Below, in pieces: positions 1 through 64,000 of a DNA stretch of 64,000 nucleotides; position 1 is the stretch's first letter, and the number at the start of each line of letters is the position of its first letter. The notes below the pieces were generated by a model, which was not told the origin of the DNA, did not search any database, and saw nothing but the letters and a program-made list of their open reading frames with translations. Source of the stretch: Escherichia virus TH22; the sequence record MT446396.1, one strand, 5' to 3'. The position numbers were made by a program, and so were the translations under genes.

Positions 1-12
1 ATTGAACTCTAA

Positions 13-477
13 ATGATTGTTAACTATATTAAGGGCGATATTGTCGCCCTTTTTCTCGAAGGAAACATCATAGCTCATGGCTGTAACTGCTTCCATACAA
101 TGGGTTCAGGCGTTGCTGGCCAACTGGCAAAGGCTTACCCAAAAATTTTAGAAATGGATAAGACAACAACTGAATACGGTTCCCGAGAAAAACTCGGTGA
201 TATGTCTATTGTTTTTAAACATAAGCCAACTGGATTTGGTATGTGCTATAACCTTTATACCCAGTATGAACCGGGTCCAAATCTGGATTATGGCGCTTTA
301 GTAAATTGTATGATAGAATTAAATCTACAAGCAGAAACCCTTTTGTTTAAACCGGTAATTTATATTCCCAGGATTGGCTGTGGTATTGCAGGTGGTGATT
401 GGGATAAGGTTTCCCGGTTAATTGATATGTTTACTCCTGATATTGATTTGATAGTGGTGGATTATGAGTCAAACTAG
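13..477 (+). CDS. macro domain (ADP-ribose binding/hydrolase-like) protein
   Basis: 154-aa ORF; Gly-rich loops HGCNCFHTMGSGVAGQL and RIGCGIAGGDW resemble macro-domain ADP-ribose binding motifs. Confidence 0.65.
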   Translation: MIVNYIKGDIVALFLEGNIIAHGCNCFHTMGSGVAGQLAKAYPKILEMDKTTTEYGSREKLGDMSIVFKHKPTGFGMCYNLYTQYEPGPNLDYGALVNCMIELNLQAETLLFKPVIYIPRIGCGIAGGDWDKVSRLIDMFTPDIDLIVVDYESN

Positions 478-670
478 TATTCTTAAAAATGCTCACTGTG
501 AAAAGTGTAAATGGCCAGTTGTTTTTGCTTTATGCAACGATGAAATGATATGTGATTTTGATTATTGGTGCTATTGTTCTAATAAAGGGTGTGTGAATCA
601 TGCAGGCGCCGGTTTCTATTCCGGGTTTCAACCGTATCCAGACTTTGTAAAACAAGGTGAACCGAAATGA
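464..670 (+). CDS. hypothetical Cys-rich small protein (possible Zn-binding)
   Basis: 68 aa with multiple Cys pairs; start overlaps upstream stop (coupled). Confidence 0.35.
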   Translation: MSQTSILKNAHCEKCKWPVVFALCNDEMICDFDYWCYCSNKGCVNHAGAGFYSGFQPYPDFVKQGEPK

Positions 671-852
671 GTTTAAGTATTAGTCAGAAAAGTAGATTGT
701 TTGAGCTTATCCATGAGCTTTTGGACGAGCATACGGAAGCGAACGCTTTTTATGATGAATACGGCCCGATAGATGCCGAGCATCAGGAAGAATTTGCTAA
801 TCGGTTTGATGAGAAAGAAAACGAATTAATTGCTTATGTGAATACTCTTTAA
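667..852 (+). CDS. hypothetical acidic small protein
   Basis: 61-aa ORF overlapping neighbours; acidic composition. Confidence 0.35.
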   Translation: MSLSISQKSRLFELIHELLDEHTEANAFYDEYGPIDAEHQEEFANRFDEKENELIAYVNTL

Positions 853-861
853 GAAGGTGAT

Positions 862-1434
862 ATGGCGAGTTTAATTTATCATTACGCGGCAATGAATGCA
901 GGCAAAACAGCTTCATTGCTGACTGCAGCTTATTCCTATAAAGAGCGTGGAATGAGTGTGCTTTTGCTAAAACCTGTTATTGATAATCGGGACTCGGAAT
1001 CTGAAATTAAATCACGTATTGGTATTAGCCAGGAAGCAAACCTGGTAACGGCCGACATGAACCTGTTTGAATTCTATAAATGGGCCGAGTCTCAAAAGGA
1101 TATCCATTGTGTCCTGGTCGATGAAGCTCAATTTTTGTTACCAGAGCAAATTGACCAGTTAGCACGAGTGGTTGATAATTATAATATCCCCGTTATGTGT
1201 TACGGGCTAAGAACAGATTTTCGGGGTCAGTTATTTCCCGGTTCGGCCAGACTTCTGGCTATTTCGGATAAACTGGTTGAATTAAAGGGCGTCTGCCATT
1301 GCGGCCGGAAAGCAACCATGACCGCTCGAGTAATCGACGGTGCTGCTGTAAAGGTCGGCGAGCAAGTATTGGTCGGTGGGAATGAATCGTACGTATCTTT
1401 ATGCAGGAAACATTGGCTCGAATTGACAAGCTGA
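862..1434 (+). CDS. tk: thymidine kinase
   Basis: 190 aa; P-loop AMNAGKTASLL, Zn-ribbon CHCGRKA...C; closely matches T4 Tk. Confidence 0.95.
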   Translation: MASLIYHYAAMNAGKTASLLTAAYSYKERGMSVLLLKPVIDNRDSESEIKSRIGISQEANLVTADMNLFEFYKWAESQKDIHCVLVDEAQFLLPEQIDQLARVVDNYNIPVMCYGLRTDFRGQLFPGSARLLAISDKLVELKGVCHCGRKATMTARVIDGAAVKVGEQVLVGGNESYVSLCRKHWLELTS

Positions 1435-1441
1435 GGTCCTT

Positions 1442-1717
1442 ATGATATATAAGATTTGGACGTATATCTCTATTTTTGTTATTGCTGGAATTGCATTTAT
1501 CCCCACACAAACAGATAGCGAGAGATATGAAAGGGAAATTGAAATAGTAGCAAGCACGTACCATTCTGTTAATAAAGAATGCCCGAATAAAAATGGAATA
1601 AATTTACAAAAAGCACATTATATGCTGACTGTTACTAGCCCAGTGCAAAGAATATGGGTTGATAGACATTTTTCTGATTTATTTGCAATATATTGTTTCA
1701 AGTTTAAAAGATTATAA
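1442..1717 (+). CDS. hypothetical membrane protein
   Basis: 91 aa with N-terminal hydrophobic segment. Confidence 0.35.
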   Translation: MIYKIWTYISIFVIAGIAFIPTQTDSERYEREIEIVASTYHSVNKECPNKNGINLQKAHYMLTVTSPVQRIWVDRHFSDLFAIYCFKFKRL

Positions 1718-1720
1718 ATA
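1713..1720 (+). promoter_or_regulatory. T4-type late promoter core TATAAATA
   Basis: exact TATAAATA about 70 nt upstream of the rI-like start. Confidence 0.45.
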
Positions 1721-1791
1721 CAGTTACTAACTAGTATTCCGCTATGTTAAGGCTGCAAAGCGTAATCATGACCAACAATAAGGAGTCCTTT

Positions 1792-2088
1792 ATGGACCTT
1801 ATTCGAGGACTTTCTCTAAGTCTATTACTAATGGGCTGTTTAGGCCCAAATCTGTCCTCTGCTACAGATGGTAAATTTACCCAGTACGCAGATAGTGCGA
1901 TGCAAATCTATTCGCAATTCAAAGAACCCAGCGTCGAGCAGTCCGAACAATTTTGGGCTTTTATTAAAACCGAATGGAACAATAAGAGTCAATGTGTAAA
2001 TGAAATCACATGTCAAATTGATGGCCGGGCTGCTGCAGTCGAATACGCTAAATTAATGAAGGTAAAATTGGAAGATGAAATTCGATGA
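1792..2088 (+). CDS. rI: RI antiholin (lysis inhibition)
   Basis: 98 aa from ATG with AGGAG SD; N-terminal signal/SAR-like segment; C-terminus (SVEQSEQFWAF...C...C...KVKLEDE) resembles T4 RI; downstream of tk as in T4. Confidence 0.55.
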   Translation: MDLIRGLSLSLLLMGCLGPNLSSATDGKFTQYADSAMQIYSQFKEPSVEQSEQFWAFIKTEWNNKSQCVNEITCQIDGRAAAVEYAKLMKVKLEDEIR

Positions 2089-2458
2089 TTTCGTAACAGG
2101 TCGTGGGTCTGAGGTGGATTCATACATTGGGTGGCTATTAGTCTCTTTAGCATATTTTAAGTCCGCCCATCTTGAAACCAAAAGTTACGCCCGCCATAAA
2201 GCTTATGATTTCTACTTCACAGAAATCCAAGGTCCACTCGACCAGTTCAGTGAGCAATGGTTAGGTTACAGCGGGAAACAATACAAAGCTGCATTACCGT
2301 CCGCCTCGGACTTGCCGAAAGATACAATTTTGTTTTTAGATGAAATGATTAAAAGCTCTGAAAGAGTCTATAAAGTTGTGCCCAAGGCTATTCAATCGAC
2401 TCTGGACGATATCGTTGGCGTTTTCTTTCAAACCAAGTACCTGTTAACATTAGAGTAA
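2075..2458 (+). CDS. hypothetical protein
   Basis: 127-aa ORF, coupled to rI. Confidence 0.35.
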   Translation: MKFDDFVTGRGSEVDSYIGWLLVSLAYFKSAHLETKSYARHKAYDFYFTEIQGPLDQFSEQWLGYSGKQYKAALPSASDLPKDTILFLDEMIKSSERVYKVVPKAIQSTLDDIVGVFFQTKYLLTLE

Positions 2459-2462
2459 TTCA

Positions 2463-2492
2463 AAAGGTCTGCCTTCGGGTGGACCTTTTTTC
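2463..2492 (+). terminator. stem-loop + T-run terminator
   Basis: GGTC..TTCGG..GACC hairpin followed by TTTTTT. Confidence 0.5.
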
Positions 2493-2497
2493 ATTTA

Positions 2498-2558
2498 GGG
2501 GTTTACATCCTCATCAAAAGGGTGTACTATTATCCCATCAACTACTGAGGAGAATACA
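2498..2558 (+). promoter_or_regulatory. early promoter with conserved leader (family A: CATCAACTACTGAGGAG)
   Basis: GTTTACA -35-like, TACTAT -10-like, then conserved leader and SD before ATG 2559. Confidence 0.5.
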
Positions 2559-2762
2559 ATGAGAATTAAAAATATCAAGATTGATGCAGTTAATACTGGT
2601 GATGAGGTTGTTATCTATCTTAATGATTATGCAATCTTTATGGACAGTGCCACTGATGAAGAAGTGGTTGAACTCTTACAGAAAGCTCCATTTGAACTGT
2701 GTGAAGAAGATGCTACCCATCTTTCATCAGCAATTTTCTCATTATCATATGTGGTGGAATAA
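2559..2762 (+). CDS. hypothetical protein
   Basis: 67-aa ORF directly after family-A leader. Confidence 0.35.
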   Translation: MRIKNIKIDAVNTGDEVVIYLNDYAIFMDSATDEEVVELLQKAPFELCEEDATHLSSAIFSLSYVVE

Positions 2763-2998
2763 TGAAACTTACAAATACCATGGTTTCATTGGAATATGAA
2801 ACCAATAATCATATTCTTGAAATTAAGATATTTGATGACGGAAGCATATTTGCTGATTACCGCGGATATAGAATTCGCCTGGAAAAGGAACAGCTTAAAG
2901 ATGTTGAGCTTTTTAAAGAAACATTAAAAAGTTGTGGGTGTAAACTGAAAAATACTCAAGTCCAAGAATTAATTTCTACCATCAACAAATACTGGTGA
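2762..2998 (+). CDS. hypothetical protein
   Basis: 78-aa ORF, coupled. Confidence 0.3.
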   Translation: MKLTNTMVSLEYETNNHILEIKIFDDGSIFADYRGYRIRLEKEQLKDVELFKETLKSCGCKLKNTQVQELISTINKYW

Positions 2999-3002
2999 TA
3001 TT

Positions 3003-3185
3003 ATGTTAACTACTGAACAAATTGAAAAAATTATTAAACTCGCCTGGCATATTGAAAATGCATCTAATGACCTGGCAGTGGAATTATGTGAAGGCTATTC
3101 ATATTCTGGAATAGAACAGTGTAAGCGTGATTTGAATAGTTCTAAAGCTAATTTGGTTGAATATCTGAATGGGTTGAAAGCATAA
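3003..3185 (+). CDS. hypothetical protein
   Basis: 60-aa ORF. Confidence 0.3.
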   Translation: MLTTEQIEKIIKLAWHIENASNDLAVELCEGYSYSGIEQCKRDLNSSKANLVEYLNGLKA

Positions 3186-3442
3186 TGGCTGTTGGATTTG
3201 CAAAAGATGGCGCTGAACAGTTAGAGATGGAAGCGGTTGTACAAGCCGCTATCACCCATGCGAGAGCACAGGTTGCAGTTGAAAGGGAGTCTGCTGAATT
3301 CTGTTTTGACTGCGACGAAAAAATTCCTGAAGCGCGGAGACAAGCGATTAAGGGTGTGATATATTGTGTTGGTTGTCAATCAATGCATGATGAAATTTTT
3401 AAACGTGAGCCACGTAACTGTTGGCATAGGAGCATGAGATGA
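3185..3442 (+). CDS. DksA/TraR-type C4 zinc-finger protein
   Basis: CFDC-x17-CVGC spacing typical of DksA/TraR C4 zinc fingers. Confidence 0.55.
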   Translation: MAVGFAKDGAEQLEMEAVVQAAITHARAQVAVERESAEFCFDCDEKIPEARRQAIKGVIYCVGCQSMHDEIFKREPRNCWHRSMR

Positions 3443-3533
3443 TTTACTATCTTGAACCTTGGGCTTGGTTAATAATGGCTGTAGGGCCTGTTTTAATTGG
3501 TTTATTCTTTTCATGGTTAGCGAGGAAACTGTA

Positions 3534-3749
3534 ATGTTATACGACCCAAGTGGTAATTCTGAAAATGGTGTGATTGTTCTGGAGCCTGAGCATCCGACTG
3601 GTGAGGTGTACCGTACCGTTGAAGTGTGTGAATGTAATTTCGTTGAAGGAAATACCGGTGGGATTTCCATTGAGCAAGATGATGATGTTATTTACCTGGA
3701 TGCAAGCCAAGTAGAAGCTCTTTATAGTATTTTAAAACATAACCGTTAA
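3534..3749 (+). CDS. hypothetical acidic protein
   Basis: 71 aa from ATG with GAGGAA SD. Confidence 0.3.
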   Translation: MLYDPSGNSENGVIVLEPEHPTGEVYRTVEVCECNFVEGNTGGISIEQDDDVIYLDASQVEALYSILKHNR

Positions 3750-3761
3750 GAGGAAATTAAA

Positions 3762-4316
3762 ATGATTATTGAAAAATCTGGGTTGTTTGGTGACCTGACT
3801 GCCGATGTAATTGATAATGCAATCGTGCTTAAACAAGAAGATGATACAGTCGTTTTGACCATTCAAGATATTCAGAACCTGTACAAGTTGTCTGTTATTG
3901 ATGCAGAGCAGTATATTCGAACTCATAATCGTGTCTTTAAAATTAACGATGAAGTTGTGGCTTGGTTGTATCGAGGTGAAAATGGCTTTAATCTGGAAAC
4001 CGAATGGGCTTGTTTATCCATTAAAAACCGTTCAGAATTTTTAGAGAAAATTTTTAAACTGTTCCAAGAAGAGTGTGTACCTGAGCTCGAATGGAAAATC
4101 CATGGTTGTGATGCTATTATGCATTCAAGCGAAACCTTTGAAGGTGATGAAGAAGGTGATTATAATACTGAATTCAGTGTCCACCAACATCAAGGTCGCG
4201 ATATGTTATCTATCATCCAGACCCACGATGGTGAAGCTGAAGTAGTATTCACTAAAGACGAATTAAAAGTTCTGGTAAAATACCTGAACACTGTTATCCC
4301 AACTATGAACGCATAA
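3762..4316 (+). CDS. hypothetical strongly acidic protein
   Basis: 184 aa, rich in Asp/Glu. Confidence 0.4.
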   Translation: MIIEKSGLFGDLTADVIDNAIVLKQEDDTVVLTIQDIQNLYKLSVIDAEQYIRTHNRVFKINDEVVAWLYRGENGFNLETEWACLSIKNRSEFLEKIFKLFQEECVPELEWKIHGCDAIMHSSETFEGDEEGDYNTEFSVHQHQGRDMLSIIQTHDGEAEVVFTKDELKVLVKYLNTVIPTMNA

Positions 4317-4325
4317 GGAATTACA

Positions 4326-4778
4326 ATGATTATTAATGAAAACGCCTGGCACGTTAAATTACACGACCGTTTTTATGGCCATTATTCTCGCCCACACTCT
4401 TTGTGTGCTTACTTCTGGAAAATTGTATGGGTCTGCTTTATTTGTTCTGTGCTTGCAGGTAGTACAATCTTCGCCTTAACTGTTGCAGGTGCTGGTGTAT
4501 TGGAGCAGTTCTTTGTATTAAGTACTCCTGTTGGTTTAGGGTTAGGGTTTATTTTAGGACTAGCTACAATGGCTCTTATTTTGGCGGTAGCATTTGGTTT
4601 AATATATGGTCTAATGAATTTATGGGCCTGGTATGATTTACGTAAAGAAGAAAAAGAATGGGAACGAATTAAAGCCAAACGCGAAGGAAAGGAAATTAAA
4701 GAAAACGTTTTCATTCAATATATCAAAGCTCGTAAATCTAAGATGTGTCCGGTAATCCATTTTGAGGCGAAGAAATGA
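4326..4778 (+). CDS. hypothetical integral membrane protein
   Basis: 150 aa; 2-3 hydrophobic helices then charged KEEKEWERIKAKREGKE tail; stop overlaps next start (ATGA). Confidence 0.45.
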   Translation: MIINENAWHVKLHDRFYGHYSRPHSLCAYFWKIVWVCFICSVLAGSTIFALTVAGAGVLEQFFVLSTPVGLGLGFILGLATMALILAVAFGLIYGLMNLWAWYDLRKEEKEWERIKAKREGKEIKENVFIQYIKARKSKMCPVIHFEAKK

Positions 4779-5785
4779 GAACAGTTATGAAGGGATATTT
4801 TGGGTCCCATCTTTATGGAACAAGTACTCCGGAATCTGATGTCGATTTTAAGGAAATCTTTGTTCCACATCCACGTGATATTCTGTTAGGTACGGCAATG
4901 AATCATACAAACTTGAACACGAATAACACGGCATCCAAAAACACTAAAGACGATGTTGACCACGAGCTTTATAGCCTGAAATATTTCTTTAAACTGGCGG
5001 CTGAAGGTGAAACTGTTGCTCTGGACATGATTCACACTCCGGCTAACCTGGTAGTCAAATCCGATTTACCAGATGTATGGAAGTTTATCCAAGACAACCG
5101 TTCACGGTTCTATACGACCAACATGAAAGCATATTTGGGGTACGTCCGTAAGCAAGCTTCAAAATATGGTGTTAAAGGTTCTAGACTGGCTGCTTTACGT
5201 GGTGTACTGGCAATTGTTAACCAGATTCCTGAACAGTGGGTTGACTACCAAGAAGATGGTTCGACTAAACAACGTCGCACTAAAGTTGAAGATATTAAGC
5301 ATCGTCTCCCAGAGAATGAATTCTGTGAATGGGTATTCCATAACCATGAGAAAACCGGTCCTCAAACGTTTTATACTGTTCTCGGTCGCAAATACCAAAC
5401 TACTTTGTCATTAATCGAGCTTAAGCAATCTCTGAATAAACTTGATGCCGAATATGGTGAACGCGCTCGTAAGGCCGAAGCTAACGAAGGTATTGACTGG
5501 AAAGCTCTGAGCCACGCTTATCGTGCTGGATATCAGTTGAAGGAAATTTATATGACCGGTGACCTTCAATATCCTTTACGAACAGCCCCATTTATCCTTG
5601 AAATCAAACAAGGGCTACATGCTTTTAAAGATGTACAAGCTGAACTTGAAGCAATCGTCGATGAAGTCGAAACCAATGCCATCTGGGCGGCCAAGAACGG
5701 CATGCCCGATAAGGTAGACATGAAGTTCTGGGACAAGTTTGTTGAAGAGGTATATCTTGACAACCACAATTCCTATTATCGTTAA
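4775..5785 (+). CDS. Pol-beta superfamily nucleotidyltransferase (family unresolved)
   Basis: 336 aa; N-terminal GSHLYGTSTPESDVDF (GS...SDxD) nucleotidyltransferase signature, further Asp in VALDMIH; long helical C-terminal region. Confidence 0.6.
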   Translation: MRTVMKGYFGSHLYGTSTPESDVDFKEIFVPHPRDILLGTAMNHTNLNTNNTASKNTKDDVDHELYSLKYFFKLAAEGETVALDMIHTPANLVVKSDLPDVWKFIQDNRSRFYTTNMKAYLGYVRKQASKYGVKGSRLAALRGVLAIVNQIPEQWVDYQEDGSTKQRRTKVEDIKHRLPENEFCEWVFHNHEKTGPQTFYTVLGRKYQTTLSLIELKQSLNKLDAEYGERARKAEANEGIDWKALSHAYRAGYQLKEIYMTGDLQYPLRTAPFILEIKQGLHAFKDVQAELEAIVDEVETNAIWAAKNGMPDKVDMKFWDKFVEEVYLDNHNSYYR

Positions 5786-5980
5786 TGAAGAAATGAAGGT
5801 CTTCTTATCATATGGAAGACCCAATAAAGGTCGGCGCTGGTATCTCGAAGCAGTCTGTCGGAAAACTGGCAGACGAATCAACATTAAGTACACGTGTAAA
5901 CCAACTTCCAAACAAACCAGGCGTTTTGTTAACTGGGCTATCAATATTATAAGATTCCATAATTTTTGGAGTGCAATCTA

Positions 5981-6004
5981 AGGACCCTTCGGGGTCCTTT
6001 TTTA
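5981..6004 (+). terminator. intrinsic terminator
   Basis: GGACCCTTCGGGGTCC hairpin + T-run. Confidence 0.7.
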
Positions 6005-6084
6005 TTTTAAAAAGTAGTGTACAACAAGATGGTCATGAGGCATAATGATTCCATACTGAGTTACCAAATAAACTGGAGAATAAA
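6005..6084 (+). promoter_or_regulatory. early promoter with conserved leader (family B: CCATACTGAGTTACCAAA)
   Basis: AGTAGTGTACA, CATAAT -10, conserved leader, GGAGAATAAAATG. Confidence 0.55.
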
Positions 6085-6291
6085 ATGTTAGAATTAATCA
6101 AAGCTGCTGGTGAAAAAGGTCTGATGGTTAACACTCGTGACCCTGAACAACGTCAAGCATTTGGTGAGTTAAAAGCCAAAGGTCTGGTTAAAGCATCCCT
6201 TGGTATTGGTAATGCTTTGCGTGTGACTTTGACCCCTGCAGGTAAAGCAATGTTCTTCCCTAAACCATTACCAAAACGTCGTCGCAAGTGA
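6085..6291 (+). CDS. hypothetical basic-tailed protein
   Basis: 68-aa ORF after promoter cassette. Confidence 0.35.
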   Translation: MLELIKAAGEKGLMVNTRDPEQRQAFGELKAKGLVKASLGIGNALRVTLTPAGKAMFFPKPLPKRRRK

Positions 6292-6297
6292 GGAATT

Positions 6298-6600
6298 ATG
6301 AAAAAGTATGAAATTGACATGATTGATGCATGTCTGAAATCTGCTGACCATTTTAAATTGAAAATGCACAAGTTAAGAGGAATGGTCAAAACTCCAGAAG
6401 AGAAGAAACGTTATGCTCTGAAGGAGAAATGTAAAGCTCTTATCATGATGGATAAGCTGCAAATGGTCGCCGCAGAAGCTCACAGGACAAGAAAAGCAGA
6501 GGCTCTTGGTGTTTATATGGCTGAACAGATTCATCGCGCACAGCAAGCCGTTAAGAGCGCCTGGTTCAGTGGTGAAAATACTGAAAGAACTTTTAATTAA
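6298..6600 (+). CDS. hypothetical protein
   Basis: 100-aa ORF. Confidence 0.35.
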   Translation: MKKYEIDMIDACLKSADHFKLKMHKLRGMVKTPEEKKRYALKEKCKALIMMDKLQMVAAEAHRTRKAEALGVYMAEQIHRAQQAVKSAWFSGENTERTFN

Positions 6601-6602
6601 AT

Positions 6603-6670
6603 GTGTACACAAGTATGGGAGCGTGGCATAATGTTCCTATACTGAGTTACCAAACAAACGGGAGAATAAA
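6603..6670 (+). promoter_or_regulatory. early promoter with family-B leader
   Basis: GTGTACA, CATAAT, CTATACTGAGTTACCAAA, GGAGAATAAAATG. Confidence 0.55.
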
Positions 6671-7195
6671 ATGGAAGCCAAATCAATCTTTAATCTGATT
6701 AATTACAATAATGGTAATTTTAAATCAGAAGCACAAAGCAAGTTCTTTAATGATGTTGCTTGTGCAGGTGAGATTACAGTATCAGGTGGTCAAACTTATA
6801 AAAACGCCTGGAACTGGATTGTGACTGTTGATTCAGTTGGTATTGTTGATGTGTATAAAAACACTAACAAAAACCGCTCTTTGTTCTGGTCAAGAGAGAC
6901 TAATGCTGAGTATCAAGCGGCAAGAGCAAAGAAAAATATGCCAACTGAATCTGATATCCAAAACATCAAATCAGATATCCAATATTATGATGGTCTGATT
7001 GCTGAACAACAAGCAGTGCTTGATAAGTTCAATGAAATCAAAGCATGTAAAGAGATTCCTGAATTCATGCGGGAATCAGTTAATGAACAATACAATCTCA
7101 CTTCAGAGCGTATTGAAACCTATACCAAACAAAGAGCAGAGCGCCAGGTACTCCTTCAGAAGTTTGAAGAGCGTTTAAAGACGGTTCTCGCATAA
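6671..7195 (+). CDS. hypothetical protein with C-terminal coiled coil
   Basis: 174-aa ORF. Confidence 0.4.
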   Translation: MEAKSIFNLINYNNGNFKSEAQSKFFNDVACAGEITVSGGQTYKNAWNWIVTVDSVGIVDVYKNTNKNRSLFWSRETNAEYQAARAKKNMPTESDIQNIKSDIQYYDGLIAEQQAVLDKFNEIKACKEIPEFMRESVNEQYNLTSERIETYTKQRAERQVLLQKFEERLKTVLA

Positions 7196-7204
7196 ACGCT
7201 TTAT

Positions 7205-7258
7205 ACCAAGGATGGTATAATGGTTCTGACCTTTGATTAATCTATTGAGGAAATTATT
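7205..7258 (+). promoter_or_regulatory. early promoter (CCAAGGATGGTATAATGG type)
   Basis: TATAAT at 7216-7221 preceded by CCAAGGATGG; same motif recurs at 9222. Confidence 0.45.
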
Positions 7259-8107
7259 ATGTCACAAGCAATTAATGAAATTCGTTCTGAAGTTAAAAAA
7301 GTTGTTAAATTTAACAGTATTCCAAGCACTAAAGATGTGGTTTTAAATGTTCTATATATGATGTGGAATAAGTTCAATGTTTGTACTAATTCTGCTGAAT
7401 TCACTAAAATCTTTAATAAAACAACGGGCTTGCTTACATTAGAAGACCGAGTCATGAAATCTCTTCAACGTTCAGGTATGTTGTCTCGTGCTAATGTCAA
7501 AATTTTACTTAAAAATTATAATAAAGGTTATGACCTTTATGGTCGTGCGATTAGCACCATGACATTTGATGAAGTGGTCAAAGACCTTCATACTAACCAA
7601 CGACGTTTATTAGCTCTTGGTGCTCGTTTAGCAAGCGGTCAAGATAAACAAATGACCTTTAAAACCAATAATTCTTTAGATTATAAACTATTTAATGTTA
7701 TTAAAGGTCAAAATGAAGGCGAATACAGTATTTCTTCTTTTAGCGGATGTCAATACGAAAACTGGAAATTCCACCTCCGTTTGGCTTTGTCTGAACTCGA
7801 ACATCATGGGGTTCTTACCTTCTATGATGTTAAAACTGGAGGTGTCCAGCGCATTAAACTATGTCAAATTAAAGACCGAGTTGTAGTTGAGAGTCCTTCA
7901 GAGCAAGCTCCTAAAATGGAACCTGTTCCAGTGCGAAGCAATGAAAAATATTCAGAGCAAATTGAGCTTTTCACTAAACAGATTGAAGAACTTAACATCA
8001 CTATCCAGCAGCAAGATGATGAAATTTTCCGTCTGTCAGGACTGAACAATGCAGCGAAAGCCGAACGTCAGAAACTGATGAACGTTATTGAATTGCTTAA
8101 GGATTAA
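7259..8107 (+). CDS. hypothetical protein with C-terminal coiled coil
   Basis: 282-aa ORF. Confidence 0.45.
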   Translation: MSQAINEIRSEVKKVVKFNSIPSTKDVVLNVLYMMWNKFNVCTNSAEFTKIFNKTTGLLTLEDRVMKSLQRSGMLSRANVKILLKNYNKGYDLYGRAISTMTFDEVVKDLHTNQRRLLALGARLASGQDKQMTFKTNNSLDYKLFNVIKGQNEGEYSISSFSGCQYENWKFHLRLALSELEHHGVLTFYDVKTGGVQRIKLCQIKDRVVVESPSEQAPKMEPVPVRSNEKYSEQIELFTKQIEELNITIQQQDDEIFRLSGLNNAAKAERQKLMNVIELLKD

Positions 8108-8108
8108 T

Positions 8109-8324
8109 ATGACCATTTTGATTATCAGTATTATTTTTGGTTATCTTTTGACGGGATTTATTACTACCCTGTTGCTCCACAAGTTTGATAGTCCCTACGA
8201 AAGTGGGGACGAGTATGATGCGGTGTTCACAACATTTTGCTGGCCTATATTCTGGGTAGTCGCTGTTATAATGTGTGTGGCCTGGCCTTTTGCTAAACTC
8301 TATAAAAAATTATTTGGATTATGA
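8109..8324 (+). CDS. hypothetical small membrane protein
   Basis: about 72 aa, two hydrophobic segments; AAGGA SD. Confidence 0.35.
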   Translation: MTILIISIIFGYLLTGFITTLLLHKFDSPYESGDEYDAVFTTFCWPIFWVVAVIMCVAWPFAKLYKKLFGL

Positions 8325-8325
8325 T

Positions 8326-9207
8326 ATGAACATTAAAACACGTAAAGAATATTCTCGATTTGAACAGCGTGAAGGTCGTGCAACCCGTCTTATCGCGATG
8401 AATTCTCTGGTTAACTTTGGTAAAATCAAATCAGGTTCTGCCACCCAGGGGTATGGGCAACGTATTGTAAGAATTAACTCTCTGAATGATTACTGCCGCC
8501 GCCCTGCGTTTTTGTTTGGTGCCACAGTTCGTAAGAGCATTAAGGAAATCCTGGCTGGCGGGCTTCGTATTCGCAAGGCTCCGGTTAACATCAAGAACTA
8601 TAATTTTAACTCTGACAACTTGATTATCAATATCAAGAATGATGGTATACAGATTAAGTTCAAACCAACCACCAAGGGCGACGTTGCTCTTTGTGATACC
8701 TTTAAAGAGGTTATGGGTATCGCGCTGTTTTATATGCGCCATGCTGTTGAAGCATACACGTTTGAAGAAGATACAAATTATATCCACCAAACGGAAAAAT
8801 TCCTTAAAACTATAGTCATTGATATTAAATTAACTAAAGAATATCTTTTGTCTTATGCACCTTATCAAGAGAAAAAGGAACCAGAAATGGCAGAACATAT
8901 CCCTACTGCGACATATAACCCAGCAGTTACAGGTCAGTTTAAATCTTACGACCAGGCTAAAATTTCACCACTGGAAGTTAAAAATATGTATCAATGGAAA
9001 ATCCAGCCAAACAGCTCTCTTGAAATCTTTAACCCACCAATGAAGCCTATTGAGAGCTATCATGCTGATGCTATCCAGGAATCAGTCAACCGCTTAAACG
9101 GTCTGATTGAAGATGAGAAAAAGGGTATTCAGGATGTTCTGAATCGCATCAAGAATATGGAAACACAACGCAATAAATTGCAGGCGGCGATTTTAGCATT
9201 AAAATAA
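8326..9207 (+). CDS. hypothetical protein with C-terminal coiled coil
   Basis: 294 aa from internal ATG of track ORF 8275..9207. Confidence 0.4.
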   Translation: MNIKTRKEYSRFEQREGRATRLIAMNSLVNFGKIKSGSATQGYGQRIVRINSLNDYCRRPAFLFGATVRKSIKEILAGGLRIRKAPVNIKNYNFNSDNLIINIKNDGIQIKFKPTTKGDVALCDTFKEVMGIALFYMRHAVEAYTFEEDTNYIHQTEKFLKTIVIDIKLTKEYLLSYAPYQEKKEPEMAEHIPTATYNPAVTGQFKSYDQAKISPLEVKNMYQWKIQPNSSLEIFNPPMKPIESYHADAIQESVNRLNGLIEDEKKGIQDVLNRIKNMETQRNKLQAAILALK

Positions 9208-9208
9208 T

Positions 9209-9265
9209 GTTTACTTCCAAGGATGGAGGGAGTATAATGAATTCCTACTTTATGAGGAGAACACT
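9209..9265 (+). promoter_or_regulatory. early promoter
   Basis: GTTTAC -35, CCAAGGATGGAGGGAGTATAATG -10. Confidence 0.45.
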
Positions 9266-10255
9266 ATGACACGTAACGAATATATCCAGGCCTTTAACAC
9301 CACTATCGATGCAAAAGTAAAACCATTAATAGGTGAATCGGCTATCCTTTTAATTATCAATTACTGGTTAAATCAGATTGACTCGACGATTGTTGCATCC
9401 GGGCGCTTCAAGAAAGACATTGCGACTATTGCGAGCCGTGCCGGTAAAGATGATATCAAGAAAACTTTTAAAGGTTCCCGAGTCCTGGCATACCTGGTTA
9501 ATAAAGACCTTCTTAATAAGTTTGGCGTTGAATCCAGACATGGTAAAGGTACAATTGGATATCATTGGTTTGGTGATGTTGAAAAATACTACCTTGATAA
9601 ACAAGGCTATACTGTTTCTGAATTCGCAAATTGCTGGGCTCGTGAATTCAGAGATAACAAAATGTCTATCATCAAATCAGCGACAAAATTGATGGGTAGC
9701 GATTATCGCACTATCTCCCATTTGGCTGAGCACATGATAAATGTTAAAGAGTCTGGTGAAAACCAGGTAATTATTACAGTTAAGTATGAATTCTTTACGC
9801 CGGTAGCTACTCCAGAAAATGTCAAAAAGTATCTTGATGCCGCGAGCACGCTTACTTCACAGATGCAGTGCGCCCTTAACTATATGCGCACTGTTGAAAA
9901 AATTAAAGTAGACCCTATCACCAGTACTCATGGTTGGAAAGGTTGGAAAATTGTGGTGACATTACGCGAAGTTAAATGCGCAAAACAACCAACTGATGCA
10001 GAAATTTATAAAAAGAAAAGTGAGGAAATTATGAATGCTCCGCAAGAAACCACCCTTGAAGACCTGATTGATAATCTGAATAATGAGCCAGTGGAACAAA
10101 AAGCGCCTGAAATTGTTGCTCTGGAAATGGCGTATAATAAAGCTCTTGCTGTTAATAAAAAGGCAACTGAAGACTATACCAAAGCCAAGCGACTTTGGGA
10201 AGAATCAACTAATCGTCTGGATAAACTGGAACAGGCTCTGGAGCTACTGAAATGA
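9266..10255 (+). CDS. hypothetical protein with C-terminal coiled coil
   Basis: 329-aa ORF. Confidence 0.45.
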   Translation: MTRNEYIQAFNTTIDAKVKPLIGESAILLIINYWLNQIDSTIVASGRFKKDIATIASRAGKDDIKKTFKGSRVLAYLVNKDLLNKFGVESRHGKGTIGYHWFGDVEKYYLDKQGYTVSEFANCWAREFRDNKMSIIKSATKLMGSDYRTISHLAEHMINVKESGENQVIITVKYEFFTPVATPENVKKYLDAASTLTSQMQCALNYMRTVEKIKVDPITSTHGWKGWKIVVTLREVKCAKQPTDAEIYKKKSEEIMNAPQETTLEDLIDNLNNEPVEQKAPEIVALEMAYNKALAVNKKATEDYTKAKRLWEESTNRLDKLEQALELLK

Positions 10256-10545
10256 AACAACGTTTAGCTGAAGATATTGCAGAAACTGCATTTCCAGAAT
10301 GGACCCCCGCAGCGGGGTTTAATAAAGGTCTTATAAACTGGACTGATGATTATAGTCAGGTTCCCGATTGGGATATGGTAATGGCTATGGTTCGCCGCCG
10401 TGAACGTGCTTCTAAGAGCGTTCCTAACTGTCCAGAATGTGGAACTGAACAGGTCCAGTTAGTCCATTGGCAGACTAGTACTCTTCGTTACAAATGCAGA
10501 CATTGTAAACACAAATTTGAGCGAGACGAAAATGGCAAAGCGTAA
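10252..10545 (+). CDS. zinc-ribbon protein
   Basis: CPECG...CRHCKHKF (CxxC-x(n)-CxxC). Confidence 0.4.
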
Positions 10546-10774
10546 AGAATATCTTGAGACTGCTGATAAGGCGGTCCGTGAATTAACTCTGGCCTATTAT
10601 AAAGAACACGGTAAACTTCCGGATAGTTATTCAGTATTGAAATCTGCTTTAACTCGTTCATATAATAATATGCGTTCAGAAGTTTATGGTATTATGGTCA
10701 AACATAAAGAACAAACCGGTCAATACCCCGATTATACTGAGACCTTCAAACAAGTATTAGGAATTAAGGAATAA
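10517..10774 (+). CDS. hypothetical protein
   Basis: 85-aa ORF. Confidence 0.3.
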
Positions 10775-10775
10775 T

Positions 10776-11039
10776 ATGTTTAAAGTATATGGTTATGATT
10801 CATCTATTCATCGCTGTGTATTCTGCGATAATGCAAAACGTTTTTTGGATGTTAAAAAACAACCTTACGAGTTCATCAACGTTATGCCAGAAAAAGGTGT
10901 GTTTGATGATGAGAAGATTGCCCAACTCCTGGCTGCACTTGGTCGCGAATCTCAAATTGGTTTGACCATGCCGCAAGTATTTGCTCCTGACGGAAGTCAT
11001 ATTGGCGGCTTTGACCAACTGCGAGAATATTTTAAATGA
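10776..11039 (+). CDS. nrdC: thioredoxin/glutaredoxin (NrdC)
   Basis: 87 aa; active site CVFC; closely matches T4 NrdC. Confidence 0.85.
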   Translation: MFKVYGYDSSIHRCVFCDNAKRFLDVKKQPYEFINVMPEKGVFDDEKIAQLLAALGRESQIGLTMPQVFAPDGSHIGGFDQLREYFK

Positions 11040-11203
11040 TTGAATTATCGTTGGGTGTTTTGTATCTTATCATCGGTATTGGTTATGCTAAGACCCTAGC
11101 TAAATTAGATGATTTCGGTGCAGGTGACTTTTGCTGGTGGCTGACGTCTATGATTTGTTGGCCTTTATTTCTGGTTGGTGCTTCATTCTGGAACTTTAAA
11201 TGA
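11036..11203 (+). CDS. hypothetical small membrane protein
   Basis: 55 aa, hydrophobic; ATGA overlap with nrdC; below the ORF-track length cutoff. Confidence 0.3.
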   Translation: MIELSLGVLYLIIGIGYAKTLAKLDDFGAGDFCWWLTSMICWPLFLVGASFWNFK

Positions 11204-11376
11204 CCGAATTTGATATGGCTTATAAAACCTGCGCAAGAGAGTTTGATACTCCTGCGCCTAGTAAAGAAACCGTATTGGCAAATCTCCCGGATTGGTTAAA
11301 AGAAGAAGCCAACGAATGGGGTTGGACTGATACTTGTGTACGCGACCAGTTATTTGAATTTATGGTGGAATTATGA
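11200..11376 (+). CDS. hypothetical small protein
   Basis: 58 aa, coupled. Confidence 0.3.
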   Translation: MTEFDMAYKTCAREFDTPAPSKETVLANLPDWLKEEANEWGWTDTCVRDQLFEFMVEL

Positions 11377-11681
11377 GTGAATTAGACGGACAAACAATTT
11401 ATCTGGGCGATGGCAACGAAGACGACCTGGAATATAAACTATACGAATACATGGTCGCCCTGGCAAAGGAAGAAGGTATTGACTTTGCTGTGGCTAACCC
11501 GTATGGTGAGAACACTGTTGTAATTGGTGGCACTGCTTATGAAGTCCAATGGCAATACGTTGGGCTTGAATCTATAGAATATGAAGAAGATAAGCATGGC
11601 GATTGGCATCCGGTGGGTCCCTGGTACTGGGACGACGGCGAGCCTGATTTTGAAGTATCAAGCTATTGGAGTGACCAATGA
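11373..11681 (+). CDS. hypothetical highly acidic protein
   Basis: 102 aa, Asp/Glu/Tyr/Trp-rich. Confidence 0.35.
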   Translation: MSELDGQTIYLGDGNEDDLEYKLYEYMVALAKEEGIDFAVANPYGENTVVIGGTAYEVQWQYVGLESIEYEEDKHGDWHPVGPWYWDDGEPDFEVSSYWSDQ

Positions 11682-11998
11682 CTATTGAAAATGAATTAGA
11701 TGTTGATGCTGTTTTAAGCGAAATCATTGAAGACCATGATGCGTTTACTGAATCATACGAGTTTGAATTTTCGGACTACCTGGTTCCGGTTGAATTAGGC
11801 GAATGGACACAAACCGGCAAATACCAATATCGCCAGGCAATTTATTTCAGCAAAAAACATAATGTGCATGTGGCTGTAAACGAAACTCGTACCGGTTCTT
11901 ATCATACCGACTGGGACCATATGGTCCCGACTGTTGAACTGGTTAAGCTCCAAGAACGTGTCGTAACCCAAACTATCAGAGAATGGATTACGCTATAA
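11678..11998 (+). CDS. hypothetical acidic protein
   Basis: 106-aa ORF. Confidence 0.35.
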   Translation: MTIENELDVDAVLSEIIEDHDAFTESYEFEFSDYLVPVELGEWTQTGKYQYRQAIYFSKKHNVHVAVNETRTGSYHTDWDHMVPTVELVKLQERVVTQTIREWITL

Positions 11999-12115
11999 AA
12001 CCATGGTATACCGCTCGATGGGAAACCGTCGAGCCAGAGGAACCTGTTTACAACGATTCCGAAATAGATTATAATGAACCTTCAAACAATGATTTAATCG
12101 ATATGGAGTTTGGAT

Positions 12116-12289
12116 ATGAGTACCAAAATTGAAATTGGCCGTCATAAAGGCCGCCTGATTGAAAAATCACTTTATGAACTGTCGGATTCCCGTAAGTTAC
12201 CTGATGAAGAATCTGCTTTAATTTTTGCCGCGGCGGATTATATCCATTGGCTTGAAGCTCAACTTCGCTTTGCTGATGAGGCCTTCTGA
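12116..12289 (+). CDS. hypothetical small protein
   Basis: 57 aa; below track cutoff. Confidence 0.3.
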   Translation: MSTKIEIGRHKGRLIEKSLYELSDSRKLPDEESALIFAAADYIHWLEAQLRFADEAF

Positions 12290-12591
12290 TGAATTTATTT
12301 GAATTTGAAGGTAAAACTGTTCGTATTACTGAAGAAGATGTTGACCATTATGTTGACTGGCCTGAATTAAACGGCAATCGCGGTTTTGAGTCAGGCGAGC
12401 TCTGTGAAGGTGCTGAAGTTAAAATCTTGAAGGTGGAGATTTCTCCATGGGGCAATCCTGAAATCATTGGCGTAACTGCTATCGAATTCAATGGTAAGGT
12501 ATACGAATACACTAAAGAAATGTTTGAAGATACTAAAGCTTCATTCTGGTGTTTTTGGACTAACGATGATAATGAATTTGAGGTCGCATGA
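12289..12591 (+). CDS. hypothetical acidic protein
   Basis: 100-aa ORF. Confidence 0.35.
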   Translation: MNLFEFEGKTVRITEEDVDHYVDWPELNGNRGFESGELCEGAEVKILKVEISPWGNPEIIGVTAIEFNGKVYEYTKEMFEDTKASFWCFWTNDDNEFEVA

Positions 12592-12764
12592 AAACTGCAT
12601 TAGTCTATACCGAAAAGTTAAATGGTGTCAAGGTCTGGAAACTTCTTATTAAAGGAAGTCCTACCGACCAGTTTATGGCCACCTGTGTAGGATTGTATAC
12701 TCGTCCTACTAAAAAGATGATTCGTCAATTTAAACGGTTACACCGCGCGTTTTATAAGATTTAA
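12588..12764 (+). CDS. hypothetical small basic protein
   Basis: 58 aa; below track cutoff. Confidence 0.3.
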   Translation: MKTALVYTEKLNGVKVWKLLIKGSPTDQFMATCVGLYTRPTKKMIRQFKRLHRAFYKI

Positions 12765-12799
12765 TAAATACCCTTATCTAATAATGGTAAGGGTTTATT
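12765..12799 (+). promoter_or_regulatory. hairpin-embedded -10 element upstream of gene 49
   Basis: CCCTTATCTAATAATGGTAAGGG inverted repeat containing TAATAAT. Confidence 0.35.
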
Positions 12800-13273
12800 A
12801 TGTTGTTGACTGGCAAATTATACAAAGAAGAAAAACAAAAACTTTATGATGCACAAGCTGGTAAGTGTCCAATTTGCCACCGTGATTTGGACTCCGATGT
12901 TCAGGCCAACCATCTTGACCATGACCACGAATTGAACGGGCCAAAAGCTGGTAAGGTTCGCGGGTTACTATGCAATCTGTGCAATGGGACAGAAGGACAA
13001 ATGAAGCATAAGTTCAGCCGTTCGGGTCTGAAAAGTCGCGATGTTGACTACCTGGAATGGTTAGAGAGTTTGCTTGTCTATCTGAAATCTGATTATACCG
13101 AAAACAATATTCACCCCAATTTTGTAACAGACAAAGCCAAAGAGTTCGGTCGTCTGGGGAAAGAAGAAATGATTCGGGAAATGCTTTTGAATGGTATGAC
13201 TTATAATGAATCTGACACCAAAACACAATTAATGGCTTCATTTAAGAAGCAGCTTAGAAAGAGTTTAAAATGA
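12800..13273 (+). CDS. 49: endonuclease VII (Holliday-junction resolvase)
   Basis: 157 aa; Zn site CPICH...CNLCN, HLDHDHELNGPKAGKVRGLLC; near-collinear with T4 gp49. Confidence 0.9.
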   Translation: MLLTGKLYKEEKQKLYDAQAGKCPICHRDLDSDVQANHLDHDHELNGPKAGKVRGLLCNLCNGTEGQMKHKFSRSGLKSRDVDYLEWLESLLVYLKSDYTENNIHPNFVTDKAKEFGRLGKEEMIREMLLNGMTYNESDTKTQLMASFKKQLRKSLK

Positions 13274-15087
13274 CAATTGAAAACGAAATTGAAGGATTGA
13301 TTCATAAAACTAATAAAGACCTTTTAAACGAGAATGCTAATAAAGATTCTCGTGTTTTTCCAACTCAACGGGACCTTATGGCTGGTATTGTATCTAAACA
13401 CATTGCCAAAAATATGGTCGCGTCTTTTATTATGAAAGCACATGAAAGTGGAATTATTCATTTCCATGATATTGATTATTCCCCTGCTCTTCCATTTACT
13501 AATTGCTGTTTAGTAGATTTAAAAGGAATGCTTGAGAACGGATTTAAGCTTGGTAATGCACAGATTGAAACTCCTAAATCAATCGGTGTTGCTACTGCAA
13601 TTATGGCACAAATTACTGCACAGGTTGCTTCTCACCAATATGGCGGAACGACTTTTGCTAATGTAGACAAAGTATTTTCTCCTTATGTTAAACGTACATA
13701 CGCAAAACATATTGAAGATGCAGAAAAATGGCAAATCACTGATGCATTGAATTATGCCCAATCTAAAACAGAAAAAGACGTATACGATGCATTCCAAGCT
13801 TATGAATATGAAGTAAATACGCTCTTTAGTTCAAATGGGCAAACGCCTTTTGTGACAATTACGTTTGGCACGGGAACTGACTGGACTGAACGAATGATTC
13901 AGAAAGCAATTCTGAAAAATCGTATCAAAGGTCTTGGTCGCGATGGGATAACTCCTATTTTCCCTAAACTTGTTATGTTCGTTGAAGAAGGTGTTAATCT
14001 TTATAAAGACGACCCGAACTATGATATTAAGCAGCTTGCTCTAGAGTGTGCAAGCAAAAGAATGTATCCTGATATTATTTCAGCTAAGAACAATAAAGCT
14101 ATCACTGGTTCATCTATTCCTGTTTCTCCAATGGGTTGCCGTAGTTTCTTGGGCGTATGGAAAGATTCGACTGGTAATGAAATTCTTGATGGACGTAATA
14201 ATCTTGGTGTTGTAACACTGAATCTTCCTCGCATTGCGTTAGATTCTTATATTGGAACACAGTTCAATGAACAGAAATTTATCGAATTGTTCAATGAGCG
14301 AATGGATTTGTGTTTTGAAGCTTTGATGTGTAGAATTAGTTCTTTAAAAGGAGTTAAAGCGACTGTTGCTCCTATTCTTTACCAAGAAGGTGCATTCGGG
14401 GTTCGTCTTAAACCTGATGATGATATAATTGAGTTATTTAAAAACGGTAGAAGTTCAGTGTCTTTGGGATACATTGGTATTCACGAATTGAATATTCTTG
14501 CCGGTCGTGATATTGGGCAAGAAATTTTAACTAAAATGAATGCTCGTCTTAAGCAGTGGACTGAAAGAACCGGTTTTGCTTTTAGTTTGTATTCTACACC
14601 TGCTGAAAACCTTTGTTATCGCTTCTGTAAACTTGATACTGAAAAATATGGAAGTGTAAAAGATGTTACCGATAAAGGATGGTACACTAACAGTTTCCAC
14701 GTTTCAGTAGAAGAAAATATTACTCCGTTTGAAAAGATTTCTCGCGAAGCCCCATATCATTTCATTGCGACAGGTGGTCACATTTCTTATGTTGAACTTC
14801 CTGATATGAAAAATAACTTAAAAGGTCTTGAGGCTGTATGGGATTATGCCGCGCAACATTTAGATTATTTTGGTGTTAATATGCCAGTAGATAAATGTTT
14901 TACGTGTGGAAGTACCCATGAAATGACTCCTACTGAAAACGGATTTGTTTGTTCTATTTGTGGAGAAACTGACCCTAAAAAGATGAACACAATAAGAAGA
15001 ACTTGCGGTTATTTGGGAAATCCGAACGAACGTGGATTTAATCTCGGCAAAAATAAAGAAATCATGCATAGGGTTAAACACCAATGA
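13270..15087 (+). CDS. nrdD: anaerobic ribonucleoside-triphosphate reductase
   Basis: 605 aa; C-terminal Zn ribbon CFTCG...CSICG and glycyl-radical region RTCGYLG. Confidence 0.95.
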   Translation: MTIENEIEGLIHKTNKDLLNENANKDSRVFPTQRDLMAGIVSKHIAKNMVASFIMKAHESGIIHFHDIDYSPALPFTNCCLVDLKGMLENGFKLGNAQIETPKSIGVATAIMAQITAQVASHQYGGTTFANVDKVFSPYVKRTYAKHIEDAEKWQITDALNYAQSKTEKDVYDAFQAYEYEVNTLFSSNGQTPFVTITFGTGTDWTERMIQKAILKNRIKGLGRDGITPIFPKLVMFVEEGVNLYKDDPNYDIKQLALECASKRMYPDIISAKNNKAITGSSIPVSPMGCRSFLGVWKDSTGNEILDGRNNLGVVTLNLPRIALDSYIGTQFNEQKFIELFNERMDLCFEALMCRISSLKGVKATVAPILYQEGAFGVRLKPDDDIIELFKNGRSSVSLGYIGIHELNILAGRDIGQEILTKMNARLKQWTERTGFAFSLYSTPAENLCYRFCKLDTEKYGSVKDVTDKGWYTNSFHVSVEENITPFEKISREAPYHFIATGGHISYVELPDMKNNLKGLEAVWDYAAQHLDYFGVNMPVDKCFTCGSTHEMTPTENGFVCSICGETDPKKMNTIRRTCGYLGNPNERGFNLGKNKEIMHRVKHQ

Positions 15088-15554
15088 ATTATGATAGATT
15101 TTATCCTTGTGATTTTGTGAATGGCCCTGGATGCAGGGTCGTTCTTTTCGTTACAGGTTGTTTGCATAAATGTGAAGGGTGTTATAATAAATCAACATGG
15201 AATGCTAGAAATGGGGTTCCATTCACTGGTGAAACACTAGAACAATTAATTGAATGTTTGAATAATGATTATATAGAAGGATTAACTATAACTGGAGGAG
15301 ACCCTCTCTATCCTGATAACCGAGATGTTATTCACTCTGTGGTTCAAACTGTTAAAAATCTTTATCCAAATAAAAGCATTTGGATGTGGACAGGATATAA
15401 GTTTGAAGATATTAAACAACTAGAAATGCTTAAATATGTTGATGTTATTATTGATGGGAAGTATGAGAAAAATCTTCCGACCAAAAAACTGTGGCGAGGG
15501 TCAGATAATCAGCGACTTTGGTCAAATACCGATGGGGTGTGGAAACATGATTAA
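15084..15554 (+). CDS. nrdG: anaerobic RNR activating enzyme (radical SAM)
   Basis: 156 aa; CxxxCxxC-type cluster CLHKCEGCYN; coupled to nrdD. Confidence 0.9.
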   Translation: MNYDRFYPCDFVNGPGCRVVLFVTGCLHKCEGCYNKSTWNARNGVPFTGETLEQLIECLNNDYIEGLTITGGDPLYPDNRDVIHSVVQTVKNLYPNKSIWMWTGYKFEDIKQLEMLKYVDVIIDGKYEKNLPTKKLWRGSDNQRLWSNTDGVWKHD

Positions 15555-15668
15555 ATTTAATTATATTATGGATACTATAAATGATATGATTTTTCATTTT
15601 GGTCCAGAATTTTATTCGCAGTATAGTTTAGTGCTTATCAATGCTTGGTTAATCAATTAAGGGTAAAT

Positions 15669-15884
15669 ATGAATAAATTTCGTAATGCTGTTTCTGATAT
15701 CCTGGCCAATATTACATTTGTCCTGTTTATTGTGTGCCTTTTAATCCTGGTTATCCCATTTGGATTGCTGTTTGTGATGATTGGTGCCCTGAGTACTGAA
15801 AAGGGCCTTGAAGGGTCTGAGTTCGACAAACGAATCCAGGCTGTCCATAGTGTTATTGCTAAAATGATGAAGGTGAAAGAATGA
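15669..15884 (+). CDS. hypothetical membrane protein
   Basis: 72 aa, one long hydrophobic segment. Confidence 0.4.
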   Translation: MNKFRNAVSDILANITFVLFIVCLLILVIPFGLLFVMIGALSTEKGLEGSEFDKRIQAVHSVIAKMMKVKE

Positions 15885-16180
15885 AACGTTTCGAAGAATA
15901 TGTAGCTACTAATTGGACCGCATGGGACAAGTTCGGTGATGAATGGTACTTCCATGACTGTGACTTGGACCCGAAATTCTTTGCTGATAAAGAAGAAGAC
16001 CTTAAAGATATCTATGCTCTATCTGAGATTCATGGAATCAAACCGACGGTTTATTTCTCTTTCGATGACACAGGTTTCCTTATTCAGGTTTATGTCCCGT
16101 ATGCAACCGCCAGCGATGAAGAAGTTATTAAAACCTGGAACTACCAAGGAGTGATTTCCTGTGGGCCAAAACTCGACTAA
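15881..16180 (+). CDS. hypothetical protein
   Basis: 99-aa ORF. Confidence 0.35.
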   Translation: MKRFEEYVATNWTAWDKFGDEWYFHDCDLDPKFFADKEEDLKDIYALSEIHGIKPTVYFSFDDTGFLIQVYVPYATASDEEVIKTWNYQGVISCGPKLD

Positions 16181-16478
16181 GATTGAAATCTATGGTATCC
16201 CCGAAGAAGTCGGTCGATGCCCTGGTTGTATGCACGTCAGGAGCCTTCTGGGCTCCTTAAACCTTCCTTATACATTCTATTCAGTCCTTAACAAACAAGG
16301 CTCTGAAATCGCTTATGACAGGCCTTTAATCGTGTCTTTGGCTAAGCGTGGTGGATATCCTACTCTTAACATTCGTTACCCGGTGATTTTTGTCAATGAT
16401 GAAAAAATGACCAATATTCCTGCCTTTAAAACAAAACTGATATCCCTGGGGTACGACCAGGACTTAATTGAAGATTAA
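16161..16478 (+). CDS. thioredoxin-fold redoxin (NrdH-like by position)
   Basis: 105 aa, GTG start with AAGGAG SD; CPGC redox motif; lies between nrdG and gene 55 as nrdH does in T4. Confidence 0.45.
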   Translation: MGQNSTKIEIYGIPEEVGRCPGCMHVRSLLGSLNLPYTFYSVLNKQGSEIAYDRPLIVSLAKRGGYPTLNIRYPVIFVNDEKMTNIPAFKTKLISLGYDQDLIED

Positions 16479-16480
16479 AA

Positions 16481-16545
16481 AGGGGTGTACAAGCCCCTTT
16501 GAACGGTGTATCATTATCCCATCAACTACTGATGAGGAAAACAAA
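16481..16545 (+). promoter_or_regulatory. stem-loop + early promoter with family-A leader
   Basis: AGGGGTGTACAAGCCCCT hairpin, TATCATTAT, CCCATCAACTACTGATGAGG. Confidence 0.5.
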
Positions 16546-16722
16546 ATGGTTATTGAAGATAAAGAAATTAAAGTCAACCAGTATTATTCAATCAACGGCA
16601 AAGCTGTTTTAGTAACTGAAATATCTAGCCTGGATGTGTGGTATACCATAATTGACCTTGGTATTAAAATGATTTGTGACCGTGGAGTGTTTTGTTCGAT
16701 AGCTAAGGAAATTAAATTATGA
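16546..16722 (+). CDS. hypothetical protein
   Basis: 59 aa from ATG after family-A leader. Confidence 0.35.
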   Translation: MVIEDKEIKVNQYYSINGKAVLVTEISSLDVWYTIIDLGIKMICDRGVFCSIAKEIKL

Positions 16723-16973
16723 GCCTGAAATTACACTCAATGAAAAATATCATTACCCTTAATCTGGATGATGAGCGCCTAATTTTTCTCACCGTCACTG
16801 ATAAGAATATTGAAATTGCAAATGGTCCTAAGACTTATTGTTGCCCAGTGAAGAATTGGAAGCATGTAACCTTTTTGACCCTGTGCGACCGTCTGAAAGA
16901 CCTTAAGTTGGATTTGGATGTCAAAGATATTCAGTACATTAAAAATCTTATTGGATACAAACTGTTGAGGTAA
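16719..16973 (+). CDS. hypothetical protein
   Basis: 84-aa ORF. Confidence 0.3.
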   Translation: MSLKLHSMKNIITLNLDDERLIFLTVTDKNIEIANGPKTYCCPVKNWKHVTFLTLCDRLKDLKLDLDVKDIQYIKNLIGYKLLR

Positions 16974-16975
16974 CT

Positions 16976-17269
16976 ATGGGTAAAACTATTCGTCGTAAAG
17001 ATTTGTCTTCTAAAGATTTTAATTGCATAGCTAGACGTAAAGCGCCTGATGGTGTATCAGAAGAAACTTTAAACGAAAATATCTTCCGTTCAGACAAATG
17101 GAAGCGTATGCGTGGCGTTGATTCAGAAGTCAAGAATGAGATGAATCGTCAACTGCGTAAAGAAGTTCGTCAGTTGAAAAAAGATGTATACGTTGAGGAT
17201 GATTTGGATTATAATACTTCTCATCTTGTTGCAAAACGTAAATCAAACGAGTGCTATCGTTACAGCTGA
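16976..17269 (+). CDS. hypothetical basic protein
   Basis: 97-aa ORF. Confidence 0.3.
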   Translation: MGKTIRRKDLSSKDFNCIARRKAPDGVSEETLNENIFRSDKWKRMRGVDSEVKNEMNRQLRKEVRQLKKDVYVEDDLDYNTSHLVAKRKSNECYRYS

Positions 17270-17276
17270 GGAAAAC

Positions 17277-17408
17277 ATGAATATCAAACGAATGCTTTTT
17301 AAACAAGGATTATACGCTTTAAATTCTGCTCCAAAAGGCGATACAACTAAGTGGTCAGTAAATGACTGGATTAAATTTATTGATGAAAACGGTAACTGGA
17401 AAATTTAA
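17277..17408 (+). CDS. hypothetical small protein
   Basis: 43 aa from ATG with GAGGA SD. Confidence 0.25.
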   Translation: MNIKRMLFKQGLYALNSAPKGDTTKWSVNDWIKFIDENGNWKI

Positions 17409-17606
17409 ATGAATCCTGAATCTAAATTATCACAGCGAATTGTTGAATCTCGTCGTCAGTTCTTTGAAAATATGATAGCTCAAGGTATTGATGATGAAGT
17501 TTTTCTGAACTGGTTTTGGAATCTCTATTATTCAAAATGTGCAGGAACAATATTATTATCGGCCGCATTGATGTACGAAGGCTGGAAAGGCGCTAAAGCG
17601 CAGTAA
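17409..17606 (+). CDS. hypothetical protein
   Basis: 65-aa ORF. Confidence 0.3.
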   Translation: MNPESKLSQRIVESRRQFFENMIAQGIDDEVFLNWFWNLYYSKCAGTILLSAALMYEGWKGAKAQ

Positions 17607-17611
17607 AAACC

Positions 17612-17678
17612 AACGGGGTCATGGTATAATGACCCTAGGATAATAAAATTTTAATTTAATGAGACTGAGGAATATATC
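17612..17678 (+). promoter_or_regulatory. PeSL-type element (-10 inside a stem-loop)
   Basis: GGGGTCATGGTATAATGACCC hairpin with TATAAT in the loop. Confidence 0.5.
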
Positions 17679-18005
17679 ATGACTGCATCTATCACTAACA
17701 TCATCGCTAATTTCGCATTTGCTAAAGTTAACACTCTGATGAAATCTGGTTTTGTTACTCCTGAGATTCTGGACCAGTGGGAAGGCGATGTACAGAAACT
17801 GATTATTGCAGAAGGTCAGACAATGGGCAAAGCGCGTATTCGTGAAAGCCTTGTCCAGTATATCCTGAATGAATTTGATGTAGTAGCGTTTGGTTTACCG
17901 CTTCTGCGTGAAAACAAAGAAGTTTCTGATAAAGCTATCAAGCGTATGAAGGCCCAGCGCAAGAAGGGGTTTGTTGACCTGAAAATTGTTAAGGGTGCGA
18001 AATGA
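17679..18005 (+). CDS. hypothetical protein
   Basis: 108-aa ORF. Confidence 0.35.
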   Translation: MTASITNIIANFAFAKVNTLMKSGFVTPEILDQWEGDVQKLIIAEGQTMGKARIRESLVQYILNEFDVVAFGLPLLRENKEVSDKAIKRMKAQRKKGFVDLKIVKGAK

Positions 18006-18259
18006 TGTGTCCTGCTATTGAATTACCTGAAGGTGTTGCGGTAATAGTATCTTACAAGTATGCTAATGGAATTCGCCGAGCTCATAAAATTAGTCACGGT
18101 TACTATTTACAAAGGATTTTAAATTATTTCATTTCAATGGGATATGAATTCAGAATCTATCCTATGTGTACTAAAACCAAGTACACTAAAATCGATGCTT
18201 GGGAAGCTTGGGGGGAAGGTATGACATTAGACGAATTCCTGGACTACTTAAATGATTAA
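18002..18259 (+). CDS. hypothetical protein
   Basis: 85-aa ORF. Confidence 0.3.
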   Translation: MMCPAIELPEGVAVIVSYKYANGIRRAHKISHGYYLQRILNYFISMGYEFRIYPMCTKTKYTKIDAWEAWGEGMTLDEFLDYLND

Positions 18260-18518
18260 AATTAAACTCTCTCATTATGAGAAAAACCTGGAAATGATTG
18301 CTATGAAAGAAGAACTCCTGAATGATGTACGTCTGGCAGGTTATGCTGTTTGTGTCAATGATGTTGGTGTCCTCCAGATTGAAGGTGACCACTTTATTAT
18401 TGAATATGAATTTCATCAGTATTGGTTGTATGCTAAAGATGAAGTAGGTGGGATTGATTATGTTGACCAGTTTGATAAGCTTGACGATGTTTTAGAAGCT
18501 GCTCAGATGGTGTACTGA
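18252..18518 (+). CDS. hypothetical acidic protein
   Basis: 88-aa ORF. Confidence 0.3.
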   Translation: MIKIKLSHYEKNLEMIAMKEELLNDVRLAGYAVCVNDVGVLQIEGDHFIIEYEFHQYWLYAKDEVGGIDYVDQFDKLDDVLEAAQMVY

Positions 18519-18784
18519 TGCACATCAATCATACAATGATATCCGTCCAGGACCTGGGAACGTTTTGGGTGGATGAATTTATGAAAATAACATTCTTCCC
18601 GCACGCAGAAGGGTACGGCTCTTGGGAGTCCCATATTAGTATGCTGAATGAAGGGCAATACCGCAACGAACATGACCGCCTGATGGAATTCATTAGCGAT
18701 GCCGAGGTTATCCCTTATATTGACATTCATGAATTTAAGGCAATTATGGAGAAGGTCTTTCAGGCTTACTGTTTACTTCGCTAA
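18518..18784 (+). CDS. hypothetical protein
   Basis: 88-aa ORF. Confidence 0.3.
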   Translation: MHINHTMISVQDLGTFWVDEFMKITFFPHAEGYGSWESHISMLNEGQYRNEHDRLMEFISDAEVIPYIDIHEFKAIMEKVFQAYCLLR

Positions 18785-18794
18785 TGCTTTGTAT

Positions 18795-18832
18795 TAAGGA
18801 TGATATAATATTCATATACTAAGCGAGGCGAT
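18795..18832 (+). promoter_or_regulatory. promoter upstream of gene 55
   Basis: AAGGATGATATAATATTC; TATAAT at 18809-18814. Confidence 0.4.
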
Positions 18833-19390
18833 ATGAACGAAATTAAATTAACCAAGAATAACTATGTAAATAATAAAGAGCTTCTGAAAGCTATTTCGGA
18901 GTGGAAACAGAAGCTGAATGCGAACACCGACCCGAATAAAATTATTCGCCAGAACGACGTTATTGGTCTGGCAATTATGCTTATAGCCGAAGGTCTTAGC
19001 AAACGTTTCAACTTCTCCGGATATACCCAATCCTGGAAGCAAGAAATGATTGCAGACGGAATTGAGGCCGCAATAAAAGGTCTTCACAACTTCGACGAAA
19101 CAAAATACGATAATCCACATGCTTACATAACAATGGCTTGCTTCAATGCTTTCGTTCAGCGTATCAAAAAAGAACGTAAAGAAATGGCAAAGAAATATAG
19201 CTACTTCGTCCATAACGTGTATGATTCACGTGATGACGATATGGTGGCTCTGGCTGATGAAACATTTATCCAGGACATCTATGACAAAATGACACAGTAC
19301 GAATCCTCTTTAGTTAAAGCGCCAGGGTCTGATAAGAGCGCCAAAGATAAAGAAGGTGATTTGGATTTTTTATATGGAACATCAATTTGA
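18833..19390 (+). CDS. 55: late-transcription sigma factor gp55
   Basis: 185 aa; near-collinear with T4 gp55 (NYVNNKELL...[36 protein letters not shown]). Confidence 0.9.
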
Positions 19391-19607
19391 TATTACCGAT
19401 TTTTTAGATAAAATCGAGGAAGACTTTACTGCGCTCCCATATTTCATTAAACTTTATCTGCGAGACATAAAAGGTCTTCCAATTGATATCGACCCTTTAA
19501 ACGTCCGGAATCTGGAATTTACTTCACCGGATAATAACGTTGATTACCGTTATCATGTAGATAATGCTAATCTATATTTTACAATTGAGTTAACTCCCAA
19601 GGATTAA
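19374..19607 (+). CDS. hypothetical protein
   Basis: 77 aa; occupies the T4 alpha-gt interval. Confidence 0.3.
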
Positions 19608-19608
19608 T

Positions 19609-19920
19609 ATGCAAGCTCCAGATATTTCTCAACTGACCGATAAGCAGATTGAAGAAGCACAGGAACGTCTCGAAGAAGCGAACGCACTCGAAGCACAGAG
19701 TCAAGCGGCAAAGATTCTGAAAAAGAATGCTCGTGAAATTGCACGACTGAATAAGCATGCTCAAGGGGCAGTGCTGGAAAACAATTTTGAAGCATACAAA
19801 TATGCTTTAGTTAAACTGCGTGGAATTTACCGCCAACCAGTTACGGAAGACCTGATTAAGTTGATGTGGGAAACTACTCGCAAACAAATTTGGGAAATCG
19901 TAAATGGCATTAGTAAATAA
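19609..19920 (+). CDS. hypothetical protein
   Basis: 103-aa helical ORF. Confidence 0.35.
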   Translation: MQAPDISQLTDKQIEEAQERLEEANALEAQSQAAKILKKNAREIARLNKHAQGAVLENNFEAYKYALVKLRGIYRQPVTEDLIKLMWETTRKQIWEIVNGISK

Positions 19921-20104
19921 ACCTTTTAAACGGCTTCTTGTTGGAGCCGCTTTCAGACTTCGCTCATATGGTAATATCTGTATCAAGCAGACTGAAACCG
20001 AATATAAAATGGTTGGGCAGTATTCCGATGAAATTTTTCGGATTGAGCCTGTAGCCAAGGTTTGGGTGGATTCACATCAACTTAAGAAGTGGTGGCAACG
20101 ATGA
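19904..20104 (+). CDS. hypothetical protein
   Basis: 66-aa ORF. Confidence 0.3.
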   Translation: MALVNKPFKRLLVGAAFRLRSYGNICIKQTETEYKMVGQYSDEIFRIEPVAKVWVDSHQLKKWWQR

Positions 20105-20259
20105 TAACATGGACTGCCGGTTAATGAATGACGAATACGAAAAAGTTTAAGAGGTGTATTATGACTATTGATGATGTAAATATTCTTACTTCCGACGAAT
20201 TAAAACGATTGGGTAATATATTTCAAGACGAACATCCTGATTTTTAAGAGGTCATATGA

Positions 20260-20433
20260 ATGACGAATTCGACGGATTTTGATAAGATTAAATCTGATAA
20301 AAATGAGATGATACTTCAATTTGAAGCCGCTCGTATTAAAGCAGAAAATGAAGGTACTATTACCCATAAGAAAATCAAGTTCAAGTCTAATCGCGAACCT
20401 CTGTATGGTGTATTAATTGGAAAGGAAGCCTAG
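20260..20433 (+). CDS. hypothetical small protein
   Basis: 57 aa; below track cutoff. Confidence 0.3.
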   Translation: MTNSTDFDKIKSDKNEMILQFEAARIKAENEGTITHKKIKFKSNREPLYGVLIGKEA

Positions 20434-20446
20434 TGCTTCCTTTTTG
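20423..20446 (+). terminator. intrinsic terminator
   Basis: GGAAGCCTAGTGCTTCC hairpin + TTTTT. Confidence 0.6.
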
Positions 20447-20629
20447 CTTTATATTCGGGATGATAAAATGAACCAACTGAGGAGATTATATGGAATTATT
20501 TTTAGGATATGTTGTGTTATTCATGGCATTCTACACATTCACACGAGCTTGTTGGATAGGATTCTTTTCTACTCCTGACGGGTTCATTTCAATAATTTTA
20601 TTTTGCACTGCGATAACGGCGCTTGGCTT

Positions 20630-21649
20630 ATGAAAATTTTAAATTTAGGTGATTGGCACTTGGGTGTCAAAGCTGACGACCCATGGGCTCAAAACATTCA
20701 ACGTGATGGTATTTTACAGGCGATTGCATATTCCAAAGCAAATGGAATTAAAGTCTGGATTCAATATGGTGATATTTTTGACGTCCGTAAGGCTGTAACG
20801 CATAAGACAATGGAATTCAGCCGCGAGATTATGGAACTCCTTCGTGAAGCAGGAATTACTATGCACACGATAGTCGGGAACCATGACATGAATCTGAAGA
20901 ATAAGATTCATCCTAATGCTATCACCGAACTCCTGAATAAGTATGACCATGTTAAAATCTACGACAAGCCAACGACTGTTGATTTTGACGGTTGTCAGAT
21001 TGATATGATTCCATGGATGTGTGACGAGAACGCGACTGACATTCATCAACACATCAAAACTTCTGGTGCCGAATATTGCATCGGTCACTGGGAATTAACC
21101 GGGTTTTATTTCTATAAAGGATTGAAATCCCACGGGCTTGAGCCTGATTTCCTTAAGAAGTACAAGCAAGTTTGGTCTGGGCACTTCCATACCATTTCGG
21201 AAGCTGCGAACGTTAAGTACATAGGAACGCCATGGACATTAACAGCAGGTGATGAGAATGACCCGCGCGGATTCTGGGAATTTGATACAGAAACCGAAGA
21301 GATGAAATTTATTCCGAATGAAACCACTTGGCATCGGAAGATTTTCTATCCAAACGAAACTATTAACTACGACGACTTCAAAGACTTATCAGTCCGTGTT
21401 ATTGTAGAAAAAGTCGATAAAGACCTGACCAAGTTCGAATCTGAATTAGAAAAGCGTGTACATGAATTGCGTGTTGTCAATAAGGTTGATAACAGTGTTG
21501 ATACGACTGACTCCGAAGAAGAGTTAGACATAAAACGCTTAACTGATATGATGGCAGAATATATTGATGCATTACCTGACACCAATGAGAAAGAATCAAA
21601 AGCTCTTAAAGCATTGGCCAACAAATTATATCTTGAGGTGCAACCGTGA
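20630..21649 (+). CDS. 47: recombination endonuclease subunit gp47 (Mre11-like)
   Basis: 339 aa from ATG; phosphoesterase motifs LGDWHLG, GDIFD, GNHD; collinear with T4 gp47. Confidence 0.9.
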   Translation: MKILNLGDWHLGVKADDPWAQNIQRDGILQAIAYSKANGIKVWIQYGDIFDVRKAVTHKTMEFSREIMELLREAGITMHTIVGNHDMNLKNKIHPNAITELLNKYDHVKIYDKPTTVDFDGCQIDMIPWMCDENATDIHQHIKTSGAEYCIGHWELTGFYFYKGLKSHGLEPDFLKKYKQVWSGHFHTISEAANVKYIGTPWTLTAGDENDPRGFWEFDTETEEMKFIPNETTWHRKIFYPNETINYDDFKDLSVRVIVEKVDKDLTKFESELEKRVHELRVVNKVDNSVDTTDSEEELDIKRLTDMMAEYIDALPDTNEKESKALKALANKLYLEVQP

Positions 21650-21909
21650 GACTTTATGATTTTAATGAAGCGGGGCTTGAACATATCCGCGAATGTGATG
21701 TGGTTGACGACGATAATCAACCGAATACTATTAAGTATTGGTTTGAAGCTATCACTGACCGGGAAACCGGTCAACTTATCAAAGTCTATGTAGTCACCGA
21801 TTGGGCCGTAGAATTTAGTTTTAATGTAATGGAAGATGATACTCCAGAGACATTAATTCATATGGCTGAATCATGCATCAAGGATGCTTATTACGATGAA
21901 GACTTTTGA
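21646..21909 (+). CDS. hypothetical acidic protein
   Basis: 87-aa ORF. Confidence 0.3.
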   Translation: MRLYDFNEAGLEHIRECDVVDDDNQPNTIKYWFEAITDRETGQLIKVYVVTDWAVEFSFNVMEDDTPETLIHMAESCIKDAYYDEDF

Positions 21910-22102
21910 ATTTAATCTTGATGATGAATTTGTAGCAAATATTGATTATACCGAAGAAGATTCTAGATATGTCGGAATAATTTATATCACATCAAAAACG
22001 GCGCAGGGAGTGGTTTGCATGGCTGAATTTGATGAATGCTTTTTAGATTATGATGATATGATAGAATGGTCTAAAAGATACATTAAAAGGAATCTTTTGT
22101 GA
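21884..22102 (+). CDS. hypothetical acidic protein
   Basis: 72-aa ORF. Confidence 0.3.
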   Translation: MLITMKTFEFNLDDEFVANIDYTEEDSRYVGIIYITSKTAQGVVCMAEFDECFLDYDDMIEWSKRYIKRNLL

Positions 22103-23781
22103 AGACTTTTAAGCTTAAGAAAGTTATCTATAAAAATATTATGTCGGTTGGTGCTCAACCGATTACTGTTGAACTGGATAAAGTCCAGAAAACTCTTGTA
22201 ACTGGCAAGAATGGCGCAGGTAAATCTACGTTCCTTGAAGCGGTTACCTTTGCTATGTTCGGTAAGCCTTTCCGTGATGTAAAGAAAGGTCAGCTGATTA
22301 ACTCGAGCAACAAAAAAGATATGCTCGTTGAATTGTGGATGGAATATGATGGAAAAGAATACTATATCAAACGCGGGCAAAAACCCAATGTTTTTGAAAT
22401 CTCTTGTGGCGGTAAACGTCTTGATGAATCTGCCAGCAGTAAAGACTTCCAAGCGGAATTTGAACAGCTTATCGGAATGTCCTACGCAAGCTTCAAACAA
22501 ATTGTCGTACTCGGCACAGCTGGATATACCCCTTTTATGGGCCTATCCACTCCTGCAAGAAGAAAACTCGTCGAAGACCTGTTAGAGGTTTCTGTACTGG
22601 CCGATATGGATAAGCTGAACAAATCTCTTATCCGCGAAGTCAATAGTCAAATCCAGGTAATGGATGTGCAGCATGATGGTATCGTTCAACAGATTAAAAT
22701 CTATCAGGACAACGAAGACCGTCAAAGAAAATTGTCAGGTGATAATCTGTTGCGGCTGCAAACGATGTATGATGAACTTGCTACAGAAGCACGTGGAATC
22801 AAGGCAACTATCGAAGAAGCAACAACAAGACTGACCGAGATAATTTTGGGAGAAGACCCCGAGCACGAACTCACAAAGTTAAAGCAGGAATCATTCCTGA
22901 TTAAATCGAAGATTGACGATTACCGAAAGGTTGTTGGTCTGTACGAGAAGGGCGGTTGTTGTCAGACTTGTGCCAGTCAGTTGCATCCAGGAGACCCTAT
23001 TGTCGCCAGGATTGAGTCAAAGATTGAAGAATGTAATGCATCAGCTGATAAGCATAAAGCTCGCCAGAATGCTGTTCAAGAGCAATTTGATGCGTATACC
23101 AAGGCAAGACAAAACCAGCGTACAATAGCTCAAGACATTCAAACTAAGAAACAAACCTTAGTCCAGACTGTCGAAAAAGCTAAAAAGGTTAAAGCATTAA
23201 TCGAGCAAGCTAAGTCAGAATTTATTGACCATGCAGCAGACATTAAAATGCTTCAAGACCAGCTTGATAAAATAGTCAAACAGAAATCCGACCTTGTGAT
23301 GGAAAAATATCAACGTGGTATCCTAACGGATATGCTGAAAGATTCTGGTATTAAGGGCGCGATTATTAAGAAATATATTCCTATCTTTAATAAGCAGATA
23401 AACGCTTATCTTAAAGTTATGGAAGCTGATTATAGCTTTACGTTAGATGAAGAGTTCAACGAAACGATTAAATCTCGTGGTCGTGAAGACTTTAGTTATG
23501 CATCATTTAGCCAGGGTGAAAAAGCTCGTATAGATATTGCATTGCTGTTTACATGGCGCGATATTGCTGCGAAAGTATCTGGTGTTAATATTAACACATT
23601 GATTCTGGATGAAGTTTTTGACTCGGCCACTGACGTAGAGGGTGTTAAAGCAATTGCTACCATCCTGAACAAATTGGAAGACACCAACATCTTTATCATC
23701 AGCCACCGAGACCATGACCCGGAAGCATACGGGCAACATCTCCAGATGAAAAAAGTTGGTCGATTCACTGTTATGGAATAA
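22099..23781 (+). CDS. 46: recombination endonuclease subunit gp46 (Rad50/SbcC-like ATPase)
   Basis: 560 aa, GTG start; Walker A GKNGAGKST, central coiled coil with CxxC hook (CCQTC), signature/Walker B region LILDEVFD. Confidence 0.9.
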   Translation: MKTFKLKKVIYKNIMSVGAQPITVELDKVQKTLVTGKNGAGKSTFLEAVTFAMFGKPFRDVKKGQLINSSNKKDMLVELWMEYDGKEYYIKRGQKPNVFEISCGGKRLDESASSKDFQAEFEQLIGMSYASFKQIVVLGTAGYTPFMGLSTPARRKLVEDLLEVSVLADMDKLNKSLIREVNSQIQVMDVQHDGIVQQIKIYQDNEDRQRKLSGDNLLRLQTMYDELATEARGIKATIEEATTRLTEIILGEDPEHELTKLKQESFLIKSKIDDYRKVVGLYEKGGCCQTCASQLHPGDPIVARIESKIEECNASADKHKARQNAVQEQFDAYTKARQNQRTIAQDIQTKKQTLVQTVEKAKKVKALIEQAKSEFIDHAADIKMLQDQLDKIVKQKSDLVMEKYQRGILTDMLKDSGIKGAIIKKYIPIFNKQINAYLKVMEADYSFTLDEEFNETIKSRGREDFSYASFSQGEKARIDIALLFTWRDIAAKVSGVNINTLILDEVFDSATDVEGVKAIATILNKLEDTNIFIISHRDHDPEAYGQHLQMKKVGRFTVME

Positions 23782-23815
23782 TGCTTTAAACAAGGATGTT
23801 ATAATAGAGGCTATT

Positions 23816-24007
23816 ATGGCTGACTTCTTAACCGGGCAGCATTTACTGGCTGTCCCTGAAATTAAACGGTATGTGTTAGTTAATACCTTTTCGAAAGATG
23901 AACACCTTGTCACTGAACGTGACTTGCAAAACGCTTTCGGTGAAGAATATGTTAAAATAATCGCGAACAGACACAATGCCTGGTTCGCATATGAATACTT
24001 TGATTAA
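23816..24007 (+). CDS. hypothetical protein
   Basis: 63 aa from ATG after CAAGGATGTTATAAT promoter-like element. Confidence 0.3.
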   Translation: MADFLTGQHLLAVPEIKRYVLVNTFSKDEHLVTERDLQNAFGEEYVKIIANRHNAWFAYEYFD

Positions 24008-24031
24008 TTGATAATGAATAGAGAGAATATT

Positions 24032-24439
24032 ATGAACAACGTAACTGCTAAAGATATCCAAGTTAAAACCATCCGCACCGACGCTAACCCACATAACCAA
24101 AACCGTGTGCGCAAATCCTGGGTTCTGGCCTGTGATGAAGCATCTGCTACCCGTCTGCAGTCTCTGCCGCAAGAAATTAAATTCATGCTGTACGGTGTGA
24201 TTGATACTGATGTATCTGATAAGTGGATTGAACTGATGCGTAATCACTACAACGATTCACTGGCTGCTGGTGCTAAACTGGTTATCGACCGTGACGGTTC
24301 CGAACGTCTTGAAGATGATTATTGTGTTAATTCTGACGACCATCTGGTGCAAGCTGGTTCTATTATTGCTGCGCAACTTCCAGAGTATATTGAATCTCTT
24401 CCGGAAGCTATCCGCAAACAAATGGCAGTTGTTGCTTAA
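24032..24439 (+). CDS. RpbA-like protein (by position only)
   Basis: 135 aa between genes 46 and 45 where T4 rpbA lies; no motif support. Confidence 0.3.
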   Translation: MNNVTAKDIQVKTIRTDANPHNQNRVRKSWVLACDEASATRLQSLPQEIKFMLYGVIDTDVSDKWIELMRNHYNDSLAAGAKLVIDRDGSERLEDDYCVNSDDHLVQAGSIIAAQLPEYIESLPEAIRKQMAVVA

Positions 24440-24469
24440 TTAATTTTGATTTGAATAAAAGGTAATTAA

Positions 24470-25165
24470 ATGAAATTCTCTAAAGACACTATCACAGTTC
24501 TGAAAAACTTCACTTCCATTTACTCTGGCATTATGCTTAAGCCAGGTAATACCATCCTGACTCGTTCCGTAACTGGAGCGTCATACGGCGAAGCCGAAAT
24601 CAATGATACAATTGACTTTGAAGCTGCAATTTATGACTTGAACGGCTTCTTAAGTATTCTTAGCCTGGTAACTGACCAAGCTGAAGTATCTCTGGCTGAA
24701 GACGCATCAAACATCATTATCAAAGACCAACGTTCAACGATTCACTGGCCTGCAGCAGACCCGAGCACTATCGTGTTCCCTGCTAAGAAGATTCCTTTCC
24801 CGGTAGCTAAGGTTATCTTCGACCTGAAAGGTAGTGACCTGCAGCAGCTTCTGCGTGTGGCTGGTGGTTTGTCTCTGGATACTTTTGCAATCACCAACAA
24901 AGACGGTAAGATTGTTATCCATGGTTATAATCAGCTCGAAGATAAAGAGTTAGCGCGTCCATTGTATTCCCTGGTGTGCGGCGACTACGAAGGTGATGCA
25001 GCGTTTAAATTTATCATTAACAAACTGAACATGAAAATGATTCCGGCCGATTACCGTGTTATGCTTTGGGCGAAAGATGATAAATTTGCTACGAAGTTTG
25101 AAGGCACACAAGCAAGCTATGTGATTGCAATGGAACAAGGCTCTAGCCACGAATTCCAAGATTAA
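24470..25165 (+). CDS. 45: sliding clamp gp45
   Basis: 231 aa; collinear with T4 gp45 (LKNFTSIYSGIMLKPG..., FKFIIN). Confidence 0.95.
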   Translation: MKFSKDTITVLKNFTSIYSGIMLKPGNTILTRSVTGASYGEAEINDTIDFEAAIYDLNGFLSILSLVTDQAEVSLAEDASNIIIKDQRSTIHWPAADPSTIVFPAKKIPFPVAKVIFDLKGSDLQQLLRVAGGLSLDTFAITNKDGKIVIHGYNQLEDKELARPLYSLVCGDYEGDAAFKFIINKLNMKMIPADYRVMLWAKDDKFATKFEGTQASYVIAMEQGSSHEFQD

Positions 25166-25221
25166 TAAATGGGGCTTCGGCCCCATGGAGTACAAAGTAG
25201 AAACTAATATGAGGAAAATAT

Positions 25222-26181
25222 ATGTTAACGGTTAATGACAAAGAATTCATGTGGGAACAAAAATACCGCCCAGGTACATTATCAGAGTGTATTCTTCCGG
25301 CTCATGATAAAGAAACATTAGAGGCGATTGTTAAAAAAGGTTTGATTCCCAACTTGATTCTGGTCAGTAGTTCCCCTGGTACTGGTAAGACAACAGTTGC
25401 GAAAGCTATGTGTGCGGATACAAATTCCGATATGCTGTTTGTTAACGGCTCCGATTGCCGAATTGACTTTGTGCGTAATGAATTGACTCGCTTTGCATCA
25501 TCTAAATCAATCGAAGGTCGCCGCAAGGTAATCGTTATCGATGAGTTCGACCGCGCGGGTCTGGCTGAATCACAACGACACCTTCGTAGCTTTATGGAAG
25601 CTTATTCGAGCAACTGTTCAATCATTATGACCGCGAACAATATCGATGGCATCATCACTCCGCTGCAGTCTCGTTGTCGCGTAATTAAGTTTGGTGAAGC
25701 AACTCCAGCTGACCAGACCACTATGATGAAAGAGATGATTCATCGTGCAGTCGCGATATGTAAAAACGAAGGCGTTGAAATCGAAGACCTGAAAGTTGTT
25801 GCTGCTCTGGTTAAGCATAATTTCCCGGACCTGCGTAAGACAATTAATGAGCTTGACCGTTACTCCGCAAAGGGTGTTATCGATTCTGGTATTCTAAGCA
25901 TCGTGACAAACAATCGCACACCAATTGATGATGTGATTGATGCCCTTAAAGACCGTAACTTTAAAGTTCTCCGTGGCCTGGCTCCTAAGCATGCAAATGA
26001 TTATTCAAGCTTCATTGCAAAGCTGGCTGATGAAATGTATGGCAAACTGACTGGTGCAAGCATCATCCGTATGTATGAGATTGTGGGTGAGAATAATCAG
26101 TACCATGGCATTGCAGCCAATACCGAAGTTCACTTGACTTATCTGTTTGCTCAACTGGCTGGGGAAATGAAATGGCTGTAA
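25222..26181 (+). CDS. 44: clamp loader large subunit gp44
   Basis: 319 aa; AAA+ Walker A SPGTGKTT, Walker B VIVIDEFD. Confidence 0.9.
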   Translation: MLTVNDKEFMWEQKYRPGTLSECILPAHDKETLEAIVKKGLIPNLILVSSSPGTGKTTVAKAMCADTNSDMLFVNGSDCRIDFVRNELTRFASSKSIEGRRKVIVIDEFDRAGLAESQRHLRSFMEAYSSNCSIIMTANNIDGIITPLQSRCRVIKFGEATPADQTTMMKEMIHRAVAICKNEGVEIEDLKVVAALVKHNFPDLRKTINELDRYSAKGVIDSGILSIVTNNRTPIDDVIDALKDRNFKVLRGLAPKHANDYSSFIAKLADEMYGKLTGASIIRMYEIVGENNQYHGIAANTEVHLTYLFAQLAGEMKWL

Positions 26182-26750
26182 GTCTCTTTGATGATGACGT
26201 TCAATTAAACGAACATGAGGTTGCGTGGAAATCACGCGACTTTAACAAAATTCAGGAATTGTCCGATTCATACAAAGAGAAAGCAGAAAATGAATTGTTC
26301 GCGATTCTTAATGACATAACCGTTAGTAAAAAACCACGAAACCTGATTCAATCGGAAAACTACAATAAATTCTGGTTAGAAAACGCATTGAGCCAACATG
26401 TCGATTGCATCATGCAGGTGAACGTGATGAACTTAATCGGTTCCGGGTTAACAGACCAACAGCATTATAATTATTTGCTGCATGCGGTTCCACAAGGCAA
26501 GCGTTATGGCAAATGGGCTAAGGCTGAGCCGGATGTAGTCAGCGTCCAGCTTGTGTTAAAGCTTTTAATGAAATATTATACAATTAATGCAGATGATGCT
26601 TTGATGTATATGGAAACATTGAAAGTCAAAGGTAGTCTTAAAGATGTTTTGAAAAAGACAAAAGGTCTGGTGACGGATGAATTCTTAAAGACCGTTACCA
26701 GTAATGTGAAAGAACAAAAAGAAATTAAAAAACAAATATTGGAATGGTAA
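26172..26750 (+). CDS. 62: clamp loader small subunit gp62
   Basis: 192 aa; overlaps 44 stop; synteny 44-62-regA. Confidence 0.8.
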   Translation: MAVSLFDDDVQLNEHEVAWKSRDFNKIQELSDSYKEKAENELFAILNDITVSKKPRNLIQSENYNKFWLENALSQHVDCIMQVNVMNLIGSGLTDQQHYNYLLHAVPQGKRYGKWAKAEPDVVSVQLVLKLLMKYYTINADDALMYMETLKVKGSLKDVLKKTKGLVTDEFLKTVTSNVKEQKEIKKQILEW

Positions 26751-26751
26751 A

Positions 26752-27120
26752 ATGATTGAAATTACATTAAAGCAACCTGAAGACTTCCTGAAAGTTAAAG
26801 AAACTCTGACCCGTATGGGCATCGCAAATAATAAAGACCGTGTACTTTACCAGAGCTGTCACATCCTCCAAAAGCAAGGCCGTTACTATATTGTTCACTT
26901 CAAAGAAATGCTGCGCATGGATGGCCGCCAGGTGGATATTGATGGTGAAGACTATCAGCGCCGTGATTCCATCGCTCAACTGCTCGAAGACTGGGGCTTA
27001 ATCACTATCAAAGAAGAAGAGCATAATGAATTGTTTGCAGTAACAAACAACTTCCGTGTTATCTCCTTTAAACAAAAAGACGACTGGAAGCTCGTAGCCA
27101 AATACACAATTGGCAATTAA
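26752..27120 (+). CDS. regA: translational repressor RegA
   Basis: 122 aa; near-collinear with T4 RegA (MIEITLK...NNFRVISFKQK...KYTIGN). Confidence 0.9.
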   Translation: MIEITLKQPEDFLKVKETLTRMGIANNKDRVLYQSCHILQKQGRYYIVHFKEMLRMDGRQVDIDGEDYQRRDSIAQLLEDWGLITIKEEEHNELFAVTNNFRVISFKQKDDWKLVAKYTIGN

Positions 27121-27129
27121 TTTAAAGCA

Positions 27130-27151
27130 AAGGGACTTCGGTCCCTTTTGT
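27130..27151 (+). terminator. intrinsic terminator
   Basis: AGGGACTTCGGTCCCT hairpin + TTTT. Confidence 0.6.
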
Positions 27152-27209
27152 AGTATAATAACATCAAGTCATAAACAAAAGTCAATCACTCGACTATAAA
27201 GGAAACCAA

Positions 27210-29924
27210 ATGCAAGAATTTTATTTAACTATCGAACAAATCGGTGACAACCTACTCGAACGATACATTGACAAGAATGGTCATGAACGTGTTCGTGAAA
27301 TCCCCTATGCCCCGTGCCTGTTTATGCATGCCCGCGAAGACCAAGCTGCAAAATATACAGACATCTATAATAAAGGTTGCGTGAAAAAAGAATTCGATTC
27401 CATGCGTGATGCATCCCAGTGGATGAAGCGAATGAATGACATGGGTCTCGAAGCTATGGGTATGGATGACTTTAAACTCGCATACTTGTCCGACCGTTAC
27501 CCGCACGAAATCAAATACGATTCAAGTAAAATCCGTGTGGCTAACTTCGATATCGAGGTGACATCTCCTGATGGGTTCCCTGAGCCGTCTGAAGCACGTC
27601 ACCCTATTGATGCCCTGACGCACTATGATTCGATAGACGATAAATTCTATGTCTTTGACCTTTTGGGCTCACCATACGCCACTGTGGAGCAATGGTCTAT
27701 CGATATTGCTGCTAAGCTGCAAGAAGATGGCGGTGATGAAGTCCCTGAAGAAATCCTGGAAAAAATTGTTTATATGGCTTTCGATTCAGAAGAAGAAATG
27801 CTCCAACAGTATTTGGTATTCTGGAACGAGAAAACTCCGGTTATGTTAACTGGTTGGAACATCGAGAAGTTTGATATTCCATATATCTACAACCGCCTTA
27901 AAAATGTATTTGGTGAAGCTACGGCAAAACGTTTGAGTCCACATCGTCGTACAAAAGTTAAGGTCATTAACAACGGTTTCGGTGAAGAACAAGAAATCGT
28001 TCAGATTCTGGGTATCTCTGTTCTGGATTATCTGGACCTGTATAAAAAGTTCAGCTTCACAAACCAACCGTCTTATTCGTTGGATTATGTTGCGGAATCT
28101 GAGCTGGGTGTTGGTAAACTCCCGTATGATGGCCCGATTTCTAAACTGCGCGAATCAAATCACCAACGGTATATTTCTTATAACATCATCGATGTTTATC
28201 GTGTTGTACAGATTGACCGTAAGCGTCAGTTTATTAACCTTAGCCAGTCAATGGGTTATTATGCAAAAATGCAGATTCAGTCTGTATTCAGCCCAATCAA
28301 AACTTGGGATGCGATTATCTTTAACAGCCTGAAGACTCAAAATAAAGTCATTCCGGAAACCAAATCACATGTTCGTCAATCGTTCCCAGGTGCATTTGTT
28401 AAGGAACCGATTCCGAACGCATACAAATACGTTATGAGCTGTGACTTAACATCTCTGTATCCGAGCATCATCCGACAGATTAACATTAGTCCAGAAACGA
28501 TTGCCGGGTCATTTACACCAGCGCCAATGTACGAATACATCGCAGGAACTGCTGACCGTCCATCTGATACATTTAGTTGTGCTCCAAACGGTATGATGTA
28601 TTTTAAAGATGTTGCGGGTATTATTCCAACAGAAGTCACCAAGGTGTTTAATCAGCGTAAAGAGCACAAAGGTTATATGCTTGCGGCTCAACGTAATGGT
28701 GAACTGATTAAGGAAGCCCTGCGTAATCCAGGAACTGGTACAACCGAGCCTGAAGTTGATTATCGTTATGACTTTGATGATAATATGAAAACAACCTTGC
28801 ATGGTCTGAATCAAACAGTTCTGAATGGTATGTTGTACAAAGCGCAGATGGAAGAAGTTGCAGGCATGACCGCACAGATTAACCGTAAACTGCTTATCAA
28901 CAGTTGTTATGGCGCTCTGGGTAATATCTGGTTCCGTTACTTTGACCTGCGAAATGCAACCGCGATTACATCTTTCGGACAACTTACATTGCAGTGGATT
29001 GAGCGTAAAGTTAACGAATATTTTGATAGTGTTTGTGGTACAAGTGGTGAAACATATGTATTCTATGGCGATACTGACTCCATTTATATCCAGTGCGATA
29101 ACCTGATTAAAAAGGTTGGTGGCGAATCTAAATTCCGCGATACAAACCACCTGGTTGACTTCATGGACAAGTTTGCGAAAGACCGTCTGGAACCAGCAAT
29201 CGATAAAGCTTTCCGTGAGCTGGCTGAATACATGAACAACAAACAGCACCTTATGTTTATGGACCGTGAAGCGATTGCATGTCCTCCGTTGGGTTCTAAA
29301 GGTGTTGGTGGATTCTGGACGGCGAAGAAGCGTTATGCTCTGAACGTGTACGATATGGAAGGCACCCGATATGCTGTTCCGAAACTGAAAATCATGGGTC
29401 TGGAAACTCAAAAGTCGAGTACGCCAAAAGCATGTCAGAAAGCCCTGAAAGAATGTATCCGTCGCATGCTGCAAGAAGGTGAAGAATCTCTGCAGACATA
29501 CTTCAAGGAATTCAATAAGGAATTTAATGAGCTTAACTACATGACAATCGCAGGTGTATCATCGGTTAACAACATCCAGAAATATAATGAGGGTGGTTTC
29601 CCTGGATTTAAGTGTCCGGCTCATATCAAAGGCGTGCTCGCTTACATGCGTGCAACCAAAGGGTTGAAGACTGTTCCACAAATCATGGAAGGGGAAAAGG
29701 TGTATGTGCTTCCTCTTAAAGTTGGTAACCCGTTTGGCGAAACTGTGATTGCATGGCCATCAGGGATTGAACTCCCGATTGAAATTCGTGACCAGGTTCT
29801 GCAGTGGATGGACTACAACACACTGTTCCAGAAGACTTTTGTCAAACCGTTAACGGGGTTCTCTGAAGCAGCAAAGGTTGATTACGAAAAGAAAGCAACT
29901 CTTTTTGATATGTTTGACTTTTAA
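27210..29924 (+). CDS. 43: DNA polymerase gp43 (family B, 3'-5' exonuclease)
   Basis: 904 aa; exo motif FDIEV; polymerase motifs YPSII, YGDTDS. Confidence 0.95.
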   Translation: MQEFYLTIEQIGDNLLERYIDKNGHERVREIPYAPCLFMHAREDQAAKYTDIYNKGCVKKEFDSMRDASQWMKRMNDMGLEAMGMDDFKLAYLSDRYPHEIKYDSSKIRVANFDIEVTSPDGFPEPSEARHPIDALTHYDSIDDKFYVFDLLGSPYATVEQWSIDIAAKLQEDGGDEVPEEILEKIVYMAFDSEEEMLQQYLVFWNEKTPVMLTGWNIEKFDIPYIYNRLKNVFGEATAKRLSPHRRTKVKVINNGFGEEQEIVQILGISVLDYLDLYKKFSFTNQPSYSLDYVAESELGVGKLPYDGPISKLRESNHQRYISYNIIDVYRVVQIDRKRQFINLSQSMGYYAKMQIQSVFSPIKTWDAIIFNSLKTQNKVIPETKSHVRQSFPGAFVKEPIPNAYKYVMSCDLTSLYPSIIRQINISPETIAGSFTPAPMYEYIAGTADRPSDTFSCAPNGMMYFKDVAGIIPTEVTKVFNQRKEHKGYMLAAQRNGELIKEALRNPGTGTTEPEVDYRYDFDDNMKTTLHGLNQTVLNGMLYKAQMEEVAGMTAQINRKLLINSCYGALGNIWFRYFDLRNATAITSFGQLTLQWIERKVNEYFDSVCGTSGETYVFYGDTDSIYIQCDNLIKKVGGESKFRDTNHLVDFMDKFAKDRLEPAIDKAFRELAEYMNNKQHLMFMDREAIACPPLGSKGVGGFWTAKKRYALNVYDMEGTRYAVPKLKIMGLETQKSSTPKACQKALKECIRRMLQEGEESLQTYFKEFNKEFNELNYMTIAGVSSVNNIQKYNEGGFPGFKCPAHIKGVLAYMRATKGLKTVPQIMEGEKVYVLPLKVGNPFGETVIAWPSGIELPIEIRDQVLQWMDYNTLFQKTFVKPLTGFSEAAKVDYEKKATLFDMFDF

Positions 29925-29925
29925 G

Positions 29926-29996
29926 TGTTTACAACGGCAAAGGATTGCCGTATGATTACTCCATCAACTACTGATGATTAAATTAAGGATATTAAA
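29926..29996 (+). promoter_or_regulatory. early promoter with family-A leader
   Basis: GTTTACA, TATGATTACT, CCATCAACTACTGATGA. Confidence 0.5.
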
Positions 29997-30239
29997 ATGG
30001 AAACATTAATTGCAGGTACTGTTGTTCTTGGTGCTGGTTCTTTCTTCCTGGCTGCACTGGCATATTTTCTGCCGTGGATTATCGCGCTACTGCGAGGAAC
30101 CAAAAGTAATTGCGGAATCTTCTTTGTTAACCTCCTGTTAGGTTGGACAATGGTCGGGTGGTTTATTGCATTTATCTGGGCACTCGTTGCTGAACGTAAA
30201 TCAAACGCACAAGTAATTATCATCAAGGAAACCAAATGA
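29997..30239 (+). CDS. imm: superinfection immunity membrane protein (Imm-like)
   Basis: 80-aa two-helix membrane protein immediately downstream of gene 43, as T4 imm. Confidence 0.45.
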   Translation: METLIAGTVVLGAGSFFLAALAYFLPWIIALLRGTKSNCGIFFVNLLLGWTMVGWFIAFIWALVAERKSNAQVIIIKETK

Positions 30240-30379
30240 AGATGATTACAATTATTGTACTGATTGCATTTTTTGGTATGTCAATCTATTGGGCAATAAT
30301 GACTCCACATATGATTCCAACTTTAATTTTGGGTTGGGTATTTTTGGGGCTCCAAGCCCGCTATGAATGTTTTAATTGA
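30236..30379 (+). CDS. hypothetical small membrane protein
   Basis: 47 aa hydrophobic; ATGA overlap with imm; below track cutoff. Confidence 0.3.
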   Translation: MKMITIIVLIAFFGMSIYWAIMTPHMIPTLILGWVFLGLQARYECFN

Positions 30380-30389
30380 GGAAAATACA

Positions 30390-30893
30390 ATGAAAAAGTT
30401 AGCTATCGCAGCTGTTATACTGTTATCTGGTTGTGCTTACCAGGGTGATGTAGTTAATGCCAGTGAGATTGGTAAAGCGCGAATTGCTGCAGACCGTCAG
30501 GTGCATAATGGTTCCTTTGATTTCAAAGGTGGTACTGGACTTATCTACAAACGCGACAACAATCAATGTGGAAATAACTGCGCGAAATATGCTCAACAAG
30601 AAATTGAGTACAAACGCGAGCAAGCTGCGAAGCATGATGAAGTAATCGCTAAATTAGAAGCAGAAACTAAGCGACAAAATGACTTGGATACTGTTAACCA
30701 GATTTCACAGGTCTGTATGTCATACATCAATATGCAGATAAACATCATGCGCGCGGAAGCTTATCAGGCAGCAGAGGCTGGTTCTCCAAAAGCTAATGAG
30801 TATCGCGATATGTATCAGCGTTCTGCTCAAAACCGTCTGAGCTATATTAATAAATGTGTAGCTAAAGAGAAAGCACGCCAAGGTATTAACTAA
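30390..30893 (+). CDS. putative lipoprotein
   Basis: signal peptide with lipobox LLSGC; coiled-coil-like C-terminus; occupies the interval where T4 has 42/beta-gt. Confidence 0.5.
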   Translation: MKKLAIAAVILLSGCAYQGDVVNASEIGKARIAADRQVHNGSFDFKGGTGLIYKRDNNQCGNNCAKYAQQEIEYKREQAAKHDEVIAKLEAETKRQNDLDTVNQISQVCMSYINMQINIMRAEAYQAAEAGSPKANEYRDMYQRSAQNRLSYINKCVAKEKARQGIN

Positions 30894-30978
30894 CATTAAT
30901 TGCTCTAAAAATACAGTGATATAATTATCCTATCTTAAACCTGTGAGAAAAATATAATGGTGCCTATGGAAAAAATGA

Positions 30979-32157
30979 ATGTCTATTGCAGATTTGAAAT
31001 CCCGTTTGATTAAAGCTTCTACATCCAAAATGACTGCGACTCTTACTAAGTCCAAGTTTTTTAATGATAAAGATGTAGTTCGTACAAAAATCCCGATGCT
31101 GAACATTGCAATCAGCGGTGCACTAGATGGTGGTATGCAGTCAGGTTTGACTATTTTTGCTGGTCCGTCAAAACACTTTAAATCCAATATGGGTTTAACG
31201 ATGGTCTCTGCATATATGAACAAATACCCCGATGCAATCTGTTTGTTCTATGATTCAGAATTTGGTATCACAGAAGCATATCTTCGTGCAATGAAAGTTG
31301 ACCCGGAACGTGTTATTCACACACCAATCCAGTCGGTTGAACAATTGAAAGTTGATATGGTTAACCAGCTTGAAGCAATTGAGCGTGGTGAAAAAGTCAT
31401 TATCTTTATTGACTCAATCGGTAACATGGCGTCTAAAAAAGAAACAGAAGATGCGATGAACGAAAAAGTCGTTGGCGATATGACTCGCGCTAAATCCCTG
31501 AAATCTCTATTCCGTATTGTTACCCCATATTTTAGTATCAAGGATATCCCTTGTGTCGCGGTTAACCATACAATTGAGACGATTGAGATGTACAGCAAAA
31601 CCGTTATGACCGGTGGTACAGGTGTTATGTATTCTGCAGACACCGTATTCATTATCGGTAAACGTCAGATTAAAGAAACTGGTAAAGAACTTGAAGGTTT
31701 CCAATTTGTTCTGAACGCCGAAAAATCTCGTATGGTCAAAGAGAAAAGTAAATTCTTCATTGATGTAAAATTCGATGGGGGTATTGACCCGTATTCTGGC
31801 CTGCTTGATATGGCAATGGAAATTGGATTTGTGGTGAAACCGAAAGTTGGTTGGTATAACCGTGAATATCTTGATGTTGAGACCGGTGAAATGGTCCGCG
31901 AAGAAAAATCATGGCGTGCAAAAGATACTAACTGTACCGAATTCTGGGGTCCATTGTTCAAGCACGAACCTTTCCGTGATGCAATCAAACGACATTACCA
32001 GCTGGGTGCAATCGATAGCAATGCTGTTGTTGACGCCGAAGTTGATGCGCTTATTGCCTCCAAGGTTGAAAAATACTCTGCCCCTGAAGGTAAGGCAAAA
32101 CCATCTGCGGCAGATATCGAAAACGATTTAGATATGATGGAAGACCTTGATGAATGA
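30979..32157 (+). CDS. uvsX: recombinase UvsX (RecA-like)
   Basis: 392 aa; Walker A GPSKHFKS; collinear with T4 UvsX. Confidence 0.95.
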   Translation: MSIADLKSRLIKASTSKMTATLTKSKFFNDKDVVRTKIPMLNIAISGALDGGMQSGLTIFAGPSKHFKSNMGLTMVSAYMNKYPDAICLFYDSEFGITEAYLRAMKVDPERVIHTPIQSVEQLKVDMVNQLEAIERGEKVIIFIDSIGNMASKKETEDAMNEKVVGDMTRAKSLKSLFRIVTPYFSIKDIPCVAVNHTIETIEMYSKTVMTGGTGVMYSADTVFIIGKRQIKETGKELEGFQFVLNAEKSRMVKEKSKFFIDVKFDGGIDPYSGLLDMAMEIGFVVKPKVGWYNREYLDVETGEMVREEKSWRAKDTNCTEFWGPLFKHEPFRDAIKRHYQLGAIDSNAVVDAEVDALIASKVEKYSAPEGKAKPSAADIENDLDMMEDLDE

Positions 32158-32491
32158 TATCGATTTATCTGATTTAGATAATTTCGAGAAAGATGCGGAG
32201 GGAGCTAAGGCTCCTTCTGTGCCTTACTACGAAAAAAGTTTGGAGATTATCCGGCAATCCATGGGAACCGTACGACAGGAAATTCTGTTATCACTCCCTG
32301 ATGGGTCCAATCACATTGTGTACGTAACCGGAATTAAAATTGAACCATCTGGAAAAGTTTCAGTTGATTTCGGCACCCCTTCTGAAGACCGCAAAGCGGA
32401 GCTTGCAGTGCATGTAGAAAAGTGTGTTACAATGCAAATACAAGATGAAATTGATAAGATTAAAATGAAAAAGAGGTGGTGGAAGTGGTAG
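32147..32491 (+). CDS. 40: gp40-like head vertex assembly protein (by synteny)
   Basis: 114-aa ORF between uvsX and 41. Confidence 0.5.
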   Translation: MMNDIDLSDLDNFEKDAEGAKAPSVPYYEKSLEIIRQSMGTVRQEILLSLPDGSNHIVYVTGIKIEPSGKVSVDFGTPSEDRKAELAVHVEKCVTMQIQDEIDKIKMKKRWWKW

Positions 32492-33915
32492 AAACTATTT
32501 TATCCCAGCTACTCTTTAACAAGGAATATTTTGTTAAAGTCTGGCCATATCTGAATAGCACATATTTTGAAAAGGGTCCCGCGAAGACCCTTTTTAATAC
32601 GATTAACGAACACGTAAAAGAATATCAAGCTGTACCAACTAAGACTGCACTTGATATTGCACTTGACAACTCTGACCTTTCTGAAGTCGAATATGAAGGC
32701 ACAAAGAAACTTTTAGGAGTCCTGGCCGATACTCCAGAAGACCAGGAATGGTTGGTTAGAGAAACCGAAAAGTATGTACAGAAGTCTGCGATGTTCAATG
32801 CCACATCCAGGATTATCGAAATCCAGAGTAATGCCGAACTTCCTAAAGATAAACGTGATAAACGAATCCCGGATATCGGTGCTATCCCTGACATCATGCG
32901 TGATGCATTGTCCATCTGTTTTGATTCTGCCCTTGGTCATGACTGGTTAAACGATTACGAGGCTCGATTCCAGACTTATCTGAACAAATCGAAGAAAGTT
33001 CCGTTCCGCATTAACATCCTGAATAAAATTACGAAAGGCGGGGTTGAGTACGGTACAGAGAACGTTTTACTAGCCGGGACGAATGTCGGTAAATCTCTGG
33101 GGCTTTGTTCGTTAGCGGCTGACTATCTTCAGACTGGTCATAACGTTCTTTATATAAGCATGGAAATGGCCGAAGAAGTATGTGCCAAACGTATTGATGC
33201 CAACTTGCTGGATGTATCTCTGGATGATATTGATGAAGGTCATATATCATGGGCGGAATATAAAGCTAAGATGGAAAAATGGCGTGCTTCCGGGACTCTC
33301 GGGACTCTGAAGATAAAACAATATCCAACTGGTGGTGCTCATGCGGATACCTTCCGTGCATTACTGAACGAGTACAAACTGAAGCAAGGGTTTGTACCGG
33401 ATGTGATTATTGTTGACTACCTGGCAATCTGTGCAAGCTCAAGACTGAAAACGTTTACCGAAAACAGTTACGGCCTGATTAAGATGGTTGCAGAAGAACT
33501 TCGTGGTCTGGCAGTTGAGAAAAATGTGGTCTTGTGGACTGCAGCGCAGACAACCAGGGGCGCGAACGTTGCAGCCGAGATTGATATGGCTGACATTGCA
33601 GAATCCTTTGGTATTGCTCACACGGCTGACTTTATGCTGGGTGTTGTTGAGACCGAAGAATTCGCTCAAATGGGGCTGCAGTTAATCAAACAGCTTAAGT
33701 CTCGTTATGGTGATAAGAACTACTATAATAAATTCAAGATGGGTGTTAAGAAAGGTAATCAGCGCTGGTATGAGGTTGATGATGATTCGGCTCCTAAACA
33801 AGGCCCTACGGTTAAAGAAGCCACCGGTGAGATGAATCGCCAGGCCGAAATGAATCGACAAACCAGGGTCAACAGGAGCGACCTGGATGACCTTGCTGCT
33901 CAAATGAAATTTTAA
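32485..33915 (+). CDS. 41: replicative DNA helicase gp41 (DnaB-like)
   Basis: 476 aa from GTG with AAGAGG SD; Walker A GTNVGKS; collinear with T4 gp41. Confidence 0.9.
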   Translation: MVETILSQLLFNKEYFVKVWPYLNSTYFEKGPAKTLFNTINEHVKEYQAVPTKTALDIALDNSDLSEVEYEGTKKLLGVLADTPEDQEWLVRETEKYVQKSAMFNATSRIIEIQSNAELPKDKRDKRIPDIGAIPDIMRDALSICFDSALGHDWLNDYEARFQTYLNKSKKVPFRINILNKITKGGVEYGTENVLLAGTNVGKSLGLCSLAADYLQTGHNVLYISMEMAEEVCAKRIDANLLDVSLDDIDEGHISWAEYKAKMEKWRASGTLGTLKIKQYPTGGAHADTFRALLNEYKLKQGFVPDVIIVDYLAICASSRLKTFTENSYGLIKMVAEELRGLAVEKNVVLWTAAQTTRGANVAAEIDMADIAESFGIAHTADFMLGVVETEEFAQMGLQLIKQLKSRYGDKNYYNKFKMGVKKGNQRWYEVDDDSAPKQGPTVKEATGEMNRQAEMNRQTRVNRSDLDDLAAQMKF

Positions 33916-33925
33916 AATATTTTAA

Positions 33926-33949
33926 AAGGGGCTTACGGCCCCTTTTTCT
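33926..33949 (+). terminator. intrinsic terminator
   Basis: GGGGCTTACGGCCCC hairpin + TTTTT. Confidence 0.65.
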
Positions 33950-33986
33950 TATGTTATAATGACCCTATCAACTACTGGAGAATAAA
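33950..33986 (+). promoter_or_regulatory. early promoter with family-A leader
   Basis: TATAAT 33955-33960 then CTATCAACTACTGGAG. Confidence 0.5.
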
Positions 33987-34304
33987 ATGAAAACTATTGA
34001 TTGCAAGGCGGAATACAAAGTTTATTATCATGGCTCAAGCTCTAATGCTGGAATCCAAAATATGCTTTGCCCTCCTGATGCAACTGGTGTTCTGTCAGAA
34101 GTTGGGCGTAAGAAAAATTTAGGGCGTGTGTTTTTTACTGAAGATATTGGTTTGGCGCGTATCTATGCAGGAAGAGCAGCTCGCTCATATGGAGGAGAAC
34201 CCCGTCTTTATCGTGTGATTGCACCTGTTGACGTGGTTTGTTTAAATGATACTAAAGGCGCAACCGTTTATCACGCCGCCTGGGCCTTCTGTGAGGAAAT
34301 CTAA
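33987..34304 (+). CDS. hypothetical protein with PARP-like HGS / G-x-[VI]-[FY]-F-[AT]-[DE] motifs
   Basis: 105 aa; YYHGSSSNAGI ... GRVFFTEDIGLARIY resembles the NAD-binding signature of H-Y-E class ADP-ribosyltransferases; too short for a full catalytic domain. Confidence 0.4.
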   Translation: MKTIDCKAEYKVYYHGSSSNAGIQNMLCPPDATGVLSEVGRKKNLGRVFFTEDIGLARIYAGRAARSYGGEPRLYRVIAPVDVVCLNDTKGATVYHAAWAFCEEI

Positions 34305-34508
34305 ATGTATAAATTAGAGAACGTAGTGTTTATTGGTTGGTTTGAAAATGGTAATATGTTTACCAAAGAAACCGCGCTGGATGTTAGTGACCAAAATATG
34401 ATTGAATGGGTTACAGTGCAGTATGCAGAAGTGAATAATGCGCTGGTTAAAGCCTTTGTTAATGACAATAAAGTTTTTGAATATGATGCCCGCATTGAGG
34501 AAATTTAA
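34305..34508 (+). CDS. hypothetical small protein (Dmd-like by size/position only)
   Basis: 67 aa in the 41-61 interval where T4 carries dmd. Confidence 0.25.
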   Translation: MYKLENVVFIGWFENGNMFTKETALDVSDQNMIEWVTVQYAEVNNALVKAFVNDNKVFEYDARIEEI

Positions 34509-34748
34509 ATGAATATCACATTAATGAAACCTACCCCTAGTTCTTTTTGGAATAAATCTTTTGGTAAGCATAATATGTTTATCCAACGCACCGTAAGCAG
34601 CTGGGAACTAGTTCTTTCGGAAGACCATGGCGGTTATGAACAAGAATACGTAGAGTTCTTCGAATTTCCTGTGAAACCTACCAAGCGTCAGATTCGTCAG
34701 ACAAAACGCAAATTCCGTAAAATTTATCTGGAAGATGCATTAAAATAG
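34509..34748 (+). CDS. hypothetical protein with basic C-terminal tail (PTKRQIR)
   Basis: 79 aa; tail motif shared with ORF 35901..36122. Confidence 0.3.
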   Translation: MNITLMKPTPSSFWNKSFGKHNMFIQRTVSSWELVLSEDHGGYEQEYVEFFEFPVKPTKRQIRQTKRKFRKIYLEDALK

Positions 34749-34805
34749 TGTACAACAAAGGGATAATGCTGTATATTATCCATATCAACTACTGAGGAGA
34801 TTGAA
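34748..34805 (+). promoter_or_regulatory. early promoter with family-A leader
   Basis: GTGTACA, TATATTAT, CCATATCAACTACTGAGGAG. Confidence 0.5.
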
Positions 34806-35099
34806 ATGAAAAAGTTATTAATCGCGGCAATTCTTACCGTAGCATCATGTGGTACAGCTCCAGTTACTGCTGGACTTGATAAAAACCTTTGTGAGTGGTC
34901 TATGACTGCGGACCAAACTGATGTTGAAACTCAAATTCGCGCTGACATCATGAATATTACTAAACGTGACCGCCCTGATATGGTTAAAGAAGTATCTGAC
35001 CAATTGACTTCTGGTGACGTTATGCAGTATAACTATGTTCTGTATTGCGATGCTTCATTTGACAATAGCAAAATTGTTCAATGGGTTACAGGTGAATAA
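34806..35099 (+). CDS. sp: Spackle-like periplasmic superinfection-exclusion protein
   Basis: 97 aa, signal peptide (LTVASCG); size and position (61.3 slot between 41 and 61) match T4 Sp. Confidence 0.5.
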   Translation: MKKLLIAAILTVASCGTAPVTAGLDKNLCEWSMTADQTDVETQIRADIMNITKRDRPDMVKEVSDQLTSGDVMQYNYVLYCDASFDNSKIVQWVTGE

Positions 35100-35100
35100 A

Positions 35101-35538
35101 ATGATTAACAGAAATTTGGTTATCAAAAAACTTCGTTGTAAAAATCCAAATGCGCAGGCATACAGGGTGTTTTGGAGCGACGAAATTCAATATCTGGGTT
35201 ATTTTCTTGTTGATAGTGATGATAGAATTACGTTTGCTCATAAACTTCTTAACAAAGAATTAAACCATTGGAAAGAACTTATTGCAGTCAAGTCTAAATT
35301 ATTTTCGCGCAATACAATGCACCAATTGGTTTATTTTTTCGCTGATGGTATTCCTGACAAGGTTGAGTTTGAAGGGTTTGAATTTAAAGACATCAACCCT
35401 GACAATGAATTGAATGACAGTATTGTTAATATGGGTATCCCTGGCAAGTACATCAAAAACAGTCTTTTGAAAATTCTGGAAAATCCTGTTTATTCAGTTG
35501 ACGACCAGATTTTTAATGCCTTCATGAAGCGAGATTAG
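35101..35538 (+). CDS. hypothetical protein
   Basis: 145 aa; C-terminus DDQIFNAFMKRD repeated in next ORF. Confidence 0.35.
   Translation: MINRNLVIKKLRCKNPNAQAYRVFWSDEIQYLGYFLVDSDDRITFAHKLLNKELNHWKELIAVKSKLFSRNTMHQLVYFFADGIPDKVEFEGFEFKDINPDNELNDSIVNMGIPGKYIKNSLLKILENPVYSVDDQIFNAFMKRD
35499..35536 (+). repeat. 36-38 bp direct repeat, copy 1
   Basis: GACGACCAGATTTTTAATGCCTTCATGAAGCGAGATTAG; near-identical to 35860..35897. Confidence 0.8.
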
Positions 35539-35539
35539 T

Positions 35540-35899
35540 ATGAGTTATTATAATTTTCTGAATTTTGAACTGGTGAGCAATAATAATGGTAATGCTCACT
35601 ATGAATTTCGTGAGCCCCGTTATAATCAGGCGATTGGTTATATCATCGTTAAAGATGGTGTTATCATAAAGGCTCGTTCGTTTATGACAATGAATGGGCC
35701 TTGTGAAGATAATCGTGGTTATCCATTTGATAAAAAGAACGTACGCGATTGTGCAGTATGGATAACCGGAAACCCTGAAATTGGGGTCATGATATCTACT
35801 GAAGCAAATGACATTCTGGAAGGGGCTTGGGTTAAAGCTCAAGAACCGCCTACTGATATTGATGACCAGATTTTTAATGCCTTCATGAAGCGAGGTTAA
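35540..35899 (+). CDS. hypothetical protein (bracketed by direct repeats)
   Basis: 119-aa ORF ending DDQIFNAFMKRG. Confidence 0.35.
   Translation: MSYYNFLNFELVSNNNGNAHYEFREPRYNQAIGYIIVKDGVIIKARSFMTMNGPCEDNRGYPFDKKNVRDCAVWITGNPEIGVMISTEANDILEGAWVKAQEPPTDIDDQIFNAFMKRG
35860..35897 (+). repeat. 36-38 bp direct repeat, copy 2
   Basis: GATGACCAGATTTTTAATGCCTTCATGAAGCGAGGTTAA. Confidence 0.8.
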
Positions 35900-35900
35900 T

Positions 35901-36122
35901 ATGTTTGTTTTGACCCAATTCTCTAAAGCAATATATAGTTACTCTTGTCAGTGGGAAGTCTTTATTGATACTCCGTCTCCCAAGTATGGAGTTTTTGGAC
36001 GAGTAACTACTCAAGCTTATGTTGCACGACCGACCAAACGTCAGATTCGTAAACTTAAAAAGGCACATCGTCAATTGATTAAAAGAAGGGAACAATATGA
36101 GTGCAATGTGTACGGGCTCTAA
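35901..36122 (+). CDS. hypothetical protein with basic C-terminal tail (PTKRQIR)
   Basis: 73-aa ORF. Confidence 0.3.
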   Translation: MFVLTQFSKAIYSYSCQWEVFIDTPSPKYGVFGRVTTQAYVARPTKRQIRKLKKAHRQLIKRREQYECNVYGL

Positions 36123-36288
36123 GATTTCGGTCTTCCAGATTTTTGAAGAATATGAAATCGTGTCGCAAGACCAAGAAGCAATCCATGTTATCGCTGATGA
36201 TGGTGTTACCTGGATTATTCCGTTGTATCATGAAGACACTTATGAAGTGACTGATGCAAATGGTGATAAAGCTATCTTCGTTGTATAA
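36097..36288 (+). CDS. hypothetical acidic protein
   Basis: 63-aa ORF. Confidence 0.3.
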   Translation: MSAMCTGSKISVFQIFEEYEIVSQDQEAIHVIADDGVTWIIPLYHEDTYEVTDANGDKAIFVV

Positions 36289-36291
36289 ATA
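36284..36291 (+). promoter_or_regulatory. T4-type late promoter core TATAAATA
   Basis: exact TATAAATA 17 nt upstream of a small ORF. Confidence 0.4.
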
Positions 36292-36307
36292 GCGGAAAGG
36301 GGGTGTT

Positions 36308-36475
36308 ATGAAAACATTCAAAGATTTTATCAACGAAGATATGGCTGCCGGTGATGCAGGTGGAAACCCAACTAATATCGCAACAGGTACCACTTCCGGG
36401 GCAGTTGTCAATAAAGGCCCTGAACAAATCCCATCAAAAAAGCGTAAGAATAAAGACGATAAACCTACAGTATAA
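36308..36475 (+). CDS. hypothetical small Gly/Lys-rich protein
   Basis: 55 aa with GGGGTG-containing SD; followed by hairpin; below track cutoff. Confidence 0.3.
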   Translation: MKTFKDFINEDMAAGDAGGNPTNIATGTTSGAVVNKGPEQIPSKKRKNKDDKPTV

Positions 36476-36507
36476 TGGTCCTTCGGGGCCATTGAAATGA
36501 GGAAACT

Positions 36508-37536
36508 ATGTCATATATTGATAGAGAATTTGCAGTCAGAGCTTTATCGTATCAACCACGTTATAGAGAAGTCACCGGGAGCACATTTAAGGCAAACTGT
36601 CGTTGCAAGGTTTGTGGTGACTCCCAGAAAGATTCGCACAAGGCTCGATTCTGGGCGTATACCAATCCGTCTGATGGTGCGGTTTACGTGAAATGTTTTA
36701 ACTGTGACTACTCCACGCATATAAGCAAATACATAAAAGAGTTTGAGCCGGATTTGCACCGGGAATATATGGTTGAGAAGTACAAGGAAAACGCCTTCGG
36801 TCGACAACGTAATGAAGTTGCAGAAGCTCCGAAAGAACAAGAAAAAACTCCGGTTATTGAAGAGCTTGCTTTTTGCGAAAGAATCGATACTTTACCAGAA
36901 GCGCATCCGATAGTTAAGTATGTGAAAAGTCGGTGTATTCCGAGCAATGTTTGGAACCGGTTATGGTTTACAAACAAATGGCCTGCATTAGTTAACTCCG
37001 TTAATCCTGGGACGTATAAGAATGAAACGAATGAACCACGCTTGGTTATTCCTATCTTCAACGGCAAAAAAGAAATCGAATCTTTCCAAGGACGAGCTCT
37101 TCGCAAAGATGCACCACAAAAATATATCACAATCAAAGCTCACCCAGAAGCTTCCAAAGTCTATGGCGTAGACAAGATTGATGAGCGCAAGCGCGTGTGG
37201 GTAATGGAAGGTCCGATTGATAGTTTGTTTATCCCTAACAGCATTGCGATAACCGGTGGAACATTAGCATTGGAAGCCGTTCCTTATGCTGAAACCCGAG
37301 TATGGGTAATGGACAACGAGCCAAGACATCCGGATACGATTAAACGTATGAAGAAGCTCGTTGAAGCGGGTGAAGCCGTTATGTTCTGGGACAATGCACC
37401 ATGGCATACGAAAGACATAAATGAGATGGTTAAATCGGAGGGCGCAACCCCTGAACAAATCGAATCATATATGGCCGATAACATTGCTCAAGGGTTGATG
37501 GCGAGAATGCGACTTTCGAAGTACGCAAAAGTTTAG
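36508..37536 (+). CDS. 61: DNA primase gp61
   Basis: 342 aa; N-terminal Zn ribbon CRCKVCG...CFNCD, TOPRIM-like EGPIDSLF / VMDNEP. Confidence 0.9.
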   Translation: MSYIDREFAVRALSYQPRYREVTGSTFKANCRCKVCGDSQKDSHKARFWAYTNPSDGAVYVKCFNCDYSTHISKYIKEFEPDLHREYMVEKYKENAFGRQRNEVAEAPKEQEKTPVIEELAFCERIDTLPEAHPIVKYVKSRCIPSNVWNRLWFTNKWPALVNSVNPGTYKNETNEPRLVIPIFNGKKEIESFQGRALRKDAPQKYITIKAHPEASKVYGVDKIDERKRVWVMEGPIDSLFIPNSIAITGGTLALEAVPYAETRVWVMDNEPRHPDTIKRMKKLVEAGEAVMFWDNAPWHTKDINEMVKSEGATPEQIESYMADNIAQGLMARMRLSKYAKV

Positions 37537-37654
37537 GAAGGGATTCCGGTAAGTTCCACAGAAAAACATCAAGAGCTAAAAAGCCCATGATGTTTCTTGT
37601 CTTTCTTACTGGTTAATTTCCAAATCCGATGGAATAATATTCACATTATTCCAT

Positions 37655-37852
37655 CTATATAAGGCCGATTAATGCCAGTAAAATATCTACAACTGATTCG
37701 AGTGCAATGACTGGTAATATAACACCATGTGTCAATGCAACAGGGGCAACAACGAAGTTCCAGAGTAGAACTAAACAGAGTATCGAAAGGACCAGAATCG
37801 TTCGCTTACGACTGCCTTTGATGGCTTGAATTAGACTAGATAGTTTGAGCAT
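37655..37852 (-). CDS. hypothetical small membrane protein (opposite strand)
   Basis: 65 aa from ATG with GGAGGA SD (track ORF 37655..37882 -); two hydrophobic helices; CATAAATA late-promoter-like element upstream on the - strand. Confidence 0.4.
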   Translation of the reverse strand: MLKLSSLIQAIKGSRKRTILVLSILCLVLLWNFVVAPVALTHGVILPVIALESVVDILLALIGLI

Positions 37853-37879
37853 ATATCCTCCTTCCGTGTATTTATGCTT

Positions 37880-37937
37880 CAAACCAATATGATATAATTA
37901 ACATACAAAATAACATGAATTGATAAGGAAAAATATA
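37880..37937 (+). promoter_or_regulatory. promoter upstream of gene 56
   Basis: TATAAT at 37893-37898. Confidence 0.4.
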
Positions 37938-38456
37938 ATGGCTCATTTTAATGAATGTTCACAACTGATTGCCGGTGTTGATAAAGCTGAAGAAGCTTAT
38001 GACAATGCAATTACAAAAGGTACTGACCCGCTGCAGATTATGCTTGATATGCAGAAATCATTGCAAGTTCGTCTGGCTACTGAAAAACCAGAATATAACT
38101 CACATCCAGATGAATTGGCTACTGCAGGTGATGTTGTTGCATGGCTTCGTAACCAGAAAGATTATGTCGACGACGAATTCCGTGAACTTCTGACTTCTCT
38201 CGGTGGTATGTCTAATGGCGAGAAAGCTGCATCTAGTGTATGGAAACCATGGAAAGTCCAACATGCTGAATTCCGTAATCGTCGTATTGATGAGTTGTCT
38301 CCCGAAGACCAGCTCGAAATTAAATTTGAGATGATTGATATCCTGCACTTTGTTCTGAACATGTTCCATGGCCTTGGACTGACTGCAGAAGAAATCTTTA
38401 AATTGTATTACCTGAAAAACGCTGAGAACTTTGCTCGTCAGGACCGGGGTTATTAA
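37938..38456 (+). CDS. 56: dCTPase/dUTPase-type NTP pyrophosphatase gp56 (MazG-like)
   Basis: 172 aa from MAHFNEC; collinear with T4 gp56 (EFRELLTSLG, MIDILHFVLN, FARQDRGY). Confidence 0.8.
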   Translation: MAHFNECSQLIAGVDKAEEAYDNAITKGTDPLQIMLDMQKSLQVRLATEKPEYNSHPDELATAGDVVAWLRNQKDYVDDEFRELLTSLGGMSNGEKAASSVWKPWKVQHAEFRNRRIDELSPEDQLEIKFEMIDILHFVLNMFHGLGLTAEEIFKLYYLKNAENFARQDRGY

Positions 38457-38458
38457 GT

Positions 38459-38466
38459 TATAAATA
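38459..38466 (+). promoter_or_regulatory. late promoter TATAAATA for soc
   Basis: exact TATAAATA about 30 nt upstream of the soc start. Confidence 0.55.
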
Positions 38467-38497
38467 CACCCGTAATTAAACAACAAAGGAGTTAATT

Positions 38498-38731
38498 ATG
38501 GGTGGTTTCGTTAATATCAAAACCTTTACGCATCCAGCTGGTGAAGGTAAAGAAGTTAAAGGTGTTGAAGTATCTGTTCCGTTTGAAATCTATTCAAATG
38601 AGCATCGTATTGCAAATGCACACTATCAGACTTTTCCTTCCGAAAAGGCCGCTTATGTCACCGTAGCGTCTAGTGCAGCTGATTGGCGAACTAAGAACGC
38701 GGCGATGTTTACGCCTACCCCAGTAGTTTAA
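38498..38731 (+). CDS. soc: small outer capsid protein Soc
   Basis: 77 aa; GFVNIKTF...AHYQTFPSEKAAY matches T4 Soc. Confidence 0.75.
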   Translation: MGGFVNIKTFTHPAGEGKEVKGVEVSVPFEIYSNEHRIANAHYQTFPSEKAAYVTVASSAADWRTKNAAMFTPTPVV

Positions 38732-38735
38732 TTAT

Positions 38736-38759
38736 AGGGACTCTTCGGAGTCCCTTTTT
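38736..38759 (+). terminator. intrinsic terminator
   Basis: GGGACTCTTCGGAGTCCC hairpin + TTTTT. Confidence 0.7.
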
Positions 38760-38807
38760 GCTTTTAATAGAAGCGGTATAATTATTTCAATTACAGAGGA
38801 GAATACT

Positions 38808-39005
38808 ATGTTAAACCGTTGGATTAAACCAAACAAAGCTTTAGATGAAATTATTGCGCATGATGTCCATTTTAAGTATGGTCTGGGTGTGTTTGATGAA
38901 GTTATCGTACATTCATTCATGATGCATGACGATGACTCTTTAGAATTCAATATTGAAATCAGTTATGATGATGGTCAAGTTGAATTTAAACGAGGTTTCC
39001 TATGA
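38808..39005 (+). CDS. hypothetical protein
   Basis: 65-aa ORF. Confidence 0.3.
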   Translation: MLNRWIKPNKALDEIIAHDVHFKYGLGVFDEVIVHSFMMHDDDSLEFNIEISYDDGQVEFKRGFL

Positions 39006-39343
39006 TTAGTTGGCTCAAGAATTTATTCAAGACTAAACCAAACGAGGGCGTGGTTCCAGTTAGCCCGCCAGATGTTAAGCTAAGAGAATATGCTTACATG
39101 GGTGATGGTATGATGGAAGAAGTGGTCAAATCGAAATCAAAAGACCTATATTCTACAATGTCAGAAGAAGACTTACAAAAACGTTTAACTCGACTGCAAG
39201 AACAAAGAGCCCAAGCGCAAAGCAGTATCGATACTACTTCGATTGTGGTCACCGCTGCCGCAGTTAGTTCGTGGACCGGTGATTCGTCTTATTCCTCCTA
39301 TGATTCGGGAAGCTGTGATTCGTCTTCCAGCTCGTGTGATTAA
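39002..39343 (+). CDS. hypothetical protein with Ser/Cys-rich low-complexity C-terminus
   Basis: 113 aa ending SSYSSYDSGSCDSSSSSCD. Confidence 0.3.
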   Translation: MISWLKNLFKTKPNEGVVPVSPPDVKLREYAYMGDGMMEEVVKSKSKDLYSTMSEEDLQKRLTRLQEQRAQAQSSIDTTSIVVTAAAVSSWTGDSSYSSYDSGSCDSSSSSCD

Positions 39344-39538
39344 ATGAGAATTACAAGTTGGCTTAAAGATTGGTTGGTTACTCCAGGGATTGATGATTCC
39401 TGGGTGGCCAGAGCCGAGGAAGAAATGCAGCGCGAAGCCGAAGAATGGGCCGTTAACGGGCTTAAAGCCATGCAGGAAAAGAAGACCGAACGAGCAGCGC
39501 TTAAACTGATGCGTGATATCTACGGAGATAAATCATGA
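39344..39538 (+). CDS. hypothetical protein
   Basis: 64-aa ORF. Confidence 0.3.
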
Positions 39539-39684
39539 CACAAGAAGATGCTGAACGCCGAGCAAAAGAAGCACTGGATTTGCTTTTGAAAATTGGCAGT
39601 AAAATGATGGAAGAAAACGAAAAGTACATCAAGGAAAATAAAGTTCCTGATGGTCCATTAGTCGGTAAGAGGAAAACATTATGA
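39535..39684 (+). CDS. hypothetical small protein
   Basis: 49 aa; below track cutoff. Confidence 0.25.
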
Positions 39685-40163
39685 AAGTATATGAATTAGA
39701 ATTCTATGTCCGTGATTCGGCAGGTCAAACACGACCTTACGATGCTACCGCATGCCTTATCATGGTTTACAATGGCATGGATTCGGTCACTGCATTGGAA
39801 ACAAAATTAATGAACTTGACGATGCCAGAAAACGTTATGCTGAAGGTATTTCATAGAAAAAACGTTGATGTTGCCGAAGGGTGTCCGTTTACTGTTTCTG
39901 AAGCTCTGCACATCAAAGGCTATCGTCACCCAGACCTTTATGGCGAAGATACCATTTTCTATAAAGATAGAGATAAAATGGCCACTGAACGTCTTCAAGG
40001 TCGCACATATCTGATTTCCACTACCGACGACCTTGCTGAAGTCGAACGTCAGATTTGGAAACACTTTGATATTGGTCTGCGCTTTACTTTAACAGAAGAA
40101 GCTCTGCACGATACTAAAGTCCGAGCTCGTATGTATGGTTACGGCCCTATCGGTGGTTACTAA
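39681..40163 (+). CDS. hypothetical protein
   Basis: 160-aa ORF upstream of the mod genes (T4 mrh region). Confidence 0.35.
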
Positions 40164-40340
40164 TGGATTTATTTGAACTTTTTGAAGAGCCTAAAGCTCC
40201 TACGGAAGCCCGTGTGGACCTAGTTGACGAACTTGATGCGATTATACAGAAGCACGGTTTTAGCCTCCCAATGGAAGTTCTACGCGACCTGGCCTCATAT
40301 TACGATGACCCACCTCCATGGGCACCATGGGTGAAACAAT
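40164..40340 (+). CDS. hypothetical acidic protein
   Basis: 58 aa; below track cutoff. Confidence 0.25.
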
Positions 40341-40587
40341 GAACTGGTTAACAAATATTCCCACATCGGCGCTGGATATCGACCGTAAACATGCTCATAA
40401 GGAAATCGAGCAACAAAAAATTAATCGTTTACAAAGGCTTAAGACTGAATCCGAGACAATTAAAGTCGAAACCCCGATAAAATCGAAAAGTTCTTACTCA
40501 TCATATCAATCTCCATCATACCAATCTCCGATTGGTATGGCCGTAGACATTGCAGTCTTTGGCGTTCCACTTGGAGTGTTTAAGTAG
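40339..40587 (+). CDS. hypothetical protein with Ser/Tyr-rich segment
   Basis: 82 aa; SSYSSYQSPSYQSP then hydrophobic tail. Confidence 0.3.
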   Translation: MNWLTNIPTSALDIDRKHAHKEIEQQKINRLQRLKTESETIKVETPIKSKSSYSSYQSPSYQSPIGMAVDIAVFGVPLGVFK

Positions 40588-40643
40588 TTTACTTACTCCC
40601 CTCCTAATGACATAATGGTCTTTCTTACAACAGAGAGACCATT
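40586..40643 (+). promoter_or_regulatory. promoter + hairpin abutting the modB-like start
   Basis: GTTTAC, CATAAT; inverted repeat AATGGTCT...AGACCATT ends at the ATG. Confidence 0.4.
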
Positions 40644-41204
40644 ATGAACATCATCAAATCTGATACCGAACCCAACCAGTTAAAATTTAGTGAAATGGAG
40701 ATAGCTTCATTATTTGAATGCCGTACATCAAAGGTTGATAAGACCTTGCATTCAAATGTCAACTCAATCATCAAGTCAAGGTTGTCTATACCCGATACAG
40801 TCTTGTGGCGCGGGGTAACCCAGCAAGAGATTGATTTGTTAGATGAAGCAAAAGAATCAATGCAACCTTTTGAATTTGGACGGATAACCTCCTTTACAGA
40901 AGACTATGGTATTGCCAGGGATTTTGCTGCAATGGAATATGTGACTAGGACTATCGTCAGATTGAATCAGACCAAAGCTTTTTGTTACCATGATGCGATG
41001 CGCAAAATCGCACTTGATGTTCCACTTGAATTCTTCAATACAGCTTCTGGTTCCGCACGGGCAGCTACATTAAGGCGTGAAGAATACATGGACATGATTG
41101 ATTCCGAGCTTGAATGGTTTGTTCCAGTTGACCAGAAATTCGTGGTAGTTGATGCTGGATTTATTGATGATTATTATGTTCTTGACTGTGTACAAGAGCA
41201 ATAA
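40644..41204 (+). CDS. modB: ADP-ribosyltransferase, ModB-like (R-S-E class)
   Basis: 186 aa; R in LWRG, S-x-T in SFT, E-x-E in ELEWFVP; upstream paralog as modB is in T4. Confidence 0.65.
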   Translation: MNIIKSDTEPNQLKFSEMEIASLFECRTSKVDKTLHSNVNSIIKSRLSIPDTVLWRGVTQQEIDLLDEAKESMQPFEFGRITSFTEDYGIARDFAAMEYVTRTIVRLNQTKAFCYHDAMRKIALDVPLEFFNTASGSARAATLRREEYMDMIDSELEWFVPVDQKFVVVDAGFIDDYYVLDCVQEQ

Positions 41205-41248
41205 GACACGTTAAGATGTTCCTATCAACTACTGATGAGGATAATAAA
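41182..41248 (+). promoter_or_regulatory. early promoter with family-A leader
   Basis: TTGACTGTGTACA ... CCTATCAACTACTGATGAGG. Confidence 0.45.
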
Positions 41249-41863
41249 ATGCTGTACACTGATGACGTTTTGAATGGAATTATTGACACTGCCGCTTCTA
41301 GTGAGTCTTTTCGTAACCAATGCCAAGCGGAGATTGATGCTCTTTATACAGATAATGAGCAATCAGTACTCTGGCAGTGTATGGAAAATAAACCTGACCT
41401 GATTCAAGAAGACTTGTCCAGGATTATCCGCAACAATCTGAATACTGCACCACCCCCGGCGTTGTTCCGTGGTATATCAAAGAAAACTATGGAATACCTG
41501 GAAGATTTAAGATATGTTGGTGCAACGATTGAATTCAATCGTGTAATGAGTTTTTCCAGGGACTGGCAGGTTGCAAGAAATTTCGCATCATACAGTTTCT
41601 ATGGAACAAGGAATATTTTCTGCATAAACAATGCACCATATGCGTATAACTATCAGGAAGCAATCTTCAAAATGATTTGTGGTGCTCCTCCTGAAGAGTT
41701 CAATGGTGCATATCCAGAAGCAACCAGGAAGTCAAACTTGCACCTGGTTAATGATGAAGATGAGTTTATGTTTCCCGCTGGGACTACGCTCCGCGTAGAC
41801 TTGATTGAAACACACCCATTGAATAACCTGTATACTGTTTGGCATTTGACTGTTTTGAACTAA
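41249..41863 (+). CDS. modA: ADP-ribosyltransferase, ModA-like (R-S-E class)
   Basis: 204 aa; LFRG, SFS, EDEFMFP; paralog of the upstream gene. Confidence 0.65.
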   Translation: MLYTDDVLNGIIDTAASSESFRNQCQAEIDALYTDNEQSVLWQCMENKPDLIQEDLSRIIRNNLNTAPPPALFRGISKKTMEYLEDLRYVGATIEFNRVMSFSRDWQVARNFASYSFYGTRNIFCINNAPYAYNYQEAIFKMICGAPPEEFNGAYPEATRKSNLHLVNDEDEFMFPAGTTLRVDLIETHPLNNLYTVWHLTVLN

Positions 41864-41922
41864 CCAAAGACCTTAGAACCATTATACACAGTAAAAATAA
41901 AAGCGTTAAAGGCGAAAAAGTG

Positions 41923-41998
41923 GTGTACATGAAAGATGAACGGTGTATAATAATTTCATACTGAGTTACCAAATCGTCCGTAAGATGAGAAAAATATC
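41923..41998 (+). promoter_or_regulatory. early promoter with family-B leader
   Basis: GTGTACA, TATAAT, TTCATACTGAGTTACCAAA. Confidence 0.5.
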
Positions 41999-42745
41999 AT
42001 GACTTTATCAAAAACCAAAACGCTGAAAGTTAAACGTCGCCTGGAACACACTCAAGCTTCTGCTAAACGTCGTGGCAAGGACTTTAACCTGGATTTCAAT
42101 TACCTGGTTAACATTCTTGACCAAAAAGTTTGTGCTTATTCTGGTGAAACATTTAATAACTCTATTGAAGGTGAGAAGTTATCATTAGAGCGTTTTAACA
42201 ATGACATTGGTTATATCAAAGGTAATGTTATTCCTGTTAAAAAGAAATACAACACCATGCGTTCTGATTGGTCCCTGGATGAGCTTAAACAACGTCGTGA
42301 TGATGTTGCTGTAAAAATTGCTCGTCCATCTGTCAAGAAGATTGAAAAGTTAAATCTGACTGCAGAGAAATGGGAACAGATTAAAAAGTCATATACCCAT
42401 ATCAAGAACATCCAACACAAACGTGAGAATCGCGTTAAGCATTATGCTCAAATGAGTAAATCAGAGCAGTCCAAAGAAAACCAATTAAAAATGGTTGCTC
42501 TGAAGGCTCGCATTGATGGTTCCCGTATTGCGGAAGGTCATGAGCTTACTAAATTGAACGTCTTGCTCAAAGGTAATGACTGGAAAGTTACCAAGAAATT
42601 AACTAATGCTGAAACGCTTTTTGATTGCTATGATAAAATCATTCAAGGTCTTGAGCGTTTTGAGAAGATTGGTTTTATTGGTAAATTAAAACTGAAACGT
42701 GGTCTGCCTTTGAACGCGTCAATTTTTAAACTGATTAGAGGTTAA
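41999..42745 (+). CDS. srd: Srd-like protein (by synteny) with degenerate HNH-like N-terminal module
   Basis: 248 aa between mod genes and dda; CAYSG...LSLERFNNDIGYIKGNV resembles an HNH motif lacking catalytic His; Lys-rich C-terminal half. Confidence 0.35.
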   Translation: MTLSKTKTLKVKRRLEHTQASAKRRGKDFNLDFNYLVNILDQKVCAYSGETFNNSIEGEKLSLERFNNDIGYIKGNVIPVKKKYNTMRSDWSLDELKQRRDDVAVKIARPSVKKIEKLNLTAEKWEQIKKSYTHIKNIQHKRENRVKHYAQMSKSEQSKENQLKMVALKARIDGSRIAEGHELTKLNVLLKGNDWKVTKKLTNAETLFDCYDKIIQGLERFEKIGFIGKLKLKRGLPLNASIFKLIRG

Positions 42746-42746
42746 T

Positions 42747-43046
42747 GTGATGTACTACGCATATGTGCTGGTCCACAAAGATAAAGATGGTTTTGAACAC
42801 CCATTGGAGTATGATGGAAAGGTTACCTTATACACCACAAAAGTGGGCGCAGAATATGAACTTGCCAACTATTCATATACTACAAGCCGCTATTTACGCA
42901 TGGGACGTATTGAAACAGTATGCACACCTAGAAAATGGTGGTTTGATAAGTGGGAAACAAAAACTGTTTTTCCTACTGAAGAACACGCACGAGAATTGAA
43001 ATTAATTTTAGATACTTTATATGTTAAGCGAGTAAAATTGGCATGA
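42747..43046 (+). CDS. hypothetical protein
   Basis: 99-aa ORF coupled to dda. Confidence 0.35.
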   Translation: MMYYAYVLVHKDKDGFEHPLEYDGKVTLYTTKVGAEYELANYSYTTSRYLRMGRIETVCTPRKWWFDKWETKTVFPTEEHARELKLILDTLYVKRVKLA

Positions 43047-44371
43047 TTAAATTTGAAGACTTGAACACAGGACAAAAAGAAGCTTTTGATTATATTACTG
43101 AAGCTATTCAGCGACGTTCAGGGGAATGTATCACTCTGAATGGTCCAGCTGGCACAGGTAAGACCACTCTGACAAAATTTGTCATTGACCACTTAGTGCG
43201 TAATGGAGTTATGGGAATTGTGCTTGCTGCACCAACTCACCAGGCGAAAAAAGTTTTATCTAAATTGTCTGGTCAAACAGCGAATACAATCCATAGTATC
43301 TTGAAGATTAACCCAACGACATATGAAGACCAAAACGTTTTTGAACAGCGCGAAATGCCTGACATGTCAAAATGCAATGTTCTGGTTTGTGATGAAGCAA
43401 GTATGTATGACGGGTCTCTGTTTAAGATTATTCTTAACTCTGTTCCTGAATGGTGCACTATTCTTGGAATTGGTGATATGCACCAGCTGCAGCCAGTTGA
43501 CCCGGGAAGCACACAGCAAAAGATAAGCCCGTTCTTTACGCATCCTAAGTTCAAACAGATTCATCTGACTGAGGTCATGCGAAGCAATGCTCCTATCATT
43601 GAAGTGGCGACAGAAATTCGCAATGGCGGCTGGTTCCGTGACTGTATGTATGAAGGTCATGGCGTGCAAGGTTTCACCTCACAAACCGCTTTAAAGGATT
43701 TCATGGTAAACTATTTCAGTATTGTAAAAGATGCTGATATGTTGATGGAAAACAGGATGTATGCATACACGAATAAATCAGTTGAAAAACTGAACAATAT
43801 TATTCGTCGCAAGCTCTATGAAACGGATAAAGCATTTTTACCGTATGAAGTCCTGGTTATGCAAGAGCCGCACATGAAAGAGCTGGAATTTGAAGGTAAG
43901 AAATTCAGCGAAACCATTTTTAATAATGGTCAGTTGGTTCGCATCAAGGATTGCAAATACACTTCCACTATTCTCCGCTGTAAAGGCGAATCGCACCAGT
44001 TAGTGATTAATTACTGGGACCTGGAAGTTGAGTCAATTGATGAAGATGAAGAATATCAGGTTGACCGCATCAAAGTTTTACCAGAAGACCAGCAACCAAA
44101 ATTCCAGGCATATCTGGCGAAAGTTGCTGACACATACAAACAGATGAAAGCCGCTGGTAAACGTCCAGAGTGGAAAGACTTCTGGAAAGCGCGCAGGACC
44201 TTCTTGAAAGTCCGTGCTCTTCCGGTCAGTACAATCCACAAGGCCCAAGGCGTTTCAGTGGACAAAGCATTCATCTATACTCCATGCATCCATATGGCCG
44301 AAGCTTCATTAGCGAGCCAGTTGGCTTATGTTGGAATCACACGAGCGAGGTACGACGCATATTATGTATAA
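43043..44371 (+). CDS. dda: DNA helicase Dda (SF1)
   Basis: 442 aa; Walker A GPAGTGKTT, DEASM; collinear with T4 Dda. Confidence 0.9.
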   Translation: MIKFEDLNTGQKEAFDYITEAIQRRSGECITLNGPAGTGKTTLTKFVIDHLVRNGVMGIVLAAPTHQAKKVLSKLSGQTANTIHSILKINPTTYEDQNVFEQREMPDMSKCNVLVCDEASMYDGSLFKIILNSVPEWCTILGIGDMHQLQPVDPGSTQQKISPFFTHPKFKQIHLTEVMRSNAPIIEVATEIRNGGWFRDCMYEGHGVQGFTSQTALKDFMVNYFSIVKDADMLMENRMYAYTNKSVEKLNNIIRRKLYETDKAFLPYEVLVMQEPHMKELEFEGKKFSETIFNNGQLVRIKDCKYTSTILRCKGESHQLVINYWDLEVESIDEDEEYQVDRIKVLPEDQQPKFQAYLAKVADTYKQMKAAGKRPEWKDFWKARRTFLKVRALPVSTIHKAQGVSVDKAFIYTPCIHMAEASLASQLAYVGITRARYDAYYV

Positions 44372-44609
44372 AGTACATAAAGAAGATTTAGATAATCTTA
44401 TCTATGGTATTCAGGACGCGGTTGAATTTTTCGAAGATAATCCGACTATCGTCGTGCAGGGTAATTACGTTTTGCTGGAACTGAATCTTATTCGGAAACG
44501 TATGGCCGCGATTGAATATTTTAACAATGAAGAGCCAGGGATTTTTATCTCCGACTATGTTGCTGGTGAAATTCAGAAATTAAAAGAGATGTGCGATGGT
44601 TGCTGGTGA
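44364..44609 (+). CDS. hypothetical protein (3' end extended by tandem duplication)
   Basis: 81 aa from ATG overlapping dda stop; C-terminus runs through the 40-bp duplication. Confidence 0.35.
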   Translation: MYKVHKEDLDNLIYGIQDAVEFFEDNPTIVVQGNYVLLELNLIRKRMAAIEYFNNEEPGIFISDYVAGEIQKLKEMCDGCW

Positions 44610-44640
44610 AATTCAAAAATTAAAAGAGATGTGCGATGAT
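44561..44640 (+). repeat. tandem direct duplication, 2 x 40 bp (38/40 identical)
   Basis: TGCTGGTGAAATTCAGAAATTAAAAGAGATGTGCGATGGT followed by TGCTGGTGAAATTCAAAAATTAAAAGAGATGTGCGATGAT; copy 2 carries the dexA SD and ATG. Confidence 0.9.
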
Positions 44641-45319
44641 TGATGCTATTATTGACTTTGAAACTCTGGGAAACGGCTCGAAGGGAGCCGTTATTGACCT
44701 GGCTCTGATTACATTCGAATCTGACCCTGCTATTGTGGAATCATTCGAAACCCTGGTTAATCGCGGCAAACGTATCAAGTTTAGCCTTGAATACCAAAAA
44801 GGTAAGCGTCTGTTCGATACAACAACCATGGGTTGGTGGAAAAAGCAATCAGCAGAAGCCCGTGTTAACTTGGCTCCTTCTGCGCAAGATGTTGATACTC
44901 TGACCGGTATCCAACAGGCAATTGATTATCTGAATGGTAATGGAATTAACAAATACGAAAGCCTTATGTGGTGTCGTGGAATGTCTTTTGACTTCCCGTT
45001 GTTTGTTGACCTTATCCGTGACCTACAGCGCAATGAGGGTATTCCCGAGCGTGAATTGAATACCTATGGCCTGGAGCCGGTTGTATTCTGGAACCAGCGA
45101 GATATCAGGACAGCAATCGAAGCCCTATCACTCGTCCGTAAGATGTGTGAAACTCCATTACCAAAGGGGACTTTAGATGGATTTGTGGCGCATGATTCGG
45201 TGCATGACTGCGCGAAAGATATTTTGATGCTTAAGTACGCCCAGCGCTATGCTCTTGGTTTAGATGAAGTTCCTTCCGAAGAAGATGCAGACCCGTTATC
45301 TTTACCGAAAAAACGATAA
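44636..45319 (+). CDS. dexA: exonuclease A (DnaQ/DEDD-like)
   Basis: 227 aa; exo I motif IIDFETLG, C-terminal HDSVHDC; downstream of dda as in T4. Confidence 0.8.
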   Translation: MIDAIIDFETLGNGSKGAVIDLALITFESDPAIVESFETLVNRGKRIKFSLEYQKGKRLFDTTTMGWWKKQSAEARVNLAPSAQDVDTLTGIQQAIDYLNGNGINKYESLMWCRGMSFDFPLFVDLIRDLQRNEGIPERELNTYGLEPVVFWNQRDIRTAIEALSLVRKMCETPLPKGTLDGFVAHDSVHDCAKDILMLKYAQRYALGLDEVPSEEDADPLSLPKKR

Positions 45320-45325
45320 AAAGTA

Positions 45326-45386
45326 GTGTACAAGGCCAATGGAAAGAGACATAATCATCTCATCAACTACTGATGAGGATAACAAA
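45326..45386 (+). promoter_or_regulatory. early promoter with family-A leader
   Basis: GTGTACA, CATAAT, CTCATCAACTACTGATGAGG. Confidence 0.5.
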
Positions 45387-45644
45387 ATGATTACTTCTTT
45401 TGAAATTGGCCAACAATATGAAATGTCTGCTCTTCAAGCTGCTGAAGCAGGTCTGACTGAAGCGTTTGAATGTGCATTTACAAATATTCGTGGTAAAATC
45501 TTTACTGTCAATAAAATTGCGGTATATGATAAAGAAACAGACATGAACAAAGGCATCTACCTGAACGTGTCAAACGCCAAAGGTCGTCGTGAAATTATGG
45601 TTGTACAACCTAATCAACTGGCGATGTTCAATAAGGTTGCATAA
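45387..45644 (+). CDS. hypothetical protein
   Basis: 85 aa from ATG after family-A leader. Confidence 0.35.
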   Translation: MITSFEIGQQYEMSALQAAEAGLTEAFECAFTNIRGKIFTVNKIAVYDKETDMNKGIYLNVSNAKGRREIMVVQPNQLAMFNKVA

Positions 45645-46396
45645 TGAAACCAGAATTTATTGACTTTGATGTTGTAAGTATGTATGTTCGCCCAATTAAA
45701 CCATTAAAACTTGAGAAACAAAATATGACTATTGAAATTAACAAAACTTATCATCTGGTTAAACCTATTACTCAAAACGCAGCTATGATTTCTGGGTATA
45801 ATACTCTGGCTGATGCTTTAGGTGAAGGTGAATTTATTGTTGAAACTTTTGTAAAAAGTAACTGGTTTTATAACGCATATATTCTGCATGCACGTCGCCT
45901 TGATACTAATGAAGTAGAAAAAATTATTGTTTATGAAGCTGAGATTGAGCTCTTCAAGGAAGTTGAAGAAACTCCTATCAAAGTTGGCAAAATCTATCAA
46001 CTTGTTGGATATGGTGATTTTGATAATACTAATGCATTGAATGCCGGTTGGCGCGTACTGAAAGGTATTTTTGGATTTGCTCCATTTACCGTTAAAACAG
46101 TTAAGTACCACAATCACCAAAGCATCTTTGAATTTACTGCGGTCAATGAATCAGGTGACAATCTTGAAGCTATCCTTTATCCGCGTGAATCTGTACTGCT
46201 GGAAGAAGTTAGCGAACTGGGTGACCCTATTGACTTGTTATGTAAACCAGTTCAAATCAAACGCCCATTTAACAGTTCCATTTGTGGTTGGGTAACAGAC
46301 CAGTGGATTGAAGATGGCGTTGAACTCCTGAACGTTGTTCATGCTGGTGAATTTACTGTTGTTCCACGTTCCATGGTTGTTGAAATTTTTAATTAA
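45644..46396 (+). CDS. hypothetical protein
   Basis: 250 aa; C-terminal about 40 aa paralogous to that of 46475..46966. Confidence 0.4.
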   Translation: MKPEFIDFDVVSMYVRPIKPLKLEKQNMTIEINKTYHLVKPITQNAAMISGYNTLADALGEGEFIVETFVKSNWFYNAYILHARRLDTNEVEKIIVYEAEIELFKEVEETPIKVGKIYQLVGYGDFDNTNALNAGWRVLKGIFGFAPFTVKTVKYHNHQSIFEFTAVNESGDNLEAILYPRESVLLEEVSELGDPIDLLCKPVQIKRPFNSSICGWVTDQWIEDGVELLNVVHAGEFTVVPRSMVVEIFN

Positions 46397-46402
46397 ATTT
46401 AA

Positions 46403-46474
46403 GTGTACAAACTCTTGGGGTCAGAGTATAATGACCCCACTGGAGAATAAACTTATTAACCAAGAGAGAAAATT
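46403..46474 (+). promoter_or_regulatory. PeSL-type cassette (family C)
   Basis: GTGTACAAACTCTTGGGGTCAGAGTATAATGACCCCACTGGAG; 43 nt identical to 57280..57322. Confidence 0.6.
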
Positions 46475-46966
46475 ATGAAAGTTGAAGCTGGTGATATTGT
46501 ACGTGTTTCTAAAGAATCTCGTTCTAAAGCTGCTGGTCGTTTTGTTGAGGTTGTGGGTCTTCGCACTAATTTAGTAGGTGGAATTAAAGAAGTTAAAGTG
46601 CGTATTATTCCTAAAAATGGTCAGACTGAAACTCAATTGGCTTATGTGCATCCTAAATTCCTGGAATCAACCGAATTTACTGGGTACATCGCTCCTGTGA
46701 CCGAAGAAGTTGAAACCATTGACCAGTCTCATGTTGGGGTTGATTTTAAATGGAAATTGGGCAAAGGTGTCTTTTTTGTTTCACCTAAACCGTTTGAATA
46801 TGTTGACGAACCTTTTGGTACTTATGAAACCACTAGCATGTCTGGTTACATCACAGACCAGTGGGTTGAAGAAGGCGTTAAGCTCTATAACATTGTGTTC
46901 CTTGGAACCTTTAAGGTGGTTCCTGAAAGCTTTATCGTTGAGTATGCTGATATTCATCGTGCCTAA
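46475..46966 (+). CDS. hypothetical protein
   Basis: 163 aa; shares C-terminal module with upstream ORF. Confidence 0.4.
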   Translation: MKVEAGDIVRVSKESRSKAAGRFVEVVGLRTNLVGGIKEVKVRIIPKNGQTETQLAYVHPKFLESTEFTGYIAPVTEEVETIDQSHVGVDFKWKLGKGVFFVSPKPFEYVDEPFGTYETTSMSGYITDQWVEEGVKLYNIVFLGTFKVVPESFIVEYADIHRA

Positions 46967-47014
46967 ATTATAAAAATGATAGGGTAATTTTGCCCTATCA
47001 ATGAGGAGAATATT

Positions 47015-47239
47015 ATGTTTAATGAAGATTGTGTGACCACTTCCCTGACCGCTGAAGAGTTTTGGGACACTGCTGAAAGTGATAAAGTGATTGTGAAGAA
47101 AAACATCAATGAATTTCTTTGCACCACTGATATCATTTATGTGTATGCAGACAAAGACGCAGAATTACCTAGCTATGCGCTGTTCCGCGAAGAATCAGAA
47201 GATGGTACAGATTTTTGGAAGGAGATTTATAATGTCTAA
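47015..47239 (+). CDS. hypothetical acidic protein
   Basis: 74-aa ORF. Confidence 0.3.
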   Translation: MFNEDCVTTSLTAEEFWDTAESDKVIVKKNINEFLCTTDIIYVYADKDAELPSYALFREESEDGTDFWKEIYNV

Positions 47240-47603
47240 ATTTGAAACTGATAAGTGGTATTATTTTAAAGATAATGTTGCTGAAAGCAGATTCCGTTTG
47301 TTATGCACAGATAATGATAATATAGCCAATGCTATAATCAATGGCGAGGGATTTAGACCAGTCAGAATTGAAGATGGTGATGTGTATAAAATGGAATTAT
47401 CAACTGGTGAATTTGTGAGTCTATTCATAAAGGAAGACGAATTCCGTTTCTTTGAAGAAGAAAAAGATGACGATACTGAAGATGAATGCGAAGACGCAGC
47501 TACATCTGAACCAAGCGAATTCCCTTTGACTAAAATCACCATTTCTAATAACTCTGAAGCCTGGACCGTTTACCAGATGTTGAAAGCACACTTTAAGGAA
47601 TAA
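47232..47603 (+). CDS. hypothetical protein with poly-acidic segment
   Basis: 123 aa from ATG with GGAG SD; EEEKDDDTEDECEDAATSE stretch. Confidence 0.35.
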   Translation: MSKFETDKWYYFKDNVAESRFRLLCTDNDNIANAIINGEGFRPVRIEDGDVYKMELSTGEFVSLFIKEDEFRFFEEEKDDDTEDECEDAATSEPSEFPLTKITISNNSEAWTVYQMLKAHFKE

Positions 47604-47604
47604 C

Positions 47605-47781
47605 ATGCCACTTTATGATTACAAATGCCAATCTGATGACTGCGCGAAAGAATACGAAAAAATCAAGAAAATCTCTGAAAGAGATAATGATGTTTGTCCT
47701 GATTGTCATCGGCTGGCTGTTCGGTTAGTCTCGGCTCCCAAACATGTTAATGGCGGTTTTTACGACCTGCTGACTAAGTGA
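47605..47781 (+). CDS. FmdB-like zinc-ribbon protein
   Basis: 58 aa: MPLYDYKCQSDDC...VCPDCH; below track cutoff. Confidence 0.45.
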   Translation: MPLYDYKCQSDDCAKEYEKIKKISERDNDVCPDCHRLAVRLVSAPKHVNGGFYDLLTK

Positions 47782-47787
47782 GAAATT

Positions 47788-48048
47788 ATGAAATACATTA
47801 ATCGTTCTATTGCTGCGCTGGTTCTGGCAGTTTCATTAGCTGGTTGTACTGATGCAGATAACGCCATTCGTGTATTAGATGCAAACGGCTATGAGCAAAT
47901 CCAAATCACCGGATATAATTGGTTCTCTTGTGGTAAAGATGATTTCCAACACACAGGCTTTACGGCCGTGGGTCCAACTGGTAAGAAAGTTGAAGGAACT
48001 GTTTGTTCTGGTTTGTTGTTCAAGAATTCAACCATCCGATTTGAATGA
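47788..48048 (+). CDS. putative lipoprotein
   Basis: signal peptide with lipobox SLAGC. Confidence 0.45.
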   Translation: MKYINRSIAALVLAVSLAGCTDADNAIRVLDANGYEQIQITGYNWFSCGKDDFQHTGFTAVGPTGKKVEGTVCSGLLFKNSTIRFE

Positions 48049-48055
48049 GGATATT

Positions 48056-48460
48056 ATGTTTAAAATTGGAAAGAGTTATTGCATTAAAGATTTAGATGGC
48101 TTCCTTAAACATGTCGGTATGCCCGGTTGCATTTTGAACCAGCAAGGAACCTCTATTATTGATTTGATTACTACCAAAGAGTTTTCAGTCACCAAGATGG
48201 AAGCAAATGTTGTGACGGAATTTAGTACTATCGATGGAACTGGATTTTCTTTCCATAGTCGTAATGGAACCGGTCTTATTTTTGGTGATGAATTTAAATA
48301 TTTTGAAGAAGCTCCGGTAAAGGAATGTGATTCTGAAATAACCGAACAGGAATCAAAAGAGGATATCGTTGTTACCGGTGGCGATGTTATTATTACGGTT
48401 AAAACTGAAGCCGGTCGCCTACAAGCTATTAAAATGTTAGAGCAGCTTCGATTCAAATAA
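48056..48460 (+). CDS. hypothetical protein
   Basis: 134 aa from internal ATG of track ORF 47879..48460. Confidence 0.35.
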   Translation: MFKIGKSYCIKDLDGFLKHVGMPGCILNQQGTSIIDLITTKEFSVTKMEANVVTEFSTIDGTGFSFHSRNGTGLIFGDEFKYFEEAPVKECDSEITEQESKEDIVVTGGDVIITVKTEAGRLQAIKMLEQLRFK

Positions 48461-48480
48461 AAGGCCTTCGGGCCTTTTTG
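48461..48480 (+). terminator. intrinsic terminator
   Basis: AGGCCTTCGGGCCT hairpin + TTTT. Confidence 0.7.
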
Positions 48481-48525
48481 CTTTAAAATATGTGACTTAT
48501 AATACCTCCATACACAAGAGGAAAG

Positions 48526-50358
48526 ATGATGATTAATAATGAAATTAAAGTACTCTCGGACGTCGAGCATATCAAAAAACGTTCCGGGATGTATATTGGT
48601 TCCAGTTCAAATGAAGCGCATGAGCGATTCTTGTTTGGTGAATATAAGTCCGTAAGCTATGTTCCTGGTATTGTAAAACTGATTGATGAAATTATTGATA
48701 ACTCTGTTGATGAAGCAATTCGCACCAGTTTTAAATTTGCCAATAAAATTGATGTTCAAATTAAAGACAATCAGATTTCGGTTTCTGATAATGGCCGTGG
48801 TATTCCACAAGCAATGGTTACAGACCAAAACGGTGAACAAATCCCTGGCCCTGTTGCAGCATGGACTATTCCAAAAGCAGGTGGCAACTTCGGTGATGAT
48901 GCTGAACGTAAAACTGGCGGGATGAATGGCGTCGGGTCTTCTCTGACCAATATTTTCTCTGTATTGTTCACCGGGATTACCGCTGATGGTGCAAATGAAA
49001 TCACCGTTAACTGCTCCAATGGTATGGAAAACAAAGGTTGGTCTACCAAGAAATCTAAGGGTAAAGGTACAACTGTTATTTTTGTTCCGGACTTCAGTCA
49101 CTTTGAAGAAAATAGTCTGTCCCAGATTTATCTGGATATTACATTGGACCGTCTGCAGACTCTTGCGGTTGTTTATCCGGATATTCAGTTTACCTTTAAT
49201 GGTAAAAAGGTTGATGGCAATTTCAAGAAGTTCGCCAAGCAATTCGGAACCGAAGTTGTTATCCAGGAAACTGATACAGTATCGATGGCCTTTACGACTA
49301 GCCCGGATGGTTTCCGCCAGTTGACTTATGTCAACAACATTCATACAAAGAATGGTGGGCACCACGTTGAATGTGTTATGGATGATATCTGTGAACATCT
49401 TCAGCCAGCCATTAAACGCAAATATAAAGGCATTGAGGTGACAAAGGCACGAGTTAAAGAATGCCTCACCATGCTTATGTTCATCCGCGATATGAGCAAC
49501 ATGCGATTTGATTCCCAGACTAAGGAGCGATTGACTTCTCCGGCTGGTGAAATTCGAAATCACATTAAGATTGATGCCAAGAAAATCGCACAAGCTATTC
49601 TGAAAAATGAACCGCTGATTATGCCGATTGTTGAAGCTGCATTAGCCCGTAAATTGGCTGCAGAGAAAGCAGCAGAGACCAAGGCGAATAAGAAAGCTTC
49701 AAAGGCCAAGGTGCAAAAGCATATCAAGGCTAACGAATGGGGCAATGATAAGCTGGAAACGACTCTGTTCCTGACCGAAGGTGATTCTGCAACCGGTCCA
49801 TTTATCAAGGTCCGCGACCGTGAATTACAAGGTGCTTATCCGTTACGTGGTAAGTTCAAAAACACATGGGGTCTGAAAGCTGTTGACGTTATGAAGAACG
49901 CCGAAGCCTTTGATGTTTGTGCGATTACTGGTTTAACGATTGGACAACCGGCCGAGAATATGAATTACCGAAACATTGCTATCATGACAGATGCGGATGT
50001 GGATGGTGTTGGTAGTATCTATCCATCGTTATTGGCGTTTTTCAGTAACTGGCCGGAGCTGTTCCATGAAGGGCGAATTCGCTTTGTGAAAACTCCTGTT
50101 ATTATTGCGCAGCTCAAAGATAAACAAGAATGGTTTTATTCTCTTCCTGATTATGAAGAAGCTAAGGATAAACTTCCGAAGCATACTATCAGATATATAA
50201 AGGGACTTGGTTCTCTGGAAGATGCCGAGTACAAACGCGTATTGCTCGAACCGGTATTCGAAGTTGTTCAATTGCCCGACAACTGGAAAGAACTGTTCGA
50301 AATGCTCTTCGGTAAAGATTCCCAGCAGCGTAAAGATTGGATGAATGCAACACTATAA
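48526..50358 (+). CDS. 39: DNA topoisomerase II large subunit (GyrB-like), fused 39+60 type
   Basis: 610 aa; GHKL ATPase and TOPRIM; single uninterrupted ORF covering the part T4 encodes separately as gene 60. Confidence 0.9.
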   Translation: MMINNEIKVLSDVEHIKKRSGMYIGSSSNEAHERFLFGEYKSVSYVPGIVKLIDEIIDNSVDEAIRTSFKFANKIDVQIKDNQISVSDNGRGIPQAMVTDQNGEQIPGPVAAWTIPKAGGNFGDDAERKTGGMNGVGSSLTNIFSVLFTGITADGANEITVNCSNGMENKGWSTKKSKGKGTTVIFVPDFSHFEENSLSQIYLDITLDRLQTLAVVYPDIQFTFNGKKVDGNFKKFAKQFGTEVVIQETDTVSMAFTTSPDGFRQLTYVNNIHTKNGGHHVECVMDDICEHLQPAIKRKYKGIEVTKARVKECLTMLMFIRDMSNMRFDSQTKERLTSPAGEIRNHIKIDAKKIAQAILKNEPLIMPIVEAALARKLAAEKAAETKANKKASKAKVQKHIKANEWGNDKLETTLFLTEGDSATGPFIKVRDRELQGAYPLRGKFKNTWGLKAVDVMKNAEAFDVCAITGLTIGQPAENMNYRNIAIMTDADVDGVGSIYPSLLAFFSNWPELFHEGRIRFVKTPVIIAQLKDKQEWFYSLPDYEEAKDKLPKHTIRYIKGLGSLEDAEYKRVLLEPVFEVVQLPDNWKELFEMLFGKDSQQRKDWMNATL

Positions 50359-50361
50359 ATA
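50354..50361 (+). promoter_or_regulatory. T4-type late promoter core TATAAATA
   Basis: exact TATAAATA followed by perfect 16-bp palindrome GGGAGAATATTCTCCC (50367-50382) and SD. Confidence 0.4.
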
Positions 50362-50400
50362 GATGTGGGAGAATATTCTCCCGTCTTATAGGAGAAGTCC

Positions 50401-50553
50401 ATGAAAAAGTGGTGGGTTACGTTGTCAAATGGCGAATACGGTTATCTGTGGGCCGAGACTAAACCTCTGTTTGCATCCTTTGTCACCATTATGTGCGAGA
50501 CCTGGGATGGTGAATACTATACCGCATATGGGCAAGTCTATAAAGTTGAGTAG
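50401..50553 (+). CDS. hypothetical small Trp/Tyr-rich protein
   Basis: 50 aa; AGGAGAAG SD; followed by terminator; below track cutoff. Confidence 0.3.
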   Translation: MKKWWVTLSNGEYGYLWAETKPLFASFVTIMCETWDGEYYTAYGQVYKVE

Positions 50554-50557
50554 CCAA

Positions 50558-50580
50558 AAGGACCTTCGGGTCCTTTTTTA
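50558..50580 (+). terminator. intrinsic terminator
   Basis: AGGACCTTCGGGTCCT hairpin + TTTTT. Confidence 0.7.
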
Positions 50581-50629
50581 TTATGTACAAGCCACAAAAA
50601 TTGTGTTAAGATATCCTTGAGGTGAACAT

Positions 50630-50914
50630 ATGATTATGTCTGACGGAAGTTTAGTTAATCTGCAGAATGTTGCACGTTGTATTATGGAAGCTGGTCTGAG
50701 GAAGGTACAGGAACTCCCAGATAGCGACAGGAAGCGAAGTTACTTGTTGGCTGTAAGAACAGCAGCCATGAGCATTAAGGCTGGTCAGAAGGTCCCTGAG
50801 GAGCGAATTGAAGCACTCCTTGCATTGATATACCATGGCCAAGAACATAAAGCTACCATGCGTAGTATGAGAAAAATATTGCAGGAGATTGGAAATGACA
50901 AACTTCAAAGTTAA
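50630..50914 (+). CDS. hypothetical protein
   Basis: 94-aa ORF. Confidence 0.35.
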   Translation: MIMSDGSLVNLQNVARCIMEAGLRKVQELPDSDRKRSYLLAVRTAAMSIKAGQKVPEERIEALLALIYHGQEHKATMRSMRKILQEIGNDKLQS

Positions 50915-51098
50915 TATGGAACTGTTTGATAAAGCTGTCCATAAAGAATACCGTGTTATCCAACGATTTTTTGATATAAGAGAAGCTGAAGAGTTTAAAG
51001 AACGCTTCAAAGAAATCCGTATTAAAATAGCTTCAGACACCGCAACAAAGGATGAACTTCTTGAAGTTGCAGAATTAATCAAACGTAACATAAAGTGA
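50895..51098 (+). CDS. hypothetical protein
   Basis: 67 aa from ATG with GGAG SD. Confidence 0.3.
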   Translation: MTNFKVNMELFDKAVHKEYRVIQRFFDIREAEEFKERFKEIRIKIASDTATKDELLEVAELIKRNIK

Positions 51099-51105
51099 GA
51101 AAAAC

Positions 51106-53340
51106 ATGATTTTAGAAACTGAAAAGGAAACAATCCTTGGTAATGGTGCCAAGGCATCAGCATTCACAATCCAGGCATCTCCAAAGGTGTTTAAGATTCT
51201 GACCAGTGACCTTTATACAAATAAGGTGCGCGCGGTTGTTCGTGAGCTGATTACCAATATGATTGATGCTCATATGCTCAATGGTTGTCAGGATAAATTC
51301 ATTGTTCAAGCTCCTGGTGAACTGGACCCACGCTTTGTGTGTCGTGACTTTGGTCCAGGTATGAGTGATTTCCAGATTCGTGGTGATGAAAACACTCCAG
51401 GTCTGTATAACAGTTTCTTTGCATCATCCAAGGCCGAATCTAATGATTTTATTGGTGGCTTTGGTTTGGGCTCTAAATCTCCGTTCAGTTATACAGAGAC
51501 GTTTAGCCTGATTTCGTATCATGATGGTCAAGTTAATGGTTATGTCGCTTATATGGACGGCGATGGTCCACAGATTAAGCCAACCTTTAGCGAACCAATG
51601 AAACCTGGCGACCGCACAGGGATTGAAGTTGTTGTCCCGGTTGATAGTAATGATTTTGGTAAGTTCCGCCACGAGATTGCATATATCATGCGCCCATTTG
51701 CTGGACTGGCTGAAGTACAAGGCGTAGGCGAAATTAATTATTTCCCGGAATTTGATGATTATTATGCTCCAGAGCGTATTAATTATAGCAGTCCAGAACG
51801 TTATGGGCTTTATGCAATTTACGGTGGAATTGTTTATCCAATTGCTGACGGTTATACAAAGAAAACCTGGATGACTGCCAAAAATGATGTTGTCTTTATT
51901 AAGTTCCCGATGGGTTCGTTGGATATTGCACCTTCTCGCGAAGCATTATCACTGGACAAACGTACTGTAGCAAATATCGTTGAACGTATTGAATCGCTTG
52001 ATAAGAAGGTCATGGAAGATGATTGTAAGAAATGGCAGGAAACAGAATGTATCCGCCATACGTATCGCGAATTGCAGAGTCTGAGTTATGAAGCTCGTAA
52101 TTTTCTGAAAGCTCGTAATGCTGAAACGAAATTTACGAAATCGCAATTGACCTTTAACCAGATGTACGAAATGTTCGAGCTGGATAAAGACCTTATTAAT
52201 GCCGGGGTTGTCTATGATATCTATAGCACTACCCGTCTGAAACGTCTGCGCAACTCAAGCTCGAACACGAATACTGCAAGTCTGACGAGCATGTTTGGTA
52301 TTCAGAATAATACCTTGAACATTGTTATTGACGATGCTAAAGGGCGAATTGCGATGATTCGTGGTATCAGTTCAATGCTATATGACACCAGCGCGAAAGC
52401 CAAAAAGCTCAAAGCATCTGGTAAAGTCCCGACTGTACAAGGTAGTAGTCTATTGTTCGTTGACCCAACCAGCGAAATTCAAACATGTCTGATGGTTCAA
52501 CTTCAAGAACGATTTAAAGGCGATACAGTTAATATCTATCGTACGTCTGAACTGACCGCCCTTGTAAAAGACTGGATTCCGGTTGCTGACCCGAAAGCGC
52601 GCGTTAAGTCAAAGACTCCATCATTGATTCGTTGGACTAAAACTAATGGCAAATGGCAGTCTGTTGAAGAATTTACATGTGCAGCTGATGCAGAGGAAAT
52701 CGATGGTTATGCTGTATTCATTAACCGCAGTAGCATTTCCCCGTTGAATCAAGAATATGGCACCACGACCTTCGGGACCCAGACATTGTGTAAACTGGCA
52801 AACCTGTTGGAAATCAATGAATTCTGTGTTATTCGTCCACAGCTTCAGAAAAAGATTACCAAGCTGGCGCAGTGTGATTGTCTGATTGAAGCTGCAGTCA
52901 ATCGTTATGTGGAATTGATTGATGCGGTTGATGCGGACCAGTACATTGCCGCTTCAAGCCGTTCACGTTATTATATTCCTATCCTGTCTGAATATGCAGA
53001 ACTGAATTTTATGTTCAAGTATTTTTATGCAAAAGATGTTCAGAAAGATGTGAATACTGACTATGCCGAACTAATGCAGTTCAATAAGTTCTTTGCTTAT
53101 AACGCATATAACAGTGGAACAGTTGATAAGACCATGCAGGAAACTCTGGTCCTTTGTAATAAGATTTATGACGACCTGACCAAAAACGCTTCGGTAACAA
53201 GCGATAAAATGGTTTTTGAATTTGAAAAGAATCACCCGATTGTTTCACACTTTTTATATAACCGTAACGCCATGTCAACTGAACAAGTACAGAACGTTGC
53301 TCAAATCATGAAGGCCGTGGAAGCGGCCAATAAGGAATAA
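51106..53340 (+). CDS. rIIA: rIIA (membrane-associated lysis-inhibition/exclusion protein, GHKL-like N-domain)
   Basis: 744 aa; N-terminal 300 aa near-collinear with T4 rIIA (TEKETILGNG..., RAVVRELITNMIDAH, GGFGLGSKSPF). Confidence 0.95.
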   Translation: MILETEKETILGNGAKASAFTIQASPKVFKILTSDLYTNKVRAVVRELITNMIDAHMLNGCQDKFIVQAPGELDPRFVCRDFGPGMSDFQIRGDENTPGLYNSFFASSKAESNDFIGGFGLGSKSPFSYTETFSLISYHDGQVNGYVAYMDGDGPQIKPTFSEPMKPGDRTGIEVVVPVDSNDFGKFRHEIAYIMRPFAGLAEVQGVGEINYFPEFDDYYAPERINYSSPERYGLYAIYGGIVYPIADGYTKKTWMTAKNDVVFIKFPMGSLDIAPSREALSLDKRTVANIVERIESLDKKVMEDDCKKWQETECIRHTYRELQSLSYEARNFLKARNAETKFTKSQLTFNQMYEMFELDKDLINAGVVYDIYSTTRLKRLRNSSSNTNTASLTSMFGIQNNTLNIVIDDAKGRIAMIRGISSMLYDTSAKAKKLKASGKVPTVQGSSLLFVDPTSEIQTCLMVQLQERFKGDTVNIYRTSELTALVKDWIPVADPKARVKSKTPSLIRWTKTNGKWQSVEEFTCAADAEEIDGYAVFINRSSISPLNQEYGTTTFGTQTLCKLANLLEINEFCVIRPQLQKKITKLAQCDCLIEAAVNRYVELIDAVDADQYIAASSRSRYYIPILSEYAELNFMFKYFYAKDVQKDVNTDYAELMQFNKFFAYNAYNSGTVDKTMQETLVLCNKIYDDLTKNASVTSDKMVFEFEKNHPIVSHFLYNRNAMSTEQVQNVAQIMKAVEAANKE

Positions 53341-53341
53341 T

Positions 53342-54313
53342 ATGTTTAATATCAAATGTATGTCTAAAGCCGAACAAGCTGATGTGGTCCAGATGTATTC
53401 AACGGGCAATTATACCCAGCCTGAATTGGCAGAATATTTTGCTGTGTCCGTTGACACCATTCGCCGCGTTTTGAAAAATGATAAAGAATCAAAATTAGCT
53501 AAAACCATTTCTGCATCACTGAAAGCAGCTGTTGGTGTGGCGATTAATGCTCCGGTGACAGTAACGGTTGAAGTCCCGGTTACTGATACAATCGGCGGAA
53601 GCCGACCGGAAATCGTATGGAATGCATCAAGCAAATTCGTTTCCATCACTGAAGGCCGTACAGTCTGGAACGCAACAAAAGACCATAAACACTTTGATGA
53701 TATTATTCAGGCACTCAAAGAATCTCGTTTTGACGATGCTATCGAGTTTATCTCAATCAAAGCTGCAGTACAAAAATATGTGAAAGGCGATGTGCGTATT
53801 GAAGGCGGTAGTCTGTTCTATCAGGGAATTGAACTGCGCTCTGGTCTGGTTACTCGTATCATCGATTCAATGCAAAATGGCGAAGACTTTGAATTCTATC
53901 TGCCGTTCCTTGAGAATCTCCTTGAGAACCCGAGTGAGAAAGCTGTGCAGCGTTTGTTTGACTTCCTGGTTGCAAACGATATCGAAATCACCGAAGACGG
54001 TCATTTCATCGCATGGAAAATGGTTCGTGCAACTTACAAAGATTGTCACTCAAACACATTCGACAACAGCCCTGGTCAATATGTTAAAATGCCGCGCTCT
54101 CGTGTGAATGACAACGACGAACAAACCTGTTCAACTGGACTGCACGTTTGTTCTAAAGGTTATATCGGAAGTGGTTTTGGTCATGGTGATGGACGCATCG
54201 TATCCTGTAAAGTTCACCCGCGTGATGTTGTAAGTATCCCGGTTGATTATAACGATTCCAAAATGCGGGTCTGTGGTTACTTAGTCCTTGATGATGTAAC
54301 TGAACAATTCTAA
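53342..54313 (+). CDS. rIIB: rIIB
   Basis: 323 aa; collinear with T4 rIIB (MFNIKCMSK..., SPGQYVKMPRSRVNDNDEQTCSTGLHVCSKGYIG). Confidence 0.95.
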   Translation: MFNIKCMSKAEQADVVQMYSTGNYTQPELAEYFAVSVDTIRRVLKNDKESKLAKTISASLKAAVGVAINAPVTVTVEVPVTDTIGGSRPEIVWNASSKFVSITEGRTVWNATKDHKHFDDIIQALKESRFDDAIEFISIKAAVQKYVKGDVRIEGGSLFYQGIELRSGLVTRIIDSMQNGEDFEFYLPFLENLLENPSEKAVQRLFDFLVANDIEITEDGHFIAWKMVRATYKDCHSNTFDNSPGQYVKMPRSRVNDNDEQTCSTGLHVCSKGYIGSGFGHGDGRIVSCKVHPRDVVSIPVDYNDSKMRVCGYLVLDDVTEQF

Positions 54314-54346
54314 ATTAATCGGGGCTTCGGCCCCTAATGAGGCTTT

Positions 54347-54544
54347 ATGTTAGGTTTCCAAGCACGTGCAGTTGAAGAACATGACCAGCTGGTTTTGAAA
54401 ATTAATGCTCTTGAAGAATTTATTAAGGGCGGTGTTTTTGAAACTCTCGATGCTCGTCAACAAGGTCTTTTGATTGCCCAGTTAGATGCGATGGGTGCTT
54501 ATGCTCATGTACTGGCAACTCGTATCTCTTATTTTGGTGAATAA
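54347..54544 (+). CDS. hypothetical protein
   Basis: 65-aa ORF. Confidence 0.3.
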   Translation: MLGFQARAVEEHDQLVLKINALEEFIKGGVFETLDARQQGLLIAQLDAMGAYAHVLATRISYFGE

Positions 54545-54547
54545 ATT

Positions 54548-54868
54548 ATGATTAACTATATGAACGTTGGCGATGAATCTATTAACGAAATTCGATTGCA
54601 TGGTAATCATGTTGCGGATATTGTTTATTGTGTTGATTGTCATTATGCTTCCACAAAGTCAACTGGCCGGTTATATGCGAGAGACATCATTCTTGCAACG
54701 AAAGAAGAACTTCGTAGTCTGGACCATTCTACTCTAGCCGAAAGTGCCAGAATTTATTATGGCGTCGTTCATGTAGACAAAGTTTATATTGGCAGTGATT
54801 ATCAAGAGCAAGCTGAGCAAAATTCTTTGGATGTTGTCGAAAAATCCGATATGTATTTTAAAGGATGA
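54548..54868 (+). CDS. hypothetical protein
   Basis: 106-aa ORF. Confidence 0.3.
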   Translation: MINYMNVGDESINEIRLHGNHVADIVYCVDCHYASTKSTGRLYARDIILATKEELRSLDHSTLAESARIYYGVVHVDKVYIGSDYQEQAEQNSLDVVEKSDMYFKG

Positions 54869-54872
54869 GCTG

Positions 54873-55466
54873 ATGATTCAGAAGAGTAAAACATGGGAGC
54901 ATCTGAAAAAGATGCCCTCCTTTCTTTATACAAAGGAAGACTTAACCCCCGAATCCCTGCAAAAGATTGTAGACACTGCCAGGTATTCATTGCGTAAAGA
55001 CCCAGGTCAGGACCGTGAGCAAGTCATGCAAAGATGTATGGTGGCTACAATGGCTGAACAAGCTATTGCTAAATGGACTTCAGGTTTTTTATGTGGTGGC
55101 GATGAAGATTACGATAATCCTTATTCCTTTGCATTTGATGTAGTTTCGAAGGAAGGGGTGAGAATCGAAGTCAAGACCCACCAGTCTGGTTCCAAATGGA
55201 TATCCGTGCATACTGGTCACCAGGGTGATTATCCGCATGGTTACGGGATTAATCTTGGTCCTTTTATGCAGCACAAGCTTGCCGACCTTATGATTATGCT
55301 CGATGTAAAAGAGACTCTCAAAGGTTGTAGATTTAAACCAAAATTCCTTGCTGGACCTGGTGCTTTCGTTCCTGAGTCTGGTCTTGTGCAGAAGTCACAA
55401 GGGGATGGTTGGTACCTCCGTTCTTGTTCAGAAGAAAAATTTCCCTATCACCGGTTTACAAGCTGA
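54873..55466 (+). CDS. hypothetical protein with PD-(D/E)xK-like motif (candidate nuclease)
   Basis: 197 aa; FDVVSKEGVRIEVK fits the D-x(n)-E-x-K pattern; in the interval where T4 has denB. Confidence 0.35.
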   Translation: MIQKSKTWEHLKKMPSFLYTKEDLTPESLQKIVDTARYSLRKDPGQDREQVMQRCMVATMAEQAIAKWTSGFLCGGDEDYDNPYSFAFDVVSKEGVRIEVKTHQSGSKWISVHTGHQGDYPHGYGINLGPFMQHKLADLMIMLDVKETLKGCRFKPKFLAGPGAFVPESGLVQKSQGDGWYLRSCSEEKFPYHRFTS

Positions 55467-55513
55467 ACCAACTATGTAATAATGTCCTCATACCAACAAA
55501 TGAGGGCATTATC

Positions 55514-55789
55514 ATGGAACACGTTACTACTCACAACATCAAACAAATTCTTATTCAAGCACTCAAAAACAATAACATCAATTTTCCAACCCATGAAATT
55601 TTTGATGTGGTATTCAACGAAGTTCAGGGTCAAGTTGCATATTATGACGTTATCGTTTATCTTTCAGAATTTGAAGTCTATCACCTGACTGAAATTGCTT
55701 TCTATCTCTATCGTGGGACTGCAGATTTCACTGGGGTTGTGAATGCAGTTGGTGCATATAAAGAAGTTAAAGAACAAATGCAAAATTAA
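55514..55789 (+). CDS. hypothetical protein
   Basis: 91-aa ORF. Confidence 0.3.
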   Translation: MEHVTTHNIKQILIQALKNNNINFPTHEIFDVVFNEVQGQVAYYDVIVYLSEFEVYHLTEIAFYLYRGTADFTGVVNAVGAYKEVKEQMQN

Positions 55790-55799
55790 TTAAAAAGTA

Positions 55800-55864
55800 G
55801 TGTACATCAGTATGGAGTCTATTGTATAATGATTCCATACTGAGTTACCAAACTGGAGAATAAA
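55800..55864 (+). promoter_or_regulatory. early promoter with family-B leader
   Basis: AGTAGTGTACA, TATAAT, TTCCATACTGAGTTACCAAA. Confidence 0.55.
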
Positions 55865-56020
55865 ATGAAACCTGCTCAATATGCAATGACTTTATACCTT
55901 GAAGTTAATGGCGATATTACTGAATTTTTTAAATTAATGCAACAACGCGGAAAAAGTTTTGCAGTTACTGAGCGTCAATTTTACGCTTGCCGTAAAAATA
56001 CATACAATCGTTATGCGTGA
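55865..56020 (+). CDS. hypothetical small protein
   Basis: 51 aa; below track cutoff. Confidence 0.25.
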   Translation: MKPAQYAMTLYLEVNGDITEFFKLMQQRGKSFAVTERQFYACRKNTYNRYA

Positions 56021-56030
56021 GGAAAACAGA

Positions 56031-56291
56031 ATGGATATTAAATTATACTACGCCAAACACAAAGTTACAGGTAAAGTTGTTGCCGCCATGTACGATGCAT
56101 CAGGTGAAGATGTTATTACGGAATTATCCCTTTCTAATTGTAGATTTCTTCGTCCTTTGCTAGCATCAAAAAAAGATTTACAAAAACTTATCGACGGTAA
56201 ATTAGATAATGTCGATGGTATAGATATTCATTATGAACTCCGCCATGCACTGAATGATGGGTTTATGGAAATAAAAGAGATAGTATTATGA
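56031..56291 (+). CDS. hypothetical protein
   Basis: 86-aa ORF. Confidence 0.3.
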   Translation: MDIKLYYAKHKVTGKVVAAMYDASGEDVITELSLSNCRFLRPLLASKKDLQKLIDGKLDNVDGIDIHYELRHALNDGFMEIKEIVL

Positions 56292-56381
56292 GTAGCAAAA
56301 CCTGGTGTCTTATCTGGATGTTGTGTATCCCAGTAATTTGCGTTTGTTTTAGTTTATTATTATTGAAACTTGCATAAAAGA

Positions 56382-56436
56382 GTGTACATCTCCAGTGGTT
56401 GTAGTATAATGAACCTATCAACTACTGGAGATGATT
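56382..56436 (+). promoter_or_regulatory. early promoter with family-A leader
   Basis: GTGTACA, TATAAT, CCTATCAACTACTGGAG. Confidence 0.5.
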
Positions 56437-56547
56437 ATGAAAAACTTACTTAAAGCAATTTGGAACATGTTTGTGTTGTTAATGGTATTGAGCATTTTCC
56501 CAATCGTTTTTATGATTGACCATGTACGTGTATTCTTTAACTTCTGA
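56437..56547 (+). CDS. hypothetical small hydrophobic peptide
   Basis: 36 aa, one transmembrane-like helix; GGAG SD. Confidence 0.25.
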   Translation: MKNLLKAIWNMFVLLMVLSIFPIVFMIDHVRVFFNF

Positions 56548-56557
56548 GGAAAATATT

Positions 56558-56704
56558 ATGGGTAATCGAATTTATAAAGTAAAGCTGCACGGTAAAGTGA
56601 TTGCAACCCTTAGCTTTAATGCTTATATCAGTGCTGATTGTGCTCGTGATATCCTCATTGAGGAAGGTTATAGCAAATACATCCAAATTGAAGAAATTCT
56701 TTAA
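56558..56704 (+). CDS. hypothetical small protein
   Basis: 48 aa; TTCTGAGGAAAATATTATG leader, the same leader repeated before 56722. Confidence 0.25.
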   Translation: MGNRIYKVKLHGKVIATLSFNAYISADCARDILIEEGYSKYIQIEEIL

Positions 56705-56721
56705 CTTCTGAGGAAAACATT

Positions 56722-56925
56722 ATGAAACTTTTTAAAGATGTTGCAGTTGGTGAGAGCTTTGTATTACATAATGGTCAACAACTGATTCGTATTTCTCCTT
56801 TACAAGTTGGCGGCGAATTACAGCCTGTAAATGCTACAGACCTTTATGATTCAACTAAGCGTTTTTGCGTAGGCCCTAGTGTACAGTGCCTTACCGTTGA
56901 TGAACTGATGGCTATTTCTGAATAA
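56722..56925 (+). CDS. hypothetical protein
   Basis: 67-aa ORF with the same leader. Confidence 0.3.
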   Translation: MKLFKDVAVGESFVLHNGQQLIRISPLQVGGELQPVNATDLYDSTKRFCVGPSVQCLTVDELMAISE

Positions 56926-56935
56926 GGAAAATATT

Positions 56936-57280
56936 ATGTCTAAAGTATTTTTTGGTAATCGCAACATTATGTTCTTTAAACAGATTAGCGTATCAGAAGC
57001 ATTTGATTTAAGTTATTCAGGTGGTACAAAAGCTGTTAACCTTAAAAATTTGATGTCTGCAGAATTTGCATTCTATCAGGACCCTGAAACTGGTTTCTAC
57101 AAATTTATTAAGTTCCGCATGACTATGGACCGAGATTATCGCGATGTTTATTATACAAGTTATGAGAGTGTTATCAATGCAATTCGCGAAGCTTATGGAT
57201 TGGATTCGTTGTCTCTTGACCGCTTGTATAATGCTACTTTTTATACGAGCGGATTTATTTTAGAACAACTTCAAAAATAG
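56936..57280 (+). CDS. hypothetical protein
   Basis: 114-aa ORF. Confidence 0.3.
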   Translation: MSKVFFGNRNIMFFKQISVSEAFDLSYSGGTKAVNLKNLMSAEFAFYQDPETGFYKFIKFRMTMDRDYRDVYYTSYESVINAIREAYGLDSLSLDRLYNATFYTSGFILEQLQK

Positions 57281-57353
57281 TGTACAAACTCTTGGGGTCA
57301 GAGTATAATGACCCCACTGGAGCACAAAACTTTAACTTACTGAGGAAATTAAT
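57281..57353 (+). promoter_or_regulatory. PeSL-type cassette (family C)
   Basis: 43-nt core identical to 46403..46445. Confidence 0.6.
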
Positions 57354-57803
57354 ATGACTACTTACATGACCCGTCGTGACGTACTGAATGCTGGCGCTAC
57401 CACTGTTGCTTACATCCATAATGGTAATTATGTCGCAGGGCGTCCAACTAAAGAAGCTATCACCCAACCAGGTTTTTATTTCGTGGTTAAAGGTGAAGGC
57501 GAATCACGTATTGTTGCTGCACGTTTTTACGTTGGTAACCAACGTTCACAACAAGGGTTTGACACTGTATTAAGTCACATCCGCAAACAGCGTTCTCAAC
57601 TGTCTCGCACAATGGCGAACAATGGTGTTATCTATGAAGTCCTGTTTGTTCCAGTTTCTAAAATGAAACCTCTGACAACTGGTTATGGTAAAGGTCAAAT
57701 TGCGATGGCGTTCACACGCTCGCATAGTTCTGATTGCCAGACCCTTTCAGAAATGAATCGCATGCTTGCTGATAACTTTAAATTCATTCTGCAGAGTTAT
57801 TAA
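57354..57803 (+). CDS. ndd: nucleoid disruption protein Ndd
   Basis: 149 aa; position upstream of stp/52 and recalled similarity to T4 Ndd ([31 protein letters not shown]). Confidence 0.55.
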
Positions 57804-57804
57804 T

Positions 57805-57978
57805 ATGAGACATTTCTTTGCAATGGGTTACTTATTTGTTTTAGCACTATTTGTTATTACAGGAGCCTTTATAGCCTTTGGCGCTCCATTTAATGATAAA
57901 GTTGCTGTTACTATGTGCTTTAGTGGTGGGTATATCTGTTTTGAACGCTTATGCAAAATGTGTGGTATATATGAGTAA
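57805..57978 (+). CDS. hypothetical small membrane protein
   Basis: 57 aa hydrophobic; below track cutoff. Confidence 0.3.
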
Positions 57979-58051
57979 TTTCCATAATGAACATGTGATG
58001 CAATGGCATCGTCATAATCTGAAATTAACTGGCGTCTTCGGGCGCCCTTGA
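57971..58051 (+). CDS. stp: Stp peptide (activator of host anticodon nuclease PrrC via EcoprrI)
   Basis: 26-aa [29 protein letters not shown]; length, position (ndd-stp-52) and sequence match T4 Stp as recalled. Confidence 0.6.
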
Positions 58052-58058
58052 GGAAAAT

Positions 58059-58220
58059 ATGATTATCCTAGTTTTTATTGAACTTATTATAGCTATTGTT
58101 TGTTCGGTTTGCTTCTTTTTAGGCGTGTGGACCCCTGGTCCGCTATTCTTAAGTTTTCTGTTTATTGGCTGGATTCTTTCTACTTTTGTCGGTTTACTTA
58201 AGATGATTAAAAATGATTAA
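58059..58220 (+). CDS. hypothetical small membrane protein (ac-like by position)
   Basis: 53 aa hydrophobic, between stp and gene 52; below track cutoff. Confidence 0.3.
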   Translation: MIILVFIELIIAIVCSVCFFLGVWTPGPLFLSFLFIGWILSTFVGLLKMIKND

Positions 58221-58361
58221 GAAAATCCTGGGCTACTCGTTAGCCCTTGCTGCCTTATTGGTAGCGCTGTATTATGGAGTTGTATTTGCATTAGTGCAGA
58301 TTGTGCTTTTTATTTCTGATGCTATAATGGCAGTACATTCGTTAATCTGGTAAGGTGATAT

Positions 58362-59741
58362 ATGTCTGACGTTTTAAGTATGATGTCCAAACAGTTCAGT
58401 GATTCCATGGGGACCCTTAACCCACGCAGTCTAAAAGACATTATTGATGTGGAAGCATTGTCATATGCTATCTACACTGTGGAAGGTCGTGCCATCCCAA
58501 ACATGATTGATGGTTTTAAACCAGTTCACAGATTTGTTATGGCGAGAGCATTAGACCTGGCACGCGGTGATAAGAATAAATTTCATAAGGTTGCATCCAT
58601 CGCAGGTGGCGTAGCTGATTATGGTTATCACCATGGTGAAGCATCAGCGGAAGAAGCAACTTCTGGTCTGGTTGCAACATATAAAAATGAATATCCTATG
58701 TTTGATGGGCAAGGTAACTTTGGTTCCAGAATGGTGCCAGAAGCATCATCAGCTCGTTATGTATTCGCAAGGGTTTCAAAGAACTTTTATAACTTGTTTA
58801 AGGATACAGAATATGCTCCGGTCCATCCTGATGAAGAACATAAGCCTCCTGCTTTTTATCTTCCTGTTATTCCTACTGTATTACTTAACGCCACTTCTGG
58901 GATTGCTGTTGGCTTCGCTACTGATATTCTGCCTCATTCGTTCCAGGACGTCAAGGAAGCTGTTAAAGCTATCGTGGAAGGTCGGGAACCGGTTGCTCCG
59001 AAAGTAAAATATCCAGAATTCCGCGGTAAAGTGGTTGAGCTGGAAGAGCCTGGCAAGTATGAGCTTCATGGCACATACAAAATGACTTCCAGGACCCAAA
59101 TGGAAATTACTGAAATTCCGGTCCAATGGAACCTGGAAAAGTATACAAGTAAAATACTTGACCCGTTGGAAGAGAAAGGTTTTATCACCTGGAAAGATAA
59201 CTGCGGTGAGCATGGTTTTGGGTTTAAGATTAAATTCCGCAAAGAATACAAGTTGGATGGTACTGAACAAGAAAATCATGAGAAAATCATGAAAGACTTT
59301 GGTCTGATTGAGAAGCTCTCCCAGAACTTAACGGTGCTTAATCACAAAGGCAAACTGGCCGAATACACCAACACGCTTGACCTGATTCGCGATTTCGTTG
59401 ATGTTCGTAAGACTTATGTTCAAGTGCGAATTGACAGTAAGATTAAAGAAACTGAAGCAGCGTTTAAACTGGCCCGGGCAAAAGTATTCTTTATTAAAGA
59501 AGTGATTGACGGTAAGGTTGTTATCCAGGGGAAACCTCGTAAGAAGTTGATTGAGGAACTCCAGGCGAGTGAAATATATGGCGATTATGCAGAGAAGTTA
59601 GTGGCGATGAACATCTACCATATGACCTCTGATGAAGCCAAGAAGCTTGCAGACGAAGCAAAGGCTAAGAAAGCTGAGCATGAGTACTGGAAGACAACTG
59701 ATGTTAAAACTGAATACCTTAATGATTTGGAGGCTCTATGA
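58362..59741 (+). CDS. 52: DNA topoisomerase II medium subunit gp52 (GyrA-like)
   Basis: 459 aa; collinear with T4 gp52 (AIPNMIDGFKPV.RF, active-site region SSARYVFARVS). Confidence 0.9.
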   Translation: MSDVLSMMSKQFSDSMGTLNPRSLKDIIDVEALSYAIYTVEGRAIPNMIDGFKPVHRFVMARALDLARGDKNKFHKVASIAGGVADYGYHHGEASAEEATSGLVATYKNEYPMFDGQGNFGSRMVPEASSARYVFARVSKNFYNLFKDTEYAPVHPDEEHKPPAFYLPVIPTVLLNATSGIAVGFATDILPHSFQDVKEAVKAIVEGREPVAPKVKYPEFRGKVVELEEPGKYELHGTYKMTSRTQMEITEIPVQWNLEKYTSKILDPLEEKGFITWKDNCGEHGFGFKIKFRKEYKLDGTEQENHEKIMKDFGLIEKLSQNLTVLNHKGKLAEYTNTLDLIRDFVDVRKTYVQVRIDSKIKETEAAFKLARAKVFFIKEVIDGKVVIQGKPRKKLIEELQASEIYGDYAEKLVAMNIYHMTSDEAKKLADEAKAKKAEHEYWKTTDVKTEYLNDLEAL

Positions 59742-59834
59742 GTTTTGGAGTGGAGTTTGCATTGCTTTGTATTTTTGCGGCAATCGCAGGTGTGATTGTT
59801 GGTATGTTTATTGGTAATAAGATAGATAAAGACT

Positions 59835-59858
59835 AGGACCCTTCGGGGTCCTTTTTTA
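59835..59858 (+). terminator. intrinsic terminator
   Basis: GGACCCTTCGGGGTCC + TTTTTT; same hairpin as at 5982. Confidence 0.7.
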
Positions 59859-59949
59859 TTTTAAAAAGTAGTGTACAATCCCCTTGACCCGCTGCATAAT
59901 AATTCCATACTGAGTTACACAATGAATCACAAAAACTTTGGAGAATAAA
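59859..59949 (+). promoter_or_regulatory. early promoter with family-B leader
   Basis: AGTAGTGTACA, CATAAT, TTCCATACTGAGTTAC. Confidence 0.5.
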
Positions 59950-60165
59950 ATGTTTACTGCACAACAGAATGAAGGTCAAGAATACATTAACATCAAATTC
60001 AAATCTAACAAAGAAGCTTGCTATTACTACTTTGACATGTTCAAACTGGCGAATTCTAAAGAAGAACGTAAACAAGCGATTGATGTGATTGTTTCTACTT
60101 CCCATATGAAACGTACTGTGGTACAATCATATGCATCAAATTACATGAAATCTATTAAGGGATAA
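59950..60165 (+). CDS. hypothetical protein
   Basis: 71-aa ORF. Confidence 0.3.
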   Translation: MFTAQQNEGQEYINIKFKSNKEACYYYFDMFKLANSKEERKQAIDVIVSTSHMKRTVVQSYASNYMKSIKG

Positions 60166-60167
60166 TT

Positions 60168-60776
60168 GTGAACAAGTTAAATTATATCGTTAAATGCTCC
60201 CAGAACGCGCTGCATGAGACTGATGTCAATGCTCTGGTGTTTGTATACAAAAACAACTTTGTGAGTCCAGAGGTTGTTTTAGACCAGCAGAACACATCAA
60301 TTGATAGTGTGCAGACCTTGTTGAATAACAACTATGTTGAAGCTTCTGGTGATGGTTTGATGATTACAGAAAAGGGTGTTGGCCTTATTCTGGATGCAGC
60401 TGAACTTTGGGCGAATGAAAATAATCCTGACCTTCTGGAAGTGAAGAAGACAAGAACAAAACGCGGTGTGACTGATGAAATGGAAGCGACTGCAGAATAT
60501 ATCAAAGAGCAATTGTTGTCTATTGATATTGACTTTAAGAGCATTTCAGAAGACCGCAGCAATCTGATTGTGAAGTTCAAGCGTATCAAGACATTAAAAC
60601 AGATTGATGTACGTCGTGATGGTCAGATTCGCGTACATGCGTATAATACTGAACAAAAGATAGTAAAACAGTTTACAGACGTGGGATTTAGCGTTAAAGT
60701 GGGTGGATTGAATACCTACATTGACAACGTTATGTCAACTGAAAACATTCAACATGTTATTAACATCTTAAAGTGA
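60168..60776 (+). CDS. motA: MotA-like middle-transcription activator (by synteny)
   Basis: 202 aa, GTG start with AGGGA SD; between gene 52 and asiA as T4 motA. Confidence 0.45.
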   Translation: MNKLNYIVKCSQNALHETDVNALVFVYKNNFVSPEVVLDQQNTSIDSVQTLLNNNYVEASGDGLMITEKGVGLILDAAELWANENNPDLLEVKKTRTKRGVTDEMEATAEYIKEQLLSIDIDFKSISEDRSNLIVKFKRIKTLKQIDVRRDGQIRVHAYNTEQKIVKQFTDVGFSVKVGGLNTYIDNVMSTENIQHVINILK

Positions 60777-60783
60777 GGAAATT

Positions 60784-61116
60784 ATGAATAAGCTGAATAT
60801 TGTTAATGAATTGCGCGCTTGTGTAGAACCTACTCAAGAGGGTTGGGATGTTTGGTATCATGGCGCTTACCTTGGAACTATTATCAAGGTCAAAGCTGGT
60901 CAGTATCTTATCCATCGTCAGGATGATGCAGTAGCTCCGTTTGGTGCACGCAAGAACTTCATGGCAGCGATTGGTGCCTTTGTTCCAGCAGCATATGAAG
61001 TATATAAAGCTGACTACAAAGAATACCAGGAATCACAACCAGTTATTCGCTCAATTGGTGTTAATAAAGCTCAACAGAAAAGTCTGTGGCAACGTGTTAA
61101 AGGTTGGTTCAAATGA
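60784..61116 (+). CDS. hypothetical protein
   Basis: 110-aa ORF. Confidence 0.3.
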
Positions 61117-61601
61117 ATCCATTAAAAGGTAAAGAATTATCCTTTAAAGACCGTATAGCTTTATTAGATAAAGCTCTTTCTCGCGAGACTCCAGAAAGCC
61201 TCGCTGCTAAATTACGGGCATATGGTGATTACACCGAATATAATGAAGAAGATGTCCTGGAAGAAGTCCCGGAAATCTGTTGGCAGATTGCTCATTGGAA
61301 CAACAATGAAAAATATCAGCGCCGGATTGTGTGCGCAGCCAACCGCTTCAGGTTAAAAGATGGTGGGACTCTGGTTATTCCTGGTGCCAGACATTATTCA
61401 AAAGATATGGCAGAAGTTCTTGACCAGGTAAGTGATAAACTTGTGTCAGACCATGTTTGTGGTGATAATCAAGGATTCATTGACCAATACAGCAATTACT
61501 GGACCCGCGAAGAAGCAATGATTATTGCGACTTATGCAAATCAGGTGCGCATTGAACGTGGCGGTAGTGAGAAAGAACTTTATTCAGAGGACCTTTACTA
61601 A
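61104..61601 (+). CDS. hypothetical protein
   Basis: 165-aa ORF. Confidence 0.3.
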
Positions 61602-61879
61602 TGAACCTTAAACAACTCCAAATTGATGCGATTGAAAACCATATTAATCATATCAAACGGCTGAATACCATGATGGAAGACAACTGGGGAACTTATGTTA
61701 ACCAGCCAGGTTGGGATGCCCTAGACCATGAATATATAAAGGATATTAGTGATAACACATATAGAGTTAGAGAAGGCCTGAAACCATTCCTGCGTGATAT
61801 GTATATTGCGACCAATAAAGAAATTATTAGTTCTCTTGAATACCAATTAAGGAAATTGTATGAACAACCTGGTAGCTAA
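61601..61879 (+). CDS. hypothetical protein
   Basis: 92-aa ORF. Confidence 0.3.
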   Translation: MNLKQLQIDAIENHINHIKRLNTMMEDNWGTYVNQPGWDALDHEYIKDISDNTYRVREGLKPFLRDMYIATNKEIISSLEYQLRKLYEQPGS

Positions 61880-62191
61880 ACACGATTTCAATAAGGCGTC
61901 TGTCCATAAGGACAAGAAGAAAACAGAAATGCAGTCCAAACGTAAGCAGAAGCACAAGGGGAATCACTATGAGTCATAACTTAGAGAATGCCATCACTGG
62001 TCAGCGTACACGCGAGCAGGCTTGCTTTGAGGAATTCCTTGGAGCTGATTTTAAGTTCCAGGAACCAGTTGAACAGATGTATCAGGAATATGTTGTACAG
62101 ATGGAAAATCATGTGTACAACCCAGAGGAATAATAGTACAATATCCTTACTGAATAATTGAATGTCTTATTGAATACTTGAGTAAATTAAA

Positions 62192-62467
62192 ATGACTAAA
62201 TTTGAAATCGTTTCTGAAATTGTTACTGTAACTTCAATTTTGATTAAAACCGACCGGGAAGATATTACGATGAAGCGTGATGTGTTTATCGCGTTTTTGA
62301 ATGAGTTGGGATTGAGGAATGAGAATGGTAATGAGTTAAACAATGTATCGTTTAACAAGTTGTTTAAAAGTTTATCTGAAGATGAAATTGAACAAATCAT
62401 TGAACAATTTAACGAAGGATTCGAAGATATACACCGTTATCTTATGATGTATACCTCCGGATTCTAA
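62192..62467 (+). CDS. asiA: anti-sigma70 factor AsiA
   Basis: 91 aa; EIVTVTSILIK..REDI...FIAFLNE.G...FNEGFE..HRYL.MYT matches T4 AsiA; convergent with t. Confidence 0.75.
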   Translation: MTKFEIVSEIVTVTSILIKTDREDITMKRDVFIAFLNELGLRNENGNELNNVSFNKLFKSLSEDEIEQIIEQFNEGFEDIHRYLMMYTSGF

Positions 62468-63117
62468 CGTGTACGCCCAAGCGTACGACCTGCTTGTCCA
62501 CACATAGCAGAAAGCCTATCAAAACCAAGGATAGGTTTTTGCTTATACCAGTACAGCGAGACTGTACCTGCATAAACGTTTTCCAAATTAAAGAATGGGC
62601 AGCTGAACATATATGAGAAGCTGCTTTTTTTCTTTGTTGGTAAGAATACAGATTCCGTACTGGATTCAAAATAATTACCATTAACCCCCGCCAAATATTC
62701 TGCTGAAGTTTTATCTATTGGAAACCCACCCAAATTTTTTTCGTCGACTGTATCAGGCAATATCCCCTCATATCCCACCATATCCACAAAGTAGTTAAGG
62801 TTAGTTGGTCTAAAAGAATATATTGCTGTAAAGTCTGCTCCACTTGACGAGTGGACTATCTGGATTTGCTCGATAGCTGCAATTTTAAATCTGTTATCCT
62901 GGTCTTGCCTTATCATTTCTGTGTACGAGGCATATGAAGCATCCCTGTACGCATCTAAAATTGCATCACCTTTATACCAGATTACCACCATTAAAAATAA
63001 TAGAACAATAACTAGTACCCGGGAAAAAACAACTTTCCCGGTCGCATTATCTTTAAAAATTCTATCAAGAAGTCCAAAAAGTAGATCGGGTATTGATATT
63101 CCTACTTTTGGTTCCAT
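62464..63117 (-). CDS. t: holin T
   Basis: 217 aa; single N-terminal TM; near-collinear with T4 T (DLLFGLLDRIFKDNATGKV..., YSFRP.NLNYFVD, YMFSCP.FNL.N.YAGT). Confidence 0.9.
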   Translation of the reverse strand: MEPKVGISIPDLLFGLLDRIFKDNATGKVVFSRVLVIVLLFLMVVIWYKGDAILDAYRDASYASYTEMIRQDQDNRFKIAAIEQIQIVHSSSGADFTAIYSFRPTNLNYFVDMVGYEGILPDTVDEKNLGGFPIDKTSAEYLAGVNGNYFESSTESVFLPTKKKSSFSYMFSCPFFNLENVYAGTVSLYWYKQKPILGFDRLSAMCGQAGRTLGRTR

Positions 63118-63139
63118 ACTTTCTCCTTAACTTTAAAGA

Positions 63140-63147
63140 TATTTATA
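63140..63147 (-). promoter_or_regulatory. late promoter TATAAATA for t
   Basis: - strand TATAAATA 20 nt upstream of SD AAGGAGAAAGT-ATG. Confidence 0.55.
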
Positions 63148-63152
63148 AGTTC

Positions 63153-63937
63153 TTAACTAAGCCAAGGACCATAAATCGTACCTGTCGCGCCCCATGCAGG
63201 AGCAGAAACGGCAACAGCAGCTCCAGAACCGCCACCGGCGCCGACTTTTAGAACTTTACCGCCATCGTGCCATGCGTTCTGGCCTGCACCACCGGCATCG
63301 CCGCCACGACCCGAGTGGGCATTACCATAATCGTATCCACTGCCAGGGCTTTCATAAGAAGCACCACCGCCGGAGTATGCACCACCACCACCTGGACCAA
63401 ATGGGCGTCCGCCTCCACCGCCGATATCTTGCCAGTTTGCACCCGAGTGAGGCCGATAAGCAATGGCACCGCCACCACCACCGCCGCCACAGATAACCCC
63501 ATAGTTCCAAATACGTAGTCTATGACCTATATGGTTGACTATACAATCACCACCCCATTGACCGTTACCGTCTCCACCTGAGTGGGTCCAACCACCGTGT
63601 CCACCACGTCCCCACATATGAACCCCGCCATGAATAGTCAAATTGACATATTCATTAGGTGTATCGCCGTTCATAAAGAACAATGGAACGTTACGGTCGT
63701 AAGATACTATATCGCCTACAATATTGAACACAATAGGCGCGCTACCAGCTTCAAAGCAGCGGTCTCATTAAAGTTATGGTTTGCCGTTATAGTGTGAATT
63801 ACTTCAACAGACCGACCTATCATATTGCCCATCCAAAACGGAGCACCCATTCTCAATCGCTGGGCGGCGCCGCCCATCCAATTTTGTCCAGTATTAACTA
63901 CTGCAGACCACCCTACCCACGGTCCTTCAACTGCCAT
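63153..63937 (-). pseudogene. 38: receptor-recognising adhesin gp38 (T2-type, Gly-rich motifs), split across two frames
   Basis: N-terminal part (63716..63937, ATG with GGAGG SD) and Gly-rich C-terminal part (63153..about 63764) are in different frames; the C-part frame shows TAA TGA directly upstream of [18 protein letters not shown]. Confidence 0.6.
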
Positions 63938-63949
63938 ATAAACCTCCAA

Positions 63950-63966
63950 GGGGCCGAAGCCCCTCT
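63950..63966 (-). terminator. GC hairpin between genes 37 and 38
   Basis: GGGGCCGAAGCCCC palindrome directly upstream of the gene 38 SD. Confidence 0.4.
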
Positions 63967-64000
63967 TATTATTTTAACAATGATTTAATTAATGCTTTAA

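Follow-up and report, generated by a model that had tools for sequence, protein, structure and literature searches.

Two adjacent open reading frames of Escherichia virus TH22 (record MT446396.1), here called ORF1 and ORF2, end in nearly the same DNA, which raises the question of how a repeat made of two coding 3' ends arose and what it does to the gene that it brackets. We analysed the whole stretch of 64,000 nt that contains them (the window) together with related genomes. The reading that we consider probable is that ORF1 and ORF2 are tandem, anciently diverged paralogues of the superfamily of AdfA (anti-DarT factor A, T4 gp61.2), and that the repeat pair is a recombination joint for the loss of ORF2.

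The locus belongs to a Gaprivervirus-type T4-like phage, and its genes follow the order gp41 helicase, dmd, tifA, sp, ORF1, ORF2, a tifA-like gene, 61.1 and gp61 primase (Table 1). It is part of a phage anti-toxin island (dmd, tifA, sp, adfA), of which dmd is the anti-RnlA/LsoA gene. ORF1 and ORF2 sit between sp and 61.1 in this Tevenvirinae island, in the slot that AdfA also occupies, with sp immediately upstream and 61.1 or its neighbours downstream. The designation of T4 gp61.2 as AdfA and the term 'anti-TA island' follow earlier work (PMC11257639; PMC9391042), as does the function of TifA (61.4; PMC9391042). The tifA-like gene to the right of ORF2 is absent in Yersinia phage P8 and in a metagenome locus (L024), the absence being precise and located at an AATATG microhomology.

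Table 1. Features of the variable adfA-family slot and its flanks, in window coordinates.
Feature	Coordinates	Strand	Evidence or content
dmd orthologue	34305..34508	+	dmd annotation in homologous records
tifA (61.4) orthologue, DUF7279	34509..34748	+	phrog_2375 E 1.8e-34, PHROG common to T4 61.4
sp (spackle), conserved left flank of variable adfA-family slot	34806..35099	+	sp annotation in homologous records; alignment
ORF1, AdfA-superfamily paralogue	35101..35538	+	phrog_8539 E 3.8e-93; AdfA tail; directly after sp, the adfA (61.2) position
Repeat copy T1	35498..35542	+	encodes VDDQIFNAFMKRD, TAG stop, one base, ORF2 ATG; Shine-Dalgarno weakened (GAGA)
ORF2, single-repeat 'half-AdfA' paralogue, variable unit	35540..35899	+	phrog_4122 E 1.1e-52
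Repeat copy T2	35859..35903	+	encodes IDDQIFNAFMKRG, TAA stop, one base, next gene's ATG; Shine-Dalgarno GAGG intact
Second TifA/gp61.4-like gene, ORF2 right flank	35901..36122	+	Pfam DUF7279 E 3.3e-20; phrog_3272

A repeat search of the window identified two direct repeats of 45 nt that match at 42 positions (93%) and start 361 nt apart. They share an exact 31-nt core, GACCAGATTTTTAATGCCTTCATGAAGCGAG (35503-35533 and 35864-35894); no further site for this core was found elsewhere in the window with up to three mismatches allowed, and none of 100 dinucleotide-preserving shuffles gave a comparable repeat match. The initial annotation, made from the letters alone, had described two ORFs with near-identical 3' ends, and both ORFs (145 and 119 aa, with one base between them) and the repeat were confirmed. 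Its peptide, DDQIFNAFMKR, is indeed encoded by both copies; its repeat length of about 36 nt fell short, the repeat being 45 nt long because the stop codon and the next ATG are included, and a further residue precedes each stop, D before TAG in the first copy and G before TAA in the second. The proposed unit of about 360 bp, consisting of ORF2 and one repeat copy, was recovered: it measures 361 bp, and related phages either have or lack it with the repeat as the exact boundary. The 45-bp repeat is the DNA for an invariant C-terminal peptide together with the junction to the next gene (Shine-Dalgarno, stop and start).

This tail, preceded by a flexible linker, is common to every gene of the superfamily, with the consensus (S/D)(V/I)DDQIFNAFM(K/N)(R/K)(G/D) followed by a stop, one base and the next ATG. 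T4 gp61.2 ends in SIDDQIFNAFMNRG, and ends of the DDQIFNAFM(N/K)RG type are found in both ORFs, in T4 AdfA and in RB69-type AdfA, for which a published primer sequence also encodes IFNAFMNRG (PMC11257639); the invariant tail DDQIFNAFMxRG is a feature that ORF1 and ORF2 share with AdfA. It is kept in members with just 37-46% overall identity, behind linkers of variable length, and the tail DNA by itself is found where 61.2 meets 61.1 in about 450 further Tevenvirinae records. Differences between genera are mostly synonymous third positions (GAT/GAC, CAA/CAG, GCT/GCC, TTT/TTC, AGA/CGA), showing that the tail peptide is maintained by selection at the protein level.

Kinship beyond the tail was evaluated with domain libraries, tail-trimmed profiles and structure models. 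T4 gp61.2 matches the Pfam family AdfA (PF23813) with an E-value of 3.8e-137 (454.9 bits); ORF2 scores 20.7 bits against the same family, over residues 106-119 and hence the tail only (gathering score, 27 bits), and ORF1 has no Pfam match. No Pfam or NCBIfam domain was found in ORF2 beyond the AdfA tail. The PHROG to which ORF2 belongs, phrog_4122, matches residues 111-208 of T4 AdfA (E=1.8e-6). After removal of the tails, HMMER with --max (E-values per comparison) aligned the ORF2 family to AdfA with E-values of 1e-7 to 1e-4 and two domains per AdfA, each half of AdfA aligning with ORF2; ORF1 matched AdfA at about 5e-4 and ORF2 at about 7e-4, with positions corresponding. On the same tail-trimmed data hhalign, run on shallow alignments, was less informative, giving weak matches (E=0.003-0.03), and apart from the tail the sequences of ORF1 and ORF2 resemble each other only weakly. 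AlphaFold2 (AF2) models built from alignments of 8-10 sequences (pLDDT 69 for ORF1 and 81 for ORF2) have a common order of strands and helices, which in ORF1 is five strands, a helix and a strand. Foldseek matched the ORF2 model to ORF1 of phage VR25 (E=3.5e-5, TM 0.60) and the ORF1 model to an ORF2 orthologue (E=5.4e-5); the best non-self matches of the two families are reciprocal, with the identical tail contributing part of the score, and E-values to relatives range from 3.5e-5 to 9.5e-4. A further Foldseek match is to a 212-aa protein that is probably an AdfA. The initial annotation had held that ancient paralogues with homology beyond the 36 bp would speak for gene duplication rather than cassette insertion; such homology was found in part, in the tail-trimmed profiles, the order of secondary structures and the reciprocal Foldseek matches.

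AdfA contains two repeats in 208-216 aa, whereas ORF1 and ORF2 are single-repeat proteins stacked in tandem. RB69 AdfA binds and neutralises DarT1 in a His164-dependent manner, and deletion of T4 adfA has no phenotype against DarTG1 (PMC11257639). Given this kinship and their position, both ORFs most likely encode counter-defence proteins that neutralise toxins, with specificities unlike that of T4 AdfA; anti-DarT activity as such is an extrapolation, since neither protein passes the gathering threshold of Pfam AdfA.

The tandem is old and widespread. ORF1 was found in 85 phage records, 33 of which carry ORF2, always adjoining ORF1. TH55, UPEC07 and DK-13 are among the phages that bear the tandem. 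Moreover, about 299 Tequatrovirus records hold an ORF2-like gene, with 38% identity to ORF2 in the tail-less body and 44-46% over the whole protein with its tail; in all examples examined (AR1, teqsoen, L021 and L026-28) it lies directly after adfA, with the tails 358-361 bp apart. The tandem thus occurs in at least three genera, with ORF1 as the upstream partner in Gaprivervirus and Dhakavirus and adfA in Tequatrovirus. This spread over at least three genera, together with the homology between ORF1 and ORF2 that appears to extend past the repeat, points to an origin by old duplication. When the ORF2 profile was compared with 1.84 billion protein representatives, it returned the ORF2 clusters, a pair of fragments and three long, apparently spurious multi-stretch proteins, and no other match longer than 125 aa; a word-indexed search found 8 homologues of ORF2 and 36 of ORF1. 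The family appears from these searches to be restricted to the Tevenvirinae. A scan of IMG/VR with a degenerate tail pattern gave 16 loci, too few for statistics. The locus as a whole is represented by roughly 570 genomes, comprising 487 AdfA records and 85 ORF1 records. About 330 isolates carry an ORF2-type gene, mostly annotated as hypothetical.

Alignment with related genomes, the check proposed in the initial annotation, revealed that genomes with and without ORF2 differ exactly at the repeat. Three groups lack it: VR26 (compared with VR25), JS98-type Dhakaviruses (UGJNEcP3 compared with JS98) and T4 (compared with teqsoen and AR1), the indel being bounded by the repeat in each comparison. 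VR26 is 98-100% identical to VR25 in sp, the 5' end of ORF1 and the downstream region, and 100% identical in the T1 tail; ORF2 is missing, and the junction keeps the T1-specific end (KRD, GAGATTAATATG), which places the crossover in the last 8 nt. JS98, VR5, IME281 and related phages, also without ORF2, have the T2-type end (NRG). T4 adfA likewise ends in NRG (AGA), the T2 type, whereas adfA of tandem-bearing Tequatroviruses ends in NKG (AAA); the two tail copies of teqsoen differ at 1 of 46 nt. The deleted forms hold one chimeric repeat copy whose breakpoint differs among events, as in short-homology deletions of T4, and junctions at differing points inside the repeat are the signature of recombination between its two copies. 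Short homologies are efficient sites of recombination in T4-type phages, and the pair of tails thereby forms a built-in recombination joint: crossing over from T1 to T2 would remove exactly ORF2 and one tail (361 bp), and the joint would also allow family members to be exchanged or stacked between co-infecting phages. Judged from the genomes compared, loss of ORF2 at the repeat has evidently occurred several times in nature; whether an event was a loss or a gain is judged here by the type of junction and the spread of the tandem. Gain through the repeat is plausible, and the recombination role of the repeat is mainly one of loss and exchange.

A mobile ORF2 that entered recently by short-homology insertion, the repeats being its footprint, is an improbable account of these data. 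It would explain a unit that comes and goes exactly at the repeat and that stands behind two different genes, ORF1 or adfA. ORF2 of UGJNEcP3 and its counterpart in phage P8 share 94% identity, against 81-89% for the flanks, and the UGJNEcP3 T2 looks chimeric, which suggests lateral acquisition; PeSL mini-circles, excised and re-inserted by homology, offer a precedent (PMC2839356). However, adfA or ORF1 ends in a single repeat copy in genomes without ORF2, including T4, so the repeat was not created by insertion, and of the cassette footprint first proposed the excision part stands, through the junctions inside the repeat, while the insertion part is not supported. ORF2 is, moreover, itself a family member with its own ancestral tail, its orthologues across genera are just about 40% identical, as expected of an old tandem, and the unit comes with neither a recombinase or homing endonuclease nor a promoter/terminator cassette. 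Marks of a self-mobile cassette of the homing endonuclease, integron or transposon type are lacking: no nuclease or recombinase domain of Pfam or NCBIfam was found in ORF2, and the repeat search found no inverted repeats bracketing the unit.

Loss at the joint also has to be weighed against paralogy alone, in which the repeat is a by-product of purifying selection with no role in recombination and ORF2 comes and goes by exchange of flanking genes. The invariance of the tail peptide in very divergent members and the mostly synonymous variation between genera agree with this, and exchange does occur at many places, the middle segment of VR25 ORF1, for example, being 64% identical against 98% in its flanks. 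In VR26, by contrast, a T1-type end (KRD, GAGA) abuts the downstream gene, the sole such case among 14 distinct single-tail genomes, and since the rest of VR26 matches the tandem-bearing VR25 at 98-100% identity, the breakpoint must lie inside the repeat. The T2-type terminal codon on T4 adfA points the same way. Furthermore, with the codon usage of the window, two independent encodings of one peptide would yield the identical core with a probability of about 8e-4, so the identity of the repeat DNA exceeds what peptide identity alone explains. We regard paralogy without recombination as very improbable.

T1 and T2 of one genome differ on average at 3.7 of 46 nt, against 6.1 (T2) and 9.3 (T1) of 46 nt between orthologous tails of different clades, and in UGJNEcP3 both tails share a TGA stop. 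Measured over this 46-nt segment in nine genomes, the pattern suggests concerted evolution of the tail copies, most likely through gene conversion or recombination; lineage-specific codon preference could account for part of it.

The chance that the conserved 45 nt are primarily a nucleotide-level element (RNA structure, nuclease or regulatory site, or translational coupling), with peptide conservation secondary, is practically negligible: the last 12 nt (GAGGTTAATATG) do comprise a Shine-Dalgarno sequence, a stop codon and the next gene's start codon and are conserved from T4 to this phage, and the T1 Shine-Dalgarno before ORF2 is weakened in both lineages (GAGA or AAGG for GAGG), but the upstream 33 nt vary mostly synonymously between genera while the peptide is invariant, both tail regions and the T4 tail fold no better than shuffles (z-scores +1.5, +0.4 and -1.3), the sole Rfam match in 33800-36700 is a sub-threshold one at the gene 41 terminator with none at the repeat, and neither repeat copy has a promoter or terminator pattern, which also rejects a PeSL-type promoter/terminator cassette.

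What the tail peptide does can be addressed more tentatively. In this window gp43 ends in ...ATLFDMFDF and gp55 in ...DLDFLYG, and QIFNAFM of the tail shares with the gp43 C-terminus a hydrophobic-F-x-x-F pattern that, among plus-strand ORFs of at least 50 aa, occurs within the last 14 residues only in gp43, ORF1 and ORF2. The tail may be a portable docking motif on a flexible linker, with one conserved partner for all AdfA-family proteins and DNA that doubles as the recombination joint; we hold this to be rather unlikely. Possible partners are the phage replisome, such as its gp45 sliding clamp, and a conserved surface on toxins of the DarT type. Compared by eye, the tail does not fit the consensus of the bacterial beta-clamp motif (QL[SD]LF) or the PIP box. 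If the docking reading is true, specificity domains would be stacked, swapped and dropped in a modular, exon-like diversification of counter-defence.

Returning to loss of ORF2 between its two tails, the closest known events are amplifications and deletions of the T4 dmd-tifA island at 6-10 bp microhomologies, at this very locus (Srikant, Guegler and Laub 2022, PMC9391042). The island and the phage recombination machinery are common to both cases, and in both a unit lies between direct repeats, one copy is left at the junction and breakpoints vary. The T4 repeats are fortuitous and the events were observed in the laboratory, whereas the ORF2 repeat is 45 bp long with a 31-nt core, is under selection for its peptide and is inferred from natural genomes; its events are gene-precise and in frame because the repeat lies at gene ends. 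PeSL cassettes of T4-type phages consist of an early promoter and a stem-loop terminator (Arbiol et al. 2010, PMC2839356; Comeau et al. 2014, PMC4122927). Like the AdfA-tail repeat, they are short conserved repeats at gene boundaries in plastic regions that mediate insertion, deletion or replacement of small accessory genes, and by analogy excision of ORF2 as a small circle is conceivable; PeSLs are non-coding, in contrast to the AdfA-tail repeat, which encodes a C-terminus and translational junction and lacks promoter, terminator and hairpin. In gp38 adhesins, conserved glycine-rich motifs lie between hypervariable segments (Trojet et al. 2011, PMC3157838); gp38 and the AdfA tail are alike as conserved coding motifs among variable modules, easily swapped specificity determinants of T-even phages, the former within one gene and for host range, the latter between whole tandem genes and presumably for counter-defence specificity.

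Tail-mediated loss of ORF2 belongs with the short-homology modular shuffling known from T4. It is complementary to the PeSL model, in which the repeats are non-coding, and to the microhomology events seen in the laboratory at the same locus, and provides a clean natural example, in a counter-defence island, of a selected coding motif that serves as a gene-precise recombination joint. Few phage inhibitors of toxin-antitoxin defence have been characterised, AdfA among them. The adfA slot is the site of a small superfamily (two-repeat AdfA, ORF1-type and ORF2-type proteins) in varied stacking across hundreds of T-even-like genomes, of which the ORF2-type genes have so far been overlooked. ORF1- and ORF2-type proteins are candidate inhibitors of further variants of DarT or of other toxins, and the tail is the motif to mutate.

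Two tandem small genes, ORF1 and ORF2, separated by a single base, were confirmed to have the near-identical 3' ends described in the initial annotation, the direct repeat being slightly longer (45 nt) than the about 36 nt given there. In a repeat search of the window, the copy at the end of ORF1 (T1) and the copy at the end of ORF2 (T2) were identical at 42 of 45 nt with a spacing of 361 bp. The 31-nt exact core was found at only these two sites in the 64 kb with 3 mismatches tolerated, and the repeat match was absent from all 100 dinucleotide-preserving shuffles. Both copies encode DDQIFNAFMKR, which is followed in T1 by D, TAG, one base and the ATG of ORF2, and in T2 by G, TAA, one base and the ATG of the next gene; BLASTP alignment of the two proteins was confined to the last 27 residues.

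Features of the ORF1-ORF2 locus and compared C-termini (window positions)
Feature	Position	Strand	Length
gp55 C-terminus	19350-19390		
gp43 C-terminus (KKATLFDMFDF)	29890-29924		
gp41 helicase	32476-33915		
Terminator-like hairpin	33924-33946		
phrog_2110 ORF	33987-34304		105 aa
dmd	34305-34508		
tifA/61.4 orthologue (DUF7279)	34509-34748		
PTKRQIR stretch, first copy	34676-34697		22 nt
sp	34806-35099		
ORF1	35101-35538	+	145 aa
ORF1 variable middle	35251-35440		
T1	35498-35542		45 nt
ORF2	35540-35899	+	119 aa
T2	35859-35903		45 nt
Segment spanning DUF7279 gene loss	35895-36105		
Second tifA-like gene (DUF7279)	35901-36122		73 aa
PTKRQIR stretch, second copy	36029-36050		22 nt
DUF7279/orf28-like overlap	36097-36122		26 nt
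orf28-like	36097-36288		
61.1	36308-36475		
gp61 primase	36508-37536		

A distant-mode blastn search using ORF1 plus ORF2 as the query returned 537 phage records, most of which (Tequatrovirus, T4 included) matched solely query 757-803, that is T2, at the point where 61.1 adjoins another small gene. In T4, it is gene 61.2 that ends in this sequence; its product, gp61.2, terminates SIDDQIFNAFMNRG and matches Pfam AdfA (E 3.8e-137). This protein is equated with anti-DarT factor A (AdfA) in PMC9391042 and PMC11257639, and the RB69 adfA primer in PMC11257639 encodes ...IFNAFMNRG. The repeat is thus the C-terminal signature of AdfA-family proteins together with the Shine-Dalgarno/stop/start junction to the next gene. 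It occurs singly in genomes without ORF2.

The encoded tail was retained across deep divergence: the ORF1 family, down to 37% identity, keeps ...YIKNSLLKILExPVYS(V/I)DDQIFNAFMxRx, and the ORF2 family at 44-46% identity keeps (S/D)(I/V)DDQIFNAFM(K/N)RG with a linker of varying length. Changes in tail DNA between genera are mostly synonymous (GAT/GAC, CAA/CAG, GCT/GCC, TTT/TTC, AGA/CGA), and no RNA structure, Rfam family, promoter or terminator was found at the repeat, which argues that selection acts on the peptide, except in the final 12 nt, which have a second role in initiating translation of the downstream gene. Three features fit a short linear docking motif for a conserved partner: the tail follows a variable linker, is modelled as a free amphipathic helix, and recurs in proteins whose globular parts are no longer readily recognised as related. 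The C-termini of gp43 and gp55 are the gp45 sliding-clamp-binding tails, and the gp43 tail has in common with the AdfA tail (QIFNAFM) a hydrophobic-F-x-x-F pattern, a likeness at motif level only. Of the plus-strand ORFs in the window with 50 aa or more, only gp43, ORF1 and ORF2 have this pattern within their last 14 residues, which is a lead rather than a test.

PHROGs assignment placed ORF1 in phrog_8539 and ORF2 in phrog_4122, and the latter matched residues 111-208 of T4 AdfA over nearly the full profile (E 1.8e-6). After the last 14 residues had been cut from every sequence, the ORF2-family profile (HMMER --max) detected AdfA proteins at E 1e-7 to 1e-4 with two domains in each (about residues 29-74 and 113-175), as if AdfA were made of two ORF2-like repeats. 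Trimmed in this way, the ORF1 profile matched AdfA at about 5e-4 and ORF2 proteins at about 7e-4, in corresponding positions (19-44 vs 19-44); from these shallow alignments, hhalign gave less significant scores (E 0.003-0.03). AlphaFold2 models of both ORFs showed the same element order (five strands, helix, strand, helices; pLDDT 81 for ORF2 and 69 for ORF1), with the tail as a low-confidence helix beyond the linker. In Foldseek searches against BFVD, the best non-self match of the ORF2 model was the VR25 ORF1 orthologue (E 3.5e-5, TM 0.60) and that of the ORF1 model was an ORF2 orthologue (E 5.4e-5), scores partly due to the identical tail; a Tequatrovirus protein was matched by both models and a 212-aa protein by ORF2. 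We therefore place ORF1, ORF2 and AdfA in a single superfamily, with the caveat that sequence support beyond the tail is weak. Neither ORF reached the Pfam AdfA threshold and they are therefore not classed as AdfA proper; judging from their homology and position, both presumably inhibit toxins, with specificities other than that of AdfA.

ORF1 is also a mosaic: its middle is 64-65% identical in VR25 and VR7, whose 5' end (96-98%) and last 57 nt before the tail (93-98%) are close to the window, and these conserved N- and C-terminal parts seem to be anchors for allele replacement. Some ORF2 alleles (metagenome contig L024, 2562-2930; protein P0048) begin MYIQSDLSYLNFELVKNN / MHIQSDLSYLNFELVKNN, an N-terminus resembling that of the Tequatrovirus relative of ORF2, here termed ORF2-like (MHISSELSFLNMEK), on a Gaprivervirus-type body, which suggests between-genus recombination inside ORF2.

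With tails removed, ORF1 matched 85 phage records and ORF2 33, directly 3' of ORF1 in all cases checked; by tblastn, the ORF2-like protein matched 299 records and, at lower identity, the 33 ORF2 records as well, and AdfA matched 487. The sp-61.1 interval holds adfA alone in T4, adfA and ORF2-like in AR1, teqsoen and loci L021 and L026-28, ORF2-like alone in L017, ORF1 alone in JS98, VR5, VR26 and about 50 others, both ORF1 and ORF2 in the window, DK-13, VR20, VR25 and UGJNEcP3, and both without the following DUF7279 gene in Yersinia phage P8 and L024. An ORF2-type gene follows a tail-bearing one in at least three genera, and the identity of only about 40% between ORF2 orthologues of different genera argues for an old tandem rather than one newly inserted in this phage. 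Among Tequatrovirus-like loci, L017 (1868-2530) carries its ORF2-like gene directly 3' of sp without adfA, in agreement with a published comment that adfA is missing from certain T-even phages (T2, for example), and in L029 (2130-2790) the ORF2-like gene is apparently disrupted at its N-terminus.

ORF2 with one repeat had been read as a cassette inserted or excised by short-homology recombination. Comparison with related genomes upheld excision, ORF2 being absent exactly at the repeat in VR26, the JS98 group and T4; the insertion footprint did not stand, given the single repeat of ORF2-less genomes and the age of the tandem. VR25 and VR26 are 98-100% identical in sp, the ORF1 5' end and everything downstream, with identical T1 tails; VR26 lacks ORF2, and its T1-type end (KRD, GAGATTAATATG) is joined straight to the downstream gene, placing the breakpoint within the final 8 nt of the repeat. 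JS98, VR5, IME281 and relatives, also without ORF2, have a T2-type end (NRG, GAGGTTGATATG) resembling T2 of UGJNEcP3, a tandem-bearing phage of the same genus. In tandem-bearing Tequatroviruses, adfA terminates NKG (AAA) and ORF2-like NRG (AGA), the two 46-nt tails of teqsoen differing at one base, and T4 adfA terminates NRG, the T2 type. These single-copy junctions, of three kinds with differing breakpoints, form the pattern that repeated unequal or intramolecular recombination between tails would produce. Since the diagnostic end codons have most of the homology to their left, most deletions should retain a T2-type end, as most ORF2-less junctions do. Gain of ORF2 via the repeat is plausible; it could equally have occurred by exchange in flanking genes. 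ORF2 of UGJNEcP3 and P8 is 94% identical with flanks at 81-89%, and T2 of UGJNEcP3 looks chimeric.

Nine tandem genomes showed on average 3.7 differences (range 1-6) between their own T1 and T2 over 46 nt, against 6.1 (T2) and 9.3 (T1) when orthologous tails were compared across the two clades, Gaprivervirus/Dhakavirus and Tequatrovirus. The chance of the same codon choice across the 31-nt core was about 8e-4 under window codon usage, and UGJNEcP3 has a TGA stop codon in both tails. In this small sample, the pattern suggests gene conversion or recombination between tails.

Escherichia phages TH55 and UPEC07 match the locus at 100% identity, and Gaprivervirus DK-13 matches it at about 96%; neighbouring genes were named from ORF calls, annotated homologous records and PHROG and Pfam matches. 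In T4, the dmd, tifA and adfA stretch was named the 'anti-TA island' by Srikant et al. (PMC9391042). The phrog_2110 ORF that heads the island here, directly after the gene 41 terminator, has no Pfam match and inconsistent public labels ('clamp loader subunit', 'nucleotidyltransferase', hypothetical), and is a candidate counter-defence gene not yet characterised. The strong terminator-like hairpin just 3' of gene 41 (AAAAGGGGCTTACGGCCCCTTTT) overlaps a sub-threshold Rfam STnc290 match (26.7 bits; gathering score 60) that in all likelihood reflects nothing more than this terminator. The DUF7279 gene 3' of ORF2 overlaps the next gene in a different frame, an arrangement kept in JS98, VR25, VR26 and UGJNEcP3, and is precisely missing in P8 (5110-5125) and L024 (about 2920-2935), with the junction at a 6-nt microhomology, AATATG, common to both Shine-Dalgarno/start junctions (GAGGTTAATATG, GGGAACAATATG). 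The two TifA/gp61.4-like (DUF7279) genes, in the same orientation and with 20/22 nt in common over the PTKRQIR stretch, are a second instance, besides ORF1/ORF2, of paralogues with a conserved coding motif; a crossover between them would remove sp, ORF1 and ORF2 and create a chimeric tifA.

Taken together, the locus quite probably represents AdfA-superfamily paralogues in tandem, whose conserved C-terminal coding module would double as a recombination joint; with a selected coding motif at gene ends as the joint, events would be gene-precise and leave ORFs intact. Both the locus and the recombination mechanism are already known: in T4, tandem amplifications and deletions via 6-10 bp microhomologies were experimentally shown for the neighbouring dmd-tifA (PMC9391042), and in RB49-type phages PeSL cassettes, which excise as mini-circles, drive modular shuffling (PMC2839356), although those cassettes are non-coding whereas the ORF1/ORF2 joint is a selected coding motif. 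What is new is that the paralogues are stacked, that ORF2-type genes are widespread yet unannotated, and that the tail is invariant; these findings provide testable leads.

Follow-up and report, generated by a model that had tools for sequence, protein, structure and literature searches.

What is a short reading frame doing on the minus strand of Escherichia virus TH22, lodged between genes 61 and 56, both of which run in the opposite direction? The window analyzed here, i.e., the whole 64,000-nucleotide stretch of record MT446396.1, belongs to Gaprivervirus, a T4-like phage. An earlier note had proposed that the frame encodes a small hydrophobic protein served by a strong Shine–Dalgarno sequence and a late-promoter-like element, that it converges on gene 61 across a palindrome, and that its product could be a membrane-active toxin, a holin-like or exclusion peptide, or an antisense regulator of 56/61. 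We put the probability at about 80% that the frame represents a genuine T4-like phage gene, most probably transcribed late.

In the ORF list and the sequence, the frame spans 37655..37852 on the minus strand and encodes 65 amino acids (MLKLSS...ALIGLI), from an ATG at 37852 to a TAG at 37655-37657. The ORF list places its start at a TTG at 37882, which would give 75 amino acids; the ATG is preferred because homologues support it. Three nucleotides 5' of this ATG lies the Shine–Dalgarno sequence AAGGAGGA (37856..37863, minus strand), read directly from the letters, and a GGAGG-type site occupies the equivalent place in most lineages examined. The convergent neighbor is gene 61, encoding DNA primase (36508..37536, plus strand; phrog_47, E 4.4e-95), and the divergent one is gene 56, encoding a dCTPase/NTP pyrophosphohydrolase (37938..38456, plus strand; phrog_173, E 4.5e-45), both in keeping with annotations in relatives. 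The strong ribosome-binding site is thus present as first described, and opposite-strand genes are indeed scarce in this early block.

The small protein matches the PHROG family phrog_2024, labeled "unknown function", from end to end (E 6.4e-26), its residues 1-65 covering all 65 profile positions; the same profile also picks up the T4, RB69-like, B-type, and distant members. A tblastn search returned 697 phage records, 689 of them matching over near full length, and distant subtypes account for 182 and 97 further records. An exhaustive profile search yielded only eight representative clusters, all of 45-68 amino acids, and the family proved confined to T4-like phages of enterobacteria. Homologues occupy this position in hundreds of T4-like phages. 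The antisense slot by gene 61 is also filled in T4, fPS-65, and JS09/RB69, and in metagenomic relatives so divergent that their products can be aligned with the window protein by profile only. The family gene is always antisense within the early replication-gene block, converging on gene 61 or the next gene downstream, and it lies upstream of dam or gene 56; some phages carry two paralogues in tandem. The window copy represents the Gaprivervirus 'A' subtype and shares 43-51% identity with those of T4 and RB69.

T4, among the most thoroughly annotated of all viruses, still carries an intact, unannotated 66-aa family ORF (NC_000866.4 17738-17938, plus strand), which falls in a 309-bp stretch of the RefSeq record without annotation. 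Since RefSeq leaves the T4 copy unannotated, the RB69 copy bears an RB69ORF-type name and the product 'hypothetical protein', and its annotation points to no T4 counterpart. Literature searches with the RB69 ORF name, accessions, and PHROG id found no paper on the gene, nor did it surface in a search of work on T4 ribosome profiling, small ORFs, and late or antisense transcription near 61 and dam.

The earlier note had asked whether the reading frame is conserved in related phages, and the comparison clearly favors a real gene: frame, length, ribosome-binding site, and an upstream [A/C/G]ATAAATA are all conserved. Moreover, dN/dS is 0-0.18 within Tequatrovirus and 0.08-0.13 when RB69-like Mosigvirus copies are compared with one another; in comparisons with deeper relatives, for which dS nears saturation, it is ~0.1. 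Within Gaprivervirus it is 0.35-0.63, a weaker constraint drawn from small counts. Judging from these ratios, the amino-acid sequence is under purifying selection. The frame is short and missing from the T4 reference annotation, as would be expected of a chance ORF in an intergenic region whose palindrome is a simple bidirectional terminator between 61 and 56. However, chance would hardly preserve frame, length, and motif across genera and metagenomic contigs, or leave the signature of purifying selection; the palindrome, in turn, has an AT-rich stem with no U-tract and is of coding origin, as described below. To this reading we give next to no credence: the breadth of homologues, the profile search, and dN/dS already refute it.

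When, then, would the gene be expressed? The element CATAAATA (37869..37876, minus strand) ends 16 nt before the ATG and differs from the T4-type late consensus TATAAATA, which occupies positions -13 to -6, at one base only, in the position most tolerant of change (-13). Transcription would start near 37863, leaving a leader of ~11 nt. Among T4 late sites, 32 of 50 are perfect, nine have A at -13, and others carry single deviations (PMC2988020); position -13 is the most variable in T4 late promoters (PMC2988020; PMC1524935), and the T at this position is poorly conserved in relatives (PMC1524935). Across the family, [A/C/G]ATAAATA lies 14-33 nt upstream of the start codon (that of the first gene in tandem loci) at 25 of 26 loci, in contexts that are otherwise unalignable, the single exception being lineage L006, which lacks it; the T4 copy keeps the motif as GATAAATA. 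In the 64-kb window, ATAAATA is depleted about threefold (7 sites against 22.0 ± 4.9 expected), so that its presence here is no chance hit, and all seven sites precede ORF starts, among them those of rI, 49, soc, and t, which are canonical late genes; the small gene is therefore probably late. Its motif-to-ATG gap also resembles that of other late genes in the window.

These observations bear out the proposed late-promoter-like element and support the view that CATAAATA acts like a real variant late promoter. The family motif never has the consensus T at -13, and the C or G found there is unusual, so this candidate may be weakly active or inactive; when RB69 was scanned earlier with an HMM, no late promoter was called at the family locus. 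T4-type late transcription depends on gp55, gp33, the gp45 clamp, and DNA replication. In the mechanism we envisage, RNA polymerase carrying gp55 would read the motif as a late promoter of sub-consensus type, and the product would be a monocistronic mRNA with a short leader. A sigma-70-type promoter for the small ORF was also considered, on the strength of one 9/12 match upstream on the minus strand (37961 to 37932), and was not adopted because the number of such matches in the region equals the shuffle expectation.

On the opposite strand, a middle-promoter-like site for gene 56 can be discerned at 37872..37898 (TTA-TGCTTCA as Mot box, N11, TATAAT), which fits the consensus (a/t)(a/t)(a/t)TGCTTtA N11-13 TataAT (PMC1524935). 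This predicted promoter and the candidate late promoter overlap back to back and share bases on opposite strands, the C at -13 of the late motif being the complement of the G in TGCTT. That ATAAATA is kept merely as the A/T-rich part of a Mot box was rejected, since T4 and lineages L016, L018, L019, and L030 retain the motif without an abutting TGCTT.

The overlap with the gene 56 Mot box would suit a reading in which the antisense RNA matters and the protein does not, late transcription over the 3' end of gene 61 and the gene 56 promoter serving to shut early and middle expression; likewise, the stop codons of the ORF and of gene 61 overlap in T4, RB69, and others, so that the transcripts must converge. 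Against it stand dN/dS values reaching down to ~0.1, invariant W, P, and G positions, and the conservation of a strong ribosome-binding site and ATG, while in the window the RNA meets two stable hairpins before it arrives at gene 61. Because the protein sequence is under purifying selection, antisense regulation of 56/61, one of the functions first suggested, cannot be the main selected function. We hold the RNA-based reading to be very unlikely and an antisense effect to be, at most, a side benefit.

The two hairpins lie in the spacer between the small gene and gene 61. The first is a perfect 11-bp palindrome, GATGGAATAAT-ATTCAC-ATTATTCCATC (37628..37655; arms 37628-37638 and 37645-37655, loop of 6 nt), which adjoins the stop codon of the small ORF and is slightly larger than the stretch of about 37631-37652 originally pointed out. 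It is the only perfect hairpin in the window with arms of at least 11 bp and a loop of 3-8, against 0.13 expected from Markov simulations, a rarity that is suggestive and, by itself, not decisive. With G-C at three of its 11 pairs and the tail GGAUUUGG, the palindrome drew no call as an intrinsic terminator in the terminator scan. The same scan did call, on the minus strand, a second hairpin at 37564..37595, with 14-nt arms, a 4-nt loop, and a U-run following on that strand; this one looks more terminator-like than the palindrome and could work in both directions. The whole spacer is structured, with z-scores of -6.8 (minus strand) and -5.9 (plus strand). An Rfam scan of the spacer and its flanks found no family that reached its gathering score; the best match, SpF11, scored 29.2 bits where 54 are required.

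The origin of these hairpins can be traced to a second gene. A minus-strand pseudogene remnant at 37533..37646 corresponds to a tandem paralogue of 'B type', 66 amino acids long when intact, whose protein also matches phrog_2024; a phmmer search with intact B against the six-frame translated window recovered the remnant (E 1.1e-5) and the A gene (E 1.2e-6), and no further paralogue. The alignment follows the decay step by step: B is intact in VR25 and VR26, the VR20 copy has acquired a nonsense codon and a frameshift, and the remnant has a TGA as codon 2, directly after the ATG, and has lost 2 nt in one place and, between TTACYGG microhomologies, 85 nt in another. The 118-nt spacer, palindrome included, is thus recognizable as the wreck of a tandem paralogue, and the palindrome, on the same alignment, derives from the former ribosome-binding and start-codon region of the B gene. 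The palindrome had been taken for an element across which the ORF and gene 61 converge; it is not built for that purpose and is the old start region of the decayed paralogue. Alignment to intact B genes also ruled out a designed bidirectional terminator.

Six clustered substitutions convert the imperfect inverted repeat of VR25 and VR20 into the perfect 11-bp palindrome. As RNA, this structure has -13.5 kcal/mol in the window and is thus more stable than its VR25 equivalent (-9.2 kcal/mol), and the second hairpin reaches -19.3 kcal/mol on the minus strand versus -10.2 in the equivalent sequence of the intact VR25 gene. The 6-nt loop of the palindrome is inverted relative to phage EAWsc9, and this inversion is exact, between two genomes that are 97.6% identical over a 2-kb stretch. 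In the proposed mechanism, the mRNA of the small gene would end at the two hairpins within this remnant.

What kind of protein would be made? AlphaFold2 predicts helices at residues 2-11, 15-41, and 51-64 (mean pLDDT 81). In all members, the best 19-residue window of the first segment has a delta-G of -2.4 to +2.8 kcal/mol; in the window copy, residues 18-36 reach -2.4 kcal/mol, which, together with the AlphaFold2 helix 15-41, points to at least one transmembrane helix. The C-terminal segment ranges from +3 to +13 across the family, with +3.1 in the window copy. Only the first hydrophobic segment scores as a transmembrane helix family-wide. In the shared layout, which the AlphaFold2 model supports, a basic N-terminus precedes a single strong membrane helix and a short helix closes the chain, W, P, and G being invariant at some positions. 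An independent prediction for RB69ORF029w likewise gives one transmembrane segment, at residues 21-41 (PMC1524935 supplement). A small hydrophobic membrane protein, genuine and conserved, is thus supported; the description 'two-helix hydrophobic' is roughly right for the window copy as modeled by AlphaFold2, while across the family a single segment scores as transmembrane.

We propose that the protein would insert in the inner membrane with its basic N-terminus (K3, K12, R15, K16, R17) staying cytoplasmic, and that one long helix of approximately residues 18-41, bearing the invariant W-N-F and Pro37, would span the membrane. A turn (conserved Gly43; usually His/Asn at 42; Pro47) would lead into a short C-terminal helix, with a conserved acidic Glu/Asp52, in or on the outer leaflet. 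A two-pass hairpin is possible in the window copy, where the C-terminal segment, at +3.1, may be hydrophobic enough. Ordinary tryptic proteomics would be expected to miss the protein, since, on inspection of the sequence, digestion yields a single tractable peptide of about 9 residues, the remainder being a hydrophobic peptide of about 48. Sequence profile searches of the PDB and Foldseek against the PDB gave no match, and Pfam, NCBIfam, and PADLOC scans of the window protein and distant members gave no meaningful one.

A protein that is small, membrane-embedded, and probably late invites comparison with a holin, pinholin, or antiholin, which would form or gate lethal membrane lesions and so set the time of lysis. 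Two automated annotations do name relatives 'holin' (EAWsc9, OE5505), one distant member weakly matches a PHROG holin family (E 0.012), and the tandem paralogues of some phages may parallel holin/antiholin pairs. However, the window protein matches no lysis family in Pfam, NCBIfam, or PHROG, even at E 1-10, and, apart from members of its own family, it resembles no named holin in structure, nor anything in the PDB; in a Foldseek search of BFVD, the 'holin' names belonged to its own family, plus one weak, non-significant match (E 2.7). Its charge distribution is the opposite of that typical of holins, which are defined by a charged C-terminal tail: the charge cluster is N-terminal, no basic residue occurs beyond position 17, and the chain ends in LLALIGLI. 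The genome, furthermore, already has the holin t (62464-63117, phrog_860) and the antiholin rI (1744-2088, phrog_1246), and the B paralogue was lost repeatedly and never replaced. The holin-like assignment thus lacks profile and structural backing, and we consider it quite unlikely.

Alternatively, the protein may protect the membrane or exclude competitors, blocking a host membrane defense, a superinfecting phage, or the re-adsorption of progeny late in infection. The predicted membrane location would suit this role, and the evolution of the family (restricted and fast-evolving, with subtypes turning over, copies duplicated in tandem, and one of them repeatedly lost) follows a pattern seen in host-interaction genes. 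Subtypes are also unevenly spread over host genera, with A in Escherichia and Shigella phages, and B and other subtypes in Klebsiella, Enterobacter, and Citrobacter phages. On the other hand, the PADLOC search for defense and anti-defense systems gave only a chance-level match (E 0.049, to a Type II restriction enzyme model), and the genes for Imm and Sp, the known exclusion proteins of T4, are early, whereas the small gene has a late-type promoter. An exclusion role is, on balance, unlikely, and the toxin and exclusion peptide first suggested are guesses.

The function we would tentatively put forward, at well short of even odds and from timing, membrane location, and analogy alone, is that of a low-abundance late accessory factor at the interface of inner membrane and periplasm. 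Such a factor could tune the envelope or the lysis-timing machinery encoded by the other late-promoter genes of the block (rI, t), acting via helix–helix contacts in the membrane, and would not be the holin itself. A bolder reading, which we find decidedly doubtful, would make it an overlooked, strictly late inner-membrane component of T-even infection, for example a partner of T/RI in superinfection sensing and lysis timing or a membrane anchor for late assembly; the sub-consensus promoter would then keep a potentially toxic protein at a low dose. Retention of a gene in this antisense slot across many T4-like genera makes a specific late role at the cell envelope likely.

The small gene is served by a promoter variant that is conserved with it, and its subtypes have been duplicated and lost. 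Compactly, the locus also illustrates candidate late and middle promoters with bases in common on opposite strands, a graded series of pseudogene decay from intact gene through nonsense and frameshift to microhomology deletion, and a palindrome made perfect with its loop inverted. The practical value is modest: small phage genes could be annotated better, and the gene is a candidate for use in engineering lysis or host range.

Among known systems, the spacer recalls the template switching reportedly first described by Ripley in T4 rII, which is said to correct quasi-palindromes and invert loops. The likeness lies in the perfection of the palindrome and the inversion of its loop; for the spacer, the mechanism is deduced from this pattern. 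As for the protein, small class II holins, pinholins, and the T7-type single-TM holin (phage 21 S68, T7 gp17.5) are similar in size and have one or two hydrophobic helices. Their C-terminal tail is charged and cytoplasmic, and they are usually encoded within a lysis cassette, whereas the phrog_2024 member has its charge at the N-terminus, a hydrophobic C-terminus, no cassette, and no profile match. Bacterial type I toxins (Hok, TisB, Ldr), too, are short and hydrophobic and insert into the inner membrane; they showed no homology to the phrog_2024 family, nothing at this locus suggests a dedicated antisense RNA repressor, and, unlike in those systems, the ribosome-binding site is strong, exposed, and not sequestered, in a family found only in virulent T4-like phages.

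The T4 holin T and antiholin RI are late inner-membrane lysis proteins of N-in/C-out topology. As here, a late-promoter motif precedes both in an otherwise early part of the genome, and T has a single strong membrane helix and a cytoplasmic N-terminus, the arrangement predicted for the phrog_2024 family. They differ in showing no sequence or profile similarity to the small protein, in their large periplasmic domains (217 and 114 amino acids here, against ~24 residues past the helix in the small protein), and in their promoters, of which the small gene has a non-consensus variant. The closest counterpart is RB69ORF029w, itself of phrog_2024, which shares with the window copy a length of 60-68 amino acids, the antisense slot by gene 61, and the upstream motif, with no difference in kind between the two.

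The minus-strand ORF between genes 61 and 56, together with the ribosome-binding site and late-promoter-like element that the earlier note ascribed to it, is present in the window. Its ATG lies at 37852 and its stop codon, TAG, at 37655–37657, encoding 65 amino acids (MLKLSSLIQAIKGSRKRTILVLSILCLVLLWNFVVAPVALTHGVILPVIALESVVDILLALIGLI); the ribosome-binding site AAGGAGGA (37856–37863, −) is placed 3 nt ahead of the ATG, and the late-promoter-like CATAAATA occupies 37869–37876 (−). The flanking plus-strand genes match a DNA primase PHROG (gene 61, 36508–37536) and an NTP pyrophosphohydrolase/dCTPase PHROG (gene 56, 37938–38456), and the local order follows the early/middle replication block of T4: dmd, 61.4-like, sp, 61.2/61.1-like, 61, the ORF, 56, soc, and onward to modB. 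The 2-kb stretch around the ORF matches Escherichia phages UPEC07 and TH55 at 100% identity, and the window can be assigned to a T4-like phage because the same stretch is 88–99% identical to other Gaprivervirus members (Straboviridae, Tevenvirinae). In the close relatives RZ, P479, P8, and DK-13 (H11/H12, H15, H23, H28), a homing-endonuclease gene is inserted between 61 and 56.

The ORF is a real, conserved gene. Its protein matches the family phrog_2024 (unknown function) from end to end (E 6.4e-26), with no match to Pfam or NCBIfam models. A tblastn search found it in 697 phage records, near full length in 689 of them, from phages of Escherichia, Shigella, Yersinia, Salmonella, Citrobacter, and Enterobacter. 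Two divergent phrog_2024 subtypes add 182 and 97 further records, which include Klebsiella, Citrobacter, Salmonella, Enterobacter, Edwardsiella, Kosakonia, and Pectobacterium phages. When 1.84 billion representative proteins were searched exhaustively with the profile, only eight clusters emerged, all of 45–68 residues, and the family is therefore confined to the T4-like phages named here. The earlier note proposed checking conservation of the ORF in related phages, and the frame is clearly kept across them; the view that this is a chance ORF is refuted. The invariant positions of the 14-sequence A-type alignment (the type of the studied gene) are M1, L4, L7, K12, W31-N32-F33, P37, G43, P47, V55, D56, A60, and L64, of which W31, P37, and G43, along with an acidic residue at 52, persist once the most distant members join.

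Wherever the flanks were readable (T4, fPS-65, JS09, RB69, and metagenomic contigs), the gene runs on the strand opposite its neighbours. It lies upstream of dam or gene 56 and is convergent with primase gene 61 or with a small gene immediately beyond 61. That the locus serves mainly to produce an antisense RNA is very unlikely in our estimation. Pairwise Nei–Gojobori estimates of dN/dS are 0–0.18 within Tequatrovirus, 0.08–0.13 among RB69-like Mosigvirus copies, and 0.35–0.63 within Gaprivervirus, where counts are small; against deeper relatives, the ratio is about 0.1, with dS near saturation. By these estimates, the frame is under purifying selection.

The translation start is conserved, and so is the promoter-like motif. 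[A/C/G]ATAAATA stands 14–33 nt ahead of the start codon in 25 of the 26 loci read (ahead of the first gene of the pair, in the case of tandem paralogues), and lineage L006 lacks it. The DNA around the motif is unalignable between genera, and the upstream neighbour varies (dam, 56, or other genes). Within the window, ATAAATA is strongly avoided, with seven copies on both strands versus 22.0 ± 4.9 expected, a threefold under-representation. All seven lie shortly upstream of an ORF start: 1714 (+), rI (1744–2088); 12764 (+), endonuclease VII gene 49 (12800–13273); 36285 (+), a 55-aa 61.1-like ORF; 37869 (−), the studied ORF; 38460 (+), soc (38498–38731); 50355 (+), a 50-aa ORF; and 63140 (−), holin t (62464–63117, −). 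Four of these, rI, 49, soc, and t, are classic T4 late genes. Being depleted and invariably placed shortly upstream of an ORF start, ATAAATA by itself marks late promoters very specifically in this genome, and the 16 nt separating motif and ATG at the studied ORF fall inside the range of other late genes in the window.

Perfect TATAAATA is found in 32 of 50 T4 late-promoter sites; nine imperfect ones carry A at −13, the first position of the octamer (−13 to −6), the remainder each show one deviation of another kind, and variants are used in vitro (Geiduschek and Kassavetis, PMC2988020). T at −13 is also poorly conserved among T4 relatives (Nolan et al., PMC1524935). Since −13 deviates often in T4 sites and in relatives, CATAAATA departs from the consensus at one position only, the most tolerant one. 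The base at −13 among the loci read is C in ten, A in eight, G in six, and never T, a pattern suggestive of a conserved sub-consensus promoter that is probably weak; an earlier HMM scan reported no late promoter ahead of RB69ORF029w, the RB69 copy. Elsewhere in the window, the perfect TATAAATA at 36285 (+) precedes the 55-aa ORF (36308–36475; phrog_1823, unknown function) that comes right before gene 61, so late transcripts may also run into the primase gene in sense orientation. Another perfect TATAAATA, at 50355 (+), overlaps the final codons of a 610-aa gene ending at 50358 and is followed on the early strand by the 50-aa ORF (50401–50553, +; MKKWWVTLSNGEYGYLW...), a candidate for a further small late gene.

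Gene 56 is preceded by a middle-promoter-like site, TTA-TGCTTCA-N11-TATAAT (TTATGCTTCA-N11-TATAAT; 37872–37898, +), which agrees with the T4 middle-promoter consensus given in PMC1524935 and shares bases with the minus-strand late motif, whose C at −13 is the complement of the Mot box G. At this point, two divergent promoters belonging to different temporal classes would physically overlap. The Mot box overlap fails to explain the conservation of ATAAATA, because T4 and lineages L016, L018, L019, and L030 retain ATAAATA without an adjoining TGCTT.

On the other side of the gene, the palindrome described in the earlier note is real but larger than reported, with 11-bp perfect arms (37628–37638 and 37645–37655) and a 6-nt loop, and touches the ORF stop codon. 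No other perfect hairpin of 11 bp or more exists in the 64-kb window (0.13 expected). A second inverted repeat with 14-nt arms (37564–37595) lies between the palindrome and gene 61, and the whole 118-nt spacer folds much more stably than shuffled sequence, with z of −6.8 (− strand) and −5.9 (+ strand). Spacer and palindrome together are what is left of a dead paralogue; the 61–56 interval is a hotspot for insertions and deletions. In VR25 and VR26, a second, 66-aa gene (MGTLFYQIWKLTSKKDKKLIMGFLALDIFLWNLLVVPIAATQGVHLPQVTMGHIHSIIGYFTGIPS; B type) starts 8 nt past the ORF stop and ends at a stop overlapping that of gene 61. It is a paralogue of the A type (intact B versus the window A protein, E 1.2e-6; the ESCO47 B copy versus phrog_2024, E 8e-20) and is present in 112 phage records, among them Dhakavirus (JS98, JS10, Bp7), Marfa-like Klebsiella phages, Enterobacter phages, and Pectobacterium PM2. 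The order is A–B in Gaprivervirus (L021:701–1107) and B–A, with an 8-nt overlap, in two Mosigvirus-like genomes (L010:2305–2698 and L012:2305–2698); these opposite orders suggest independent duplication or recombination between subtypes.

Alignment with intact or partly decayed Gaprivervirus loci (L021:907–1107, L020, L022) places the B remnant at 37533–37646 (−) and orders its decay: B is intact in VR25 and VR26; in VR20, it has a TGA directly after the ATG, at codon 2, and a 2-nt deletion; and the window clade carries both VR20 lesions plus the loss of 85 nt between TTACYGG microhomologies. A search with the intact B protein still picks up the remnant in the window (E 1.1e-5), and SP18, PSD2001, P896, and P8, other Gapriverviruses, match B residues 28–66 only. 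Aligned in this way, the palindrome is the erstwhile ribosome-binding site and start region of B. Its VR25 equivalent is an imperfect inverted repeat (−9.2 kcal/mol) that six clustered substitutions perfect in the window (−13.5 kcal/mol), and the second hairpin goes from −10.2 to −19.3 kcal/mol. Compared with EAWsc9 (97.6% identity over the 2-kb stretch), the loop at 37639–37644 is exactly inverted (ATTCAC versus GTGAAT, + strand) with the arms unchanged, a pattern typical of template switching at hairpins; perfection of a palindrome and inversion of its loop are commonly ascribed to template switching at quasi-palindromes, as reportedly in Ripley's T4 work. Plausibly, the strengthened hairpins now end or stabilise late mRNA; in a terminator scan, only the 37564–37595 hairpin was terminator-like, called on the minus strand.

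AlphaFold2, run on the 14-sequence alignment, models helices at residues 2–11, 15–41, and 51–64 (mean pLDDT 81, pTM 0.57). The positive charges are all N-terminal (K3, K12, R15, K16, R17), and acidic residues are limited to E52 and D56. Scored on a biological hydrophobicity scale, the first segment qualifies as a membrane helix throughout the family (−2.4 to +2.8 kcal/mol), and the C-terminal segment is unfavourable in all members (+3.1 in the window copy, up to +13 in distant ones). Hydrophobicity, charge placement, and the single transmembrane segment predicted for RB69ORF029w (residues 21–41; Nolan et al.) favour an N-in, single-pass protein with a short C-terminal helix predicted in or on the outer leaflet; a two-pass hairpin is possible for the window copy, which is particularly hydrophobic. 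Searches of the PDB by sequence and by fold found no relative, and a BFVD fold search returned family members only. A true holin or antiholin is doubtful: the label is attached to relatives by two automated annotations only, the charged C-terminal tail typical of holins is missing, and t and rI are already encoded in the genome. A membrane protection or exclusion factor is possible at rather low odds. Our leading guess, at a probability of about 0.25–0.3, is that the protein assists late processes at the envelope, lysis timing or lysis inhibition for example, by way of intramembrane or outer-leaflet contacts. Late, gp55-dependent transcription from near 37863 would yield a monocistronic mRNA with a leader of ~11 nt, stopping at the remnant hairpins before running far into antisense gene 61, and the product would be a low-abundance bitopic inner-membrane protein.

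The ORF itself is not new, as it is deposited as a hypothetical protein (identical to UPEC07 QUL77728.1) and its family is catalogued as phrog_2024. Apparently unrecorded so far are the conserved late-promoter variant lacking T at −13, the A/B paralogue system and its repeated decay, the palindrome's origin, and a T4 homologue absent from the reference annotation. RB69ORF029w is listed as a “hypothetical protein” and, unlike neighbouring genes, carries no remark on similarity to T4; a literature search for the RB69 ORF name, its accessions, and the PHROG id found no paper. In T4 itself, the 309 bp between the dam end (17625) and the gene 61 start (17935) carry no annotation in NC_000866.4, nor does this stretch in a resequenced T4 record. 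An intact 66-aa homologue, 49% identical to the window protein, lies at 17738–17938 (+; L031:1239–1439, also L003:1492–1692), preceded by an AGGAGG site and GATAAATA; the exact T4 reference protein appears in a large protein collection, where its entries derive only from raw-read assemblies, not from NCBI annotation. For a T4 specialist, an unannotated, widely conserved, putatively late membrane gene should be mildly to moderately surprising, and it is readily testable.

Follow-up and report, generated by a model that had tools for sequence, protein, structure and literature searches.

The DNA analysed here, a stretch of 64,000 nucleotides from Escherichia virus TH22 (MT446396.1; referred to below as the window), carries a tandem duplication of 40 bp at the junction between a DexA.2-like gene and the exonuclease gene dexA. 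This duplication is a genuine, heritable and common polymorphism, which is present in about one third of the genomes. With a probability of roughly 0.6 we infer from the sequence that it is a near-neutral, long-lived polymorphism in which the direct stop/start coupling of the two genes would be replaced by a two-step relay.

Gene neighbourhood and register of the repeat

The window belongs to a Gaprivervirus, a VR7/SP18-like relative of phage T4 and member of the Tevenvirinae. The genes concerned lie on the plus strand in the order dda, DexA.2-like gene, dexA. The dda helicase gene (43043 to 44371; phrog_325, PF18343 Dda SH3) shares an ATGA overlap at its start with the preceding ORF dda.1, and its TAA stop overlaps the start of the DexA.2-like gene by 8 nt (ATGTATAA). 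The DexA.2-like ORF (44364 to 44609) encodes 81 aa and was assigned to phrog_5263 (function unknown), whose profile covers only residues 1-78. It is followed by dexA (44636 to 45319), which encodes the 3'-5' exonuclease A of 227 aa (phrog_255, PF16473) and bears this name in related records.

In public records the DexA.2-like ORF begins either at ATG 44328 (93/91 aa) or at ATG 44364 (81/79 aa). The Shine-Dalgarno match is strong at 44364 (-7.3 kcal/mol), compared to -2.7 kcal/mol at 44328. Together with the 8-nt overlap with the dda stop, this indicates that 44364 is probably the real start. For the DexA.2-like protein a precomputed index lists PF26837 (Phage_T4_Y00H_G), while our local Pfam-A scan gave no match at E <= 0.01; a difference between Pfam releases is the likely explanation.

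The start codon of dexA is preceded at a distance of 7 nt by a weak Shine-Dalgarno-like AAGAG (44624 to 44628, plus strand), whose duplex with the anti-Shine-Dalgarno sequence reaches -2.9 kcal/mol, compared to a median of -4.7 kcal/mol for 54 ORFs of the window. Between 44364, where the DexA.2-like gene starts, and the dexA start at 44636 we detected neither a promoter-like nor a terminator-like site; terminator-like sites were absent from the whole scanned region. The sole promoter-like match from dda to dexA (44336-44365) finishes at the DexA.2-like start. Lacking a promoter-like site of its own and having only a weak Shine-Dalgarno sequence, dexA probably depends on termination-reinitiation coupling. 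By its layout, the locus appears as an early-gene chain joined through stop/start overlaps.

Some further features of the surroundings were recorded. The Dda.1-like ORF in front of dda (42747-43046) carries the annotation 'mobile nuclease' in Yersinia phage vB_YenM_P8 and is called hypothetical in other genomes; the ORF preceding it (41999-42745) is annotated as Srd anti-sigma factor. About 37 nt past its ATG, dexA contains an inverted repeat with perfect arms of 8 bp and a loop of 5 nt (AACGGCTC / GAGCCGTT, 44672-44692). The ORF following dexA has two alternative annotated starts among the genomes. Downstream of dexA, about 1.8-2.7 kb past the duplication, the genomes vary as well: motB is annotated with 483-504 nt in some and with 555-561 nt in others, and a cef annotation is absent in UPEC01 and present in the others.

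Tandem Repeats Finder reported a period of 40 bp with 2.1 copies at 44559-44642 (95% matches, score 154). An independent repeat search found the copies 44559-44598 and 44599-44638 arranged head-to-tail without spacer, at a spacing of 40 and with 98% identity (97.5% in direct comparison of copy 1 with copy 2). The unit matched the window twice, compared to 0 matches expected from 100 dinucleotide-preserving shuffles. The two consecutive 40-bp units described in the first-pass annotation are thus confirmed. Among the tandem repeats of the 64-kb window, this is the only one that spans a gene junction; the others, a 15-bp unit in 2.1 copies (40499-40529) and a 24-bp unit in 1.9 copies (48669-48714), lie off gene junctions within the long ORFs 40318-40587 and 48526-50358, respectively.

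The number of differences between the copies depends on the register that is chosen. When the unit is read as GTTG...GCGATG, the lone mismatch is G at 44576 (copy 1) versus A at 44616 (copy 2). Copy 1 (44559 to 44598, plus strand; GTTGCTGGTGAAATTCAGAAATTAAAAGAGATGTGCGATG) codes for the DexA.2 residues VAGEIQKLKEMCD and supplies the first base of the following codon. Its last base is the G of a duplicated dexA-type ATG, which is preceded at 7 nt by the duplicated weak AAGAG (44584 to 44588, plus strand; -2.9 kcal/mol as well), and its sequence equals the commonest single-copy allele. Copy 2 (44599 to 44638, plus strand) contains the new DexA.2 tail and stop, the Shine-Dalgarno-like AAGAG and the ATG of dexA. 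The duplicated segment therefore comprises the final 13 DexA.2 codons together with the Shine-Dalgarno sequence and the ATG of dexA, and in this register no point mutation is required at the junction. The first-pass annotation had given the coordinates 44561-44640 and two differences. Its own register corresponds to 44560-44639 (44560-44599 and 44600-44639), one base further left, and in the most economical register, again one base further left, one mismatch is left. The second difference, ATGG versus ATGA, is merely the first base of the next copy.

Distribution and history of the duplication

A megablast search against 50,697 phage records yielded 33 records representing 27 distinct genomes, all of them Gaprivervirus-like. 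The comparison with sibling genomes, which had been proposed as a check in the first-pass annotation, revealed two copies in 9 of the 27 GenBank genomes (locus span 501 bp; TH55, UPEC07, ECML-359, TH41, MN01, TH54, TH57, UPEC01 and VR20) and one copy in the other 18 (461 bp). The two-copy isolates originate from the USA, Uganda, Bangladesh and Lithuania. In all two-copy genomes fetched the junction is identical, with GCGATG joined to GTTGCTGG (ATG to GTTG). In this search VR20, UPEC01 and DCP80 showed two matching places, the other records one.

The exact 81-aa protein ending in ...GCW was indexed in 31 blocks of an assembly collection. Among the 24 contigs read were the ENA metagenomes ERZ28618124, ERZ27274741 and ERZ27235397 as well as Logan assemblies of the SRA runs SRR11772948 and SRR29999943. 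Two copies were present at all ten assembly places listed, with flanks deviating from the window at 1 to 204 of 3246 nt (up to 6%). One SRA run possibly represents the raw data of a TH phage; the metagenome contigs and five isolation sources are independent. A scan of IMG/VR for the junction returned only VR20, VR26 and VR25, each already in GenBank, and a metagenome scan one further single-copy allele (OBRI01000375.1) and one chance match (L028). In a non-exhaustive literature search, including a query for the VR-phage genome papers that returned nothing relevant, we found no published mention of the duplication.

DexA.2-like homologues occur in Karamvirus phages with about 33% identity. In the Karamvirus CC31, which served as outgroup, dda is followed by the homologous small ORF and by dexA; the unit is present in single copy (ending ...FVAGNIREFKEMT and stop), and the small ORF and dexA share an ATGA overlap. 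A single copy combined with an overlap in CC31 and in 18 genomes indicates that one copy is the ancestral state. In a first whole-locus alignment with MAFFT the position of the 40-bp gap was inconsistent for ECML-359 and MN01, and the locus was re-analysed with the repeat excised by means of anchors.

The 15 two-copy alleles examined fall into five copy haplotypes, with variable positions at unit indices 4, 8, 17 and 35. At index 35 all combinations (C/C, C/T, T/C and T/T) were observed, and in one allele both copies are identical. A C-to-T change at index 4 is confined to copy 2, where it occurs in two different alleles, indicating that it arose later than the duplication. The junction is the same in 15 of 15 alleles, and the flanks are mosaic; judged by the flanks, the allele closest to a two-copy allele often has a single copy. 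The flank divergence from the single-copy neighbour was 0.0% for the window versus EAWsc9 and YenP8, 1.0% for VR20 versus phage 212 and 1.6% for UPEC01 versus DK-13. Variants otherwise specific for copy 2 also occur in single-copy alleles: A at index 17 in M719, and T at index 35 in DK-13 and in one contig from a metagenome. By their flanks, M719 and DK-13 lie close to two-copy alleles that share the respective variant, a pattern that is expected if deletion between the copies regenerates single-copy alleles. Moreover, the duplication and SNPs located 4 and 7 bp to its left occur in all four gametes, which calls for conversion tracts of very short length, or else for losses or gains that recurred.

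On grounds of parsimony, the duplication most likely had a single origin in a Gaprivervirus ancestor, in a blunt illegitimate or slippage event without usable microhomology. Recombination appears to have moved it onto many flanking backgrounds, and it was probably lost repeatedly through copy-to-copy deletion. Exact look-ups in the window background returned neither a ...CDDCW intermediate (a junction change from A to G after an event at TTG microhomology) nor the product of a 39-bp in-frame duplication, nor read-through forms whose end overlaps dexA in ATGA. These results weakly favour the model of a blunt, mutation-free junction.

Other histories have to be weighed against this one. It is extremely improbable that the genome truly holds one copy and that the assembler duplicated the 40 bp, since the identical junction was found in nine GenBank genomes from at least four countries, contigs from metagenomes and SRA runs produced by other assemblers contain two copies, too, and the differences from copy to copy and between genomes are structured, unlike those of a copy-paste error. 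The first-pass annotation had suggested a recent event. A slippage private to the window genome would agree with the 97.5% identity of the copies and with flanks identical to those of single-copy EAWsc9 and YenP8. Nevertheless, the same junction recurs in nine other isolates and in ENA and Logan assemblies; 15 two-copy alleles share it on flanks up to 6% diverged; the copies show several variant combinations; and mutations such as the change at index 4 postdate the duplication. The single-copy twins of the window are better read as derivatives of deletion or conversion, and we regard a recent private event as very improbable.

Alternatively it might be that the identical duplication recurs on different backgrounds at a mutational hotspot. 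The immediate flanks of the two-copy alleles represent at least three haplotypes, the four gametes formed with the SNPs 4-7 bp away could reflect repeated gains, and one metagenomic allele, in which both copies are T-type and identical and the left flank is T-type and DK-13-like, looks like a fresh duplication. Against this, a mutation-free register without microhomology at the junction offers nothing that would steer repeated events to the same base, and some copy pairs, e.g. C/T at index 8 combined with T at index 4, would not result if any known single-copy allele were freshly duplicated. T4-type phages recombine very actively, and such recombination gives a mosaic pattern without repeated gains. 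A hotspot is therefore decidedly unlikely in our view, and a single origin followed by recombination and repeated loss is preferred.

Reading frames and probable coupling to dexA

In the single-copy relatives DexA.2 ends with ...KLKEMCDD, and its TGA overlaps the ATG of dexA by 8 nt in ATGATTGA. The stop/start overlap in these relatives and in CC31 supports the view of the first-pass annotation that the duplication lies across a translational-coupling junction. Since 40 equals 3n+1, the DexA.2 frame is shifted at the junction of the copies. The DexA.2 of the window ends with ...KLKEMCDGCW at TGA 44607-44609 in copy 2, in line with the earlier reading, and a gap of 26 nt (44610 to 44635, plus strand) separates its stop from the dexA start in place of the 8-nt overlap of single-copy phages.

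By the same 3n+1 shift, the ATG of copy 1 (44596) is placed in the ancestral frame of DexA.2 within copy 2. The duplication thereby produces a mini-ORF (44596 to 44643, plus strand) consisting of the ATG, 14 further codons and TGA, with the peptide MVAGEIQKLKEMCDD. Its start overlaps the end of DexA.2 by 14 nt (44596-44609), and it stops at the ancestral TGA (44641-44643), so that its end and dexA, from the ATG at 44636 onwards, overlap by 8 nt in ATGATTGA. Hence, DexA.2 and dexA do not overlap in the window as they do in the single-copy relatives, while the overlap typical of a coupled pair is found at both steps from DexA.2 via the mini-ORF to dexA. That copy 2 holds the dexA ATG within a stop/start overlap had been recognised before. 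In contrast, the ATG of copy 1, which had been described as altered, is intact (44596-44598) and preceded by the same AAGAG, so that it opens the 15-codon ORF. The overlapping stop of copy 1, likewise described as altered, is lost due to the junction rather than to a point mutation. The first-pass annotation had thus overlooked the mini-ORF, which could relay coupling to dexA.

In none of the 15 two-copy alleles examined is the mini-ORF interrupted; in two of them, both metagenomic, it reads MVVGEIQ... (A to V). The two copy-2 variants found in GenBank are synonymous in its frame. Both occur in single-copy alleles, too, and consequently give no information on selection acting on the mini-ORF. 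As a separate observation, single-copy alleles and copy 1 are polymorphic at unit index 8 (T/C, GGT/GGC; 44567 and 44607 in the window). The corresponding base of copy 2 is the T of the DexA.2 stop TGA, and a C would lengthen DexA.2 to ...GCWRNS(K/E)IKRDVR, restoring an ATGA overlap with dexA. An exact-sequence look-up returned no allele with this extended form.

In reporter pairs of E. coli, reinitiation drops steeply with the distance between stop and start, with a loss of 80-100% at +38 nt and variable values at +2 and +14 nt (PMC10666635). Displacement of a stop codon is described as favouring the nearest start (review PMC12548453). Direct coupling of DexA.2 to dexA across 26 nt would accordingly be expected to be poor, and the start nearest to the DexA.2 stop is the ATG at 44596, 11 nt upstream of it. 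Ribosomes finishing DexA.2, or starting afresh at the duplicated ribosome-binding site, may use this ATG, translate 15 codons, reach the ancestral ATGATTGA, terminate there and reinitiate at dexA. Such a two-step relay would retain coupling, probably in a somewhat attenuated form. The use of ATG 44596 is put forward with due caution, its Shine-Dalgarno sequence being weak and the peptide not strictly conserved. The earlier suggestion that coupling efficiency may change is plausible, since the upstream stop is shifted away from the dexA start.

If coupling is retained in this way and the three-residue change at the unconserved DexA.2 tail is harmless, fitness should hardly change, and this would account for the long coexistence of one-copy and two-copy alleles. 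Furthermore, dexA is reportedly dispensable for T4 in the laboratory, so that even a large change in coupling might show little effect.

We also considered a structural RNA, i.e. a regulator, an attenuator or a member of a known family. Four RNA folds of the locus gave z-scores of -0.18 to 1.12 and thus no significant structure, the opening energy of the ribosome-binding site was similar in one-copy and two-copy alleles, with differences of no more than about 2 kcal/mol and of inconsistent direction, and the best match in an Rfam search scored 12.9 bits compared to a gathering score of 40. Predicted structure thus showed no meaningful contrast between the alleles, and a structural explanation was dropped.

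Instead of being near-neutral, the duplication might be an adaptive regulatory variant that retunes or uncouples the DexA dose, provides DexA.2 with a CxxC-like tail (CDGCW) or yields an active free peptide of 15 residues that copies the DexA.2 C-terminus. A frequency of about one third, the persistence of a direct repeat that can be deleted and a mini-ORF open in 15 of 15 alleles speak for this possibility. The dose of DexA could matter in view of its dual role, as the enzyme acts in the scavenging of host DNA and on the phage's own modified DNA (PMC12153337). Its behaviour is also reported to vary with temperature (PMC12153337). On the other hand, no selection signature was extracted, one-copy and two-copy alleles coexist on near-identical backgrounds, the peptide varies (A to V), and deletion of a 40-bp repeat may be too rare for purging. 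We therefore consider an adaptive variant unlikely. Its more specific form, a selected relay cistron in which a tunable two-step coupling sets another DexA dose and the free peptide or the CDGCW tail is active in addition, is quite unlikely; if true, the one-copy and two-copy states would form a balanced, reversible expression switch in wild Gaprivervirus with rare gain and frequent loss.

The chance that the repeat serves as a recoding signal, by which a hop from copy 1 to copy 2 as in T4 gene 60 or a frameshift restores the ...CDD end, is practically negligible. Owing to the repeat, each codon of copy 1 does have an identical triplet 40 nt downstream. However, the last sense codon UGG (44604-44606) finds no matching UGG landing codon in the gap, the predicted folds contain no stable hairpin (z-scores 0.24 to 1.12), a slippery heptamer is absent and all Rfam families stay below threshold. 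A near-neutral polymorphism with a putative relay through the mini-ORF is thus the reading that we prefer.

The locus offers a natural experiment on coupling, in which near-isogenic wild phages differ solely by the 40-bp duplication: in one state the genes overlap directly by 8 nt, in the other the original overlap is re-established by a 15-codon mini-ORF that spans the gap of 26 nt. A comparison of a window-type phage with EAWsc9 or YenP8 would show how far a relay cistron maintains coupling in a real phage operon and whether the dose of DexA matters. With regard to annotation, the C-terminus of the DexA.2-like protein occurs in two natural forms, ...CDD and ...CDGCW, and the unannotated mini-ORF is worth considering in ribosome profiling and peptidomics of Gaprivervirus-type phages. 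Beyond the coupling test and annotation, the duplication is an ordinary structural polymorphism.

Comparison with known systems

Like the bypass in gene 60 of T4, the locus belongs to a T4-type phage and contains a short untranslated stretch after a stop codon in a formerly continuous coding sequence. In contrast to gene 60, there is neither a matched pair of take-off and landing codons nor a hairpin, and the gap is a by-product of the duplication. A bypass of this type was rejected, as the UGG-UGA at 44604-44609 is not followed by a UGG in the gap and no significant structure was found.

Short tandem duplications and their deletions are a classic class of spontaneous mutations in the rII system of T4. 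The repeat described here resembles them in being a head-to-tail duplication by which a non-essential early gene is shifted in frame and which recombination between the copies can remove. Unlike them, it is a widespread natural polymorphism rather than a laboratory mutant, and its effects on the frame are self-compensating.

Termination-reinitiation coupling in bacteria and phages takes place at overlapping stop and start codons such as ATGA, TGATG and longer forms. With coupling of this type the locus shares the ancestral junction of DexA.2 and dexA, which overlap by 8 nt in ATGATTGA (ATGA in CC31), the overlaps of dda.1 with dda and of dda with DexA.2, and the weak Shine-Dalgarno sequence of dexA. 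In the two-copy state the junction of mini-ORF and dexA retains the exact ancestral overlap, whereas the full-length upstream gene stops 26 nt short of dexA. E. coli reporters with spacings of +14 to +38 nt show a strong fall-off of reinitiation over such distances (PMC10666635).

At the level of sequence, the mini-ORF itself is similar to the leader of synthetic bicistronic designs and to natural short leader cistrons, as a putative leader of 15 codons whose stop overlaps the start of the gene. The leader of a bicistronic design combines three elements, a Shine-Dalgarno sequence of its own, a second one within its coding sequence and a stop located at the start of the gene (bioRxiv 10.1101/2023.02.09.527918). 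All three are present here, with AAGAG at 44584-44588 in front of ATG 44596, AAGAG at 44624-44628 inside the mini-ORF and TGA at 44641-44643. Unlike the designed leaders, the mini-ORF arose naturally by duplication, both Shine-Dalgarno sequences are the same weak AAGAG, and it overlaps the end of the preceding gene, thus forming a middle link in a chain of genes rather than a 5' leader.
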